From Vitrella brassicaformis CCMP3155 (taxonomy: Eukaryota; Protista; Chromerida): 64,000 nt of DNA. Below are positions 1 to 64,000 of the stretch, one piece after another (position 1 is the first letter of the stretch; each line of letters opens with the position of its first letter). The DNA lies in NCBI GenBank assembly GCA_001179505.1, contig CDMY01000387.1, positions 1-64,000 of the forward strand. Reading direction: 5' to 3'. A program made the translations under genes and the position numbers. The notes beneath the pieces are model-generated. The model was given only the letters and a program-made list of their open reading frames with translations, made no database searches and was not told the DNA's origin.

Positions 1-508
1 GGCAAAGACTTCGACTCAGATAAGCAAGAACCAAGTTGCTGCGCCCATGTGCGAAAAGGCCGGTGAGGACCTTTCCTGTAGTTAGCTCAATAGAGGATCT
101 GCTGGGCGGTAAGTCCCAGAGTAAGAGTGCTTTTACTTTAATAAGACCGATTGACTGGCCAATCAGTCAAAGTTGTTTTTGTCCATGTATGGCATCATGA
201 AGGGTGGTCAACACAGATCTCACTTCGGTGATGGCTGATAAGATCGTGTCTCCTCAGAATGCTTTCCTTGTCTTTTCTTGTCTTCTCCTCTCTCTCTCCG
301 TTACACAGCAATCTACCCTAGCTCACAAGCTCGCAGTGGTTCGTCTTGCCAAGCTGGCAATCCTGACAGATTGTGCGTGACAGACATGGGACTTGGCCGT
401 CAGGCCGCTTAGGACATTGCGTGAAACCGCTCTCTCTAGAGGTGATATATGAGGAGGGGACGGACGAGCCTTTCTTGTTAGCCTCTGCACAGTCCTGATC
501 TAAAGTTG

Positions 509-1427
509 ATGGATCCCGAGCTATTTCGACGAGTCCAGCCCGCAGACTTTCTGCAGAGGCAGCTTGCTGATGGCGCCAGGCCTGACGGACGACCCTTCAC
601 GGCCACTCGCAAGATGAAGCTCAACACAAACTCACTCCCAAACTGGTGAACAGAAGCAAAGCACCGATTTGTTAATGAGTGCCTCCTCTGCAGTGTGATG
701 TGGTCTGATCTGTGTTCCATCCACCAGCGAGGGCTCAGCAACGTTGCGGTGCGGCTCCTCGCTCTACGTGGCTGGCGTGCGGGGAGAGATCGGTTCGCCC
801 ACTGATGCCGCCCACCCGTCCCACGGCCGCATTGTGGTGACGACTGACTTCTCCAAGCTGTGTGGCGCCGACTTCAGAGACGAAGCGGGGCCCTCGCAGA
901 ACCTCTCTGTGCTCCTCTCCAAGACCCTCACCCAACTGGTTAACCACCACAAGGCCATCGACCTTTCGCAGCTGTGCATCAAGGAGACCGAGGCCGTCTG
1001 GGTGCTCTATGTCGACGTGGTCTGCCTCGAGTACGACGGCAACTTCGCCGACCTTCCCCTGCTCGCATCTGTGGCGGCGCTGCGGAATGTCCGGCTGCCC
1101 GTCGTCACATACGACACCTCGGCCAAGGCCTACCGGCGCACGACGGACGAGGCGACCCAGCGGGTGCACTTCAAGTCATCTCCGGTGTGCGTGACGTTCT
1201 CTCGTGTGCTCGACGAGGATGCCTACTGGCTGGCCGATCCGACGCGTGAAGAGGAGGAGCTCGGGACGGCGCTGACGGTGGCCTTTGTGGGCGGGGCTGG
1301 GGAGAGGGAGGTGACGCCCATTAGGTGGGGAGGGGCGCCTGTCGACCTGGAGAGGGTGAGCAGGAGGCTGCTGCCCACTGCAAGCCGCATCAAGGAGGAC
1401 GTGTATGACGCCCTGCTCGTGGGTTAG
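509..1427 (+). CDS. RRP43: Exosome complex RNase PH-like subunit (RRP43/EXOSC8-like), 2 exons (509-645, 728-1427)
   Basis: Exon 1 reads MDPELFRRVQPADFLQRQLADGARPDGRPF (RxDGR motif). A GT-AG intron at 646-727 joins in frame to EGSATLRCG...DLSQLCIKETEAVWVLYVDVVCLEYDGNFAD...LADPTREEE, typical of RRP42/43/45 RNase PH subunits. Confidence 0.82.
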
Positions 1428-4400
1428 CTGGTGCATTGAGCGGGTGGCTGTGTGGACATATTGACAGTTCAATGGCTGAGTGTATGGGGCCGCTAGAAGG
1501 ACATCGATTGAGACAGTAGTAAGCACGGCAAGCAGAGTCCATCAACGCATCCATCCATCAGTGAGTGTCACGTCACGTGCATGGCATGCATCAAAGTTCA
1601 TCCAAGTTCCCATAACGAACGAACACGAATGTCACCCCACGCGACCGTCGCCCATCCATCCATCCATCCATTTAGATCATGTACGAAACCAACGAACGAG
1701 CGGCGCCATGGCTGGCTCATGGGGTGTCGTGTGGTGTGGTGTGCATGGGTATGCAAAGCAAGTCGTTGAAAAATCCTCAGCCAGCATACCCACCCAGTGA
1801 GTCAGTCAGTCAGAAGAATACTATTGTCAGGGGGCAGCCATGCGCGCACCAGCACCATCACCATCACCACACACACAGTGCATCCATCTCTTTCATCCAT
1901 CATGTCATGGGGCCATCCATTATAGCAGAGCATACCACCATGCAGAGCAGTCCGTTGTTTGACGAACACACGCGTGTGCATTGCAGTGAGTGCATCGCAT
2001 CTCATCGCATGTGTGGATGTGATATGGCAGGCCAGGCTGGCCAGGCAGGCCCCGACAGACAGACAAGCCGGCCCGTCCCTGGTTGTGTGTAGGCTAGGTA
2101 GGTGCTCATGTATTGTATGTCATGCATGGATCGATGGATCGATGGCAGTCAGTGGGTGACTTAGTGAGGAGGGAGGAGCAAAAGTCTGCACACCACACCC
2201 GCAGCAAAGAAGCAGCCAGGCAGCCAAAACAACAAGATTGACCACCCATCCATCCATCCGCTCGTCCATCTCGTCTCGTTCTGTTCCTTCTTTCCACCCG
2301 CAGCAGCATCCAGCCAGCCAGCCAGCCAGCCAGTCACTCACAGACGAGAAAAGCACAAAGACTGGTATATAAAGGGAGCCGGCCAGCTGGAGCGATCGTA
2401 CGCACCGCATGCCTCCCCCCGGGCTCACTCACGTGGATTGCGTCTGTATGTATGTGTATGTATGGACGAATAACACTGATGATAGAATAGACGGTGGTAG
2501 GAAAGGTGTAAAGTATGTAATGGCGTGATACGGACACCACCAGCATGAACGAATCAACCAAAGACACGCAAACCAACAACCAGCCACAGGCAGGCAGACA
2601 GGCAGACAGGCAGCCGAGAGAGGGAGGAGGTCTGGGAGGGGATGACAACACACCGCCCAGGCCAGGCAGCCATTCTTCTCTTTCGTCGAATCGTTTCTGC
2701 CTGCCCTCCCGCCCCCCTCCCCTCCCCTCGCCCGCTTGCTCGCTCGCCCACTTCAAAATTGATATAGAAGAGCACCTGCCAGATAGATAGATAGTCCACT
2801 AAGAGGTAGGAAAGTAGGTCGGTCGGTCGGTAGATAGATAGATGGGTGCGATCGTTCGCCGGTCACTCCCTCTTTGTCCCTCTCGCCAGCCAGCCAGCCA
2901 CATCAATTACCTCACTCTCACTCACCAGACCATGCACACATACACACACGTACGCAGTGCAATGCCACCATCGACGCCCCTCCACACCCCCCCCGCCACT
3001 CCCCCTCTCCCTCTCCCGCCACGCTACGCCCTGCCCCCCGCTTAAAAGAGTTGGAACGAACAAGCGCTCTTCCTCTGCTCTGCTCTTTCGATGGTGCGTG
3101 ACTCCCCCTCGCACATGCCATGCGTGGACCAACACATGAATGTGATGTGCAAACAGGGGGATTGTTCGTTGGACGCACCAAGAGCATGGGACAAAATTAC
3201 CCCCGTGTAGCTGTCTGTAGCTGCGCTGTGGCCCTTCCCGCATCATCGCATCGCATCGCCCCGCCCGCTCACAGACAGAAAGGGAGACGGGAGGGATATG
3301 CGGTGTGCCGGCCGCCGTGTCAGCCCAAACGGCCGGCGTGGCGGGCGGCACACACGGGTAAGGCTCACAACGGGTGGGGATTGGAAATACGCATGACAGA
3401 TAGACAGAGGTATAGGTGTGGATGGATGTGTCTGCAGTGTATAAGTAAGTCAACACGTAGGTATGGTAGGTAGGCAGAGGGAGGGAGGGAGGGCCACCCA
3501 TTATGAGTAAGGGAAAATACATACGGATCGCCTTGATAGGGTATGTACCAACGACAGACACCACAACGGCAGACGGAGGGATAGATAATCAATCGATACT
3601 TAGCCAGCCAGGCAGACAGTGCACTCACTCAACCACACACACGCAGACGGACAGACAAAGAGACAGACCCCCTCGACAGGCAGGCAGGCAGGCAGGCACA
3701 CAGACAGACAGCCAGTAGTCAGAGTGACGTCAAGTAGTGGAACAAAAGCGGCACAGGATATGATAGGCCAGGCCAGGGTAGGAGTGAGTGAGTGCATCCA
3801 TTCATCCACTGTGACGACTTATACTTAGTTAGGTGGGTAGCTCATCCGCCCCCCCACTCCACTTGTCTGTCCATATCGCTTTAACGGTTCCTCAGCCACC
3901 CACCAGTGAGGGAGGGAGTGGAGTGGAGTGCGTATGTGCATCCCCATCCATCCATCCATCCTTCCATCCAGACAGGCCCACCCACGCCCGCACAAGCAGG
4001 CGAGCAAGTTAGTGAGGCAGGCAGCAAAACAAGACACGCAAGAGAGAGAGGAGAGGAGTAGGGTAGTAGGGTAGTAGGTAGGGGAGTAGGCAAGTACGAC
4101 CGCGAATTCATGACTGATCCATCATGTCGTTAGTTAGCGAGTGAGTGAGTTTCTGAGCTGAGCAAGTCAGTGAGCGAGCAAGTATCTGAGCCAGTCAGTC
4201 ATCACATCAAAGCTGAGTGAGTCAGTCAGTGCCTGTCTGTCTGTCTGTCTGGTACCCGGCCTGCCCAGTATTCCCTCTCTTGGGAAGGGAGAATGGCGGC
4301 GGATCACGAAGTAAGTAGTGAATCAATGCACCAGTAAGTAACTGAGTGAGTGAATGAGTGGGTGGGCAGCATGGCCATGACGCAGCACACACAAGTAACC

Positions 4401-5126
4401 AACCAACGAACCATATGCGTCGATCCATCCATCCATCCATTTCCATCAGTCTGTCTGTCTTTCACGTGCATCATGACCACCATAGTATTATCACGAGTAC
4501 GTCTGCCTGTCTTCCCGCCGCAGTGCAGCCATCAGCCGATCCATCCCGTCCATCACCGACAAGGAGTGGATGAGGGGGGGAGAGTGCGAACGACGGACGA
4601 GTGAGCCACACTCCACTCACACGCCCCCTTCATCCAGTAGTAGTATCGCCACCGCACGTATGTTGGCCACATGAGACCCGTCTGCCGTGCTGCAGCCGTG
4701 ACTCGTGTGGCCGCGTCACTGGAAAACCAATCGCAGCCGTACGAGTGAGTGTCTCTGCAGCTGTCTATGTCTTGACAACAATCCCCCACAGCACACTCCG
4801 CGCCTCCGGGGAAACCAGCTCACTGAGATGGTGATGTGTTTGTTAGGACAAGACAAACACCATCCCATCCAAGTAGCGCCGGCCCGGCAGAGGTGAAGAG
4901 GTGTGCGCGGAGAGGTCATGTCGTCATGGCAACGTAAGCATTTTCCTCCTCACCACACACATGCCATCCACCCGCCTCTCCTACTCCCTACCGCCCACAC
5001 CTTACCTCATCACAACCCACGCACCCCCACAACGGCCAGAACAGACAGACAGACAGACACGCACGCAGGCACGCCACATCCCTCCCTCCCTCCCTGTCCA
5101 CCCCGTTTGGTTGTCAGTCTGTCTCA
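1428..5126. repeat. Microsatellite-rich non-coding tract ((GACA)n, (CATC)n, (CCAG)n, (CA)n) between convergent genes
   Basis: Tetranucleotide runs are visible throughout, and there is no ORF with a recognisable domain. Strand asymmetry matches minus-strand transcription. Confidence 0.7.
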
Positions 5127-7062
5127 TTATTCCGCCATCATTTCATGCCCGTAACCGGTGGGCATCTGGTACCTGGTGTCATGCTGACTGGGCGAGGCCC
5201 CCTTGGCGCCATTACCGTCCCTCCAATCGCCTCCCTGCGGCGGCGGCATGCCGTAGCCGTTGGCCACCGGCTGCATCGGCTGCTGGCTCTGCTGGTGGGT
5301 CGCGTAGATGCCGCCGCCAGGGGGGCTGGGCGAGGGCGATGACATGGCGTGCCCGTTGGCAGGCTTGGGGGGGTAGTTCTGGCGCCCGTTGGTGGCGTAC
5401 TGGGGCTGCTGCTGCTGCTGCTTGTACTGGTCGAACATGTTAGGCGGTGGCGGTGGTGTGGTCATCTGGTGCTGTGGCACAGGGCCCGTGTAGGAGGTGG
5501 GTGTGTAGTGGGTGGGAGGGGGAGGTGGGGGGGGACCGCCGGACGCACTCATGTACTGGGGAGGCATGCCCTGGTAACCCTGCACACCACACGTGGGGCC
5601 ACGGAAGCAAAGCAAGATAGATAGATAGCCACATTGTATGTAATGCAACTCTTGGTCTCGTGTGTGTTGGTTGGGTTGAGTTGTAACGCACCATCGGCGA
5701 TGGTTGTTGCGACATTGGTGGTGTGTTCGCTGGTGGGGCGTAGCTGGAGTAGCCCAGGGGCATCGAATGCACGCCGCCACGAGCCGTCGGAGAGCCACCC
5801 ATAGCTGACCCACACACATGACAGACACGACACATGTGATGTGACATCCACATCAGCGAGCGGGGCTGTGCTGTGAGCAAGGTGTGTCGTTGGAACTGAC
5901 CAGCATCTGGCATGGCGTGTGCGGGCTGTGCCGTGGGTAGTGATTTGGTGAAGTCGCGGCCCTTGTTGGGGTTGTCCTTCACCGACAGCTCCGTCAACTT
6001 TGAGGGCTGAACCTGCACACCAAACCAAGGCGCACCAACATTCCAATGGGTGGGGTGGATCTGTCTGGTGATGGTCGCTGGGCTGGCATGGGTGGCTTGT
6101 ATTGGGTAGGTAAGTAGGTAGGTAGGTAGGTACCTGTAGTGTGTTGCAGCCGTCGTACATGTTGCGCCCGTTGAGTTGTGTGAGGGCCTGCACGGCGTTG
6201 GTGCAGTTCTGGAACTGAATCAACGCCTGGGTCATGCCCTGCACCTTCTGAAACAACACTATCTGCATTGCAGCACACAATTAACATGCCAACAGACACA
6301 CACACACACACATGAACAGGCTCCCTCCCTCCATAGGCCTTGAGCGAGTGAGTCCCTGACTGACCTTTTCGATGAATCCGTGTGCCGAGAAGATGCCGTG
6401 GAGCGTGTCGATGTCGACGGGGTACTGGAGGTTGGTGACGTAGACGAGCAGGATGCGACAGTTGGCGTTGCGCTCCTGGTTGGTCACCACAGACTTGCGG
6501 GTGCTGTAGCACCCCTGGATGATGCACCCACGGATCACCACACCGCCCTGACGCACGTGAGCCAACGCTGTCGACGCCGCTGGCTCGTTCTGATCGATCG
6601 ATTAACCAACGGCAGACAGACAAACACGTGAGTGACCAGCCGTGTGTTTGTGTGGTCTGCTGGCATACATACCGGGAACTGGACGAAGGCCTGTCCAGCA
6701 CTGGGGTTGTGGAACATCCTGAGCTCCTGCCCCATGGAGAAGGGCGAGAAGGCCAGCCTGATCTCCTGCTCGTTGACGTCCCTCGGCAAGTTGCGGATCA
6801 GCAGCACACGACCCGGCGGCGCATTCGGCCCCACACTCTGCCGCTTCTGAGCCATCATGCTGTCGTCCGTCAACGGCGTCTGCCCGCCCGGCGTAGCCAC
6901 GGGCAGCAGGCCCTGTGGCGGGGAGTGAGCGTGTGTGGGCATGGGATAGCCGTTGGTGGGTGCGGCAGCCACCGGGGGGTAGCCGGGCATGGGGGCTGCG
7001 GCGGCCATGCGGGGGGAGGGGTCGTAGGAGCGCTTCATCGCGTAGCTCGGGTCCATCATCAT
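5127..7062 (-). CDS. PTB: Polypyrimidine-tract-binding protein / hnRNP L-like RRM protein with Pro/Gln-rich tail, multi-exon
   Basis: RRM1 reads GRVLLIRNLPRDVNEQEI...QAFVQF. RRM2 reads RILLVYVTNLQYPVDIDTLHGIFSAHGFIEK|IVLFQK...QALIQF...ALTQLNGRNMYDGCNTLQ|..SKLTELSVKDNPNKGRDFT, matching the PTB RRM2 signature. Confidence 0.85.
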
Positions 7063-7835
7063 GTCGGGCGGTCAGGCGTGTGTGTGAACCAACCAACCAG
7101 CCAGCCAACAGGGGAATAGACCAGTCAGTCAGTCAGTCAGTCAGGATGAAACACGGCGGGCACGGCAGTGGATCTGAAGAACAAACAAAGCCAAGAGAGC
7201 AAAGTGCGGTGTGTCTGACTGTCATGTCCTGGGGCAGTCAGTCAGTCTTGGCTAACCAGTCACTGAGGATTCGACAGCAGAGTAGCTAAAGCACAAGTGT
7301 TAAAGCACCCACCGCAGCATGCAACACCTGAACCAACCACAGTCACACAGACACGGCCCACACACATATCACTTCACTGAGGCAACCAACGTACGTGCAG
7401 ATCACTTCTCTCTCTTCCCGCCTCCTCGTCTCGCGAGCAGGCTCAGCGCAATCCTGCCTGGCTTGCCTGTCTTGCCCTGCCCACCAGCTGTCTGGCTCCC
7501 CTCCCTGTCTGTTTGTCTGTCTGACCTGCCCCCTTGCATCCCGTTGCCCTCCCTGCTCACCTCTGGTTGGTACTGAGGATTGTGTGGGGTTCGGTTGGTA
7601 CTGCCAGCTCCCCACCGAGTGCAGTCACCAGCACAGTCCCCAATGAGAAGTCATATAATCTTTCAGCTCGCACCGCCTGCGATCTTTGAGCAAAGAAGGA
7701 GAGAATGCCTCTCTCTTCATCTCGGCGCCGAGCCGCAGTGACGTTTCTGATCTGTCTATCTTTGAAGCGCTTCGTCGATCTGACTGCACTCCTTCTCCAC
7801 ACTGATCTCCGCATGCACGCCAACCTCTGTTGAAG

Positions 7836-10800
7836 ATGCCTTTGTCGGTGGGCAGCAAACGAGCTCTGCAGATCACCCGCTACGCTATCAGCGACTTTCT
7901 CAACTCATCGGCTGAACAGCCGGATGAGTGCCCTCACCGCGCCTCTCACCCAGACGGCGGCATCACCGTCGTGTCCACTCTCTCGCCGCTGCCACCACAC
8001 ACACGTCGGCAGGATAACGACCTCACATGGGCACTGCCGATGCACCTCACCCACGGCATCGATGCCGCCCTGTGTCTGCATCGGTTCAAGCCTTTCTGGA
8101 TGAAGCCGCGGGTCGTCAGGATGATGAGCGAGGCGCCCATGGAGACGCAGTTCTGTGTGCTGCGGGTGGCTGGAGGCGGCAAGGGCAGCGACGGCGAGTT
8201 TGCAGTGCTGGCGCCGCTGGTGTGTCACGAGGGCGAGTGCCGCTCGACGATTGAGGGCGGGGGAGCATTCGATGGTAAGTGCGTACATACCTGAGTGAGT
8301 CAATGAAGGGGAGCGGGATGGATGAGGATGGCTGGGCGTGCGTGCCTCCCCATGTGTGTGTGTCTTCCTTCCTCCAGACTTCGTGCTAGTCGTGACGACA
8401 AACAACGCATGCTTCGAGCCTCCCCGAGGTGCCAACCTGCTCATGTGCCTCCACCCGCCTCGCGACACATCACTCTATGAGGTAGGTAGGTAGGTAGGTA
8501 GGTAGGTGGGTGTGCAACAAACATCACCATCACACGCACAAGAGTACACCACTCCACTGCATTGCATCGCGTCGTCTATCTGTCTGTCTGTCTTGCAGAC
8601 CCTGAACCTGTCTGCATCAGTCCTCTCTCGACTCACCAGAGGCCGCTGCCTACCCCGCCTGGCCAAAGAGCGCGTGGCCTTCCTTCCTTCCCCGCCCCCT
8701 GCACCCCCGCCCCTCGATGACCCCTATGCTCTCTTGCGTGAGTGGGGCTGGTGTTCCTGGGACGCCTACGGCCTGGATGTCATGCCGCAGCACGTGAGGG
8801 ACGTGCTGAGGTACTGCTGCCAGGGCGGCGGGGTGGTCGGCCCTCCGGGGTGGGTCGTGCTCGACGACGGCTGGCAGGAGCATGGCTGGCAGGACAGGTA
8901 GAGCGTGTGTGGACCTCACTCCGTGTGTTTATGCTCCCGCTTTTCTCTGTCTGTCTGTTGCAGGGAGGATTTCTCGAGGAAGGCCCCCCAAAGTGGGTTT
9001 GACGGCAACGAACGCTTCGCCCCTCTGGCCCAGTCCATCGCCCGCCTGCGCGAGGGCCAACATGATGTCAAGGTGCTCGTGTGGCACACGATCCAGGGCT
9101 ATTGGGGCGGTGTGCGCGAGGCCCTTGCGAAACGGCAGGGCTATGGGCTGCGCACGGGGGTCTTGCCTGTCTTCCCGCCGGCGTTCTGGGAATACGGGAG
9201 AGACACGGCCGAGTTCTTCAACCAGCAATATCAGATTGTGGTGCCCAAAGACATCGAGCGGTACTACAGCGACTTTTATGGGTTCCTGCAACAGCAAGGT
9301 GAGTGAGTGAAAAGAGGACCTTCTCTCTGTGTCTTCATGTCATCCATCCATCCATCCCATGTGTTCGTGTTTGTGTGTGTGATCCTCTCTCTTTAGGTGT
9401 GTGGGGCGTCAAGCTTGATTCCCAGGGGCTGCTGGAGCACCTCACAGAGGGGTGTCTGGCGGCCAGCGGCCCCAAGTATACCCTCACCTACAAGACGGCC
9501 GCCGCCAAGGCAGCCGCACTGCACTTCTCTTCCTCGGCGCCGTCGACCCAGGCCACGTCCAAACACGCCAACCGTCTGCAGCCGTGCGGCCGCATTCTCC
9601 ACTGCATGAGCAACAGCAGCGCCTGCCTTTACGCCAGTGGGGGCGACGCCCTGACGCGGACGAGCGACGACCACGCCTTTCCCCACGTAGAGGAGCGGGC
9701 TGAGGACGTGGCCATCTTCATCTGGACCAACGCCACGGTGTCCTTGTGGGTCGGCACTCTCTGCAGAGTTGGTGAGTGAGGTGACACCACACCACACCAC
9801 ACCACACCACCATCGACACGACACACCTACAGGCAGACGGAAAGACAGCCAACCTAACGTCACGTCTCTCCGTTGCAATGCAGACTGGGACATGTTCCGC
9901 CTGGCGGACTGGTGCGGCAAGATCCATGCGCTGGCTCGCGTGGTGTCTGGTGGCCCCATCTACCTCAGCGACGAGGCCACCCTCTTCGACAAGTCGCGAT
10001 ACGCCAAGGGCGGGGGGCCGCTGGCCCTCCTGCGCAAGTGCCTTGTGCCGCGGAATTGCGGCACGTCGTCGTCGTCACCACACACGGGGCGTGAGGGTGG
10101 CTGTGTGGTGCCGTGCATCGATGTGGGGCTGCCCTCTGTGGACTGCGTGTTTGTGGACCCACTTGTCACGCCACAGGGGTGCGCTGCGGAGTGGAAGAGA
10201 AAACTGCACCGCACCTGTGTGTGGATGGATGGATGGTCGTGTCGTGTCGTGTCGGTTTGTGCGTGTCTGTCTGTCTTCAGGTACAAGGTGGTCAATGTGT
10301 GCATGGGTGGGTGGATAGTGGTGGTGTTCGGCCTATGCGACAGCGAGGGCGAGCTCTACCCGCAGGCCATCTACCCCTCGGACGTGCTGCCGCGGCCCTC
10401 ACCGGCACTCTGGGCCTTCCCAAAAGACCGCAACAACAAGGGCCTGCCGCCGCCGTCACTCCTCTGCTTTGATGAAGAGACCAGACATGCCGCGCCCCTC
10501 ATCGAAGCGTAAGCGAGCCACAAAGAGGAAGACCGTCCGACGCCCAGAAACATGGATGTGTCTCTTGATGTCTCAGGACGCCTTGGGAGGTGTCTCTGTT
10601 CTTCATGCACGCCCGTCTCTACGCGATCGTCCCCATCCACCCACTCCACTACTACCCCTCCCCATGCCACCAGCAGCCCCCCCAGCTGCTGGGCCACGTG
10701 AGCATCGTGGGCCTCGACGGCGTCTTCAACTCACCAGGCACCCTCCTCGCCCCTCCCGAGCCCGTCCGGCTCACCGTCAGGGGGCGGCAGCTCACAATGA

Positions 10801-11189
10801 CAGGCGTCATGTGCTGCCCGGGGGGCGATGGCGACCTGCTCGTATGGAGCGACTCGCCCACCATTCTGGTCGTCCGTTGGCGGAAAGAGGCGCAGGGTGG
10901 TGCTGGTCTGTCGAAGGTGCGGCTGAGCTGGTCGATGGCCGAGGCGGCCGGGCAGCGAGACAAGGTGCTGCGTGAGGTGGTGACCCTGACTGGTGGAGCG
11001 AGGGACGAGAGAGGCAACGTTGAGGTAGTTGTGGGTGCTGATGAGCTAGTCAATCGGCGTGTGTGTACAGAGAGGGTGGGGAAGGGGGACTTATGGCAAT
11101 TGTGTGGGTTATCTCTGGGCGATGTGGTTGTGGTTGTATTGGGAACTGAGATTGAGATGGTGACAGAGAGAGACAGTAGGGGTGGTTGA
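7836..11189 (+). CDS. GH36 raffinose synthase / seed imbibition protein (alkaline alpha-galactosidase) family, multi-exon
   Basis: Family motifs occur in order: HRFKPFWMKP...ETQF, WGWCSWDAY, VVLDDGWQ, VWHTIQGYWGGV, GVKLDSQ (nucleophile Asp), HCMSN, RTSDD (acid/base Asp), DWDMF...HALARVVSGGPIYLSD. Confidence 0.9.
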
Positions 11190-12607
11190 CATAACTGAGA
11201 TGTCTGCGGATGAGTATTAATGGATGATGTAACAGATCTTCAGTACTCACATACATGACACGTGACATCTGATGAGATCCAGCCGATGTCGCAGCCAGAC
11301 GAAAAGCGCCAGCCGCGTCCTCATGCGGAAAGTGCACTTCGTCCGGGCGCGAAATGGGTAAGGTCACTCAAACAGAGAACGCAACGATGAGCCACTCAAT
11401 AAGCGACAGGCAGCATACTGAGGTGATCGATTATTTCGTTCACGCATCATATCCCCCCACCGATGTCTGTCGTGTGATACGTCGCGAAAATCTGGTCGGA
11501 TGCGGACACGTCGACTGTCTGTAAGCTACGAAAAAGCAGCGATGTGACACCATAATAAAGTGCCTCATGTCGTGTAAATCGTGATTCGCTCATTATCCCT
11601 ACCAATCAATCATCCAGCAGTACCGTCTCCCCCTCTCACCTACCCCGCCCCGCCCCCTCTCAAATACACTCATCACACCCACGATGGACTCACACTCACA
11701 CAGACGGATGAAGCGATAGGCGATGGAAAACACAGATGGAATAAAGCAACCCAGAAAGGGTGTCTCTGGCCCCGGTGCATAAAGAAAGTCATGGGTCGAT
11801 GTGTCGTCGAAGAAAAGCCGGCGTGCCTCTGTGAGGCGAAAGGTGCGGCAGTGCCTCTCTCAGACACGGACATGGCGGAGAAGACATACGTACGACATAG
11901 AGCATGAAATTGAATAAACGCAACAGTGAGCGCTATCACACACACACACACACACCCCGACACGACGCGCATACAGTGACGGTCCGCCCGCCCTGTCAAA
12001 ACAGCTGCCCTCCGAAGAGCCTTCAGGCCCGAGGCGTGGCGCTCCCTTGCAAATGTGCCCTCCCCCCCTCACACACGGTCACCTTCGTGATGTGCATGTA
12101 CGTGTTGCAGTCCCCCCCCCCCTCCCCCCACGCGATGAGCGATAGGTACCCATCAATTAGCCCAGCATAGCATGTGAAAAGGGTGTTTTATTACATACCC
12201 TCTGGGAACCTGGGAACGCATGTGACCCCCCCGCCCGCGACCCCTCTCTCTCTCTCTCTCGACCCTACCTACTCTCTCTACGATGGCTGGCCCAACCGCA
12301 CACCACGGCTGATGCCCTAGGTCTGTAAACATCATGTCAACAAAACTCGCCACGCCCCGCGTACATCCCCATATATACAAACACCCCGCAGCCAGCCTTA
12401 ACCCACAGACGACACTCACCCAGGCAGACAGGCAGACGGACAGGCAGACAGGCAGACAGGTTCACACGATCAGACGATCAGCCACACCACGCAGACCGAG
12501 ACGACTAGACAGGCAGACAAAACAGTCAGACATGATACGGCACGACACACCCCGGCTAGCCCCTGTAAAGAAAAAGGATCTCTCTCGCTCACACATGCAT
12601 CAGCCAC

Positions 12608-14876
12608 TCACATGACCACCGCACGGGCGCGCAGGGACCGGCGCTCAGTGGGGCACGCCTCGAGCGCAGCGGGATCGAAGCTCGCCGGCAGCAGCACGCC
12701 CGAGATGACATGCACGATGCCGTTCTTGGCCTTCACGTCGGCTTTGATCACGGGGATGTCGTTGACCAGGACAGTCCCGTTCTCAACCTTGACATTAACG
12801 TCCTCTTCGAGGGCAGTGGTGGCAGCCAGGGGAGCGGCATCGATGATGCTCTTCGAGTCGATGGCCTTGCCAGCCACCACGTGAAAGAGGAGGATGTTCT
12901 TCAGGATGGCCACGTTGGCAGGAGTGCACAGCAGCTGGTCCAGCACACCCGCGGGCAGAGCGGCGAACGCCTGCAACGTGCAACGAACGAAGACAGCGGA
13001 GAAACGATGTTGTAACGGCCGCCATGCTCGCCTTTGCAGGTTAATTGTCTCACCTCATTGGTAGGTGCGAAGACGGTGAACGGACCCTCACTCTTGAGTG
13101 TCTCGACGAGCTCAGCGGCCTTGACGGCGGCGACGAGAGTGCTCAAGGCCTCGGTGGCCATGGCTGTCTCAACGATGTCCTTCTTGGGCTCGCCTGCCAC
13201 ACCACCAGTCTTGCCCGGATACTTGGGGCCAAGGCGGCGCTGCACACACAAAGGGACACCGAAGACAGACAGATGAGACAATCCCTCCTTCATCGACCCT
13301 TGGCCTCTTCTTCGCATGCTCACCCTGAGCTCGGGCGGGATGAGCACGTTGTTGATGATGTGGACGATACCGTTGGACGCCTTGACGTCGGGCGTCACCA
13401 CGCGCGCCTGTCCGTTTAGCAGCAAATTGGCGCCCTCGGCGCTGGCCGTCACGTTCTGGCCCTCGACAGTGCTGGCGGTGATGCTGCCCTCAGTGGCGCT
13501 CTCGATCTGCGCGGCGATGGCCTCGGAGGGCAGCTCGGCTGGCACCACGTGGTAGGTCAGGATCTTGGTCAGCACCTCAGTGTCGGCCACGATCTCATCG
13601 ATGCCCTCAACAGCAGCGAACGCCTGCACAACCACACACAGCACACGCAGGACATGACGATGGATCGCTACGTGAGCAAACTGCATGGTGGACTGACCTC
13701 GTTGGTGGGTGCGAAGACGGTGAAGGGGCCATCGCCCTTGAGGGTGTCGACAAGGTTGGCGGCCTGGAGGGCAGTGACGAGGGTGCTCAGATTCTCGGTG
13801 CCGGTGGCAATCTCGACGATGTCCTGCTCGGCCTCGGCAGCTGGCGCATCAGCAGCAGGGGCGGAAGGGGGAAGGTCAGCACCGACGGAGCCCTCTTGTG
13901 CTGGAGCCGGCGCAGCGGCACCACCGGATGACATCGAGGGGGCAGACATCGCAGCCGTGGAGGTGCCATAACAGCTGGACCCGGCCTGGAGCTTCTGCAG
14001 TACACAAACACCAAACACATCAGGACGGCATCCTTCCAACCACGTTCCGATGCATCAGTGTGACGATCATCATCCTTACGCGGCGCGTCTCAGGCGGCAG
14101 GAGGACCGTGTCGATGACGTGCACGATGCCGTTGGAGGCCTCCACATCGGGGATCACGACCTTCGCCTCGTTGATGGCGATGGCTTCGCCCTCCAGAGTC
14201 GCCGTCACGTTGGCGCCCTGCACTGTCGCCGCGCTAATGCCCTCGCCCTCGGGGGCACTCTGGAGAGAGGTCAGGAGGTCGGATGAGGGAATGGCGCTGG
14301 GGATGACGTGGTAGGTGAGGATGGCGGTGAGCGTCTCAGTGTTGTTCAGGATCTCATCCAAACCCTCCACGGCAGCGAATGCCTGCGGACACAGAGACAT
14401 GACACGAGTGGACGGGCGTCGAGACGTTCAGTCAGTGGACAGGGGAGTGTGTGTCTCACCTCGTTGGTGGGAGCGAAGACAGTGAAGGGACCCTCGCCCT
14501 TGAGAGTGTCCACCAGACCGGCGGCCTGAACGGCTGTCACAAGGGTGCTCAGTTCCTGCAGACATACACCAGAGCACAGGCGGGGAGCGACGCATGCCCC
14601 CCCACGATCACATGCAGTGGTCTATGTACCGGGGTGGCCATGGCAGTCTCAACGATGTCCTTCTCGGCCGCTGCGACACCTGAGAGAACGGCAGACACAC
14701 AGATCTCGCATCATCCCTCCTTCCGGCATGAAGCGACGCATGTATCACCCACCTGCAGGTGCGTCGGCTGCCTCGGATGCGGGAGCTGCGGCGGCTTCGT
14801 TTGCCGCACCCATATCTCCGGCGCCATTGACCAGACCGACAGCGAGGAGAGCGAGTGCAAGAGTCTTGAACACCAT
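12608..14876 (-). CDS. Secreted fasciclin protein with three FAS1 domains
   Basis: Signal peptide [19 protein letters not shown], then three repeats of DIVE.A...[26 protein letters not shown]...YHV...NGIVH.I..VL.P. Confidence 0.92.
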
Positions 14877-15045
14877 CGTTGATGCGTGTGACAGATGCGT
14901 GTGACAGATCTAAGGGTCGAAAAAGCGTGTCGTGCCGGGGGAATGCAGCAGACGTGAGGGAAGGACTGGAGAGATGGAAATAGAGCCGTTAGATGGACTC
15001 TGACCAGCACTGATTCTAAGCTCGCAGAGTGTCTTAGGGTTTGGG

Positions 15046-15076
15046 TTTCAAGGGTTTGGGTTTCAAACCCTTGAAA
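15046..15076. repeat. Perfect 13-bp inverted repeat (5-nt loop) overlapping a 15-bp direct repeat of telomere-like GGGTTT sequence
   Basis: TTTCAAGGGTTTG-GGTTT-CAAACCCTTGAAA. AGGGTTTGGGTTTCA occurs twice, at 15036-15050 and 15051-15065. Confidence 0.85.
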
Positions 15077-15098
15077 GGACGTCAATACCAGCACGTCC

Positions 15099-16787
15099 CT
15101 AGCCAGTTTGCCCTGTCCTCTCCGTCTCCCTCCTCTCAACAATCATCTTGACAGCCGCATGCACGTCGTGGGACACTATGTGTGCCGGGTCATCGGGATC
15201 GTTATCCTCGCCGCTGAACACACCCGTCCTCACCAGCACTGACGTCCACGGCAGCCCGGCACGATTTGCACCTCTCACGTCGGCTCTGACGGCATTGATG
15301 AAACAGACAAACAAACCAACCATCAGGCACATCTTTGCCCGTTTAAGTGCGTGTATGCGTCGGCTGGTTGCTTTACTTGGGGTTGTCTCCGATGGCATAG
15401 ATGCGGTCGAAGGTGACATTGTCAGCGGCTGGCAGCGACCGAATGCGCCGTACCTCTGCCTCCAGGATGCGCGTGGCGTACCTGTACACCACTGCATTCG
15501 GCTTGCTGATACATATGAAACGACCCACCACGAATGAGAGCATACGTGCAGCTTGCGTCTATCTGCACCCGGCAGGCCAGCTCACCCATAGTATGTGACG
15601 GGCAGCGGCCGGCCGTGCAGCTTCTCGAATAAGTGCTCAAGCGCTGTAGTGAATGCACCCTGCCCAAACCTACCTGACACACACCAACTCATGGCATGGC
15701 GACGGATGGGGTGACTATTTGACTGGCTGGCTCGCCAGTACCTGGGCGTGTGGTGTGCCGCAGAATAGAGAAAGTCGGGGTTGGAGGCGTACAGATGAGG
15801 GCTGTGCTCCTCGCCGGCCGCCAGCGAGCCAGACAGAATGTCGCACAACACCTGTGCTTCCAGCGCCCAATCCTGGGGGTCATGCAGGATCACCACAGCC
15901 TCCGGCAGCGGCCTGAACAGACGAAAAGAGGCAAAGCCGACCGCGTCCATGCACCATCACCCGTCCGTGGCTCACCCCTTCGGTCTCGTCTCCACTTTGC
16001 GGTAGGGATAAAGGTTAGGCCACTCCTGCTTATACACACACAACCCACATGCAGCCACACTTCGGTGGCTGCTGCAGTCAGATTTCTGATCTCTTGTCCG
16101 ACCGCACCTGCAGGAAGTCCTGCGGTGTGATGATGTCGCTAAAGCCACACGATTTGGCGACGTCGAGAAAGCGCTTGGATCCCACCACCATGACCCGACG
16201 GTCTGTGTAGCGCTGCGCCACTTCCCTCATCGGCGTGTGGCTCATCTGGACCTGACCGACACCCAGACAGACACCTGCATCGATGCATCCACCCACCGAT
16301 CCTATCTGCCTCTATCTATCATACCTACCTGATCAGGCGAGACCTCTGTGTCCAGGAGTGTCGTCAGCTCCTCTGCCTTGTTGCTCTCCGTAATGCCGCC
16401 GCCGTTGGTCAAGAAGGTGAAAGGCAGGTCCCCATCTCTCAGCAGCTTCAGGGCCTCCTTGGCCCCCTGCAGCGCTTTCTTGCCTCTCACAAGCACGCCA
16501 TCGATGTCGAACTGAATGCATGCACACACACAGAACAGAATCACACTGCGCCAGATGAAGATCTGGGCGTGCCTTCACTCACCACGACAGCTGCCTTTTC
16601 TCGATGCGTCGATGGTGCGTCACGGCTTGCTGCTGTAGTGGAGAGATGCCGCCGATGCAGCGATGCGCTGCATACCAGGCCTCTCCTCACGCCTGAAGCA
16701 GGCACGAACCGAGAGAAACGCTTTCAAATTGGTTCTTTCTTTCGCCTTTGTCCTTCTCTGCTGTTGCTCACCTTGGACGCTGCGCAT
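15099..16787 (-). CDS. HDHD5: HAD-superfamily subfamily IIA hydrolase (CECR5/HDHD5-like), probably mitochondrial
   Basis: Spliced leader peptide MRSVQGVRRGLVCSASLHRRHLSTTAAS (presequence-like). Motifs FDIDGVL, FLTNGGG, ASNPDF..., GQGAF, YYGKP, IGDNPKSDVRGAN, SVLVRTGVF. Confidence 0.88.
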
Positions 16788-16952
16788 CAAAGAGCTCTCG
16801 TCTTCCTTTTCTCGCCGCCACTTGCGAGCTACGGATCGGGATATTGCAGATCTGATGAGGCAACACCTTAGTTAAGGAGCCAATGTGTAGCTGCTGCAGC
16901 CAGGGAGGTCACTGATCACAGATCTGCTTCAATCCTCTCCTGTCGTCTGGCA

Positions 16953-19900
16953 ATGAGGTCATCGATGCGGCAGTCAGTCGCACCATCGAGGAGGACCGAT
17001 GACGGCACTGCAGCAGCAAGATCCCGGCCTCTCTCAGCCTTTTCCACTCATCCACCCACTTCAACAAGGACGGCTCTTCTGTCGGTGCTGCTATTCGCCA
17101 CCTCGGCATCTGCATTCCGCCCTCTCCCCAGCCCCTCCATACGCCCTCTATCGCCGCCTCATCTGAGATCAGCATCAGCTCTCCGGGCGGCCGTGGCATC
17201 TCCCGAGCGGAAAACTGTTGTCACACAGAAGCAGCCGGCGAGCAGCCAGCCAGCTAAGGCTGAGCTGAGGAAGGCGTGTCGTCAGGTGGTCGAGCAGCAC
17301 AAGGATGGGGCTTTCTTTGAGGCCAAGGTGCGCATGGTGACGGAGTTTGGTGCGTGGTTGGATTGTGGCGCCGGCATGCCTGGGTTCCTGCACGTCCACG
17401 AGATGGCCTATGGGTTTGAGGCAGAGATGGGCGAGAAGGTGAAGCCTGGCGACACTCTCAAGGTGCGACTCATGGACGTCATCGAAACAGGTACATAAAA
17501 CCACAGAGAGAGACAGCGCCATGCACTGAGTATGATGGGTGGGTTGTTTCTCTTGTCTATCCCTGTCCGTCAAGAGTCCCGCATTTTGCTGACTATGCTG
17601 CCGTCGGCTGATCCGGAGCCGCTGCTGCAGCCACTGCTGGAGTCGGTCCCACCTGACATGTTCTTCAACGGCACTGTCGTGGCCACCACAGACTCTGGCG
17701 CCTTCATCAAACTGACCCTTCCACCACCACCACCGCTGAAGGCGGACGATGCCACTATGGCTGCTGACGCTGGACCCACGCCGCCCCCTCTCCCCGATAA
17801 GCCGATTGACATCGTTGGCTTTGCTCAGTACGGCGATCTGACCGGCTTGCAGCTGCAGCCAAAGGGAGAGCAGGGTGACAAGACTGATGACGTGATTGTG
17901 GCCATCGATGAGGCGGGGACAGCTCACAAGGGGCAGAGCGGTGGGCCGCTGAGGCTGGCTGATGTGGGAGAGGCCTATTCTGTGGGCCAGGAGGTGTCTG
18001 TGCGGGTCAAGTACGTGGAGCCGCGGCGGCGAGTGTACCTGTCGTGCTACCCTCCCATGTATGACGCCACCTTTGATCCCGTGCTGAGCGGGCAGGTGTT
18101 GCTGCAGCGGGCCAACGCCATGGGGGGCGGTGGCGGGGGTAAGGTGAAGGAGCGGCCCTTCATTATCGCGTCACCCTTCCGCAGCGACACCATGGTCATC
18201 AAGGCACCGACGGCTCTCAACCAGGCCGCCAAGCTCGACAAGGAAACCCTCGTGGGTTTCCTAAAGCTGGTCAGTCTAGTGAGTGGACACACACACACAC
18301 ACACACGCACAGGCAAAGGTGACCACCCAGATGTGTGTGTGTGGATGCAGAGGCTTCCGTACTTTTTGCAAGTCCGCTACGGCCTGACTCAGGACCCCTT
18401 TGACGTCCAGCGTTGGCCATCATACCCCACCCTCCTCTCCGCCTTCCAGCACTGGACGCACGTGCAGTCCACCGCCGCTTCCGCACTATCGAGCCCCCAG
18501 CAGCCCACAGGAGGCACGCCGACCACCATGGCGTCCATTGTGAGCCCTGCTGAGGGGGGCTCCACGGCTCCGGTGGACCTGTCTCGCGCCCGTCCTCCGT
18601 TGCCGCAGTACATGCCGTCCATCATCGTGGGCAGTGGGCGGATGGCGCAGGCGTTGCGCAAGTGGGGTCGTGAGGGTCGTTATGTCGACGAGAACTACTC
18701 GATCCACGGTGTGGATGTGACGGTGCCGATGGAGACCTACCAGGACGCGTCAAGGAAGGGCCTCCACCCCGCCAATGCGCTGCAGGCCGGACAGGGACCC
18801 ATCTACGTACGTAGACCAACCATTCAGCTAGGAAAGGGGACACACTGACAGACAGACACATTGATTGAACGCTGTGCTGTGGATAGGTCTGCGTGACTCC
18901 CGACGATGTGGAGAAGGTCATCCTCGCCACACCGCCACACAGGAGGCAAGACCTGGTCAGTCGGAATCACCTCGCTCATCCACACACACCACACCCCCCG
19001 GTATAGATCTGATTGTGTTGATGTGCCTGCCCATGTGCCAGGTGTTCACGCAGATCGGTATGATCTACCCTTTGCTGGAGAAGTACGGCCTGCAGGACGC
19101 CACGCAGTTGTTGCCGTACGTCATTCTCGGCCGACACGGAGAGATCGCACTCGACGTCACCACCGAACTCAACCCTGGTCAGACAGACATTGTGGACGTG
19201 CAGCTCACAGGAGCCGATGAATGCATTCACTTGACGTATCGACGTGTGCTGTGTGTGTCAGATGGCATCACGTTGGTGACTGGCAAGTGGGCTGAGAAGT
19301 TCTGCGAGCGCCTCAACGTCGGCGGCATGTACTGCAGGGTACCTACCTACACAGGCAGCTAGCTGTCAATGCGTCTTTCGTCCATGGGCCAATGCAATGC
19401 ATCTGTCTGTCTGTCTGCCTGCCTGTCTGCAGGTGACGGATCGCGGCGAGTACATGGAGCGGATGGTCGAGAACGTCGTCTGGCTCAGCTCAATCATACC
19501 CGTAGGCCCATCCCATCGAGAGCCATAACCCACCCATCTGGATGGATGTTGGTCTATCTCTCTGTGTTTCGTTTCGGCCCCATAGGTTGGTGTGAAGCAT
19601 GGCGGCATCACCGTCGGCGAGGTCATCGCAGAACACCAACGTATGTGTGTGAATCAAACACCCACGCAAGGCGCCTTCGCACAGCACACCTGTCGTCTGC
19701 CCGTATTGCATGTCTGATCTGCCTGCAGTGGAGGTGGAGGATCTGATGGAAGAGCTCATGGCCGGCGCCAAGACCGCTCTCAACGTCAGAAATGACGCCA
19801 GGTGGAAGGAGAGGCTATTCGACTACGCCAGGGCGGTGGCTGCGTTCCCGACGACGTTTCAAGAGTTTGAGTATCGCAATGGCTGGTTTTGGGGCATGTC

Positions 19901-21121
19901 AAGGACGGCAATCAAGAGAGGCGAGGCCGACCCGCTGCCGCAACACACCAAACTCATGCTGGTGAGTGACTTACTTACATGCCACAACCCCACTCACAAG
20001 GGCATCTCCTTCTCTCTCGCCATAAGGATTTGGGAATCCCTGAGGTCCTCAAGGAGATCGAAGCCATGGAAACGGTCAGTCAGGAAGCACCAACGCCCAC
20101 ACACACATTGACCAGACTAATCCACCCTTGCCGCTTCCCTCCCTCATTGTCTGCAGGCCGATGCCGACAGCAGCAGCGCTGTCCCCGCCACTGATGCGTC
20201 TGACGAGGAGGGGCAAATATATGAAGACGAGGGCCCTGAGGTGTGGGAGCGGCCACGAGTGGCTCCCAAGCCAGGGATCACGCCACCAGAGGAGACGAAA
20301 TACGTCGTCAGGCCCACACTTCCACCAGAGGAGCGACAGAGGAGGCGGGAGGAGGCACGGTACGCACGCAACGCACGATGGTCCTTTGGCTATTGTTGAA
20401 TCTATTCGATGCATCCTCTTTTCCATGCAGTCGCGCGGCCGCTACTGCTCGTGAGGAGGAGGAGGCTCTTCAGGCATTCTACGCCGAGCTGACGGCCGAG
20501 CTTCAAAGGCAGAGTGACGGCGATGCGAGTGAAGACGAGCTGCTGTGGAGAAAACAAGCTCTCGAACTGCTGAGAAACGCACGAATCACGACGGTAGGTA
20601 CGCAGACAGACAGAGCGGGAGAAGAGAAATGTCCACACACACGGCTCCCCCCTTCATCTATGCGCCATGCGTGTGGTGTGGCTTCCCATTCATTCATCAT
20701 CACATCAGGGCGATGACGTTGAGCTGTCGTCTCCCGGTTCTCTCCCCCGCGGCATAGCCGACGACCCCTCACGGCCGGCAGGGGATGCGCCCGGCCCCGG
20801 TAAGGGCCAGTCGCGTCCGTTGCGTGACATGGAGGTGACAGTCGAGGAGGAGAGGCGGCGGGAGGAGAGACGCGAGCTGCGGAGGGAGGTGGAGAAGGAC
20901 AAGGACATGGTCCCCACATTCAACTTCGCGCCCGCAGACTACATCTCGGAGGAACAGGTATGTATGCAGCATTGTGCATGGTCATGGGCTGACTGACCGA
21001 TGTGTCTGTGTGCGTGGGTGTGTGGGTGCAGTTGCGGTTTTGGCAGCGGCAGATGCAGGCGAGGTCTGGGATGCCGCGACCGCCGCCTGCAAAAGCAGCG
21101 GCGGCACAGCCAGACAGCTGA
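16953..21121 (+). CDS. Plastid-targeted fusion protein: signal peptide + ASA-F transit peptide, two S1 RNA-binding domains, At1g16080-like Rossmann-fold domain, acidic/coiled-coil tail
   Basis: Removing intron 16973-17068 gives MRSSMRQTALLSVLLFATSASA-FRPLPSP. S1 motifs EAKVRMVTEFGAWLDCG...GFLHVHEM...KVKPGDTLKVRLMDV and FNGTVVATTDSGAFIKL...SVGQEVSVRVKYV. Then IIVGSGRMAQAL...GPIYVC...DLVFTQIGM...NPDGITLVTGKWAE...FPTTFQEFEYRNGWFW...DPLPQHT. Confidence 0.8.
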
Positions 21122-21799
21122 GTGAGCTAGGGGGTCGGTCATATGTGCCTGAATGCCAGCACTGATCGAGGCAATGTGTCTGTATTTGTGGGATGGCGAG
21201 CTGTGCAAACGGTTTGATGGATGGACGGACCGTGGCTTTGGTACTGCGTGCGTCACTTGTGGCTGTCCAGAAATGCATGGACACGGCCGGCCGGCCATTG
21301 CGAGAGGTGCAAACCGATGAAGCTGTGCCTGGGGGATTGGTCCGACCCTCACGACACAGACAAGCATTGCAGGCATGTCAGCCAAAGGGGCGTTGTCAGC
21401 CATGAATCAGTCGGCAGCTACTTAAGTCAATCCCCGCCAGCCAGTCACACACACCTACACACACGCGCGCACGCAATTCACTGACTGCACAAACCATCGA
21501 TGTCACCAGACTGGATTGAAGCCCCTCTCTCCCTCCTCATGTCTGTATGTCTGAGTGCTAAGTCCCTCTCTGCCCCCTCCCCGTCTGTCTGTCTGTCTGT
21601 CCGCTCACAACACACTCGCCGAAGATGATATCTATGTATGCCGCCCACTGCGGTGCCCACCCCTCTCCCTCTCCCTCCCGCATCTCTGCCATGTCCGCCA
21701 TCCATTCGCCATCCCCCTTGGCTCACTGGCCCGGCCCTCCGCCTCCCTGCTGCTGCTGGCTGCCGTGTGGGTGGCCTGCCGGCGGGAACGGCAACGCAC

Positions 21800-22809
21800 T
21801 CAAAGGCAGGGCAGATTCCCCACTGGCTGCTCGTGAGGCCACCGTGGCGGCTGTGTCGTCATCGGCACCACCGCCACCTGATGTGGATGGGGCGGTGAGG
21901 CAGCCACACTGCGATGGCCAGGAGGCGGATAGACGAACGCTGCCGGTGGCGGCGAGAAGGGTGGTGGGTAGGGATGCGGATAGGGGGGTGGGTATGCGGG
22001 CAACCGGGGTGCCAACTGGGGTGTCAAGGGGGCTGGGGCGACGTGTGGCGATGAGTGAGGAGCCAAACCATGAGAGCCGACAGGCGGCCCAACCTGACGG
22101 CTCATTATATTTGGGTGTCATCATGCTGGCTCATTATATTTGGGTGTGCTGTGCTTACGGGAGGGATGGATGCGTGTGTATGAGGGAGGCGGGTGACGTG
22201 ACGGCCCACTTGACTTGATGGTCCAGGCATATCTGCGGCCACGACAGGTGGCTGGATGTCGGTGTGCGAAGCACTCTCCGCCTGCACACAGTGACAAAGA
22301 GAGGTGTTGTGAGGACAGCAAACATCCCAAACACCACCTATCTTTGGGTACTGTACCTGCCGTCGCCCTGGCCCATCCCTGCCTGCCGTGGCAGCTATGG
22401 CTTCCTCCCTCGATAGCCCCATCTCTTCCTCTGCGTGCACAGGCAAGGACATGACATGGCATTGGTATGGCGACGCACAAGCGCGGGTGACTTGCTATAT
22501 GTTGCCCACCCAGAAGGGGATTGTAGCGGGGATAGCGTCCTGTGGGCCGGCTGGGCCGTCTGCCCATGACGGAAATGAACCAACCGGTCCTCGAGAACTG
22601 CACTCCACATGGACAGCGGGCAGACATGGCTTCAGTGCTGACTGTAAGACGTCATTGCTTCCATCTGTGTCCTCTCACCAGCCGCTCGTCTTGAGACTCT
22701 CCCTCCGCTCCTGACGCACTCGCACCTGCCCCGACGGCCTCGGAAGCACTAACAGCATGAGGTCCTCCCGATACGGCAGCCCCCGCGTTCGCCGCGTCAA
22801 CCAACACAT

Positions 22810-22840
<31 letters not shown>

Positions 22841-23391
22841 GGCCTCACGGCCCCGCTCTGTGTCGGTAGGCGGCTCCGCTGCTGGCTCGTAAGGTGGCTG
22901 AATGGACACATTCAGGCAGTGGACAGATACGTTGAACTATGGCGGACAGCCGTGGTGTGTTGGCCATACCTGACTTGACGAAGACGAAACAGCGCCACCA
23001 GCAGCAGCCGTTGCGCCAGTCGACGAAGCGCCATACAATGCCAAACGCACCTGCTGTCCTTCCGACACGTCAGACCCAGGATACCTCCCCTGCCGAATCA
23101 TCATCTGCAACTCCTCTGTATGCACACAGGCAGACGAACGGCAGGTTGGCTAAGAGATGACGATGTGTGTGGCTGCTATTGCCTACCATGAAGTGGGTCG
23201 TGCTGGTCTTCATCTACTTGGTGGCGGCGATGGTCCCTGGCAGGATCAGCAAGGGCCTGGCGAGTGGCCGCGTCAGCAGGAGCTGCAACAACAAACGACA
23301 CCAATGAGAGAGAGGCTCGGTGCGACCGAACCATTTAGAGCTCACCAGGTCCTGCGCTACGGTGGGTGCCGCTGCTGCTGTTGTTATCCAT
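21800..23391 (-). CDS. Hypothetical low-complexity Ala/Pro-rich protein, multi-exon
   Basis: An in-frame GT-AG splice path can be built from ATG 23391 (MDNNSSSGTHRSAG...) through EELQMMIRQGRYPG, PPYEPAAEPP and EEEMGLSREEAIAAT to a Pro-rich last exon. No known domain. Confidence 0.5.
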
Positions 23392-23574
23392 GAATCTCAG
23401 CAGTTTGCCGCCGAGCGACCGAGTCGGCTACAGTACGAGGGCATATCTTGCCAAAAAGGTCCAGAGTTTCCGCTTTCTGTGCGAGCTTTCTTTCAAGAAG
23501 GTCGCTGGCGCCAGCCCAGGGTCAAGCAACAGATTGACGGTTCCTTCCGCGCTTTCATCGCATTTCCGCGTTCC

Positions 23575-24707
23575 ATGAGCAAGATGGATGGACAGGTACG
23601 TGAGATGCCCCAATGCGGATGCTTGGATGATGCCAGCGCGTTTCTTGGGCTCTGACTCATCCAATCGACGGCTTCGCTGATGCAGGGCGGCGGGCGACAG
23701 GAGCTGCGTGATGTCTATGAGCAGCTGCGGTGGGTAAAGGCACAGCTGCCGAGTGAGGGAGGGAGTGCACATGGCTGCAGTGGTTCACGGGACGGAGGGA
23801 GGGACACGGGTGAGTGGATGGTTTGTTTGCAGCTGGCAGGGCACATCGACCGACTGGATGCTGTCCTCAACTTTTATCCCACTGTCTGGGTATGTATGTT
23901 TGTTTGTAAGAGTGCACTCACGGTACAGATCACCCGTCCTAGCACACTGTCATCTGTCTGTGTGTCAGCAACTCGATCCGCCGCCTCTTCCCTCGTTGCC
24001 TCTGCAGCTCAGGTGCGGTCTCACAGGCTTACGCTCCTCCCTCAAAGTCCTCCTCGACCACAATGAGTTGATAGCTAAGAAACTCACCGTCGACGAGGAG
24101 CGTCCACGGCTGGCTCATCCGCAATTGAACACGCTCCTGATGTATCTACCTGCACAGCACAGGAAAAACACTGACTGACACATGTCCAACCATCACCTTG
24201 GTCGTGTGTGCTTGGTGTATTGTGTGTGCAGCACGAGGTTGGAGAAGGCGCGCGATGAGCGTCTGAGGCTGGAGGGGGAGGTGGTGGGTCGGTGTGGCGG
24301 GTGGCCGATGGGCTCCTACGGCATCTACTGGCAGCGAGCATCGGCTCCAGATTCCGACTCACCAGCAGCAGCAGCAGCAGCAGTGGCAGCAGCGGAGAGC
24401 GGTGACAGTGGCAATGGCGATGTCGACCTCAGCTCTACAGAGGGCAAGGGCGAGGCTCAGCCCACGCCACCCATCCCCATCGCAGCTGCATCACCTCCAG
24501 ACCTCAAGTTCATCCAGGAAATCAGGAAACAGGTCAGCACATTGGCTGGCCCGTGGGCTGCCCTTTCCAGTCAATGCAATGTTTCTTGCTTCGTCAGATG
24601 TCCATGCAGCTGCTGCAGGCGGAGAGGCTGCTGGGCGACCCTCTTCGATTCATTGTAGGCAACACAGACACACACACACCAGCACACAGGAAGCTCATTC
24701 ATCGTCT

Positions 24708-24738
<31 letters not shown>

Positions 24739-27470
24739 AGCTGCCTGATGCGGGTGAGTTCGTAGCCGTGTTGTCGTCAGCCGTAGCCATGGTGTCAAGC
24801 GCCAGTGAGGTCCTCGACGCCGCCATCAAACCACTACTACCCATAGCCACCGGATGGAAGCCCCCCGCCGAGGTACGACATATGGGCAAGACAGCCGTCC
24901 GCAGAGGTGCATCCCTCCACCCATCCGTGCTGTTCTCGCTTTCCCGTGTGCAGCCGTACGGCCGGCCTTGTTTGGACGGGCTGCCGTCGAATGTTGTGAG
25001 CGGCGTGCTGGTTGGCTTCCTCGAGGCGGCAGACGTCGCCAAGACATCACCGACCAACCAGACGATTCATAGCCAAGTGGGTGGGCGGGTTACCAAACAT
25101 ACACACCACATTCTCTCCACAAAGCACTGTGTGTGAACCCTGTCTGTTGTCGTCAGGTTCGTTGTCGCGCCTCACTCGATGGACTGCCCGGCGGCCTATT
25201 CCTCCAGGGCATCGCGGCCTTCTTCAGTACCAAGGCGGCCGCCCGACTGTGCCGCGTCAGTAGGGAGATCCGCACTCAGATCATGAGCAAGGAGACCGGC
25301 ATATTCCAGCACTTCATCATGGCCAGCGACGACACATACACACCGCAGCAACGGACCCTGCTCAAGCCACGATTGGTGAGACACCTACCTAACACACGCA
25401 TGCTGCGGTGGTTCTGACCCCTCTCCCTGTGCGTGCCTGCAGACGAGCGTCAAGGCAGCCACGATCGAGGTGGGCTCAGAGCCGTCGAGAGGTCTCGCCG
25501 TCTCGGTGCCAAGAGCCTTCAGCAGCTCACGACCGAGGTGGGCTCATGAGTCGTCGGTGGGGCTCGCCGCGTCGGTGCTGAGAGCCAACAGCACCACACT
25601 CACACGACTGGCCTTCAGAGGGACCCCAGATGAGCCGGAACTGTTCCCTTTCCGCCCTACCGCCGCCCGTGGCGTGCCCTTCCCAAGTGTGGAGCAGCTG
25701 AGCGTGACGAGCGGCATATGGCTCGCATACTTCAGGTAAGCAAGACAACACACACGCACACGCAAGCCCGGTACACGAATCGGTATCGTCAGCAGGCGGG
25801 AGCTATGGACGTTTCCCGGCCTGCTGACGCTCCACATCGACAGCAGCAGCTGCAGCTGCGGCAAGGAGATCGAGCACATCATCGAGACATCCCCCAAGCT
25901 CATCCACATGACGGGCTACATGTCGGCCGCAGCAGCGGGCGAAAGCCCGGGCGAAGTCATTGCCGAAGGCTTCGACTACATGTACGGGGGCTTTCTCACT
26001 TCCCTCAACAGCTGCCCCGCCCTCGCATCGCTGCCCAAGCTCAATGTCGCCGCCTTCCCCGACCTGAGCAAGGCCTTAGGGCCACTATCGATGGTCAAGA
26101 ACGCCCTGTCGGCACAGTGGGGCAAGCCATCGATGCTAGGTCGGCTCTAGGGTGGATGTGAGTGGTGCGCTTCGATATGCACATATGCGTGTGTGTGTGT
26201 GTGTGTGGATGCAGGCGTGCCCAAGAAGCTGCGTTTCGCTATTGAGACTGTAGGTGTTGGCGCCGACTTCAATGACCAGGTCATATGCCATACCCACCAC
26301 ATGTGTGCAGGTGAATCACTTGTCTGTGTATTCCCTGCAGATCCATTCGTTCCCTCGAGGGCGCCAGTCGTTCGGCATCCCTTCACTCCTCTCATGGGCA
26401 CAATCCAACAGCTGCCAGGCAATCAAGCACGCCGCACTCACTCACTCACTGACAGAGGCGTGTGTGTGAGTCCGCCTGCTTGTCGGTGCCATGTGTGTGT
26501 ATCAGATTGAGTGGGGTTGTGACCACATGTGGCTGTCGTGCGAGAGCGACAAGACCGCCGTGTCATTCACTTCGCCTCCAGACCCCACGGCCGCACGCTT
26601 CATTGGTCAACTCGCAACCAAAGCCGACAAGGTACCATCCCTCCCTCCTTCCCTCCCTCCCTCCCTCCCTCCATCCATCCATCCATTGATTGTCGGCAGG
26701 TGTCGTACCGTGGCGGCCTCTTAGCTCTGCATGACGATTGGAGTGACCACCTCTACTTCCCCACCGCGACTAAGCTCCACATCGTCGCCACCAAGCCCTC
26801 CCGGGCCATCCCCAGCATGGCCCCCTGGCTGGCCGACCAAGACGGCAGCGGCAAGAGCACCCGATTCCCCAACGTGACCGAGCTGGAGGTGGAGGTCGGC
26901 TGCATCCAGGGGATGGGAAGGGGGATGGGGCAGGAGGAGCGAGACGAGTACGAGCAGCGCCCGCCGCTTCCACACACCCTGGGGGCGCTGCTGGGGTCGC
27001 TCCGTCCACTGGAGGACGTTGAGGTCAGGACCAGTAGCCTCGGCATAGTGAAGGAGGTCGTTTCGTGTCTGCCAGCTCGCGTGTCGAGCCTTTTCGTATT
27101 CTGTGCCGCGCGTCTGAGTGAGCTGCCTGCCGATGCACCGGCTCTTGCCTACCCCCGCATCGACAGACTGATCATGAAGGCGGGCCGGGGAGAGGGGAAC
27201 TCTCCCATGGATGAGGAGCCCCTCACGTCGTATGGAAATGTGCAGGGGTGCGTGAGGCTCATCTGTGCCATGCGGCCACTGGTTTTTAATCTGACTGCGT
27301 TGGCCGACATGTCTGGGGGGAAGGAGGAGTTCGTCAAGGGGTGTCTGAGTGGGTGTGAGAGGGAGGTAGAGGCGCTGTATTCGATCACGTTTCGGCGGAT
27401 TGACGCGTATGAGAATACGTACCGTCTGACGGGCCACCTGCTGCAGGGGCCTGCCAGTGGTCATCGGTAG
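23575..27470 (+). CDS. Lineage-specific F-box-like / LRR-like protein, multi-exon
   Basis: Two F-box-like motifs (CLDGLPSNVVSGVLVGFLEAADVAK; SLDGLPGGLFLQGIAAFFSTKAAARLCRVSREIR) followed by recurring FPxLxxLxI-type repeats (FPSVEQLSV, FPGLLTLHI, FPTATKLHI, FPNVTELEV). Confidence 0.6.
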
Positions 27471-27714
27471 CTAGGCAGGACGTACGTGGGTGGGGTGGGG
27501 GTGTGTAGCTAGAGGTGTGTCAGTGAGGTACAGCGGGGGGTGGATCGGAGGTGTTGTGATGGCTGCTGCATGAGGTGAATGGGATGGGATTCACACGTGC
27601 CTGTGGTCCATCCATATCTGCTGCCTTGCCTGTAGATCTCTGTATGTCTTCTGTACACACCTATACATACGTACACACATCCATGCCATGCGCCCCCCTC
27701 CCCCCTCCCCCCCT

Positions 27715-28359
27715 TCACTCTCCTTGTCTCCTCTCTATATCTACATCTGTCCTACGGGTTGACTGGCTGTGGTCGTGGGTGCCCCGGACGATGGGTGATT
27801 GACTGCCTGCCTTGTCCTCGGCCTCCTTGTCGTTCTGGGCACCCTTCATCTCGTCGCACATGTCGGGGATGTTGTACTTGGACTGGAAGTCCGTGATGAT
27901 CGTCCAGTCATCACCTGACCGACCACCACACAGACACACACACAAGATGAAGGGATGGATGGATAGATGATCTGTGTGTGCCCCTGCCCGCCCCTGCTTA
28001 CCCAGGTAGTCCATTGCCACAACGTACACGTGGTGCGCCTCTGGTTCTCCATCCACCCTCAGCACGCCTTGTTTGGCTCCATCGAAATAGGGCCGCACGA
28101 ACGGCGTGTCCAGCCACTTGTCCTCATCATGACCGACACACTGGGCCACATGCACGAGCCGGTTGCTCTCCCGCCGCGCGTCGTCCTGGTGCGGAAACAG
28201 CTTGAAGGCAACATGCTGTCTGCCGTCTGCAGCGTCCAGCACTCATACGTCCCCAAACGCGCCATTGCCGCCTGGCAGTTCCCACACGTCAAAGCTGTCC
28301 GTCCGTCCATCGCGATAGATGTCGAGTGCACCTCTGTGGCTGTCATCTGCCGTGGCCAT
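27715..28359 (-). pseudogene. Truncated protein kinase-like sequence (N-lobe only) with in-frame TGA in the glycine-rich loop
   Basis: One frame reads GGNGAFGDV*VLDAADGRQHVAFKLF...DARRE...YVVAMDYLG, with TGA at 28243-28245. No HRD/DFG exons were found downstream before the convergent gene. Confidence 0.6.
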
Positions 28360-28581
28360 GCGTTTAAAAGCGTGCTGGGAGGTAGGGGGAGGGCGACGAC
28401 TGCGAGCTCAGAGATATCGAATGCAAGCTCATCAGAAGGTCAGAGAAGGGCAATGAAATGAGGAAAGCGGAGCCCAAGGACAAGAGCAACAGGCCGCTAA
28501 GCAAAGCAACCACAGGTAGCTCCCCCGTTCTGCCATGGTTTGACACTCATCTCTGTGTCTGCAGCCTTGTTCGCATGGAGC

Positions 28582-30532
28582 ATGCAGCGGCAGGGCGAGT
28601 CGGCCGACTGGCACATGGGCGCTACCACGGACCTCTCACCATCGCTGAAAATCGCTGCGGCCATCAACGCAAGTAAGGCCATGAATGCACGAGTGTCGGA
28701 GGCAAGAGGGCAGTGCAGACGACCGCATGCAGCCAGATTAAGGCCTCTCGTGTGTTGGTGCTTGATGTGTGTGGTTGCAGCCGTGGCTGAGATGCCCGGC
28801 GCGACGGATCTGTGTGCGGCGGGATCTTCCCGCGATGAGTCAGCCGAGAGAAACCTCGAACAGGTGAGGAGGGCATTGCTATGATGGCCACATGCACCTG
28901 TGTGTTATGTCGTGTCTTGTGTCCTGCACCAGCAACTCGTCCTCTACCACCTGGCACCCAACAACACGTAAGTAAGGCGGCCGTCCGACGGACGCTGATG
29001 CGAACAAGACCATTGTCCTCTGTCATGTTCGGTCAGCGCCCCCATGGATGATCGCATCGTTCTTGCTGAGCGTCTCGGGGCGAAGCTGCGGCCATCTGTG
29101 AGGGAGGGGGAGCTTTACCGGTCATTTCTATGCGCGTATAGGCTCATGGTGGGCAGACAGGGAGGCAGGCCGCAAGGCAGACCGAGGAAGACCCACCACG
29201 GACATGGCATGGCACCTCTGGCCTGGCAGGGTGCGTTGGAGACGATTGTTGACGAGCGTGCGTCAAGACTGTTCACTTCGGAGGAGGCGGACGAGTTGCT
29301 CAACCCCGTGGCAAGCGAGTGCCCAGACGAAAGCACTGTGGAACAAGGGTGGGCAAGATGCACCAAAAGACGTACGTCGACGAGTGTGTCTGCACTGCAT
29401 GTTATGTTGGGCATGGCGTGGTGTCTTGGATCAGCATTCGTTTGTTGAGTAAGTTGGCGACTACTGAGAAGGACACCAAGGAGGAGGACCAAGCGCACGT
29501 CACCCATGTCAAAGAGGAGTGTGACAAGGTACGCACGCACGCACGGAGGTCTCCCGCAACGCAAGTCTCCATGCATTCATTCATTCTGCAGATATGGCGG
29601 CAGGCGTGTTCGGATTTCCTGACCGACATGTCCACGGAGTGCCCTTCCGTACTCTCCAAAGTGAGTGACATTGATAAAAACCCGCACCGTTTCCTTCGCC
29701 CACGGCCTCATCTCATGACTCCCTCCCTCCGTGTGCGTGTGTGCAGGTGTTTGAGAAGGGCGTGTACCGAGATGTGTGTAAGCAAGTCAAGGAGGGCGGT
29801 GCTGGTGCTGACGGGGGACGGCAGGGAGGCCGTGGTGGCGGGGCATTGGAGGGGGAGGGGGAGGGTGAGCACCAGCAGCAGGAGGATAAGAAGCAGCCGC
29901 GTATTGAGCAACAGCCCCGGATACCCCAAGACCCCTTTGCAGAGATCAAGCAACGTGAGCCGCCACACAGCGAAAGCCAACAGTACACTGACTGATATAT
30001 CTGTGTGCTACGTGGGTGTCCCTGTGTGCAGCGATGGTGCGCCGGCCGCTCGTGAGGCGGAAGCAGAAGCGGCCCAGGGACGAGGGTGAGTAACCACCCA
30101 CAAGGAGAGGCTGCACCGCACCGTGTGCACCGCTTGTGTTGTTGGCCACCGTGTACTTACCTGCAGACACACTAGACGTGCAACGCAGCGAACCGTTTCT
30201 GCATTGGGAGGTAAACGAATCGCCCCTGGCTCAACAGCTGTTGATCTGTCATGATGGGCTAGGTTGACAGTTTGCTGGCGGGGCTGAATCGCTTCGGCCA
30301 GGGGAGATGGGAGGAGATCCTATCAGTACGCCGCCACACAGCCATAGCTATAGCTACCCGAACGCACCCCCAGAACAAGCCTCCTTTACTCGTGCAGGTT
30401 TACCCGTTTCGGAGGCGCACGACTGCCGACCTGCGCGAGGCGTTCCGGCGTATGATGGCTCAGGGCGACATCGTGAGCAGCAACGGGCGGTTCAAGATAC
30501 GTGACGCCAAGGAGGAGCAAAAGGACGACTAG
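28582..30532 (+). CDS. Telobox-type single Myb domain protein (TRF/TRFL-like), Myb at C-terminus, multi-exon
   Basis: Spliced C-terminus EPFLHWE|VDSLLAGLNRFGQGRWEEILS|VYPFRRRTTADLREAFRRM resembles the telobox consensus (PFxxxEVxxLxxxVxxxGxGRWxxI...RTxVDLKDKWR). Confidence 0.68.
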
Positions 30533-31164
30533 CCGCGGGCAGCCAATGCACTGCCTGGGTGGTGTGCAAAGCTTGGAGATGTCTTGACGTCTTTGCCACG
30601 GCTGGTGGTCTGTCTGACTCGTACGTGGGGCGCGGCGCGTGTATAGTGCAGATGGATGGATGGATGCGTGTGTGTGTGTGATATGGATCGATGCGATGGA
30701 TGGATGGATGTAATGATCGCACAATGAGTGGGATGAACGGCGATTGATTGACTGACTGGCCGACCGATTGTGTGCATAGCGTACGGCGTGGATGTGTTGA
30801 TAGCAAAGTGCATGGTATGGTGTACTACGACGCACCCACTCATGAAAAGAAGAAAGAAACGTTTACGTATGCACAACATTGACGGGCAGGCACATATTGG
30901 AAAGGTCTGTCTGTCGCTGCACACCCACACACACACGCAGGGCATACACAGAGGCAGGCAACCAACCCACGGCACGCAGCATGGCCTCTTCGTTCTAAAC
31001 TGACGGATGGATGCCAACACCACCACAAACACTCACGCATGAACTCACGCAACGATAGACAGACAGACAGACAGACAGAAGGTATGGAAATAAGCAGGGA
31101 CATCCGTATATCAGACAGGGAGTGGAGTGAGTCAGAGAGGGGGATGGGTGAGCCAGCCTGTCTG

Positions 31165-32823
31165 TCATGGCCCTGCTGCTGCCGCTGCTTTGGCCTCGGC
31201 ATACTTGTACTGAGGCAGCTGTGCACGCTTCTCCTCAGGAGATATCTGAAACACACACACAGACACACAGACAGACACACATGCCCGACGGAACTTGCTC
31301 GTCTGTCTGTGTGTGGTGTCTGTTTCCTTGGTTACCCACCTCTTCATCTTGGTACACCCATCGCGGTCCCCTCCCCTCCCCGCCCTCAGCAGAAGCAACC
31401 TATGCACACACGAACAAAAGACAGACAGCCATGAAACCCTCATCATTCCTCTACACGTCGTCACTCACCGCGGCCTCGCCGTTGGTCTGTGCGGGTGCCG
31501 TCATGCCAGGTGGCGTCAGCCCCGGGGGCATCCCCAGGCCCCCAGGCATCCCCATCCCCGGCCTCATCGCAGCAGCGGGCGGCACCAACCCTGGCGCGGC
31601 CCCCATGGCTGGCGGCACCATCCCGGCTGCTGGGGTGGGCAGTCGCGGGACCATCCCCATGGCACCTATCATGGGCATGGTGGGCATGGTCGGCCGCATG
31701 AAGCCCCCCATCATGGCCGGATACGCACCGCCAAACGGAAACGCGCTCGGCATCGCAGGAGCTGCACACACACACACACACACACACACAAAAGAGAAGC
31801 AGAAGGGGAACGATTTGAGACGGATGTGGTGTGGTGTGATGTGGGTCAGACAGGACAGAGAGGAGGGCAGTCTAGGAGTCATGAATGCATCATGCAGCAG
31901 GTGGAGTGAGTGAGTGAGTGTCATTCTGGCTTGCGTGCCTGGTGGATAGGGAGAGGGGTGGAGGAAGCGACCCAAATTGGGGTCGGTCTTGGCCAGGACA
32001 TTGCCGGAGCGCGACATGCCCTCTCTCCCCGCCTGTCTGTCTGTCTGTCTGTCTGTCTGTCTGCTCCCCTGCCTGTCTGCCGACTGTCAGATCATTCGTG
32101 CGATCGATGTGTCAGTTACTTGACAGACGAAGGGAGTATGCCATGCGCTGGAGAAAAAAGGCCATCCGTCACCCGTCCATCCATCCCTCCATGTACCGCC
32201 CATGCATTGCACCCCACGTACCTCTATCACGATGGATGCCCCGACCCCCCGCTTACTTGGCACTGCAGCAGGCATCATGGGCGGCACCACTGGCATACCG
32301 TTGGGCTGCGCACCGCCGCCACCAGCACCACCACCCCCCGGAGCGCCGCCCTTGTCGCCCCGGTCATGCAGGAACTCGGCGGGCACCCCCTCCATGCCGT
32401 GGACGATGACATCTGGGTTGTCGCGCCCATCCAGCGCATTCGGCACCTTGGTGATGGTCTCCTTGTGCACCTGAAGCATGTGCACCACCAAACCTGACCA
32501 CACAGCACAACATACACCAAAGGTACTGTCACATGCATCTGCAGAGCCTGATCCACTCTTGTGTCACTCACCTGTGGCGGTGTCGAGCTTGCGATGACAC
32601 TGATGGCATTTGAAGTGCTTCGCCTTCTGGTGCTGGACCAGCACCTTCTCGTCGTCAAACTCACGGTCACAGTAGTAACAAAAAGGCTTCACTACATCAG
32701 CCTTTCTCTTCTTGCGTCCCCTGCAGACAGCAAAGCACACACGCAGACAAGGCAGACAGACAGGTGAGGCGTGGAATGAGACAGACAGATTCCTGCCATG
32801 CATAAAGACACACATACATACAT
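31165..32823 (-). CDS. ZNF207: ZNF207/BuGZ (SUF4-like) C2H2 zinc-finger protein
   Basis: MGRKKRK...[59 protein letters not shown]...GMEGVP, a Pro/Met-rich middle, and C-terminal [13 protein letters not shown]. Confidence 0.95.
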
Positions 32824-33175
32824 CGCTCAAGGGCACTCCCGTACGTTCCTCGTCCTTCACGTCGCGGAGGGAGCTGCAATTCGAGCTGCAGTTGCGAGCT
32901 AAGCGGAAGGGAAGAGCGCGGGCAGGGGGATGCTGAGCTGAAACGTGGTGAACCGCACACCCGTGCAGTGCAGTAACTCATGGATTCATAGATCTGCCGC
33001 CGAGAGACCGTCGGAGGTGTGCACGAGGGCCAGCAGCACAACGCAGGAAGGATTGCGTATGATTCATTCCGCTCCTTGTTCTGTTGTTGTTGCTGTTGTT
33101 GTTGTTGCTGCAGGTGACCCCGTCTTGATGATGAGTCGCTCTGCTTGAGGCTATCTATCACACCGTCTTCCAACG

Positions 33176-34823
33176 ATGCCGTCGCTCTCTTGGCATCTTC
33201 TCTGCATCTGGACGGCAGTGGTGGCCGCGGTGACAGTCATCAGAGCTGACCATGCTAGCAGAGGCAGTTACGCTCTTCGGAATGGCGACGCGCGGGCTGC
33301 AGCGCTGTTTCGGCCGAGGTGGCATCAGAGAAGGGAGAGAGAGATCAGCGCTGTCCCTCCTCTGACCGAGGAGGACCCTGAGTGCAGCTGTGAAGGTGCC
33401 GGCCCTTCCCTTGACTCTGTCGTCTGTTTATCTGGCGGCAATCGGCAGCTACCCGGCATCCTGTCAGTGTGGCTACTGCCGTTCGCATGGATACGCAACC
33501 TGCTCGACCGTATCATCTATCGTGACTACTACAGCGGCCAGGCAGCCAGCCGCGTCTTCCTTCACCAGCTCGACCACGACCTAAAGTCGCCCGCCCACCC
33601 GCGGCCACTGTTCTTTAAGGGTTCATTCAAAGGTGCGCTCGACCACGCCAGGCAGACGTCGCGTTTTCTGCTGGTGTACATCCGGCCGGCGGCTGTGGCT
33701 GCCAAGAGGAGGGGAGGGCGGCGGCCCACCAATGTGGAGCAGGATGTACACTTCCTGACGCGAAGCCTGACGTCGTCTGAGGTGTGTCACTTTTTGGGCG
33801 AGCACTTTGTGTGCTGGGGTGCCATCTCGAGCCAGCAGCAGGCTGGCAGGGCGCTGAGAGAGCTCAAGGTGCGATCCAAGCGGTTCCCCACTCTCATCAT
33901 CGTGCACTCACCTGGTAAGTAAGGAGCGCTTCCCTTGTAAGCAACCATAGTACACGCGTGTGTCAAGCATGCATGCATGTTCTGCCTTCAGCCACCCCCG
34001 CCAGCCCTCTGAACCCCCCCGGCCCCCCCTCAATGCGGCCCTCGGTGCTGACGACCCACGCCTGCCGCCCCCCTCCCTCATCGGCACAATTCCTCAGCTG
34101 GCTCAACACCACCGCCAATGTGTACGGGGCACGGCTGGACAAAGACAGGGCCGCCATGGCAGCATTCAGGAGACAGCGGGCACTCGCAAAGGAGCAGAGG
34201 GAGGCCTACAGAGAGGCGCTCAAGTGAGGAGAGAGAAGGAGGGTCGCTAGCTGATTGTGCCCATGGTGTGCGATTGGTACGTACAGGCGCGATCGAATGG
34301 CAGGTCATGAAAGGGAGGGGGCCAGCGAGGGTGCTGGCGAGCCGTTGGAGGACGGCAAGGGCACATTCGACCTTGCTGATGAACCAGAAGCGACGGCAAG
34401 GGACGTCGTGACACTATCAGTGCGGCTACCCGACGGCAGGTAAGGTGCCCAGACGCCGCCGTATGTTGGCATCGCGACGTGATCTGTGTCACGTATATGT
34501 CTTGCAGGCGGTTACGTCGGCGGTATCGGCTGACAGCCAAATGGGAAGATGTGTACCAGTGGATAGCCAACAACTACCTCCCTGAAGACGCCGCCAATGC
34601 ACCCCCTCCCCCGCAAGCCAACGGAACATCCCTCCCCCAGCCACCCCCTCCCACCCCACGAGAGCTGGTGCGTCAGCTGCAGCTGAGCGTGGCTTTCCCA
34701 CCTGAGGCCAGGATACGGCTGAGCTGGGCGAGCGACAGGGGAAAGCAGCTGCGGAGGTCTGGGCTGGGGAGGGGAAAGAGTGATGAGCGTAGGACGGCCA
34801 TACTGCATGCGAAGATCGCGTGA
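33176..34823 (+). CDS. UBX-domain protein (FAF2/UBXD8-like: hydrophobic hairpin, UAS, coiled coil, UBX) with N-terminal signal-peptide-like leader
   Basis: UAS-like PLFFKGSFKGALDHARQTSRFLLVY...FLGEHFVCWG; coiled coil RQRALAKEQREAYREALK; UBX VTLSVRLPDGRRLRRRY...VYQW...LSVAFPP; leader MPSLSWHLLCIWTAVVAAVTVIRA. Confidence 0.82.
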
Positions 34824-35048
34824 ATCGACGTGATTTGTGGTATGTGGCGTGATACATGGCTTTGTCGTGTTGTGGTCGAGTGAACTTGACTCGTGTGTGC
34901 GTCCGTCCACACATAGCTAGATGAATTCGTCAGATGTGTCTAAAGTCCAATTCCACATCCATCCATGTATTTCACGAGCAAGTAAGGTCTGCAGCTGGAC
35001 AGAGACACGCTGCTCTGATGCGATTGCGACATGTCTCTCTCCGTCCCT

Positions 35049-38000
35049 TCACATGTCTGTCGCTCGATTGGTCTCCAGTGTGGGGTCGGTGATGACATCA
35101 CCCGCACAGTAGACAGTCGGTAGAGGCATCCCCTGAAGGAGGCAGGACGATACACTTCAGCGTGTCTCTGTTTGCTGTGTGGTCTGTCCCTCTGTCTCTC
35201 TCTCCCTACCGGCATCATGAACATGCCGCCTGCGAAAGCCTTGAAGCCCTGGCATGTATGAGTGTACCCCATACTGCTCATGGCCACCATGTACGTCCAG
35301 TCGACGCACGTAGTCATCTCCGTGGCAACGAGGAAGGCACAGTGGGCCTCAGTGATGCAGCTCTGACATGTAGGCAACGAAATCGGGGACAAAGGCAGCT
35401 CTCGTGGCACGCACGCACCCACCGTGATGTCTGTGAGCTGGTGGCACATCTGCGGCTCGTTGCTCGACGGCGGCTCACATGCATCCAGATGGTCCGACAG
35501 CTGAATGGCGTACTCCTCCTTCGCAATCAGGTGGCTCTCAGTCTCTTGTATGGCGGATTGCAGCTCGTCAAACTGCTGAACGTAAGGCTCCAGCTCCACT
35601 GCATGGGAGGGCGTGACACGTCAGCCAAGGTGTTTCATTGCCGCTGTGTCTTCCCCACCTGCACACATTTCTTCATTGGAAGGGCACTCGCAGGGGCTGC
35701 GACAAAGGGGAAGCAGAGAAACGTGAAAGCAGTGGCAGCTGGCTTCTTTCAGCATCTCACCTGCATGCAGGGCATGGGGGTGGCACAGGCTCGACTGCGA
35801 CACAGAGAAGAAGGAAGAGACACAAACAGATGCTGCCATGTGCGGTCGTGATTTGCCTAATGGAGGGGTCCATTCGAAATCGCCGATGACCTGAAGGCAA
35901 AAACAGAGGGCAAGACTCTGCATGTTCCCGCATTTGCCTACCATCCAGGAGGCCTGCTCTTTTGCCGGATGACGCATATCACTGAGACGGGAAACAAGAA
36001 AGACAGGAAAGAGCTTGACATACTAAGAAGCGAGGCTCTCGTAAGGTATTACAGCGGCGAGCATTTCTCCTCCTGGATGAAGATCTCCGCAAATGTGTCC
36101 CCCCTCTTCTGCACGCGGAGCTCTGAACCGACACACCAATGAATGCAAGGTCTCTGCCCGTTGGTTCGTCGCTTACGCCCCACGTCTCCTCCGTTGAATG
36201 TCGCAATGTTCGCGAAGAAGTGTGCATTCGGGATGGAGAAAGCGAAATCGATTCGATGGGTTTTCTCGGTCAGCTGGGTCGGCTGTCGAAGAGAAGGCAT
36301 AGCCAACATCACAGCAAAGTCATTGGCACGCTGTCTTCCATACCGTGATGCCTCCATTGATGGACACACTGACAGTTGGTGTGGTCAGGATCGACTGCAC
36401 AGGCTGAGAAAATGCGACGTAGCCAAGGACTGACAGGAACAGCCAACATAAGATCGGTAGCGTGTGCAGGCGCCTTCCTCCCTCCCCCACCTTCAGCCTC
36501 AAAGTCGGAAGGGTTCTTGGGGTCTCTGAGCTGCCTGCCTTGTGTCTCCAGCGCAACCTTGAAACCAGCAGGACTCAAGTCCTTGACCCGTTGCTTAAGA
36601 AACACGCGACCGGAGGCGTACGTCTGGACCTGCACTCGCACAGCATTTGGGGGCGATCACTTTGGTGCACGGTCACTCCGTACTTGAACGAGGAGGACGG
36701 GCGTCGACGTAAAGGTCGCCTCAGGTGGAAATGGCACCGGCACGAACTGCTTGTTGCCAGGGACCGACACCGTCCCAGCTGAAAGACACCATTCCCAGCA
36801 GATGGGGGATCGCCGGCTGTGCATGAATTGAGACCTTACCGGCGACAGTGAGGCCCTGAGGGATGGTTGTCACGAGCTTGTGCACGCCGCTCTCCACCAC
36901 CATCCAGTCGATTGGGGTGCGAAGGTGCCACTGGTCGCGACACGGCGCCGGTTCGTCAAGCCTAAGCTCGAAGGAGCCAGGTTGGACATTGCGGATGCGC
37001 ACCACCGCCTCCTGTCTGCCCCTCATGTCAGGCACTCCCCCAATCACAACCGGCATTACGAACGAGCTCTTGGTCTGAACGGGTATCCAGGCCTTCACAT
37101 CATTGTCTACACGACCCAACTCAATTGGAAGAGGGGGCCCTTCAGCTGACAGACACACAGGAGCCAGCGCATCGGATCGGTTTGTCTGTCTCTTCCCCTC
37201 TGCCACCCCAGATGTCTCACTGACCCTCGGTTTGCATGAGGGAAATGGACGTGGTGTTGTTGGTTGTGTTGGCTGGTGGGGCAGGGGCCGACTCATTCTG
37301 GTGGGTTGAGGGCAGGGGGCATCCCCCGGCCGTTAGGCTGTCCTCGAGGCCCTTGATGGTGTTGTCCAGAGTGGATATTCGCTGCGTCTGCACGACGCAA
37401 ACCAGGAAACATACACACATCTGGAGTGGCTGCCTCTGACCAGGTTTTGTGCGACAATGCCGAGATTCTGGTTGACAACCGACTACGGAACAACAAAACC
37501 GCCAAGCGAACATCTCTTTGGCGCGACTCTCAAGCTTGTCGGTGCCCACCTTCTGATTGATCAGCCCACTGCAGTTTGCCGCCGGACACGCACAAGGCGC
37601 ACACAATGGACATACCACCCGCTCGCAGCATTCATACTCGTATGACACCTTCTGCCCGGCTGAGCCTCTCTTCAGATGGAAGCTGTTTAGCCCTTCGTTG
37701 GCCTCGCACTCGAGGCGGTGCCTGTCGAGATGGAACCATGCCGCCGGGTCTGCAGAACCGCCGTCAGTCTCCATCGGGGTGTTGAGGGATCGGCAGCTGA
37801 TTGCCGTCTGCTGCTCGGGCGTGTATTGGCTCATGTTGGTACATTTGTACTCGTACCTGTGGCATGGGCCGACAGATAGATGGAGAAACCTGTCCTTGAC
37901 AGGCTTACTGATATTGTCCCGAATGTGATCTCCTCAGGTGGACACTCGTGAGGACCTGCCAGGTCCAGGGAGAGAAAGGAGGATGTCTTCCCAGCCACCG

Positions 38001-38743
38001 CATGTATGCGGTCAAGTCTCACCCCTCTTGCAGGGCATTTGACGTGGTGTCTGTCCAGATAAACGAGCCTGCCGTCTCCCTCGTCATTCTGTTCGAAGAC
38101 AGACACAGACAGACAGGCGTGGGTCCTTAAGGCCGTCCTGTGTGAAACGTCACCATGGGTGTGGCCCGTTCGATCAAATCAGCGCCGCCAACGAGGCCGC
38201 AACCTGCAGGAACAAGAACAGACCCACGATCTCTTGTATTTCCCAGCCCTCCGAGAGGGAGGGCGTTCAACATGCAGAAACATACATACATACATACATA
38301 CATACGTACACGTGTAGACGAACTGAGCCTTGGTGCCGTTTTCATGGGCCGCGCGCATCTTCCTTAGCGCACCACTGGTGCCGCAGTCAACATGGTGCCG
38401 GTCAAAGAATATTCTGCAGTACACAAGGGAAAGACAGAGCTGACATCCCTTTGCAGTGACCTATTCCATTGTCGCCTTACACGTTGTGGCATTCGTTCCA
38501 GGGTGTGGCGCGCTCCTCGCAGAAGGCTGCAGGGTCGCTTGCTGCACCAGACACACACACAGAGATTAGTGCAAAGTGGAGATTCTCGCCAGATCTACCT
38601 GTCACGTTCGCCATCGCCATCGACACATCAAGTGTGGCGGGCTCAGCCGATGACAACACATCGCGCAGAAATAGCCTTGCTGTGACAGCTGACGGCAGCA
38701 AAGCGCAGAGCGGGAGCAGCGGGAAAAACATGGCCGCCAGCAT
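35049..38743 (-). CDS. Secreted multidomain protein: 3 Cys-rich DRHxxxC repeats, coiled coil, 3 H-type-lectin-like repeats, coiled coil and Cys-rich tail
   Basis: Signal peptide MLAAMFFPLLPLCALLPSAVTA. Repeats IFFDRHHVDC, VYLDRHHVKC, FHLDRHRLEC. Beta-repeats ending GSFELRLDE...DWMVVESG, GFKVALE...VLGYVAF, FAEIFIQEE...ASWMVIG. An in-frame splice path can be built through the repeat regions. Confidence 0.65.
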
Positions 38744-38846
38744 CTCGCCGTAAATTCTGCGAGGCTGGGGGCGGGCCCCCCGCATGCGCATGCAGTCTCA
38801 CGGAAGCTTTGCACTGAAGACCCTTCTCCAAAGCTGATTCTGAGGC

Positions 38847-39708
38847 ATGCCTAGTCGAAGAGACACGATGATGCCGAGGCTCGGCAAGCTGCTGAGGATG
38901 GGCAGGGAGAACAAGAATTCGCACGAGAAGTCGCTGCCTCTGGAGGCCAACCCCGATGTGATGAGCGGCGGGAATCGTGGGGCCACAGATCGATGCCTTT
39001 CGCCGTCGCCGCCGCCAAGACGGGAGCCCACAGAGACGCTAGGCCTGCATCCAAGGAGAAGCAGCAAACGACACCCCAGTCTACAGCCCATCACTGAAGG
39101 GCGACCGCTTGCCATGGACGAGAGACTGAACGCGTCTTCGAGGGGGGAGGGTGGGGAGAGGGAGGGACAAGGGGCAGGGGTGAGGCGCAGTCATGCGCCG
39201 CGGGAGCCCGCTCCCGTACGGCAGCTGCTCAAGGCCGGATTTGACAATGAGGAGGCGTTGGAATCGAGGGCCAACGTCCACAGTCCGCAGAGGTAGGAAC
39301 AACATCGAAGAAAGAGATCTTGCCATGTTTTGCAGGTCTGGTTTCAATCCTTTTGCAGGTCGTGCCTTGTCGGGTGTGGGACTCTGTCCCTGCCGTCAAA
39401 CGGCAACGACAATCACCAGAAGTACGGTCCCGAGGCGACGAAACGACTCGCGTCTCGCACTGATGCCTGATCCTGGTTTGTTCCCTTGCAGACCGTTGAG
39501 TGATTGGATAAGAGAAACGCGGGGGGAGATCCTAAGGATAGGTGTCCGCCCGAGCCAAAATCCAGGATTCAAGCGGCTCGCTCAGAAGAATCGCGCCGCT
39601 CGAGAGCAGCAATCGTTGTCCCCTGCAGCTGCCCCCGCAGAGCAGCAGTCATCCTCTCCTGCTGCTGCTCCTGTGAGTTCCCTCGGCTCATCTGCGTCGG
39701 ACAAGTGA
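38847..39708 (+). other. Chimeric ORF or pseudogene carrying an inverted copy of the UCH gene 5' end
   Basis: 38878-38964 matches the reverse complement of 41526-41612 with about 11 mismatches in 87 nt (RLGKLLRMGRENKNSHEKSLPLEANPDVM vs RLGGLPRMSKDNKKSHKKWLPLEANPDVM), then continues as unrelated sequence. Confidence 0.7.
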
Positions 39709-40282
39709 GACACAAAGCCGAACAAAAGAGACAGACAGCACAGACGACGCCTGTCCTTGTAGGTTGATTGCCAAGCCTTCGGGATCGCTAATTAGTATGG
39801 TCACCGCTGCCATCAGCGGCTCTCTGCATTGCTTGACTTGCCCCTTCGGCTGTTGCGAGCGGCCGGTTGTCGCTGAGGGCACAGAATTCGAAGGCGAGAC
39901 AGACCACTGACCCTCAACGTACCAAACGCATCCCGTCTGGAGACTGTTGGTGAGTGACGCGATCATTGCCCCCTTTTCGCGTCTCAAGAGCGACTCTCTC
40001 CATTAATGCGAATGGCTGACATGATCGGTGTGTACCTGACTGACTTCGATGTATGCATGTGCAAGCGAGACTCCCATCGTGCTTCACGGTGGTCCATGCC
40101 CATGTGCAGCATATCAGTTTATTTCATGCCTACGCGCAGTCTGTCCATCCATTTGTCCAGTCTGTCCATCCATCCATCCGTCTACTCACTTTATCTACTG
40201 CGTCGCACTACATCCATATGTGTGTTGTGTATGTACATACACCAACTACATACTCATAGTCAGCCAGCCAGCCAGCTTTGAC

Positions 40283-41730
40283 CTACTCGACGGCCTTACA
40301 AACCGCAATCATCGAAAACCTTCACACAGACACAGACACCACATCAGAGGCAGGCACACCTAGTGCATAGCGTCAACCGTTTCGTGGCTGTGGCCTCACC
40401 GCAGTTCTCCTGGGTCTCGCGCCATGAACTGCCCGGCGACACGAACCGCATCCTGACCACACACACGAGAGGGGGAGGGGGGGCCATCCCTGGTGTGTCT
40501 GTCTGCATGATGTGTCTGCACCCATCTCACCTTGAGGAATGTTCCGGGCGACGATGGGCCGTGGTTGATGGGAAACTCCTTGCGCCCGTCCAACTCATAC
40601 AGACAGCCGTCCATCTGCAGACAGACAGAGAGAGGGACATGAACAATGCGCACATGGCGGGAGGGCTGCTGTGTCACCTCGATGAGTGCGGCGAAGTGCG
40701 TCTCGACTTGTGCATCGCGTGTGGGCACTCGCGACTGTCCCTGCTGCTCCACCTCTGTGTGGGCCTCCTCTATCTCATCGTCCTCCTCCAACGCCTGACA
40801 CCCACACACATATGGACACACACACGGATGGAAGCAGTCATCTGTCCATGTGTGTCTTGGGTCAGTCACCTCGGCTCGCTGGTCAGGGCTGAGGGGCATC
40901 GTCTTGGTCAGAAACTTGTTGAAGAAACCCTCGGCACCTACACAGGGAGGGACATCCAGTGACTGACACAGTAAGTAAATGAAGTGTCTAGTGCGTGTAT
41001 GTTGGCCTTCCCACCCACCGAGAGGCTGTTTGTCCCGTATGTTGAGCACCGTGTGGAGGATGCCGACAGTGCCACACGCATTGCCAACCGTCTGCACACG
41101 TGAACGGAAACACAGAGGAACGCCACACGATGATGGCCTAACTGTCTCGCGTGCGTCACTGGTTGGACCAACCTGACCTGTTTGGTGAAGTAGACCTTGG
41201 GTGAGACGGTCTGCCCGTTGGCCTTGACGCGAGCAGCCTCCTCCTCGCGATGCTTCTCAGTCTGATGGGACACGAGTACCCACACACACAGTGCAGTGTA
41301 GTCGTGCCTTGTGTGGGCTGGTTACAGTGTCTTTGATAGGGAACAGCAGAATCAACCCATACACAGGCTTCGGCACCTGCACACACGCCACCATGGCCCG
41401 ACACACACATGCACCTCCTCTTGGTGTGATTCCCTTCCCTCTGACCATGTCGAGGGCCCAGTCCTCAGTGGTAAGGACGTCCACGCACTGCACGGGCGGG
41501 CCGCCCAGCTTCATTATGTACTCGGTCATCACATCCGGGTTGGCCTCCAGAGGCAGCCACTTCTTGTGCGACTTCTTGTTGTCCTTGCTCATCCTCGGTA
41601 GCCCGCCGAGCCGCCCTTTCCAGCCGAGTGCAGCAGGAAGACGCAGATCTGTCGGGCGGTGGAGAGCCCCACTGCTGAGGATGCAGACCGCAACGAAAGC
41701 CAAGCAGCACGATGACAGGGCAATAGGCAT
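40283..41730 (-). CDS. UCHL3: Ubiquitin C-terminal hydrolase, peptidase C12 (UCH-L3/YUH1-like), with possible 46-aa N-terminal targeting extension
   Basis: WLPLEANPDVM, VPKPVYGLILLFP, YFTKQTVGNACGTVGILH (catalytic Cys), THFAAL (His), LYELDGRK (Asp), RFSMIAV. The core ATG is at 41592 and an in-frame upstream ATG at 41730. Confidence 0.93.
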
Positions 41731-41823
41731 GCAACGAAGGTGTCCAGTGCGAGGAAGCCGATTTGCAGATCTGCTGCGAGCTTAGAAGCCGAAAGGGAGA
41801 AGGGAAGGGAAAAGGAGGAAGAG

Positions 41824-44102
41824 ATGTGGCCACCGGCAGAGGGCGTGTTTGGCGCAAGCTCTCCTCGAGTATCTGAGGTGGTCATCTGGCTGTGCTATCT
41901 TCTGTTTCTGCTGCCGGTGCTGTATCTCATCTACACCATTCTCTTTCTGCATCCGTCGAGCCGCCGGAAATGGAAGAAGGTGGGCGAGCTGCTGTCGCAC
42001 CCCGACGAGACGACGGCCCTGCTGCGGTACTTCATCCGCAAGAAGCGGCAGCTGCCTACCAACCTGACCGAGGAGGAGCAGTACTGCTTCTTCATGCTCA
42101 CCAGAGTCAGCCGCAGCTTCGCCTCCGTCATCATCGAACTGCATGACGAACTCAGAACCGCGGTAAGTGCCATACATGGCGGAAGCTATAACAGCAGATG
42201 CGGTGAGGACAGACATGCGTGTGTCCGTGTGTGGTGTCAGATATGCGTATTCTACCTGACCCTGAGAGCACTCGACTCCATTGGTAAGGCGCGAGAGAGT
42301 CAGATCAGATCAGATCTGCAGCCAGCCGTGGCTCTATTCTATCTACCTGTTTGCATTGCACTGGATGGGTGGATATCATATGTGTGTGCTTGTGTTTGTG
42401 TTAGAGGACGACATGACGATAGACCTGGAGGTCAAGCTGGCTGAGCTGCGGCAGTTCTCTCAGAACATCCAGATCAGGGGATGGAACAGCAGAAAAGGAT
42501 GTAAGCAAAGCAAGCTGACAAACCATGACGCCACGCCCATCCATTCACACACTCGCCTGGCCTGCCTCTCGTGTCTGTTCGTCCGGTCCGCGGCAGACGG
42601 TGCGGCGAATGTCTATGAGCAGGAGCTCCTCGAGAATTTTGATCGCGTCATCGCTGTCTACTACAGACTCAGCCCGCAGTAAGCCAGCACGCACAAGACA
42701 GCATCAGAGTGCACAGGCGAGACGGACCGACGCCGACCGCTGGACGAGTATGTGTCGTGTAGGTATCAGAGTGTGATAAAGGAGATCGCTACCCAGATGG
42801 CGGAGGGCATGGCGATATACCAGACCAAGGAGGTGGCCACCCTCAAGGACTACGACAGCTACTGCTACTACGTCGCGGGGCTCGTGGGCGTCGGGCTCAC
42901 ACGGTAGGTGTGCACACCAGCGCCCAGTCAGTCCATATATCGCATCACGACAGACATCTCAGTCGGCAAGTGGCTGTGGTTGTGTGGTTGTGTGTTGGTG
43001 TCTGTCGGCATCACATCAGGTTGTTTTACCACTCTGCTCTGATGGGTGACAGCATGTCCAACATCGACGACCTGGCCATCTCCATGGGCCTCTTCCTGCA
43101 GAAGACCAACATCATCAGGGAGTAAGCCACACAGACAACACAACCAGGGACGATGCATGAATGAACGAACAGATCGGCTCACGAATGAATGCGTGTGTAT
43201 GTGTGTGTGCAGTTACTTGGAGGACACAGTGCAGCAGCCGCCTCGTTGCTTCTACCCCAAGGAGGTGTGGAGCAAGTACGTCAAGCACCTCGGCGACCTG
43301 CAATACCCACAATACCACAACGAGGTCCGTCACGCACTTCCAATCGGTGGCTGGCGACGGCTCGATGTATTGATTGTCTGTCCATTCAGGCGTTGAGTTG
43401 TTTGAATGACATGGTGACGGACGCCCTCCGGCACGTACCAGACTGCCTACAGTAAGCCACACACGCACACACAGACGCTCGAGTACCTACGGTCGATTGC
43501 TGCGGTGTGCAGGTACATGTCGTTGGTTGACGAGGAGAGCTGCTTTCGGTTCTGTGCGATACCCCAAGTCATGGCCGTCGCAACACTAGAGAGGTGGGTA
43601 TCTGAAACGACTAGCCACACTACACTCACTGGCCGGCTGGCACCTTGGTGTTGCACATCACATAGGTGTTACAACAACCACGATGTGTTCACGGGCGTCG
43701 TCAAAATCCGCAAAGGGGAAGCCGCCAAGGTGACTGCACTGCACGGCCCCACATGATAGCGTGTCAATGGCCTGTCTCTCTCTTATGCTATGCGTCCATC
43801 AGCTGATCCTTCAGTCGTGCAGTTTTGAGAGCGTGGTGCGGATCTTCGAGGAGTACCTGCACACCATCGCCTCCAAAATACCAAAGAAGGCACACAGCGG
43901 AAACCAGTAAGACCAATCACACTTGACACACACACCCCTGCCAGCATTGCATTCACGACATGCCTGCCTGTCTGTTTGCCTGTCTGTGTGACTGTGTTGT
44001 AGGACGCGAGGGCGTGTTGCCGACGCGCTGCAGTCTGTGCGGCTATGGAAGAAGCAAATCAACACGCGCAGGATGCAGCAGGGAGCCAAGAAGGGCGACT
44101 GA
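41824..44102 (+). CDS. FDFT1: Squalene synthase (farnesyl-diphosphate farnesyltransferase), multi-exon
   Basis: [78 protein letters not shown]. Confidence 0.96.
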
Positions 44103-46239
44103 CTGAATGCTGGACGGTCAGCTGCCCCTCCATGCTTCGCCGCGGGGGAGACAGTTTTGGAGAGGGCTGTGGATGGATGAGGTGCGTTTGGTGGGCTGGT
44201 TCTCTGTCTCTCTCTCTCTGTCTGTCCGACTGTACGCCTGTCTGTCTGTCTGTCTGTCTGAGTACCCGGCTAGCTGCTTTGCCATTTGCTGTTTTGTGTT
44301 TTGCCGGTTGGTTGTTTCTTTTGCCTGGGGGGGTGGTCGGGTCGGCTTAGTTGATGGCTGGTGGGCTGGCTGTTTGCGGGTGCGTGTACATACATACCGG
44401 TGAGAGGCGTCGAGATTGACAGTTTTTCCGACGCGAGACGCTGCTGCTCACGTGGTGACTCGACTGCTATCTTACGTACGTACGTCTGTAATTGTGTCTG
44501 CATGGCTTCGTCACTCACTCTCTCATTCGCCACCTAGGTATGTAGCTCAGTTTTGTATCCCTCGCTCCCCCTCTCTGCCTCGCTTGACTGACTGACTGAC
44601 TGACTAAGCTGCCAGGACACGGCACAGACACAGGCATATGATGTACATGCCCGCCTCCCCCCCACTCACCCGGCAGGCCATCTGCGTCCATTATTCGTGT
44701 GAGCCGTATGCGTCAGTGAGAGAGCGCTTCCTTCCTTCGGTCATCCCATCCATCCCATTGGTAGCTAGGTTCTCGTGCTGTTCGGCCGGCAGACGCAGGT
44801 GTGTCAGCGTACAAGAGAAGAGAGAGGGCCGTTTTGTAAGCTACCCTACCCTGACCCCTGACGTGTCGTGTCTTGAATTCGTGCGTATATGAGAGTGTGG
44901 GGTGGACGGGCGTGATGATTCTTTCATTTCGTTTGGCTCGTGTCTGCAACCTACCTGTTGAGTTGAGCGAGCGACAATGCAATGGACAATGAGCGCCGAC
45001 GGCCAGGCCCCAAATGGCGGCCTTTTGGTCCGCGTGATAGCTACATCTCTTGGTTTGTTTTTTGCCCTTTGTTCGTTCGTTTCCTGAATGACTGACTGAC
45101 GGGCACAGACTGCCGTCAGGTGAGTGAATGACCCATGGCATGGATGGGACTCTGTATGTTCTGTGCTGCCATCCTGTGTGCTGTGATGCGATTTTTTCGC
45201 CCACTTTGCTTTCTTGATGAGTGCACACAATGGATGGGAGAGGAAGGAAGAGAGATGGTGGAAGCGGCAGGGCAGGCCTCTGTGATCGAGGGGAAGAGTA
45301 TAAGAGAGAAGAAAGAAAGATGGAGAGAGACAGCGGCTGGTCAGCTGCGGCGAGTGAGGCATGCATGGCATGGATGGATGGCCCTGCCTGCCTGCCTGGT
45401 TTAGATGCACGTATGTGTGTATGCATGTGAGGATGGATGTACGTGTGTCGTTGCTTGAGCTTTCGTACCGCATTTGTATTGTGTCCTTCCTTCCTTCCTT
45501 CCTTCCTTCCCCTTAATCACTTGCCTTGCTCACTCTCTTGCCCCTCCCTCCCTCGCTGACTATCTTGTCTCACTGACTGAGGTGTCTATCAGTCAGTCAG
45601 TCCCACCCTCTATCTATATTTATGTGAGTGCATGGTATGCATGGTGCCTGAATGCGTGTTCGTGGGTGGCATCTAGTGAGTGTCGTGCCTGGGTGCATGG
45701 CACGGCACGGCATGGCATGGAATTGGGGCGATCTTTGTCAGTCAATGTACATAACCCATCTGTCTGTCTGGCTGGCTGAATGTGCTGCCTGCGCTGTGAG
45801 ACCTGACCCCAATTCCTGACTTCTCACTCACTGGCTCGCTCGGTTGCTGCATGTGTGTCTGTGAGTGTGTGCCGTGCCGTGTCACTTTCTCATGTTTGTG
45901 GTGCAGGTCAGCGCCCCCCCTTGTGCGCGACGCTGGTACTCACTCCACTTCCTCTTTCCATGGCGGACTCGATTTGACTATTTCCATCTATCCAGAATCC
46001 AACCACTAGTACTAGACACGTGTCCGTCCGTCCACATGAACCATCCCCCATCGATCTGGTCAGTCATTTACAAGAAACGTGGATGGAGCAGAAAGCCAAA
46101 CACACACCCATTAAATAAACACATGCATCTATCCCATCTATCGTATCGCCCCCATCGATCCACTTGATGACTACTTCGCATGGCATGCAGCCCTACTCCG
46201 CCCAGCCCATCAATCTTTCAATCCGTCCGTGTGTCTTAT
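44103..46239. repeat. Microsatellite-rich non-coding tract between convergent SQS and ECT genes
   Basis: (TGTC)n, (CTTC)n, (ACTG)n and (GATG)n runs; no recognisable protein domain. Confidence 0.6.
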
Positions 46240-47781
46240 CTAGAGCTCCTGCACCTTGTGGGTTGCGGCCGGCCCCGTGGTCTTGGCGTAGTGTCCGTCT
46301 TCCTTCTTCTGTCGCTGGCCGATGGATGACAGCAGGGCCATGCGGTTGTCCACGATCCGCCGGATGATGTCGCGGAAGGTCAGGATGGGCTCGTCCCCCT
46401 CCTCCCCGCCGCACCGCATGTCAATGGTGCGGTAGATGCCCAGCTTCTTGGCCACGGCGTAGGGGTCATCTGTGTCAGTGCCCGGCTGTTTGCCCAACGA
46501 CAGCTCGTCCAGGATGCTGCCCCCGACCACGACGTGGATGTCGTAGGTGCGGATGAGGTACTCGGACACCTTGCGTGGCGCGCCGATGAGGACCTCGTCG
46601 ACGACCTTCATGGCCAGCACGTTGAGGGTGCGCTCGAGGAGGTTCATGACGGGGAAGCCCACCCCCTTGACGGCCGCGACGGTGCTGTCGTCATAGAGGC
46701 CGACCAGCAGGAAGGTGCCGTGGGTGGCCTTGGCCTGCTGCAGGAACCGCAAATGGCCCACGTGGAAGATGTCGAACGACCCGTCCACGTACACGATGGT
46801 GTCGCCAGGCTGCGGCTTGCGGCCCTGATTGATGAACTGCATCAGCCGGCGCGTGCTCATCAGCGACTGTTTGGACGCCCTGTCCGAGTTGAGCGACCAG
46901 TCGACGTAGTGGGTGCTGGTGGTGGGGCTGGTGGGCGGCTCCAGGGTCGGGGACTCCTCCTTCATGTTCTCAGCTGCCATCAACAGCCGGCTCACCAGCC
47001 GTGTGGTCGATATGCCTTCGGTCCGCTTGAAGATCTTGAGCCGTCCGGCCGCCCTCGGCTCGGCGTAGCAGTCGGAGCCGTCCGCACAGGGGGCGAAGTC
47101 GTCCCCATGCGCCACGTAGTCGCAGCCGGTCTTCTCGAGGAAGGCCATGTCGACGGCATAGGGCGTGCCGACCATGACGTCGTCCACCCACTTGCAGCCC
47201 GAGACGAGCTCGCCCCGCTCCTGCTCGGTGTAGATGGGCCGGATGCCCTTGGTCTGCAAAGCCTCCTCGTCCGACACCACGCCCACCACCAGTCGGTCAC
47301 CCATCGCCCGCGCCTGGCGGATGGCGTTGAAGTGGCCCGAGTGCATGAGGTCGAAGATGCCGTCCGCGTAGATGCTGATGGCCTTGCGCGTCGACGGGAC
47401 GGACGCATACGGCTGAGGGCCGCCGCCACTCGCCACGTTCAGCGCATTCACGGTGTGCTGCAGGGCCTGCAGATCCGCATCCACCACCACACGCGTGCGC
47501 TCATCGATCATCTGCTGCAGGTCAGGCCGCTTCCAGACGGCATCCAGCTCGGCGGCGAGGGCGTCGTCTTCCCGCACTCGGTTGACGAGGGCGATGAGGC
47601 GGTACATGTCGATGGCCGTGGATGCAGATTCCTGCATCCTGAGAAGAGGCCCGTGCTTGCTTAAATCTTCCTCGCCCTCTTCTCTTTTCACCCTTGACGT
47701 AAGCCTGAGCTCGCACCTTTGAGAGTCGATTGTCTCAACACAAGATCCGGAGGTCTCAGGGCATTCATTGATTCCATTCAT
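46240..47781 (-). CDS. PCYT2: Ethanolamine-phosphate cytidylyltransferase (two cytidylyltransferase domains), single exon
   Basis: Uninterrupted 513-aa ORF with IYADGIFDLMHSGHFNAIRQA, KRTEGISTT, and VYVDGSFDIFHVGHLRFL...MNLLERTLNVLAMKVVDEV. Confidence 0.95.
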   Translation of the reverse strand: MNGINECPETSGSCVETIDSQRCELRLTSRVKREEGEEDLSKHGPLLRMQESASTAIDMYRLIALVNRVREDDALAAELDAVWKRPDLQQMIDERTRVVVDADLQALQHTVNALNVASGGGPQPYASVPSTRKAISIYADGIFDLMHSGHFNAIRQARAMGDRLVVGVVSDEEALQTKGIRPIYTEQERGELVSGCKWVDDVMVGTPYAVDMAFLEKTGCDYVAHGDDFAPCADGSDCYAEPRAAGRLKIFKRTEGISTTRLVSRLLMAAENMKEESPTLEPPTSPTTSTHYVDWSLNSDRASKQSLMSTRRLMQFINQGRKPQPGDTIVYVDGSFDIFHVGHLRFLQQAKATHGTFLLVGLYDDSTVAAVKGVGFPVMNLLERTLNVLAMKVVDEVLIGAPRKVSEYLIRTYDIHVVVGGSILDELSLGKQPGTDTDDPYAVAKKLGIYRTIDMRCGGEEGDEPILTFRDIIRRIVDNRMALLSSIGQRQKKEDGHYAKTTGPAATHKVQEL

Positions 47782-48003
47782 CTAATCTTAGTGTCCACAC
47801 GTCGTCTATTCATTGATCAGTCCCGCAGCCGCGCAATGCAAAAACCACCAATACCACTTACAGAGACAATAAAAGCCGATGCTCCCTGCAATGCAGTCAA
47901 TCAGATTTCGGCAACAGCGGTAGGCCATACCCATGTAGCCCTCCATAATATACGATCTCCATCCATGACACCCTGTTCCTCCCAGTGATCCTCCTCCTTA
48001 TGG

Positions 48004-51000
48004 TCAGTCATGCCACGATTCCTCGTCGAGCTCGTCCTCCCCCCAGCCCTCGCCCAGCCCATCGCCATCCACCACCTCATCATCGTCATCGCCCGCATCA
48101 GACACGCTGCCATACGCGCCATACGAGTACCAATCGTACATGTAATCGTTGTAATCGTATGGACCCCCTCGCCATCGTATGCTCTCGAAGGCCTCGATGG
48201 CCTGGCCATCCAAGCCCAGGTCCTGTGAGAGGTACGTCCTGATTGCCGTGTCAGTGTCAGTGCGGCTCGGCGCCCTACGACGCCTGACGCTCCCGGGAGG
48301 CCCCTGGTAGTGGCTGCCGCTGCTGGCTTCGGGCTGCGAGGTCTTGTTATGCTGAGCGATGTAATGGAGAGTAGTGCCTTCACGAATGGCGAAGAGATCC
48401 TCGATCGATAGTGAGAATGACGCCACGCGGCGGAAGGGAGAGGCATCCAGCCGGAAATCTACAACCCGAAACGAACAAGCAGCCAACAGTGGTTTGAAGG
48501 GCGGCATGTGCGTCCCCTCTTTTGTGTGAGTGAGTCACCTTGGTGTGAGCCTGGGAAGATGCCAGCATTCTTGTACTCGCCTTGGCTGGAGCTCAAGAGA
48601 TCCAAATACGCCAACAGTCGGCCCTTCGACTTGCCCTGCACCAATACAACCACGCGACGTGTCACATGTATGTTACATCTGTGATTGGTTGGGGTTGGGT
48701 CGCTGCGTACCAGCCCTGTCAGAGAGTCTTCAGTGTCGTCTGTCTGAAGCTTGGGCTGAGGCGCGGATGCAGGGGTGTACTGCTCGATCGGGTTGCCGTG
48801 GTCATCATACGTCAGCTCTGATGCCTTGTCACGCTCTCGATCCACCAGTCCACCACCACGCTGCATGCATGTACCATATCACCCCCACAGGCACACAGAC
48901 AGACATGTTTCGTAGAAAGGAACGCCCAACCTCTTCTCAGCCCTGCTGCTCACCGATGTGTGGTCCCGGTAGAGAGAAGACAAGGCATTGAGCAGCGGAT
49001 AGCTGAAGCAGCCAAGAACTCCGCCCAGCAGCAGCATTCCTTCGCTCCACTCTAGCCGCCGATTGGTCAGCAGCTGATGACGCCGGCCCTGCTCGCAGCT
49101 CGGGGAAGAAATACACGCGGCTGTGTGTCATCTGGAAGGGGTGGAACATGCCATCATACCGCCACTTGCACTCCTTGGGTGCATACGAGCTGTCGGCAGT
49201 CGAGGATACCGGGAAGCCGGCGAGGGCCAGCGAATGGGTAGAGTGTCCCACCCACAGGCCGAATGAGGGGGAAGGCTGAAAGTAAATTGCAGCCTTTCCA
49301 CACTGTACCTTGAGCTGCTGGCCTCCGACGCCAGGAAAGGCAGAAGGGAGGGTGCGAGGGATAGTAAGGGCTCGGGGGCTAGACAAAGGCCGCTCAGAAG
49401 TCTCAGTCGCGATGGCCTCTGGAATGATCCGCACCTCCGTGCCGAGCCTGCTGTCCAGCCGCACCTCAGTGCCGCTCATGTAGTGCACCACACGAAACCG
49501 AAGCACCTCCTGCCGGCGCCAGACAATGCCAACGTCGCTAGTGACGGGCGTGGGGACATTGTCCTCCCAAGGACCGTGATATGGGAGGCCAAGAGCCACG
49601 ATCGTGTCGCCATGGCGAGGGTCACGTTCAGCCAACCGGTCACGTTCAGCCAACCCTGCAGACAGAAACAACGCATCGGAGATCGTGAGGGCAGACGTGA
49701 AGAGTGGCCTGCTCTTCCTGACAGATGCTTTTCCCCACCTGGCATCGCGACTGCCGACGGACGAATCGCGACTGCCGACCCACGCATCGTGACTGCCGAC
49801 CCACGCATCGCGACTGCCGACCCAACCGGGCCCGTGAGCGGATGAGACACTGGCTGTTGTCGGCGAGCCCTCGTTTCCCTGACACTGAAAAGGGTCGCCC
49901 CCAATCTCTCGGACAGGCGCAGCAGCACGCCGACGAATGGCGACCCTGCGCTCACGAAGAACGACACCTCAGGATGCCAGAAGGGGACGTTGCTCCCAAT
50001 CTCCTCCCCATCAATCTTCTTGGGCGGCGGCTCTTTGCTCGGGTCGAACACCGATGTAGTCAGCCGCTTGCCGTCCGGTGTGAAGGTCTCCAGCCAGATG
50101 GCCGTCGGCAGGGGGTCGGGCGGCTCGCGATGGTAACGTGCCTGACTGACAGGGGAGGGCACCCACGCCTGGCGTGCGGGAGAGGCTCCTAAAGCCCTTC
50201 CTCTCGGCCTGCCCCTCCCTCCACCCCTCCGCCGTGATGGCCAAACGGCTGGTGCTGCTGCTGGGGGTGGGGGTGGGGGTGGTGGAGGCGGGGGGAGAGG
50301 GTTCCACTGTGGCTTCGTCCATACTTGAGTGAACCGAACCAGCACGACACTGCCGTCCACGCCAGCTTTCGTCGGGACCAGCAGCGCCGCGGGGGACAGC
50401 CGCTCGAATGACGAGAGGCTTCCTCGAGGGCTGCCACTTCTGCCTCGAACATCAGGCGGTCCGCCTCGTATGCGGAGACTTCGGGATAGTACCGGCTGTC
50501 ACACCCTCGTGCAGCGCCCTCGTTTGAAGGAGGACTCTTCTTCGGTGGGCGCGCCGCGTGCGACTTGCAGAAGAACGCCCTGCAGACCACACAGTGAGTA
50601 TGCTTCGAGTGATGGTCGGTGTCTGTGCGTCTTGACATACCTGCCGTGTGCCACGAACATAGTGGTGGGGAAGAAGGACAGTCTGCCACAGGGCTTCCAC
50701 TCGTCCGTATGGGCGTCGTAGCGCGACACGAAGGCCTCTGGCGCCTGAACATTGAAGGCAGAGACGCAGTAGAGGCAGCCGTGGAGGACGAAGCCATTGC
50801 CCTCCTCAGACGTCCTGCCTGGCAAAGGGCCTGCACACAAGACAAGACACATGCAGTGAGTGACTCACAGACATCGACCTGCCAGATCTTGCCTCACGTG
50901 ATGGTGTCGGCTTTGGCGTGAATGAAGGAAGCAGCCGCACACGCGTCTTCTTCACCCTTTCCTCCGTCTCACGATCGGCCACCGAGAACTGCTTCCTGTG

Positions 51001-51831
51001 CCACTTGGCGAAGAGGGATGACAGGTTCCTCGGCAGGTCGCCCCAGCACTGCTCCGATGGGGTGCCCAGGAAGAGGACACTTGTGCCGGTGTCCCAGAAG
51101 AAGTCGCGCAGACTGCCCGCACACCACTGCTCCGCCGCGGTAAGCAGTAGGGAGGGGAGGAGGGACGATGGGGGAGGGGCGGAGGGCTCGTCCATGAGTG
51201 GCTGAAGGCCGCATCCCTTGGCAGTGTTGACGAGCCACCTCTCGACACCGTCCCACGGGCCGTTGGCTGCCTCGCCATCACCTCCCTGCAACGCAGATAG
51301 CACGCGGACCAGGAAGTCGAAACCCAGGGCCGATGACGCCTCGTGGACGACGGCACAGGTCACGCCGCCGACTTGGATGAAGGGATTCGAGCTGGATCCG
51401 TGCATTCGGCCCTCGTAAGCTGTGAGGATGTGCTCGAGAGGGGAGCCTCTGAAGAGCTGGAAGGTGGCTGCGGGAATGGCGACGTGGACGCCACGGGGAG
51501 AAGCAGATCCGTCGACAGGTGCCTCCTGCTCCAGGAAGAAGACATTGATACATCCGTCATCGCCAACGTTGGGTCCCTCGATGCTCCCTTCAGCGTATGA
51601 GTGACCATCCGGGTGAAGCAGCGGAGGGTTGAAGGGCGAGGCAGATGACGATGCTGCCGCTGCCATCCCACGAACAACGCTGATTCCAGGGCGGGTTCTT
51701 AACCTCAAGCTCGCATTCAATCCGGCCGGTTTCGGCGAGGATGCTGCCCGGATGAGCTGCTGCGTGTTTTCCAGTCGTGCGGTACTTTCGTGCTTATCTT
51801 CTTGGTCTGCTGCTGGCCGCCGGTGCGGCAT
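48004..51831 (-). CDS. Large hypothetical protein, weak BTB-like N-terminus and kelch-like segment, acidic C-terminus, multi-exon
   Basis: Consecutive long minus-strand ORFs (50806-51837, 50499-50852, 49476-50360, 48937-49671, 48004-48507) are flanked by GT-AG sites. Kelch-like LHGCLYCVSA...VSRYDAHTDEWKPC. Domain calls are weak. Confidence 0.5.
49742..49825. repeat. Minisatellite, 4 x 21 bp (GCATCGCGACTGCCGACCCAC)
   Basis: Four adjacent near-identical units. On the minus strand they encode GSAVAMR-type heptapeptides. Confidence 0.9.
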
Positions 51832-52285
51832 GCTCAAACAGCACCAGCGGTGGACGCCGCAGCACAGTGGATATCATGAATGACAGTCAGGCGCTGGCAC
51901 ACCGTTTGGTCCACGTTATTGGTTGTTGGAGGACACACTCTTCGTTTGTCCGTCTTCTCATGCATGTGTGTGTGGGTGTGTGTGTGCTGCAGATGTGTGT
52001 GGCGGTATTCGACATGCCTGCCTGTGACCCATTCCGAGACCACGCTGGCCGACCAAAGAAGGGTGTCAAGGCGGACCCAGCGATGATTGACACAGCGATG
52101 ATTGACATGACCCACACACATGGCCCGCGCGCACAAGGCATCAGCCGCTCAATCCATGTGTCTGTCACTCAATAAGTAATGCATTGTCGGCCGATGATGT
52201 CTGTCTGTCTGTCTGTTTGTCCGTCTGTCCGTCTGCGTGGCTGTGCGTGGCTGTGTTCGTCTGCTGCTCCACCGATATGCAACGC

Positions 52286-52887
52286 TCACTGGCGGCCTGA
52301 AGCAGACAGAGGCCCAAACACTCGAGGTATTGGCCGTCCGTAGTGGTGCATGACTGAAGACTCACGTACCGGCACTGCGTGTCATGTGTGTCTGCGCCGC
52401 TGCACTCATCGCGCTCAGCTGCTGTGCCATGGTGCTATCCTCCTTGGACCGGTTTGGGTCTGTCACACTCGCAGCGATCGAAGCCGCCCGCATAGACTCA
52501 GCTGCCTTCTCCAAGTTGTTGACGGCATTGCTCTCGTCGCCGCTCGTGGAGATCTCAGCGACAGCCGCGTCAGTGTATCCCTTTGCCGACTGCAAGTCGC
52601 TCATCTGTGTGTGAACACAACAGGATAGTGCATCATTTCAATCATTGCTTCCTGAATTCACTCACTCACTCACTCACTCACTGCTGCCTTTGCCTCCTCT
52701 CACCTCTGCTTCGCTGGCGGTGCTTGGATGAGTGGCCATCGTGACAGCGCCTGCACAGAGGCACAACCATACACAATCATTCATTCGTTGCGTGCTTTGT
52801 TTGATGCGTGAGCACCTCTGCGTCGAGCAGCATTGGCGTTTGACGCCAGGAGGGCAGCGAGAAGCAGCAGGGAGACCATCAACGGCA
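52286..52887 (-). CDS. Small secreted Ala/Ser-rich hypothetical protein (about 140 aa, 4 exons)
   Basis: Signal peptide MPLMVSLLLLAALLASNANA. An in-frame splice path continues to MSDLQSAKGYTDAAVAEIS...NNLEKAAESMRAA. Confidence 0.5.
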
Positions 52888-53418
52888 TCTCGTGGAGAAT
52901 CGATGAGCTTTTCAGCTTTGTTTCCGTTCGAATGACCACCTGAGCACGTACAGAGCACACATGGATGTGTACAGGTGGTGTGTACACGAACCTGTAACCA
53001 CAGAAGGCAATGAGCTCGTGTGTGCGTGATAGTCCTGACTGTGAGTGTGGTGTGCTTACTGGGTGTGTGTAGTGAGTGGCGTGTCCTGAATGTGTGTGTC
53101 CATCCATCTGACTGACTGCATAGATTCATTCAAATGATAATGCATACGGGTGATGTGACATTCATTTGAGTGCATCCAAATATCAATCGGTCCGCCTTAG
53201 ACACCCCCTCCACTCAGACACACACTCCCACCACCGAAGTGCTAGTTAATTCAGACCTCTGCTTCCTCATCCGGCCCATCACTTGAGTGTCATTCATGGC
53301 TCCTCCCTCTCCCTGCCCCTCCCCGTCCTCCTCTCTCTGTCTTTGTCTTTGTCCATCCGGTTGATCATCTCACATCGGTCACCACCATCGAGCAGCAGTC
53401 ACGTGGAGGGACACACAG

Positions 53419-54537
53419 TCAGGACACACCATACTCTAGCACCATTCCTCTGTTGATGACGTCGTTCTCGAGGCTGAAGTGCTGCAGCACGGCACCCCAG
53501 CGGGGCATCGATATGGGGTAGCGGTCGTCGAGCGGCTGAGACCGATCGGCATTCTCATGTCGCTCGGTCGTCGACAGGTCGATGACACCCAAACCAGCAC
53601 ACACAGACCGGCCGACGAACAGTTGGGCAGCGATGGTCTCGTTCGGCCGGAAGCCGCTCACAGTCACAAAACGATAGTCGATTGGGTGGGCATAATTCAG
53701 GTTGCCGTTGTCGAAGCGGTAGTCCACAGCGATCCCCTGCTGCTCGCTGATGGGCTCAGTCAGCAGACAGCGATAGCGGGGATCATTGTCGTTGATGCAT
53801 GCAGTCAGCACCCACCTATGGCCCACCCCCGCCTCACGGTGCCACAGCGTGAGCAGCATGCTCAGCAGGAGTGAGGAGAATGAGCGGTAGAGGTAGTCGG
53901 CCTGGCGCATCACGGGATCGGTCGTCTGGTAGCCGCTGCGATAGGGATTGCCGGCCGGCAGGTCACTCAACGCCACCACACGGAGCGACTGATTGTCGAT
54001 CCGATAGACACCGTTGCCGGCTTGCTGCAGCGCCAGGCTCTGTCCGTGGTAGGTGAGCAAGTGGCCGAACAGCCGATAGATGGCCATGGCGAGCGGCAGC
54101 TGGTGGAAAGATGTTGGGGAGGGCAGCGCATCAGCCGACAGCCGCAGGGGCAGAGGGGCATTGGGTGTGAGCCGATAGATGGCGGCCAGCCGAATGAACC
54201 GCCCCATCGCCCGCCACTCGGCGCCACTGCCCTGCTCCAGCAGATGCACCACCTTCAAGCCGTCCTCCAGACCACCGACGTCGAAGACCAGGACATCTTC
54301 GAGCCCCAGACGACCGATGGCCTCCTGTATGCGCACCTCGACGAGTGTGAGCGCGGCGCTGGCCTTGGCCTGCGGCAATCTGTCGATGCATTGACGAAGC
54401 ATGGCGCGTCTGTCGGAGTGCGGTGACATGGCCATGTCTGCCGCCCTGGTGATGGCAAGGTCGGGCAGAGAGGGGACTGCCGCAGGGGCGGCGGGGGGCT
54501 GGGGAGTGTTGGGGGGCATCGGATGCGACGACGCCAT
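53419..54537 (-). CDS. Single-exon hypothetical protein (about 372 aa), probably member of a lineage-specific family
   Basis: Long uninterrupted ORF with normal coding composition. No universal domain recognised. Confidence 0.75.
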   Translation of the reverse strand: MASSHPMPPNTPQPPAAPAAVPSLPDLAITRAADMAMSPHSDRRAMLRQCIDRLPQAKASAALTLVEVRIQEAIGRLGLEDVLVFDVGGLEDGLKVVHLLEQGSGAEWRAMGRFIRLAAIYRLTPNAPLPLRLSADALPSPTSFHQLPLAMAIYRLFGHLLTYHGQSLALQQAGNGVYRIDNQSLRVVALSDLPAGNPYRSGYQTTDPVMRQADYLYRSFSSLLLSMLLTLWHREAGVGHRWVLTACINDNDPRYRCLLTEPISEQQGIAVDYRFDNGNLNYAHPIDYRFVTVSGFRPNETIAAQLFVGRSVCAGLGVIDLSTTERHENADRSQPLDDRYPISMPRWGAVLQHFSLENDVINRGMVLEYGVS

Positions 54538-55100
54538 CGGTGAGTGAGTGAGAGATCTGAATGAATCAAAAGAGGAAGGACACACCAACGAGTGAATGGC
54601 AATCAGTCAGTCAGACGACAGCCAGGGGAGGGCAAGATGCTCTGCTCACCTCAGACAGACACTGTCACAGCAGAGAGGCGGGGGGAGTGAGCCGTGGTGA
54701 AGGAGTGACTCTGCAGACGCACAGCACAACCGCATGCAGCACCCGCCAGACTGACTGACCCGCCGCTCTGCCTCACCGATGTCAGTCGATGCGATGACGA
54801 GTGAGCGTCATCCATTGCTCCGTCCTGACCATACGTGCAACAGACTGACAGACAGAGACCGGTCTGCACAGCAGACCGTGGGAGATTCATATGTCGTATC
54901 TCCCTCACCCGATGCAGCATTCACATCCCATTCATGACGATTCATATGTTCTTCTTTCCATTCTTCTTTCCACATTCGTCTTCTTTCCTTTCCCCTTCTC
55001 TTTCCACCACCCTCAATGCTCCAGCTCGCATAGCTCGCAACCGCTCCTCGCAGTCGGAATGCCTCTCTCGTGACGGCCCATTGATCTTTTTTCTCCATCG

Positions 55101-58100
55101 ATGGGTAACGAGACGAGTCAGTCGGCGAAGCGCGTCATCACTTACAACAACGGCGACAGGTACCACGGCGAGAGCATCCAGAGGCTCAGACACGGATACG
55201 GCATCTACCAGTACCGGATAGGAGACCGCTACGAAGGGTAGGCACATACGGCCCCTCACAGTGGCAGATCTGACAACCGCGCATCTCTCATCCTGTTTTC
55301 TCTCAGGGAGTGGTTTCGTGACCGCAAGCACGGGTACGGCACCTTCTTCCTTGCCAACGGCGACGTCTACTCGGGCCAGTGGAATGAGGACCGCCGCCAC
55401 GGTCGGGGCATCAGCATCCACGCCAACTGGGACAGATACGAAGGCGAGTACCGGAATGACCTGCGCTGCGGATGGGGCATGCTCGCCGAGCAGTCGGGCA
55501 CCTTCTACGGCCAGTTCCGTGACAACGTCAAGCACGGACACGGCGTCCACCTCTCGGCAGCTGGCGACGTGTTCGGCGAGACGTGGCACTCGGGAGAGAG
55601 GAAGTCGCGCACACCGCTAGAGCAGATGGTGCCCTTCCCTCCTCTCCCGTCATCCGCCCACGCGGCCAAGGCCAAGGGAGCCGCAATCTCAGGCACAGCG
55701 CCGTGCTCGCAGTCGTCAGGGCGGCTGAGTCCCTCTCAGCCCCAGAGCCAGTCAGCCGCGGCCACACTCCCGTCATCCACGCTCAGGCGAGTCACGCCAT
55801 CCGCGTCGTCATCGCGCCACCAGAATGATGCGGACGCCTCTCCCAGCGAGACGGTTGGCCAGCCACTGAAGCCGTCCGCTCACGACCAACTAGCAGAGGG
55901 AGAGAGGGAGGGCGAGGGGGGCGTGTCTGAGGCGTCGCCCGATGAGAGGAATGGAGTGGATGGTTCGACCGGCGAGGAGCAGTCGGAGAGCGCTCCGAGC
56001 CCACCTATGGATGCCCGCGACACAGGCGCTCAGCCTGTTCCCCGGGAGCAGCAGGAGCGGGAGCATGCGTCTGTGGCGTCGGTTGTGTCGACCACCGCAT
56101 CGTCACACACACAGCCGCACTCGTCAAGTGAGGAAGCACTGACGTCAAATAAAACCGTTGTGTGTATGGTCAATACGTGGGTTCTCCGTGGTGTGTGTGT
56201 GTGTATCTTTTTCGTGTCAGTTGTGTCGTGGACGGTTGGTGAGGTGTGTCGTTGGCTGAGCCTCCTCGGCCTCGGGCACCTCACATCGCGATTCATCGAA
56301 CACCACATCACAGGACAGGGTCAGCTGCCAACCCCATCGCATCGACGCACGCAACCATGTGCTGGATGTTTCGCTCTCTGTCTGTTTGTGGGGTTCATCA
56401 GAGTTGTTTGATCTGACGGACAGCGAGTTGATCGAGGAGCTGGGCATCGACAAGCTCGCGCACCGACAGGTCGGTCGGTCAGACGTGCACACAGGAGAGG
56501 AGGGATCAGCGTGTCATCTCTCCTGTCGCTACCTGCTGCATCAGATCCTACTGCAAGCGTCGCAAAACCTCATGCGCTACGAAGTCAAGCGACAAGCCAA
56601 GAAAATCGCCGTAAGCTGCACACGCACACGGCAGCGCTTCGTCCATAGGCATACACACCTTATCTCTTTGTGCTGGTGTGTGGGTCAGTGGACGGACATC
56701 ATAGAGGACCGCGTTCTCCGGCCCTACATCATACCACATGAGCAGCTCAAGAGACTCAAAATGATAGGAGAAGGAGGTACGCCAGCCACACAGCACTCCC
56801 CACAGAGTTGGAGAAATGGTGTGTCTGTCTGTTTGTCAGGCTTCGGTCGTGTGTATTTGGGTGAGTGGGCGGGGAATGAGGTGGCGCTGAAGGAGTTCCG
56901 GCGCACCGGCATCGAGGAGGCCCGGGTGCTGCGTGAGTTCGCCACTGAAGTTTCCACCCTCGCCCAGCTGCGCCACCCCAACATCGCCCTGTTTATGGGC
57001 ATCTGCGTCGAGGCCAAGTACCAGGTAGGTACCCCCAGCTGCTCACGAAGGAGTCACTCGGGTTGGTGGATGTGTCTGGCATGACGCTGTCTGTCGTGTC
57101 AGTGCATAGTGAGTGAGTACGTTGGCAACGGTTCGCTGTTCGATCTGCTGCATCGCCGCCACCAGAAGCTCCAGCAGCTCTCGCTGCTACAGATATGCCA
57201 AGTGGGCGGGGCAAGGCAACCAGATCAGATCGTGCACACCTGACCTACATCAATATCATGTCTGTCTATTTTGTGTGTGTGTGGTATGTGGTGTGCAGGG
57301 CATTTGCTCGGCCATGGCGTATCTGCACGGCCTCGGCATCATACACTGCGAGTAAGCGGCCCAGTCCGGACACAACAACGATAGATAGATGACTCTCGGT
57401 GTAATGTACATATGTGTGTGTGTCTGACACGTGTCTGTCTGCAGCCTGAAGAGCTCCAACATACTGTTGGACTATTCACTAAATCCCAAGCTCTGCGATT
57501 TCGGCCTCGCACTCAACCTGCTCAGGCAACGGGTAGGCACTCACACAAAGACACGAATATGAAAGCTCCCTCGGCTGTATCGTGGCTGTGTGCGCACGTG
57601 CAGTCGTCGAAGCACCGTGGCCGTGTAGGGACGCCGCACTGGATGGCACCCGAGGTGCTCCGTGGGGCGGAGTGCACACCAGCTGCCGATGTCTACTCAT
57701 TTGGAATTCTCCTATGGTATTCTAATCCAATTCACGAGTCCTTCTCTGCTGCACATGCCTGACTGACATCTGCGGGTGTGTGTGTGTGTCGGTGTAGGGA
57801 GATGCTTGGCGTCAAGATTCCCTACGTGGCTCTGTCAGTGCCGCAGATCGTTGCTGCGGTGGGCTGGGGCAAGAAGACACCCGGCTCCCTACCAGACGCA
57901 CCAAGTAAATGCACACACTGCACTCCACTGCACTCCACTGCACTGGGGGCGGAGCGCCCTGCGAATGAATGAATGTATGTGTGTGCTGTGCGCCTGTGTG
58001 TGTGTCCACCAGGGCGTCTGTCGATCATCATGCGGGCCTGCATGAATGACGACCCATCGAAGCGGCCCGACTTCAAGAAACTCCTGAACGTAAGACACAC

Positions 58101-58415
58101 CGACACACCAAAACAGACAGACAGACAGACAGACCTATAGCGAAGACAACCACGACGGTCGGGCATGTTGAGTGCCTATCATTCCACCCTCTTCATTTTG
58201 TTTCACTGCAGGTGTTCGGCGACATGCTGGAGGAGTGCTGTGACCGTCGGTGCAGCGTCGACCAAGCTTTCCTGGATGGCTACGGCAACCTAGAGCACCA
58301 CCTCAGCGGCTCCCATGCGCTCTCCCTCCGCTCTGCCAGCGCCATGGCCGCCGCGGCCAACCGCTCCTCCCTATCTGGTGCGAGCACATCCCTCATGCAC
58401 GTGCCTGTCCACTGA
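55101..58415 (+). CDS. MORN-repeat + SAM-domain tyrosine kinase-like (TKL) protein kinase
   Basis: MORN repeats (NGDRYHGE, GDRYEGEW, NGDVYSGQW), SAM (WTVGEVCRWLSLLGLGHL...F....ITGSELFDLTDSELIEELGI), and kinase GEGGFGRVY, VALK, HCDLKSSN, DFG, GTPHWMAPE, DVYSFGIL. Confidence 0.92.
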
Positions 58416-59644
58416 GCGGCCCGACCCACGGCAGACCAGACAGACAGGCAGTGAGTGAGTCCTTACTCTAGGCTGTCTGTGTCTGCCCGCCTGTCTGTGC
58501 GCTGCATGCGACTGACTGACATAGAGAGGAGAGAGAGGGCAGGAGAGATCTCTGCATGGCATGGCAGAGTCACTGAGTCACTGTCCTGTCCTCTTGCTGC
58601 TGCTGTGGGTTTGGTTTTCAGTTGCCTGATGCGCGGCTTTCACAAGAACCCTCTGTCTACCTGCCCATACTGACCTCCACAAGTATCCAGAGCCACGGGG
58701 CGATGTGGCCGAATAGGTCGTTTCGCGACGGAGAGAGGAGGGATGTTCATTGGAGGGATCAGCAGCTGACATACGGCTGCGCATCGTGTCGGTCGTATTT
58801 TGACGTGCCGAGAGAGATCGATTTTCGTGACACCTATCTATCTCGCGACTGCAGTACCGCCTTGTCTGTGTGTCGGTCGGTCTGTCTGTCTATCGGGTGT
58901 GCTCTCTCTCTACTTGATGATCGATCCAGTCGACCAAGTTGCTGCCTGCTTGCTGCCCGTATATCCCCAGCTGCATTCATTCATTAATATTTCTCTACAT
59001 GGTCCCTTCTGCATTGCATACCGCCTGTGTGCATACTTACGTATTTTCCATCCATCCGCACGGCACCTTCCCTGCAGTGCATAGGTCGTTCCGTGACAGA
59101 GCGCAAAATTGCCAACCAGCCAGCCAAAGAGATGAGTCGTGATTTTCGGTCGGTTCCGTTCTGTTGACTGACGCGACGCGACTGGCCGGCAGTTTGTCGG
59201 GCTGGTGCATCCGTATGTGTATGTATGACTCCATCCACCTACGACTGCATGTGCTGTGCGTGTGTGGCGACCTGCCTGCCTCTTTGACTCTTCCTTCCTC
59301 CATCCATCCGTTCACACGTTCAACGCGTTTATCAGCCGCCCTTAATGAAAAAACCCCACCCAGCCTGCACTTCCCACCCCACCCGTACGTGATGTGTCCA
59401 TCGACTTGACTTCTCTCTCAAGAGTCTGTCTGTACATTCACCGTCACACGATGCGAGGCGATGCAGCCCTCCACATGCACACTCCCTCACTCGCCATGCA
59501 GCTAAATGATGGATGCCCCACCCATCATTCACCGTCTACGACACTCCGACCCCCTTTGTCGGGCAGCAGAGCTAATCCAAGGCATTTATAGGTACAATAG
59601 GTCGCCTCACGTCGCCTCGCCCATCAGTCACGTCACGTCTCCGC

Positions 59645-62600
59645 CTACTCCTCCTCCATCGCATCATCCCCGCGCACCTCAGAGGCCACCCACATCGGAT
59701 GTGCGACGCCATGCACCGCAGCCAGGGCCTCCGTTGTCGCCCTCACGCCACTGTGCACGGCCCCGTGGACACACTGGTTGCCCGACACACTGATGTCAAA
59801 GACAGACACATCGGAAGGAAAAGGCGGATATATGACTCGGCGAGGCCTCAACAACACATATATGGCGCCGATCTCATCTGCCCTCCTCACTCATCTCACC
59901 TGGTGGCCTCGCCCGCGAAGAAGACGGCAGGTCGCGTGTCGACCCCGTTCTTGGAGTCGGGCTCCGGGTGAGCCGTGGCGAGCTCCTCAATGTGCTCGAG
60001 GCTGCCCCCCGGCCGATAGTAGCTGTAGGACCCCAGCGAGAAGACGTCCGTGTCCCACTGAGTCACCTCGACGTCGACCAGCAGCGACCGCAGCGACGAG
60101 ACGGACAGCCGGGTGTCGTTGGTTGCCATTGTGCTGAGGACCTCGAGGGCCTTGGTGACCGTCTGCTCTCTGTTGACGTTGAAGTGACCGAAGAGATGAC
60201 CTACCTGAATGAACAGGGAGAGCGAAGCATAGCACACAGAGACGAAGGTCACGACAGCCTCGTGTGTGTGTGTGTGTGTGTGTTGCGTGTGCGCTGCGCA
60301 CCAGTGTATTAGTCGCCTTGGTGGGGTCGAATGCGTGGAGGTTCATGAACTGCACGGACTCGTCAGGTGTGTTGAGGAACTGGGCGGTCTCGTCCCAGAA
60401 GCACTCCTTGAAGCGCAGTATCACCTTGTTGTGTCCCCCGCCGCCCAGCCGCCCACACGCCTCCCTCTTGGCCTCGCTGAGTGGTGGGTCGAAGACGATA
60501 CGCGAACGGGACGTGTTGCTGGGGTTGAGCACGCCCACGGGCACCGTGACGACCGCCTTGAGCGCACTATACACCTCCCCTGCCTCGGTCGTCACCTCCA
60601 CGTGGTGGGACCCCTCGACGATGCACACACGATTGACGGCAGTGTTGAGGGAGATGTTGTCCTGAAGATCGGCCGACTGGACGAGTAAGTCGGGCAGCCA
60701 GCTGTAGCCCCGCGTGTTCAGACGGTCACCGATGGTCAGCTGACATGATACACACACAGACAGACATGGTGGGTGGATTAGTGGCTGTCTGGCACATCGG
60801 ATCAACTTCTCACCTTGTGATCGAGATTGGAGTTCTTGAAGGGGTCGTAACTGCCTGCCTTGGCCCGCTTCTCCCTCCGCTTCTTCTCCCTGACCCGCCA
60901 GCCACTGCCGCTTGTCTTTCGCCTCTTGCTACTGGGGGTGACCGCCTCGCTGTCCCCGTCGTCCTGCCCGCCATCGCCGTCGTCCTCGCCCTCCCCACGC
61001 TCCCCTGTGTCGCCTCTCAGACGCGCAATATCGTCGCCCGTCAGCTTGAAGAGATCAAGCGTCGAGTAAGCCTCCAGGCCCTCCACGTCCATGCCCATGA
61101 AACCGTCAGACGACGATGACGACGCTGCCGAACCGCCAGCCTGGCCGACAGGTGCGTGGTGCTGGCCGTCGTAGAGCGAGAGGGGTGGTGTGGGGATGGG
61201 CAGGAAGCCCTGGCCCCTCTGGTAGCTTTTCATGTAGGCCGTGTCGGCCGACACACGCACCTTGAGGCGCCCCTCGTCCACCAGCCGATGGGGCCCATCC
61301 GGCAACCGCAGCTCACCCAGCTGGGCCAGCGAGGGCAGCAGCGCCAGGTCGGCCAAACTGCAGTTGTAGCCAAACATGCGCTGAGCGATCTTGCTGCCCA
61401 TCTGCCGAATCAGCGCCAGCTCCCTCTCGTCCCTCTCCGCCTGATCGGCCGCCAGTGATGCCGCCTGCTCACGGGCGCGGCTGGTCTTGCGCCGGTTGCG
61501 CTTCCTCTCGTCGGCCCGTCGCTGCTCCTCGCGCGCCTGTGCCTCGTCGTTGAGGGCGTGGTTGAGGGCAATGCCAAACCAGTCTTGGAAGGAGCTGCTG
61601 CCGGACGGTGGGAATGGGGGAAGGGCCGCCATGTGGGCGGGGAAGGGGCCTGGCGATGTGGTGGCTTGGTCCTCCTTGTGCTTCTGGGCCACCATGTGTG
61701 CCATCGCCCGCTCTATCAACAGAAGCGCCCTGAAACATCATTATTGGAAAGGGCGTCCACGCATGGACGGTCGGCCGTGGATGCATAGATCAGCTAATGA
61801 GTGTGGGTTACTTGATGATGACGGCCTGTGGAATCTGCCGTCCTTGCTCGTCATACCAGTTCGCAAACTCGGTCGGCTCCCACTTGCCGCCTGCATGACA
61901 TAGACAGACAGGGAGGGGAAACAGATGGTGTAGTTACTGCTGGTGGTGGTGGTGGTTGGTGGTGGTGAAACGACGAACAACAGCTGCGTCACTGTGTCGC
62001 TCACCCATCACAGCAGAAGTTTCGATGCCGAGTGCCGCCGCCAAATCCCAGGGATAGTGCGGATCTCCTGGTGCAACGTGCAGCCAGTTGGCGCCAAGAT
62101 CCACCTGCAGTGCACCACACAGACGGACAGAGACAGATGGGTGGGTGTCCTGTATGCACATGAGGCGGGCGGAGAAAAGGGAGTCGGAAAGCCTGTTGCG
62201 TTGCGGTTCACTCACCTTGGTCTCAGGCAGGCTGTCTTTGGCAGGGAGTGTCTTGGTGTGGATGCGGCCGCCAACCCTGAAGAAAGAACACGACACAACA
62301 CAACAAGGAAGGAAGGAAGGCACATACATACAAACATACAGACATGCGAACATCTATCAACTGGACGGACAAGTAAGTCGTCAATCGTTGCTTCGTTTCT
62401 CACCTGTCCCTTCCCTCCAAGACGATGACCCGATACCCCCGCCTCTTGAGCATAGCTGCAGCCGTCAGACCAGCAACTCCAGCACCCACAACGATAAAGT
62501 GTGCGTCGACACCGCCATCCCCACCACCACCCCGCACCAGCGGCGGCACATCGATGCCCTGCCTATCCAAGCCGGCCATGAAGTTAAGGACGTCGTCATT

Positions 62601-63299
62601 CTGGCACGACATGGGCTCGCGCGGCGGGCTACCTTGCCGCTTGCCGGACGGCTTGCATGCTGCGGGGGCTGGAGGCGATCGCCCTCTCTTCCGTGATGGC
62701 AGCAGCTCACCATCACCATCCTCATCGCCATGCCCACCTCTGCCGCCCCTCTCGCCCGGGTCACTGTCGCCCCCGCTCGAGTGATGCTTGGTGGGCGGCG
62801 TCTTGTGGCAGCCACGCTGAGGCCTTGACACTGCTATCCATCCCGTCGCATACGCCGGGTCGTCATATGGGAGATCCTCCTGCTGCTCCGTCTGCTCCCG
62901 GTCGGTCGTCTCCCTCATATTGACTGCACCAGGGGCGTCTTCGGGCCGAAACTGAGGAACAGGGGGAGAGATCTCCGGCGTGGCCAGTGCCGTCGTCATG
63001 GATGCCACCACTGCTGCCTCGTCTGCCGCGCCTTCGTCTTCTCTTGGCCGCCTGGTCGGACGGTCGGAGGGCGGACAGGTGCAGGGGGCCCTGTGGGACT
63101 GCTGACACGGGGAGGGCTGATGGTTGCTCGTGTTAGCGACGGGCGCGGCGGCTGAGCCCGATGAATTGATCAGATCATAGGACGAAGACGTGGTGATGGC
63201 AGCTGGTGGTTGATGAGTCGGCTCGACTGTCCTGTCTGCGGCCGCCTCCCCAGTGGCCTCCTGTGCCGCTTGTTCTGATGAAATGGGAGGGACGTCCAT
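59645..63299 (-). CDS. Flavin-containing amine oxidase (LSD1/KDM1 or polyamine oxidase-like) with disordered N-terminus and internal insertion
   Basis: IVVGAGVAGLTAA...LEGRDRVGGRI, VDLGANWLH, VVTVPVGVL, GGGHNKVILRF (catalytic Lys), GSYSY, FFAGEAT, VHGAVHSGVRA. The 3' end is uncertain. Confidence 0.88.
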
Positions 63300-63558
63300 C
63301 AGAGCAGGTCGTCCGTGCGGTCGTGTAGATAGCAGCCGGCAGTTTCGGCGTGTATTCCGTCTGAGTGATGCTATGATGTTACGAATGTTCTGCGGACGTC
63401 AAAGACTCAAGAACCGCTGCGAGCTTAGTTGTGGCGAGCTTGGGGGAGAGAGGAAAAGCCTGTTTTTCCTCTTCTCGCTTGAGATCAAGGCTCCGCAGCT
63501 GAAGATCTCTCTGCTGAGAGCGTTTGATTCATCGGTACCTTCCTTGACCTACTCCAAG

Positions 63559-64000
63559 ATGTTGGAGAGCAAGTATCTGGCAGACCTGAAGTCCAAGAAC
63601 GAGTCGGTTCGCGCCAAGGCCGCCAAGAACCTGCGGATCCATGTGGAGGCTGAGGCCAAGGAGATGTCCGGCGGCACCTTCACCAAGTTCATGGCCGACC
63701 TCAACAAGCGCATCTACGACCTCGTGAGCAGCCCGCACCAGGAGGACAAGATCGGCGGCATCATGGCCATCGACGAGCTCATCGATGTTCAGTGCGACGA
63801 GAATGAGACCAAAATCATCCGCTTCTCCAACTACCTCCGCATGATCTTCCAGCAGTGCTCCAGCGGACCTCTCGAGCACTCCATCTTGCCCAGGGCCACA
63901 CGCGCACTCGGCCACCTGGCACGAGCCGGCGGCACCATGACGGCAGACTTCGTAGAGTTTGAGCTGCGCAGGTCCCTCGAGTGTCTGCAGAGTGGTGGGG
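63559..64000 (+). CDS. TOR: Target of rapamycin kinase, N-terminal HEAT region (partial, runs off window)
   Basis: LADLKSKNESVRAKAAKNLRIHVEAEAKEMS...FMADLNKRIYDLVSS...KIGGIMAIDELID...KIIRFSNYLR...ALGHLARAGGTMTADFVEFE, the conserved TOR N-terminus. Confidence 0.92.
   Translation, partial: MLESKYLADLKSKNESVRAKAAKNLRIHVEAEAKEMSGGTFTKFMADLNKRIYDLVSSPHQEDKIGGIMAIDELIDVQCDENETKIIRFSNYLRMIFQQCSSGPLEHSILPRATRALGHLARAGGTMTADFVEFELRRSLECLQSGG

What the first reader, a model, noticed from the sequence alone, without database searches (positions are those of the whole stretch)
16953..21121. Plastid-targeted fusion of tandem S1 RNA-binding domains to an At1g16080-like Rossmann-fold domain
Seen: S1 domain 2 and the start of the Rossmann-like domain (IIVGSGRMAQAL) lie in one continuous ORF (17532-18848), so the fusion does not depend on my splice model. 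Downstream exons give GPIYVC, DLVFTQIGM, NP(D)GITLVTGKWA and FPTTFQEFEYRNGWFW..DPLPQHT. The leader has the ASA-F stromal signature. Known (from memory): these motifs match the uncharacterised plant/algal chloroplast family of Arabidopsis At1g16080 (ketopantoate-reductase-like fold), which I recall as standalone proteins, and S1 repeats bind plastid mRNA or ribosomes. Inference: a previously undescribed protein coupling a dinucleotide/metabolite-binding domain to plastid RNA binding, a Rosetta-stone clue to the function of an orphan plastid family.
Basis: partly seen in the sequence, partly recalled or inferred. Interest (0 to 1): 0.82.

Follow-up and report, generated by a model that had tools for sequence, protein, structure and literature searches.

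The report
Chromerid S1–S1–ketopantoate-reductase-like plastid fusion protein
This is a real, transcribed 14-exon gene of the alga Vitrella brassicaformis that joins two S1 RNA-binding domains to a diverged copy of an uncharacterised plastid protein family (Arabidopsis At1g16080, ketopantoate-reductase fold); the only other copy found is in Chromera, and it gives a limited clue to what that family does.

Summary
Window 16953-21121 (+) holds a 14-exon, all GT-AG gene of 1026 codons. It is identical from its second Met to the public Vitrella brassicaformis CCMP3155 model CEM08807.1 / A0A0G4F7X6.

- **One mRNA, one ORF.** Two independent RNA assemblies each hold one fully spliced contig across all exons with no differences.
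- **S1 domains.** Domain 1 passes Pfam S1. Domain 2 is S1-like only at profile level and carries an insertion of about 75 residues.
- **C-terminal domain.** It has no Pfam family. It is 37% identical to Arabidopsis At1g16080 and folds like ketopantoate reductase (Z 20.1 to E. coli PanE).
- **Distribution.** An exhaustive search of 1.84 billion representatives found one other S1 fusion, Chromera velia Cvel_11451. Other relatives have no S1 domain.

New here: the two fused copies form one long-branched clade. They have lost family-conserved residues that align with PanE's catalytic Asn98 (both species) and Lys176 (Vitrella only).

The domain is therefore more likely a dinucleotide-binding or regulatory module than an active reductase. 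This weakens the Rosetta-stone argument.

The fusion is deposited but undescribed in the searchable literature. Interest is moderate.

The parts
16953..21121 (+). Whole CDS, 14 exons, 1026 aa. Exons: 16953-17490, 17575-18269, 18351-18806, 18887-18955, 19042-19177, 19262-19338, 19433-19501, 19586-19640, 19729-19961, 20027-20074, 20157-20359, 20431-20593, 20709-20957, 21032-21121.
   Evidence: All introns are GT-AG and the frame is kept. The same junctions appear in JGI transcript contig L001 and in the spliced contigs of runs X6 and X7. The model is identical to CEM08807.1 from the second Met.
16857..21658 (+). Extent of the mRNA as seen in a transcript assembly: 5' UTR of at least 96 nt, 3' UTR of about 540 nt.
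   Evidence: L001 aligns to 16857-21658. X6 and X7 contigs reach 21571.
16953..17237 (+). N-terminal leader, aa 1-95. It has a 39-aa basic n-region, a hydrophobic stretch at aa 40-54 (17070-17114) ending A-S-A, Phe55 (17115-17117), then a Ser/Pro/Ala/Arg-rich transit-peptide-like stretch.
   Evidence: The Kyte-Doolittle maximum lies at aa 40-52. Residues 56-95 have 1 acidic and 7 basic residues, and 21 of 40 are S/T/A/P. The Chromera orthologue has a classical signal peptide followed by F. Targeting itself was not tested.
17298..17594 (+). S1 domain 1, model aa 116-186, interrupted by intron 1 (17491-17574).
   Evidence: Pfam PF00575: E 7e-8, 33.2 bits on exon 1 alone; 48.6 bits in the full protein against a cut-off of 22. 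NCBIfam rpsA and PNPase S1 regions also match.
17634..18056 (+). S1-like domain 2, model aa about 200-340. It carries a Vitrella-specific Pro-rich insertion of about 75 aa (about 17712-17936).
   Evidence: Pfam S1 is sub-threshold (E 0.024, C-terminal half only). hhalign of Vitrella plus Chromera domain 2 against an S1 alignment gives probability 94.8%, E 5e-8, over S1 columns 2-81. The insertion is absent from Chromera.
18057..18611 (+). Linker, model aa 341-498, containing the in-frame 81-nt intron 2 (18270-18350). It includes a segment conserved with Chromera (..LDKETLVGFLKL.. / ..LPKELLVEYLRM..) that is predicted helical.
   Evidence: Pairwise alignment with Chromera. AF2 predicts helices at P0034 390-454 with pLDDT 57-81 in an otherwise poor model. 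Intron 2 is spliced out in L001, X6 and X7.
18612..20068 (+). At1g16080-family, ketopantoate-reductase-fold domain, model aa 499-790, exons 3-10. The Rossmann loop is G505-S-G507-R-M-A510. Ile591 sits at the PanE Asn98 position, Asn671 at the PanE Lys176 position and Glu744 at the PanE Glu256 position.
   Evidence: AF2 pLDDT 90.3, pTM 0.89. E. coli KPR 2ofp_A: Z 20.1, rmsd 3.4 A over 250 aa. 37% identity, E 4e-64 to At1g16080. Residue mapping.
20069..21121 (+). Charged, low-complexity C-terminal tail (aa 791-1026, rich in E/A/R/P) and the stop codon; exons 10-14.
   Evidence: Composition. No Pfam hit. The exons are spliced in frame in the RNA contigs. The tail is nearly absent from Chromera.

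Best explanation
This is a nuclear gene of Vitrella brassicaformis for a protein of about 1026 aa. The leader looks like the bipartite plastid leader of red-lineage complex plastids. Behind it come two S1 (OB-fold) single-stranded-RNA-binding domains, a partly conserved helical linker, a diverged member of the At1g16080 family (ketopantoate-reductase fold), and a charged tail.

The fusion arose once, before Vitrella and Chromera split, and has been kept in both.

Shown: gene structure, a single spliced mRNA and ORF, the domain identities and the fold, the restriction of the architecture to chromerids, and the residue substitutions.

Inferred: the S1 pair binds plastid RNA or the ribosome. The reductase-like domain keeps its GxGxxA dinucleotide loop. 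It has lost the Asn aligned with PanE Asn98 in both species and, in Vitrella, the Lys aligned with the catalytic Lys176. It has also lost several other family-conserved polar residues. I therefore think it acts as an NAD(P)(H)- or metabolite-binding or regulatory module rather than as an active reductase. That would couple plastid redox or metabolite state to RNA binding, translation or RNA stability.

My confidence is about 0.9 for the architecture and about 0.35 for this mechanism.
For: - **Gene model.** 14 GT-AG exons in one frame, identical to CEM08807.1.
- **One mRNA.** JGI transcript L001 has the same 14 exons. Runs X6 and X7, from different studies, each hold one fully spliced contig (3663 and 3560 nt, depth 74 and 205). 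These cover 16857/16953 to 21571 with no differences and no indels. X4 holds the unspliced genomic form.
- **S1 domains.**
- **Fold.** pLDDT 90.3. KPR family tops Foldseek at E 2e-8 and VIA at Z 16-20, above opine and glycerol-3-phosphate dehydrogenases at Z 12-14. The ESM Atlas nearest clusters are eukaryote-only and unnamed, TM 0.82, rmsd 1.7 A.
- **Family membership.** 37% identity, E 4e-64 to the 313-aa protein of L003. Residues 44-54 of that protein equal the At1g16080 mature N-terminal peptides in PMC11546460.
- **Conservation of the fusion.** Chromera Cvel_11451 (753 aa, 39% identity) has the same domain order. The same sequence is predicted from both genome and transcriptome. The two form a clade with SH-aLRT 99 and a stem length of 1.17.
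- **Degenerate site.** The family motif 'EKxxW' aligns with KPR 'W(R/Q/E)K' Lys176, 'QNG' with 'HNG' Asn98, and 'KEFEW' Glu with Glu256. Among 43 standalone relatives these positions are N 34/43, K 36/43 (plus R 5) and E 35/43. Vitrella has I, N, E and Chromera has T, K, D.
- **Other family-conserved residues lost in both.** R563, N564, P618, G621 and K739, in P0034 numbering.
Against: - No experiment shows RNA binding, dinucleotide binding or plastid location.
- The residue mapping onto E. coli PanE rests on low-probability sequence alignments (hhalign probability 1-3% against a single sequence). These agree with the HMM alignments to two other KPR structures and with the fold match. I could not inspect the model's coordinates.
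- Chromera keeps the Lys, so loss of catalysis may not be general.
- Other conserved residues (D581, Q586, D620, K636, E666, R744, N745, D762, H767) are retained. A changed rather than lost activity is therefore possible.
- The Vitrella hydrophobic stretch lies 39 residues from the start, which is unusual for a signal peptide.
- One public transcript assembly (L001) carries an extra T at about 18052 that would end the protein just after S1 domain 2. It also carries 10 Ns at 18568/18569. Neither is present in the X6 and X7 contigs or in genomic DNA. I read both as assembly artefacts in a stretch that the low-depth run X1 does not cover. X1 being the source of L001 is my guess, and raw reads were not available.
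Confidence: 0.55

Rival explanations
1. The protein is an active bifunctional enzyme. The reductase-like domain is still an NAD(P)H-dependent oxidoreductase, with a changed substrate or alternative catalytic residues. The S1 domains only tether it to plastid RNA, nucleoids or ribosomes, as in bacterial IspH-ribosomal protein S1 fusions.
For: - The Rossmann loop and many family-conserved residues are retained, including the Glu at the PanE Glu256 position, R744, N745 and H767.
- Chromera keeps the Lys176-equivalent.
- A reductase-S1 fusion exists as a curated bacterial family, NF000907, which is the best NCBIfam hit of S1 domain 1.
- The fused domain has been maintained in two species at 39% identity.
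Against: - The Asn98-equivalent is lost in both species and the Lys176-equivalent in Vitrella. Five further near-invariant positions are changed in both.
- The clade has a long stem branch, consistent with relaxed or altered constraint.
Confidence: 0.25
2. The fusion is an artefact: two neighbouring genes (an S1 protein and an At1g16080-like protein) joined by a gene model or by read-through or overlapping transcripts.
For: - The JGI contig L001 has an extra T that would stop translation right after S1 domain 2, and an N-run before the Rossmann domain. JGI therefore called three separate ORFs on it: 262, 181 and 528 aa.
- A contig across two genes does not by itself prove one transcript (note).
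Against: - The genome, an independent genomic contig (X4) and two independent spliced RNA contigs (X6, X7) lack the T and the Ns.
- There is no stop, no intergenic space and no second leader between the parts.
- The 154-codon linker is open (P about 0.005 by chance) and is partly conserved in Chromera.
- An in-frame intron is spliced inside the linker.
- Chromera has the same single ORF in both its transcriptome and its genome model.
Confidence: 0.03
3. The protein is not a stromal plastid protein. The N-terminal hydrophobic stretch would be a signal anchor or would target another compartment, such as the ER or secretory pathway or the periplastid space.
For: - The Vitrella hydrophobic stretch begins only at residue 40, behind a basic 39-aa n-region.
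- No targeting predictor or experiment was available.
Against: - The A-S-A|F junction is followed by a basic region poor in acidic residues and rich in S, P and A.
- The Chromera orthologue has a classical N-terminal signal peptide followed by F.
- At1g16080 is a plastid protein with a mapped mature N-terminus.
- Family members occur across plastid-bearing lineages only.
Confidence: 0.1

Closest known systems
Arabidopsis At1g16080 family (uncharacterised plastid protein, about 313 aa; UniProt C0Z2K9; orthologues sometimes auto-named 'Nuclear protein' or 'ketopantoate reductase')
   Same: - The C-terminal domain aligns end to end at 37% identity, E 4e-64.
- It shares the motifs GxGR, GPIYVC, DLVF.Q.G, NP.G.T..GKW, FPT...EFE.RNG.F and DP.P.HT.
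- The nearest ESM Atlas structures are streptophyte members of this family, TM 0.82.
   Different: - Here the domain is fused behind two S1 domains and a linker and carries a 236-aa charged tail.
- It has a 24-residue insertion after the first Rossmann helix.
- It has lost family-conserved R563, N564, N587, P618, G621, K667 and K739 (P0034 numbering).
Chromera velia Cvel_11451 (A0A0G4I6Y4, 753 aa)
   Same: - It has the same domain order: leader with F, two S1-like domains, the conserved linker segment, then the reductase-like domain.
- It is the sister of the Vitrella domain in the tree, SH-aLRT 99.
   Different: - It has no insertion in S1 domain 2 and almost no C-terminal tail.
- Neither of its S1 domains reaches Pfam.
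- It keeps the Lys176-equivalent.
Ketopantoate reductase PanE/ApbA (PF02558 + PF08546; E. coli PanE, PDB 2ofp/1yjq)
   Same: - It has the same two-domain fold: Z 20.1, rmsd 3.4 A over 250 of 293 residues.
- It has a GxGxxG/A loop.
- The standalone family conserves residues aligned with Asn98, Lys176 and Glu256.
   Different: - Identity is only 12-16%.
- No Pfam ApbA or ApbA_C hit is obtained for the Vitrella protein.
- In Vitrella the Asn98 position is Ile and the Lys176 position is Asn.
Bifunctional IspH (LytB)/30S ribosomal protein S1 of bacteria (NCBIfam NF000907)
   Same: A reductase-type module and S1 RNA-binding repeats lie in one polypeptide. It is the best NCBIfam hit of S1 domain 1.
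   Different: - The enzyme is unrelated (an Fe-S IspH) and the domain order is the opposite.
- It has four S1 repeats and is bacterial.
- Only the S1 part is homologous.
Chloroplast RNA-binding proteins with S1 domains (PRPS1, RLSB, SDP, PNPase, RNase E) and Rossmann-fold RNA binders such as CSP41 (from established knowledge, not tested here)
   Same: They are plastid proteins that use S1 OB-folds, or a degenerate dinucleotide-binding fold, to act on plastid RNA.
   Different: None combines S1 domains with a ketopantoate-reductase-fold domain. No specific orthology of the Vitrella S1 domains to any of them was found: generic S1 hits reach only 25-33% identity.

Membership tests
S1 RNA-binding domain (Pfam PF00575) | Profile match above the curated gathering score, domain 1 | tested here: met
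   33.2 bits on exon 1 alone and 48.6 bits in the full protein, against a cut-off of 22.
S1 RNA-binding domain (Pfam PF00575) | Profile match, domain 2 | tested here: inconclusive
   Pfam gives 15.5 bits, E 0.024, for the C-terminal half only. hhalign against an S1 alignment gives probability 94.8%, E 5e-8, over nearly the whole domain once the Vitrella insertion is gapped.
S1 RNA-binding domain (Pfam PF00575) | Five-stranded OB-fold barrel | tested here: inconclusive
   The AF2 model of the N-terminal half is poor (pLDDT 39, two-sequence alignment). The strand-strand-strand-helix-strand-strand pattern at residues 118-183 fits an OB fold, but confidence is too low to search with.
S1 RNA-binding domain (Pfam PF00575) | Binds single-stranded RNA | not testable with these tools
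   This needs EMSA or CLIP.
At1g16080 family (orphan plastid KPR-like proteins) | Full-length domain homology to At1g16080 | tested here: met
   37% identity over 281 aa, E 4e-64. The reference sequence L003:60-998 was identified as At1g16080 by its published N-terminal peptides at positions 44/45.
At1g16080 family (orphan plastid KPR-like proteins) | Family signature residues (CTRN, QNG, EKxxW, KEFEWRNG, DPxPxHT) | tested here: inconclusive
   RNG, DPxPxHT, GKW and the E of EK are kept. CTRN has become CVTP, QNG has become QIG, EK has become EN and KEFEW has become QEFEY.
At1g16080 family (orphan plastid KPR-like proteins) | Places inside the family tree | tested here: met
   It groups with Chromera (SH-aLRT 99) inside the family, on a long stem. 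Deeper placement is unresolved.
At1g16080 family (orphan plastid KPR-like proteins) | Plastid location | not testable with these tools
   The leader is consistent with plastid targeting. At1g16080 itself is plastid-located in PMC11546460.
Ketopantoate reductase PanE/ApbA | Two-domain KPR fold (Rossmann N-domain plus helical C-domain) | tested here: met
   Z 20.1 to 2ofp_A. KPR entries fill ranks 1-28. Foldseek E 2e-8.
Ketopantoate reductase PanE/ApbA | Pfam ApbA (PF02558) or ApbA_C (PF08546) above threshold | tested here: not met
   There is no hit for the Vitrella protein even at E 10. Relatives reach only sub-threshold ApbA_C, for example P0042 at E 0.0097 and 16.7 bits against a cut-off of 22.7.
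Ketopantoate reductase PanE/ApbA | Catalytic Asn98, Lys176 and Glu256 (E. coli numbering; roles recalled from established knowledge of PanE) | tested here: not met
   The aligned positions are Ile591, Asn671 and Glu744 in the model. Two of the three are lost.
Ketopantoate reductase PanE/ApbA | GxGxxG dinucleotide loop | tested here: met
   The loop reads G-S-G-R-M-A (GxGxxA) at model aa 505-510 and aligns with PanE G7-G12.

The most novel reading that the evidence does not exclude
The Rosetta-stone reading holds for the whole family. Under it, At1g16080-type proteins are found here in land plants, green and red algae, Paulinella, cryptophytes, chlorarachniophytes, stramenopiles and chromerids. 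They would be NAD(P)(H)-binding factors that act on or with plastid RNA or ribosomes, linking redox or metabolite state to plastid gene expression. The chromerid protein would simply have made that partnership covalent.
Probability: 0.12. Interest if true: 0.8.

Novelty: new variant of a known kind. Interest (0 to 1): 0.45.

Why it matters
At1g16080-type proteins occur in every plastid-bearing lineage sampled here. None was found in prokaryotes by the motif scan. They have no Pfam family, and none of the papers that mention At1g16080 (three of nine read) gives a function. A natural fusion to S1 RNA-binding domains, kept in two chromerid species, gives a concrete and testable idea: a link to plastid RNA or ribosomes.

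This work adds three things. It shows that the family keeps the ketopantoate-reductase catalytic positions, so it is probably a real reductase. It shows that the fused chromerid copies have lost some of those positions, so they may be pseudo-enzymes. And it shows that a different fusion, to a CbbY-like HAD hydrolase, exists elsewhere and points to metabolism instead.

The clue is therefore useful but not decisive. The architecture is confined to a small lineage.

Tried and rejected
- **Word-index protein searches.** The 438-aa ORF returned only a JGI fragment of the same gene. The Rossmann part found five standalone relatives. Restricted to long candidates, the search found only two Closterium models. 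In these a RelA/SpoT protein is joined to the family domain across what looks like a transit peptide, so I read them as merged gene models.
- **Family scans.** Pfam and NCBIfam give nothing for the C-terminal domain.
- **N-terminal half structure.** The AF2 model built from a two-sequence alignment was too poor to use (pLDDT 39).
- **Linker.** The ESM Atlas feature search gave no usable hit.
- **Prokaryotic relatives.** The pattern scan of 185,579 prokaryotic genomes matched 11 stretches, none of them a relative. This is not proof of absence, because the patterns were family-specific.
- **Standalone paralogue in Vitrella.** The metagenome scan kept 80 of 266 relatives and none came from the Vitrella transcriptome sample, so the question stays open.
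- **Literature.** No paper mentions Cvel_11451, A0A0G4F7X6, A0A0G4I6Y4 or CEM08807, and none combines S1 domain, chloroplast and ketopantoate reductase. Of the nine papers that mention At1g16080 I read three; each only lists it.
- **Non-coding RNA.** Rfam finds nothing in 15500-22500.
- **Rejected: the extra T and the N-run in L001 as evidence for two proteins**.
- **Rejected: P0110** (family domain split by an ion-transport domain), as a chimeric gene model.
- **Earlier notes.** The scan's earlier notes hold nothing on this locus.


Full report
**Observation**

The region lies in about 60% G+C eukaryotic DNA. Reading the sequence and checking splice sites by script gives a 14-exon gene on the + strand, 16953-21121. 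Every intron is GT..AG and the frame is kept throughout, giving 1026 codons.

- Its first 14 codons are intron 1.
- It contains an in-frame 81-nt intron (18270-18350, with a CA repeat).
- It runs into intron 3.

The open frame is far beyond chance. P is about 3e-7 for 438 codons and about 0.005 for the 154-codon linker alone.

**Identity of the gene**

A word-index search returned a 528-aa JGI protein, P0001, identical to the C-terminal half of my model. Its 90% cluster also holds P0034, which is CEM08807.1 / UniRef A0A0G4F7X6, 'S1 motif domain-containing protein' of Vitrella brassicaformis CCMP3155, 1022 aa. P0034 equals my model from the second Met, with no mismatch. The window is therefore Vitrella, and the fused model is already public.

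**Transcript evidence**

P0001 lies on a 3725-nt JGI transcript contig, L001. L001 aligns to window 16857-21658 with exactly my 14 exons.

L001 has two peculiarities:
- An extra T at about 18052, just after S1 domain 2, which would stop translation at once.
- Ten Ns at 18568/18569, with no genome bases missing there.

These explain why JGI's gene caller split the contig into three ORFs.

Laying public runs on the stretch resolved this:
- X6 and X7 come from different studies. Each holds one fully spliced contig (3663 and 3560 nt, depth 74 and 205) covering 16857/16953 to 21571. There are no differing letters and no indels.
- X4 holds the unspliced genomic form, also without differences.
- X1 has low depth and no cover at all over 17662-18305.

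I therefore read the T and the Ns as assembly artefacts. These runs are contigs, not raw reads, so transcript ends and minor variants cannot be judged.

**N-terminal part**

Residues 40-54 are the most hydrophobic stretch of the first 110. They end A-S-A and are followed by Phe55. A basic region poor in acidic residues and rich in Ser, Pro and Ala follows. From established knowledge, this is the pattern of bipartite leaders of red-lineage complex plastids.

The 39-residue n-region in front of the hydrophobic stretch is unusual. The Chromera orthologue has a classical signal peptide followed by F.

S1 domain 1 (aa 116-186) passes Pfam S1, at 33.2 bits alone and 48.6 bits in context against a cut-off of 22. 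It also matches the S1 regions of rpsA and PNPase models.

Domain 2 (aa about 200-340) is sub-threshold in Pfam, because a Pro-rich insertion of about 75 residues splits it. A profile of the Vitrella and Chromera domains matches an S1 alignment with probability 94.8%, E 5e-8.

The AF2 model of this half is poor (pLDDT 39). It does show an OB-like strand pattern, and helices in the conserved part of the linker.

**C-terminal domain**

No Pfam or NCBIfam family matches it, nor its relatives. With a 45-sequence alignment, AF2 gives pLDDT 90.3 and pTM 0.89.

Fold comparisons:
- Foldseek puts ketopantoate reductases first, at E 2e-8.
- VIA-align gives Z 20.1, rmsd 3.4 A over 250 residues, to the E. 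coli PanE ternary complex. KPR-family entries (ketopantoate reductases and D-mandelate dehydrogenases) score Z 16-20. Opine and glycerol-3-phosphate dehydrogenases score 12-14.
- In the ESM Atlas the nearest clusters are unnamed and eukaryote-only (Streptophyta), TM 0.82 and rmsd 1.7 A. Bacterial ApbA families follow.

**Is it the At1g16080 family?**

Three metatranscriptome contigs from the family scan (L003, L004, L006) encode a 313-aa protein. Its residues 44-54 read exactly as the two mature N-terminal peptides reported for AT1G16080.1 at positions 44 and 45 in PMC11546460. The Vitrella domain is 37% identical to it over 281 residues, E 4e-64.

The three papers I read of the nine that mention At1g16080 only list it as an unknown plastid protein.

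**Distribution of the family and of the fusion**

I ran an exhaustive HMMER search of 1.84 billion representatives with residues 90-800 of P0034. It gave 44 hits below 1e-30. The family hits are short standalone proteins, apart from the cases below. Named members come from these lineages:

| Lineage | Named member |
|---|---|
| Land plants | Lupinus |
| Streptophyte algae | Netrium, Mesotaenium, Closterium |
| Chlorophytes | Chloropicon |
| Red algae | Compsopogon |
| Paulinella | Paulinella chromatophora |
| Cryptophytes | Guillardia |
| Chlorarachniophytes | Lotharella |
| Stramenopiles | Aureococcus |

A motif scan of prokaryotic genomes found none.

The only other protein combining S1-like domains with this domain is Chromera velia Cvel_11451 (753 aa, 39% identity). 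It has the same domain order, and the same sequence is predicted from both its genome and its transcriptome.

In a maximum-likelihood tree the two chromerid domains are sisters (SH-aLRT 99) on a long stem of 1.17. This indicates one fusion event in their common ancestor, followed by fast change.

**Active-site positions**

The alignments map three family motifs onto PanE:
- Family profile against two KPR structures: 'EKxxW' aligns with the KPR 'W-x-K' motif that holds Lys176.
- hhalign against E. coli PanE (fetched) gives the same Lys equivalence. It also aligns the Glu of 'KEFEW' with Glu256.
- A global hhalign aligns 'QNG' with 'HNG', which holds Asn98, and GxGRxG with G7-G12.

The hhalign probabilities are low because the target was a single sequence. 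The three alignments agree with each other and with the fold match.

Residues at these positions:

| PanE position | 43 standalone relatives | Vitrella | Chromera |
|---|---|---|---|
| Asn98 | N in 34 | I | T |
| Lys176 | K in 36, R in 5 | N | K |
| Glu256 | E in 35, D in 4 | E | D |

Both chromerid proteins also replace the family's R563, N564, P618, G621 and K739. They keep the GxGR loop, D581, Q586, D620, K636, E666, R744, N745, D762 and H767 (P0034 numbering).

My reading is that the standalone family is probably a genuine NAD(P)H-dependent reductase. The fused chromerid copies have an altered, possibly inactive, site while still being able to bind a dinucleotide.

**Mechanism and rivals**

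The best-supported account is a plastid-targeted RNA-binding protein. Its S1 pair would bind plastid RNA or ribosomes, and its degenerate reductase-like domain would serve as a ligand-binding or regulatory module.

- Shown: the architecture, its expression, its conservation in Chromera and the substitutions.
- Inferred: RNA binding, ligand binding, location and any coupling between them.

Rivals:
- An active enzyme tethered to RNA. This is plausible, since Chromera keeps the Lys.
- A non-plastid location.
- An artefactual fusion, which is largely refuted.

**Comparison and novelty**

The closest relatives are the At1g16080 family (member, but atypical) and Chromera Cvel_11451 (orthologue).

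The protein shares the fold of PanE/ApbA reductases. It fails their profile thresholds and two of their three catalytic positions, so I do not file it as a ketopantoate reductase.

The general idea of a reductase joined to S1 repeats has a bacterial precedent, IspH-S1 (NF000907), but the enzyme there is unrelated.

The protein is in public databases, and no paper on it was found. I rate it a new variant of a known kind and of moderate interest. It gives a testable hypothesis for a widespread orphan plastid family.

Three things limit the clue:
- The fused copies are divergent.
- The architecture is confined to two species.
- A different fusion of the family, to a CbbY-like HAD hydrolase, points elsewhere.

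Noticed in passing
L001:1113 and L001:1549-1558 (window about 18052 and 18568/18569): The JGI transcript contig of this gene carries a one-base insertion and a 10-N scaffolding join. IMG's prokaryote-style gene caller therefore deposited three separate 'proteins' (262, 181 and 528 aa) for one eukaryotic ORF. The 528-aa fragment is the representative of the 90% cluster and hides the full-length protein from length-filtered searches.
   Followed up: yes
P0049 (530 aa) and its cluster of 9 members on more than 16 environmental contigs: In an unidentified alga the complete At1g16080-like domain is fused directly to a CbbY-like HAD hydrolase (Pfam Hydrolase E 1e-18), with no transit-peptide-like spacer. 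This is a second natural fusion of the family, and it points to metabolism rather than RNA.
   Followed up: partly
P0036 and P0037 (Closterium sp. Yama58-4, 1383 and 1650 aa): These gene models join a RelA/SpoT (RSH) protein to an At1g16080-like domain. A transit-peptide-like stretch and a Met lie between the two parts, so they look like merged neighbouring genes rather than a true fusion.
   Followed up: partly
P0110 (909 aa): The family domain is split in two by an ion-transport (PF00520) region. This is probably a chimeric gene model.
   Followed up: no
window 16302-16544, minus strand: An exon-like ORF upstream on the opposite strand has a HAD-hydrolase-type motif (..FDIDGVL.. and ..TNGGG..). 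It is probably part of a divergently oriented neighbouring gene. I did not scan it.
   Followed up: no
window 18284-18310 (intron 2): A (CA)n microsatellite lies inside the in-frame 81-nt intron. The reads tool skipped 18277-18323 as a repeat.
   Followed up: no
P0059/P0079 clade (Guillardia theta, Hanusia phi and relatives): A second lineage of the family has independently lost the QNG Asn (the motif reads GSG) and replaced the Lys176-equivalent by Arg. Loss of these positions is therefore not unique to the chromerid fusions.
   Followed up: partly
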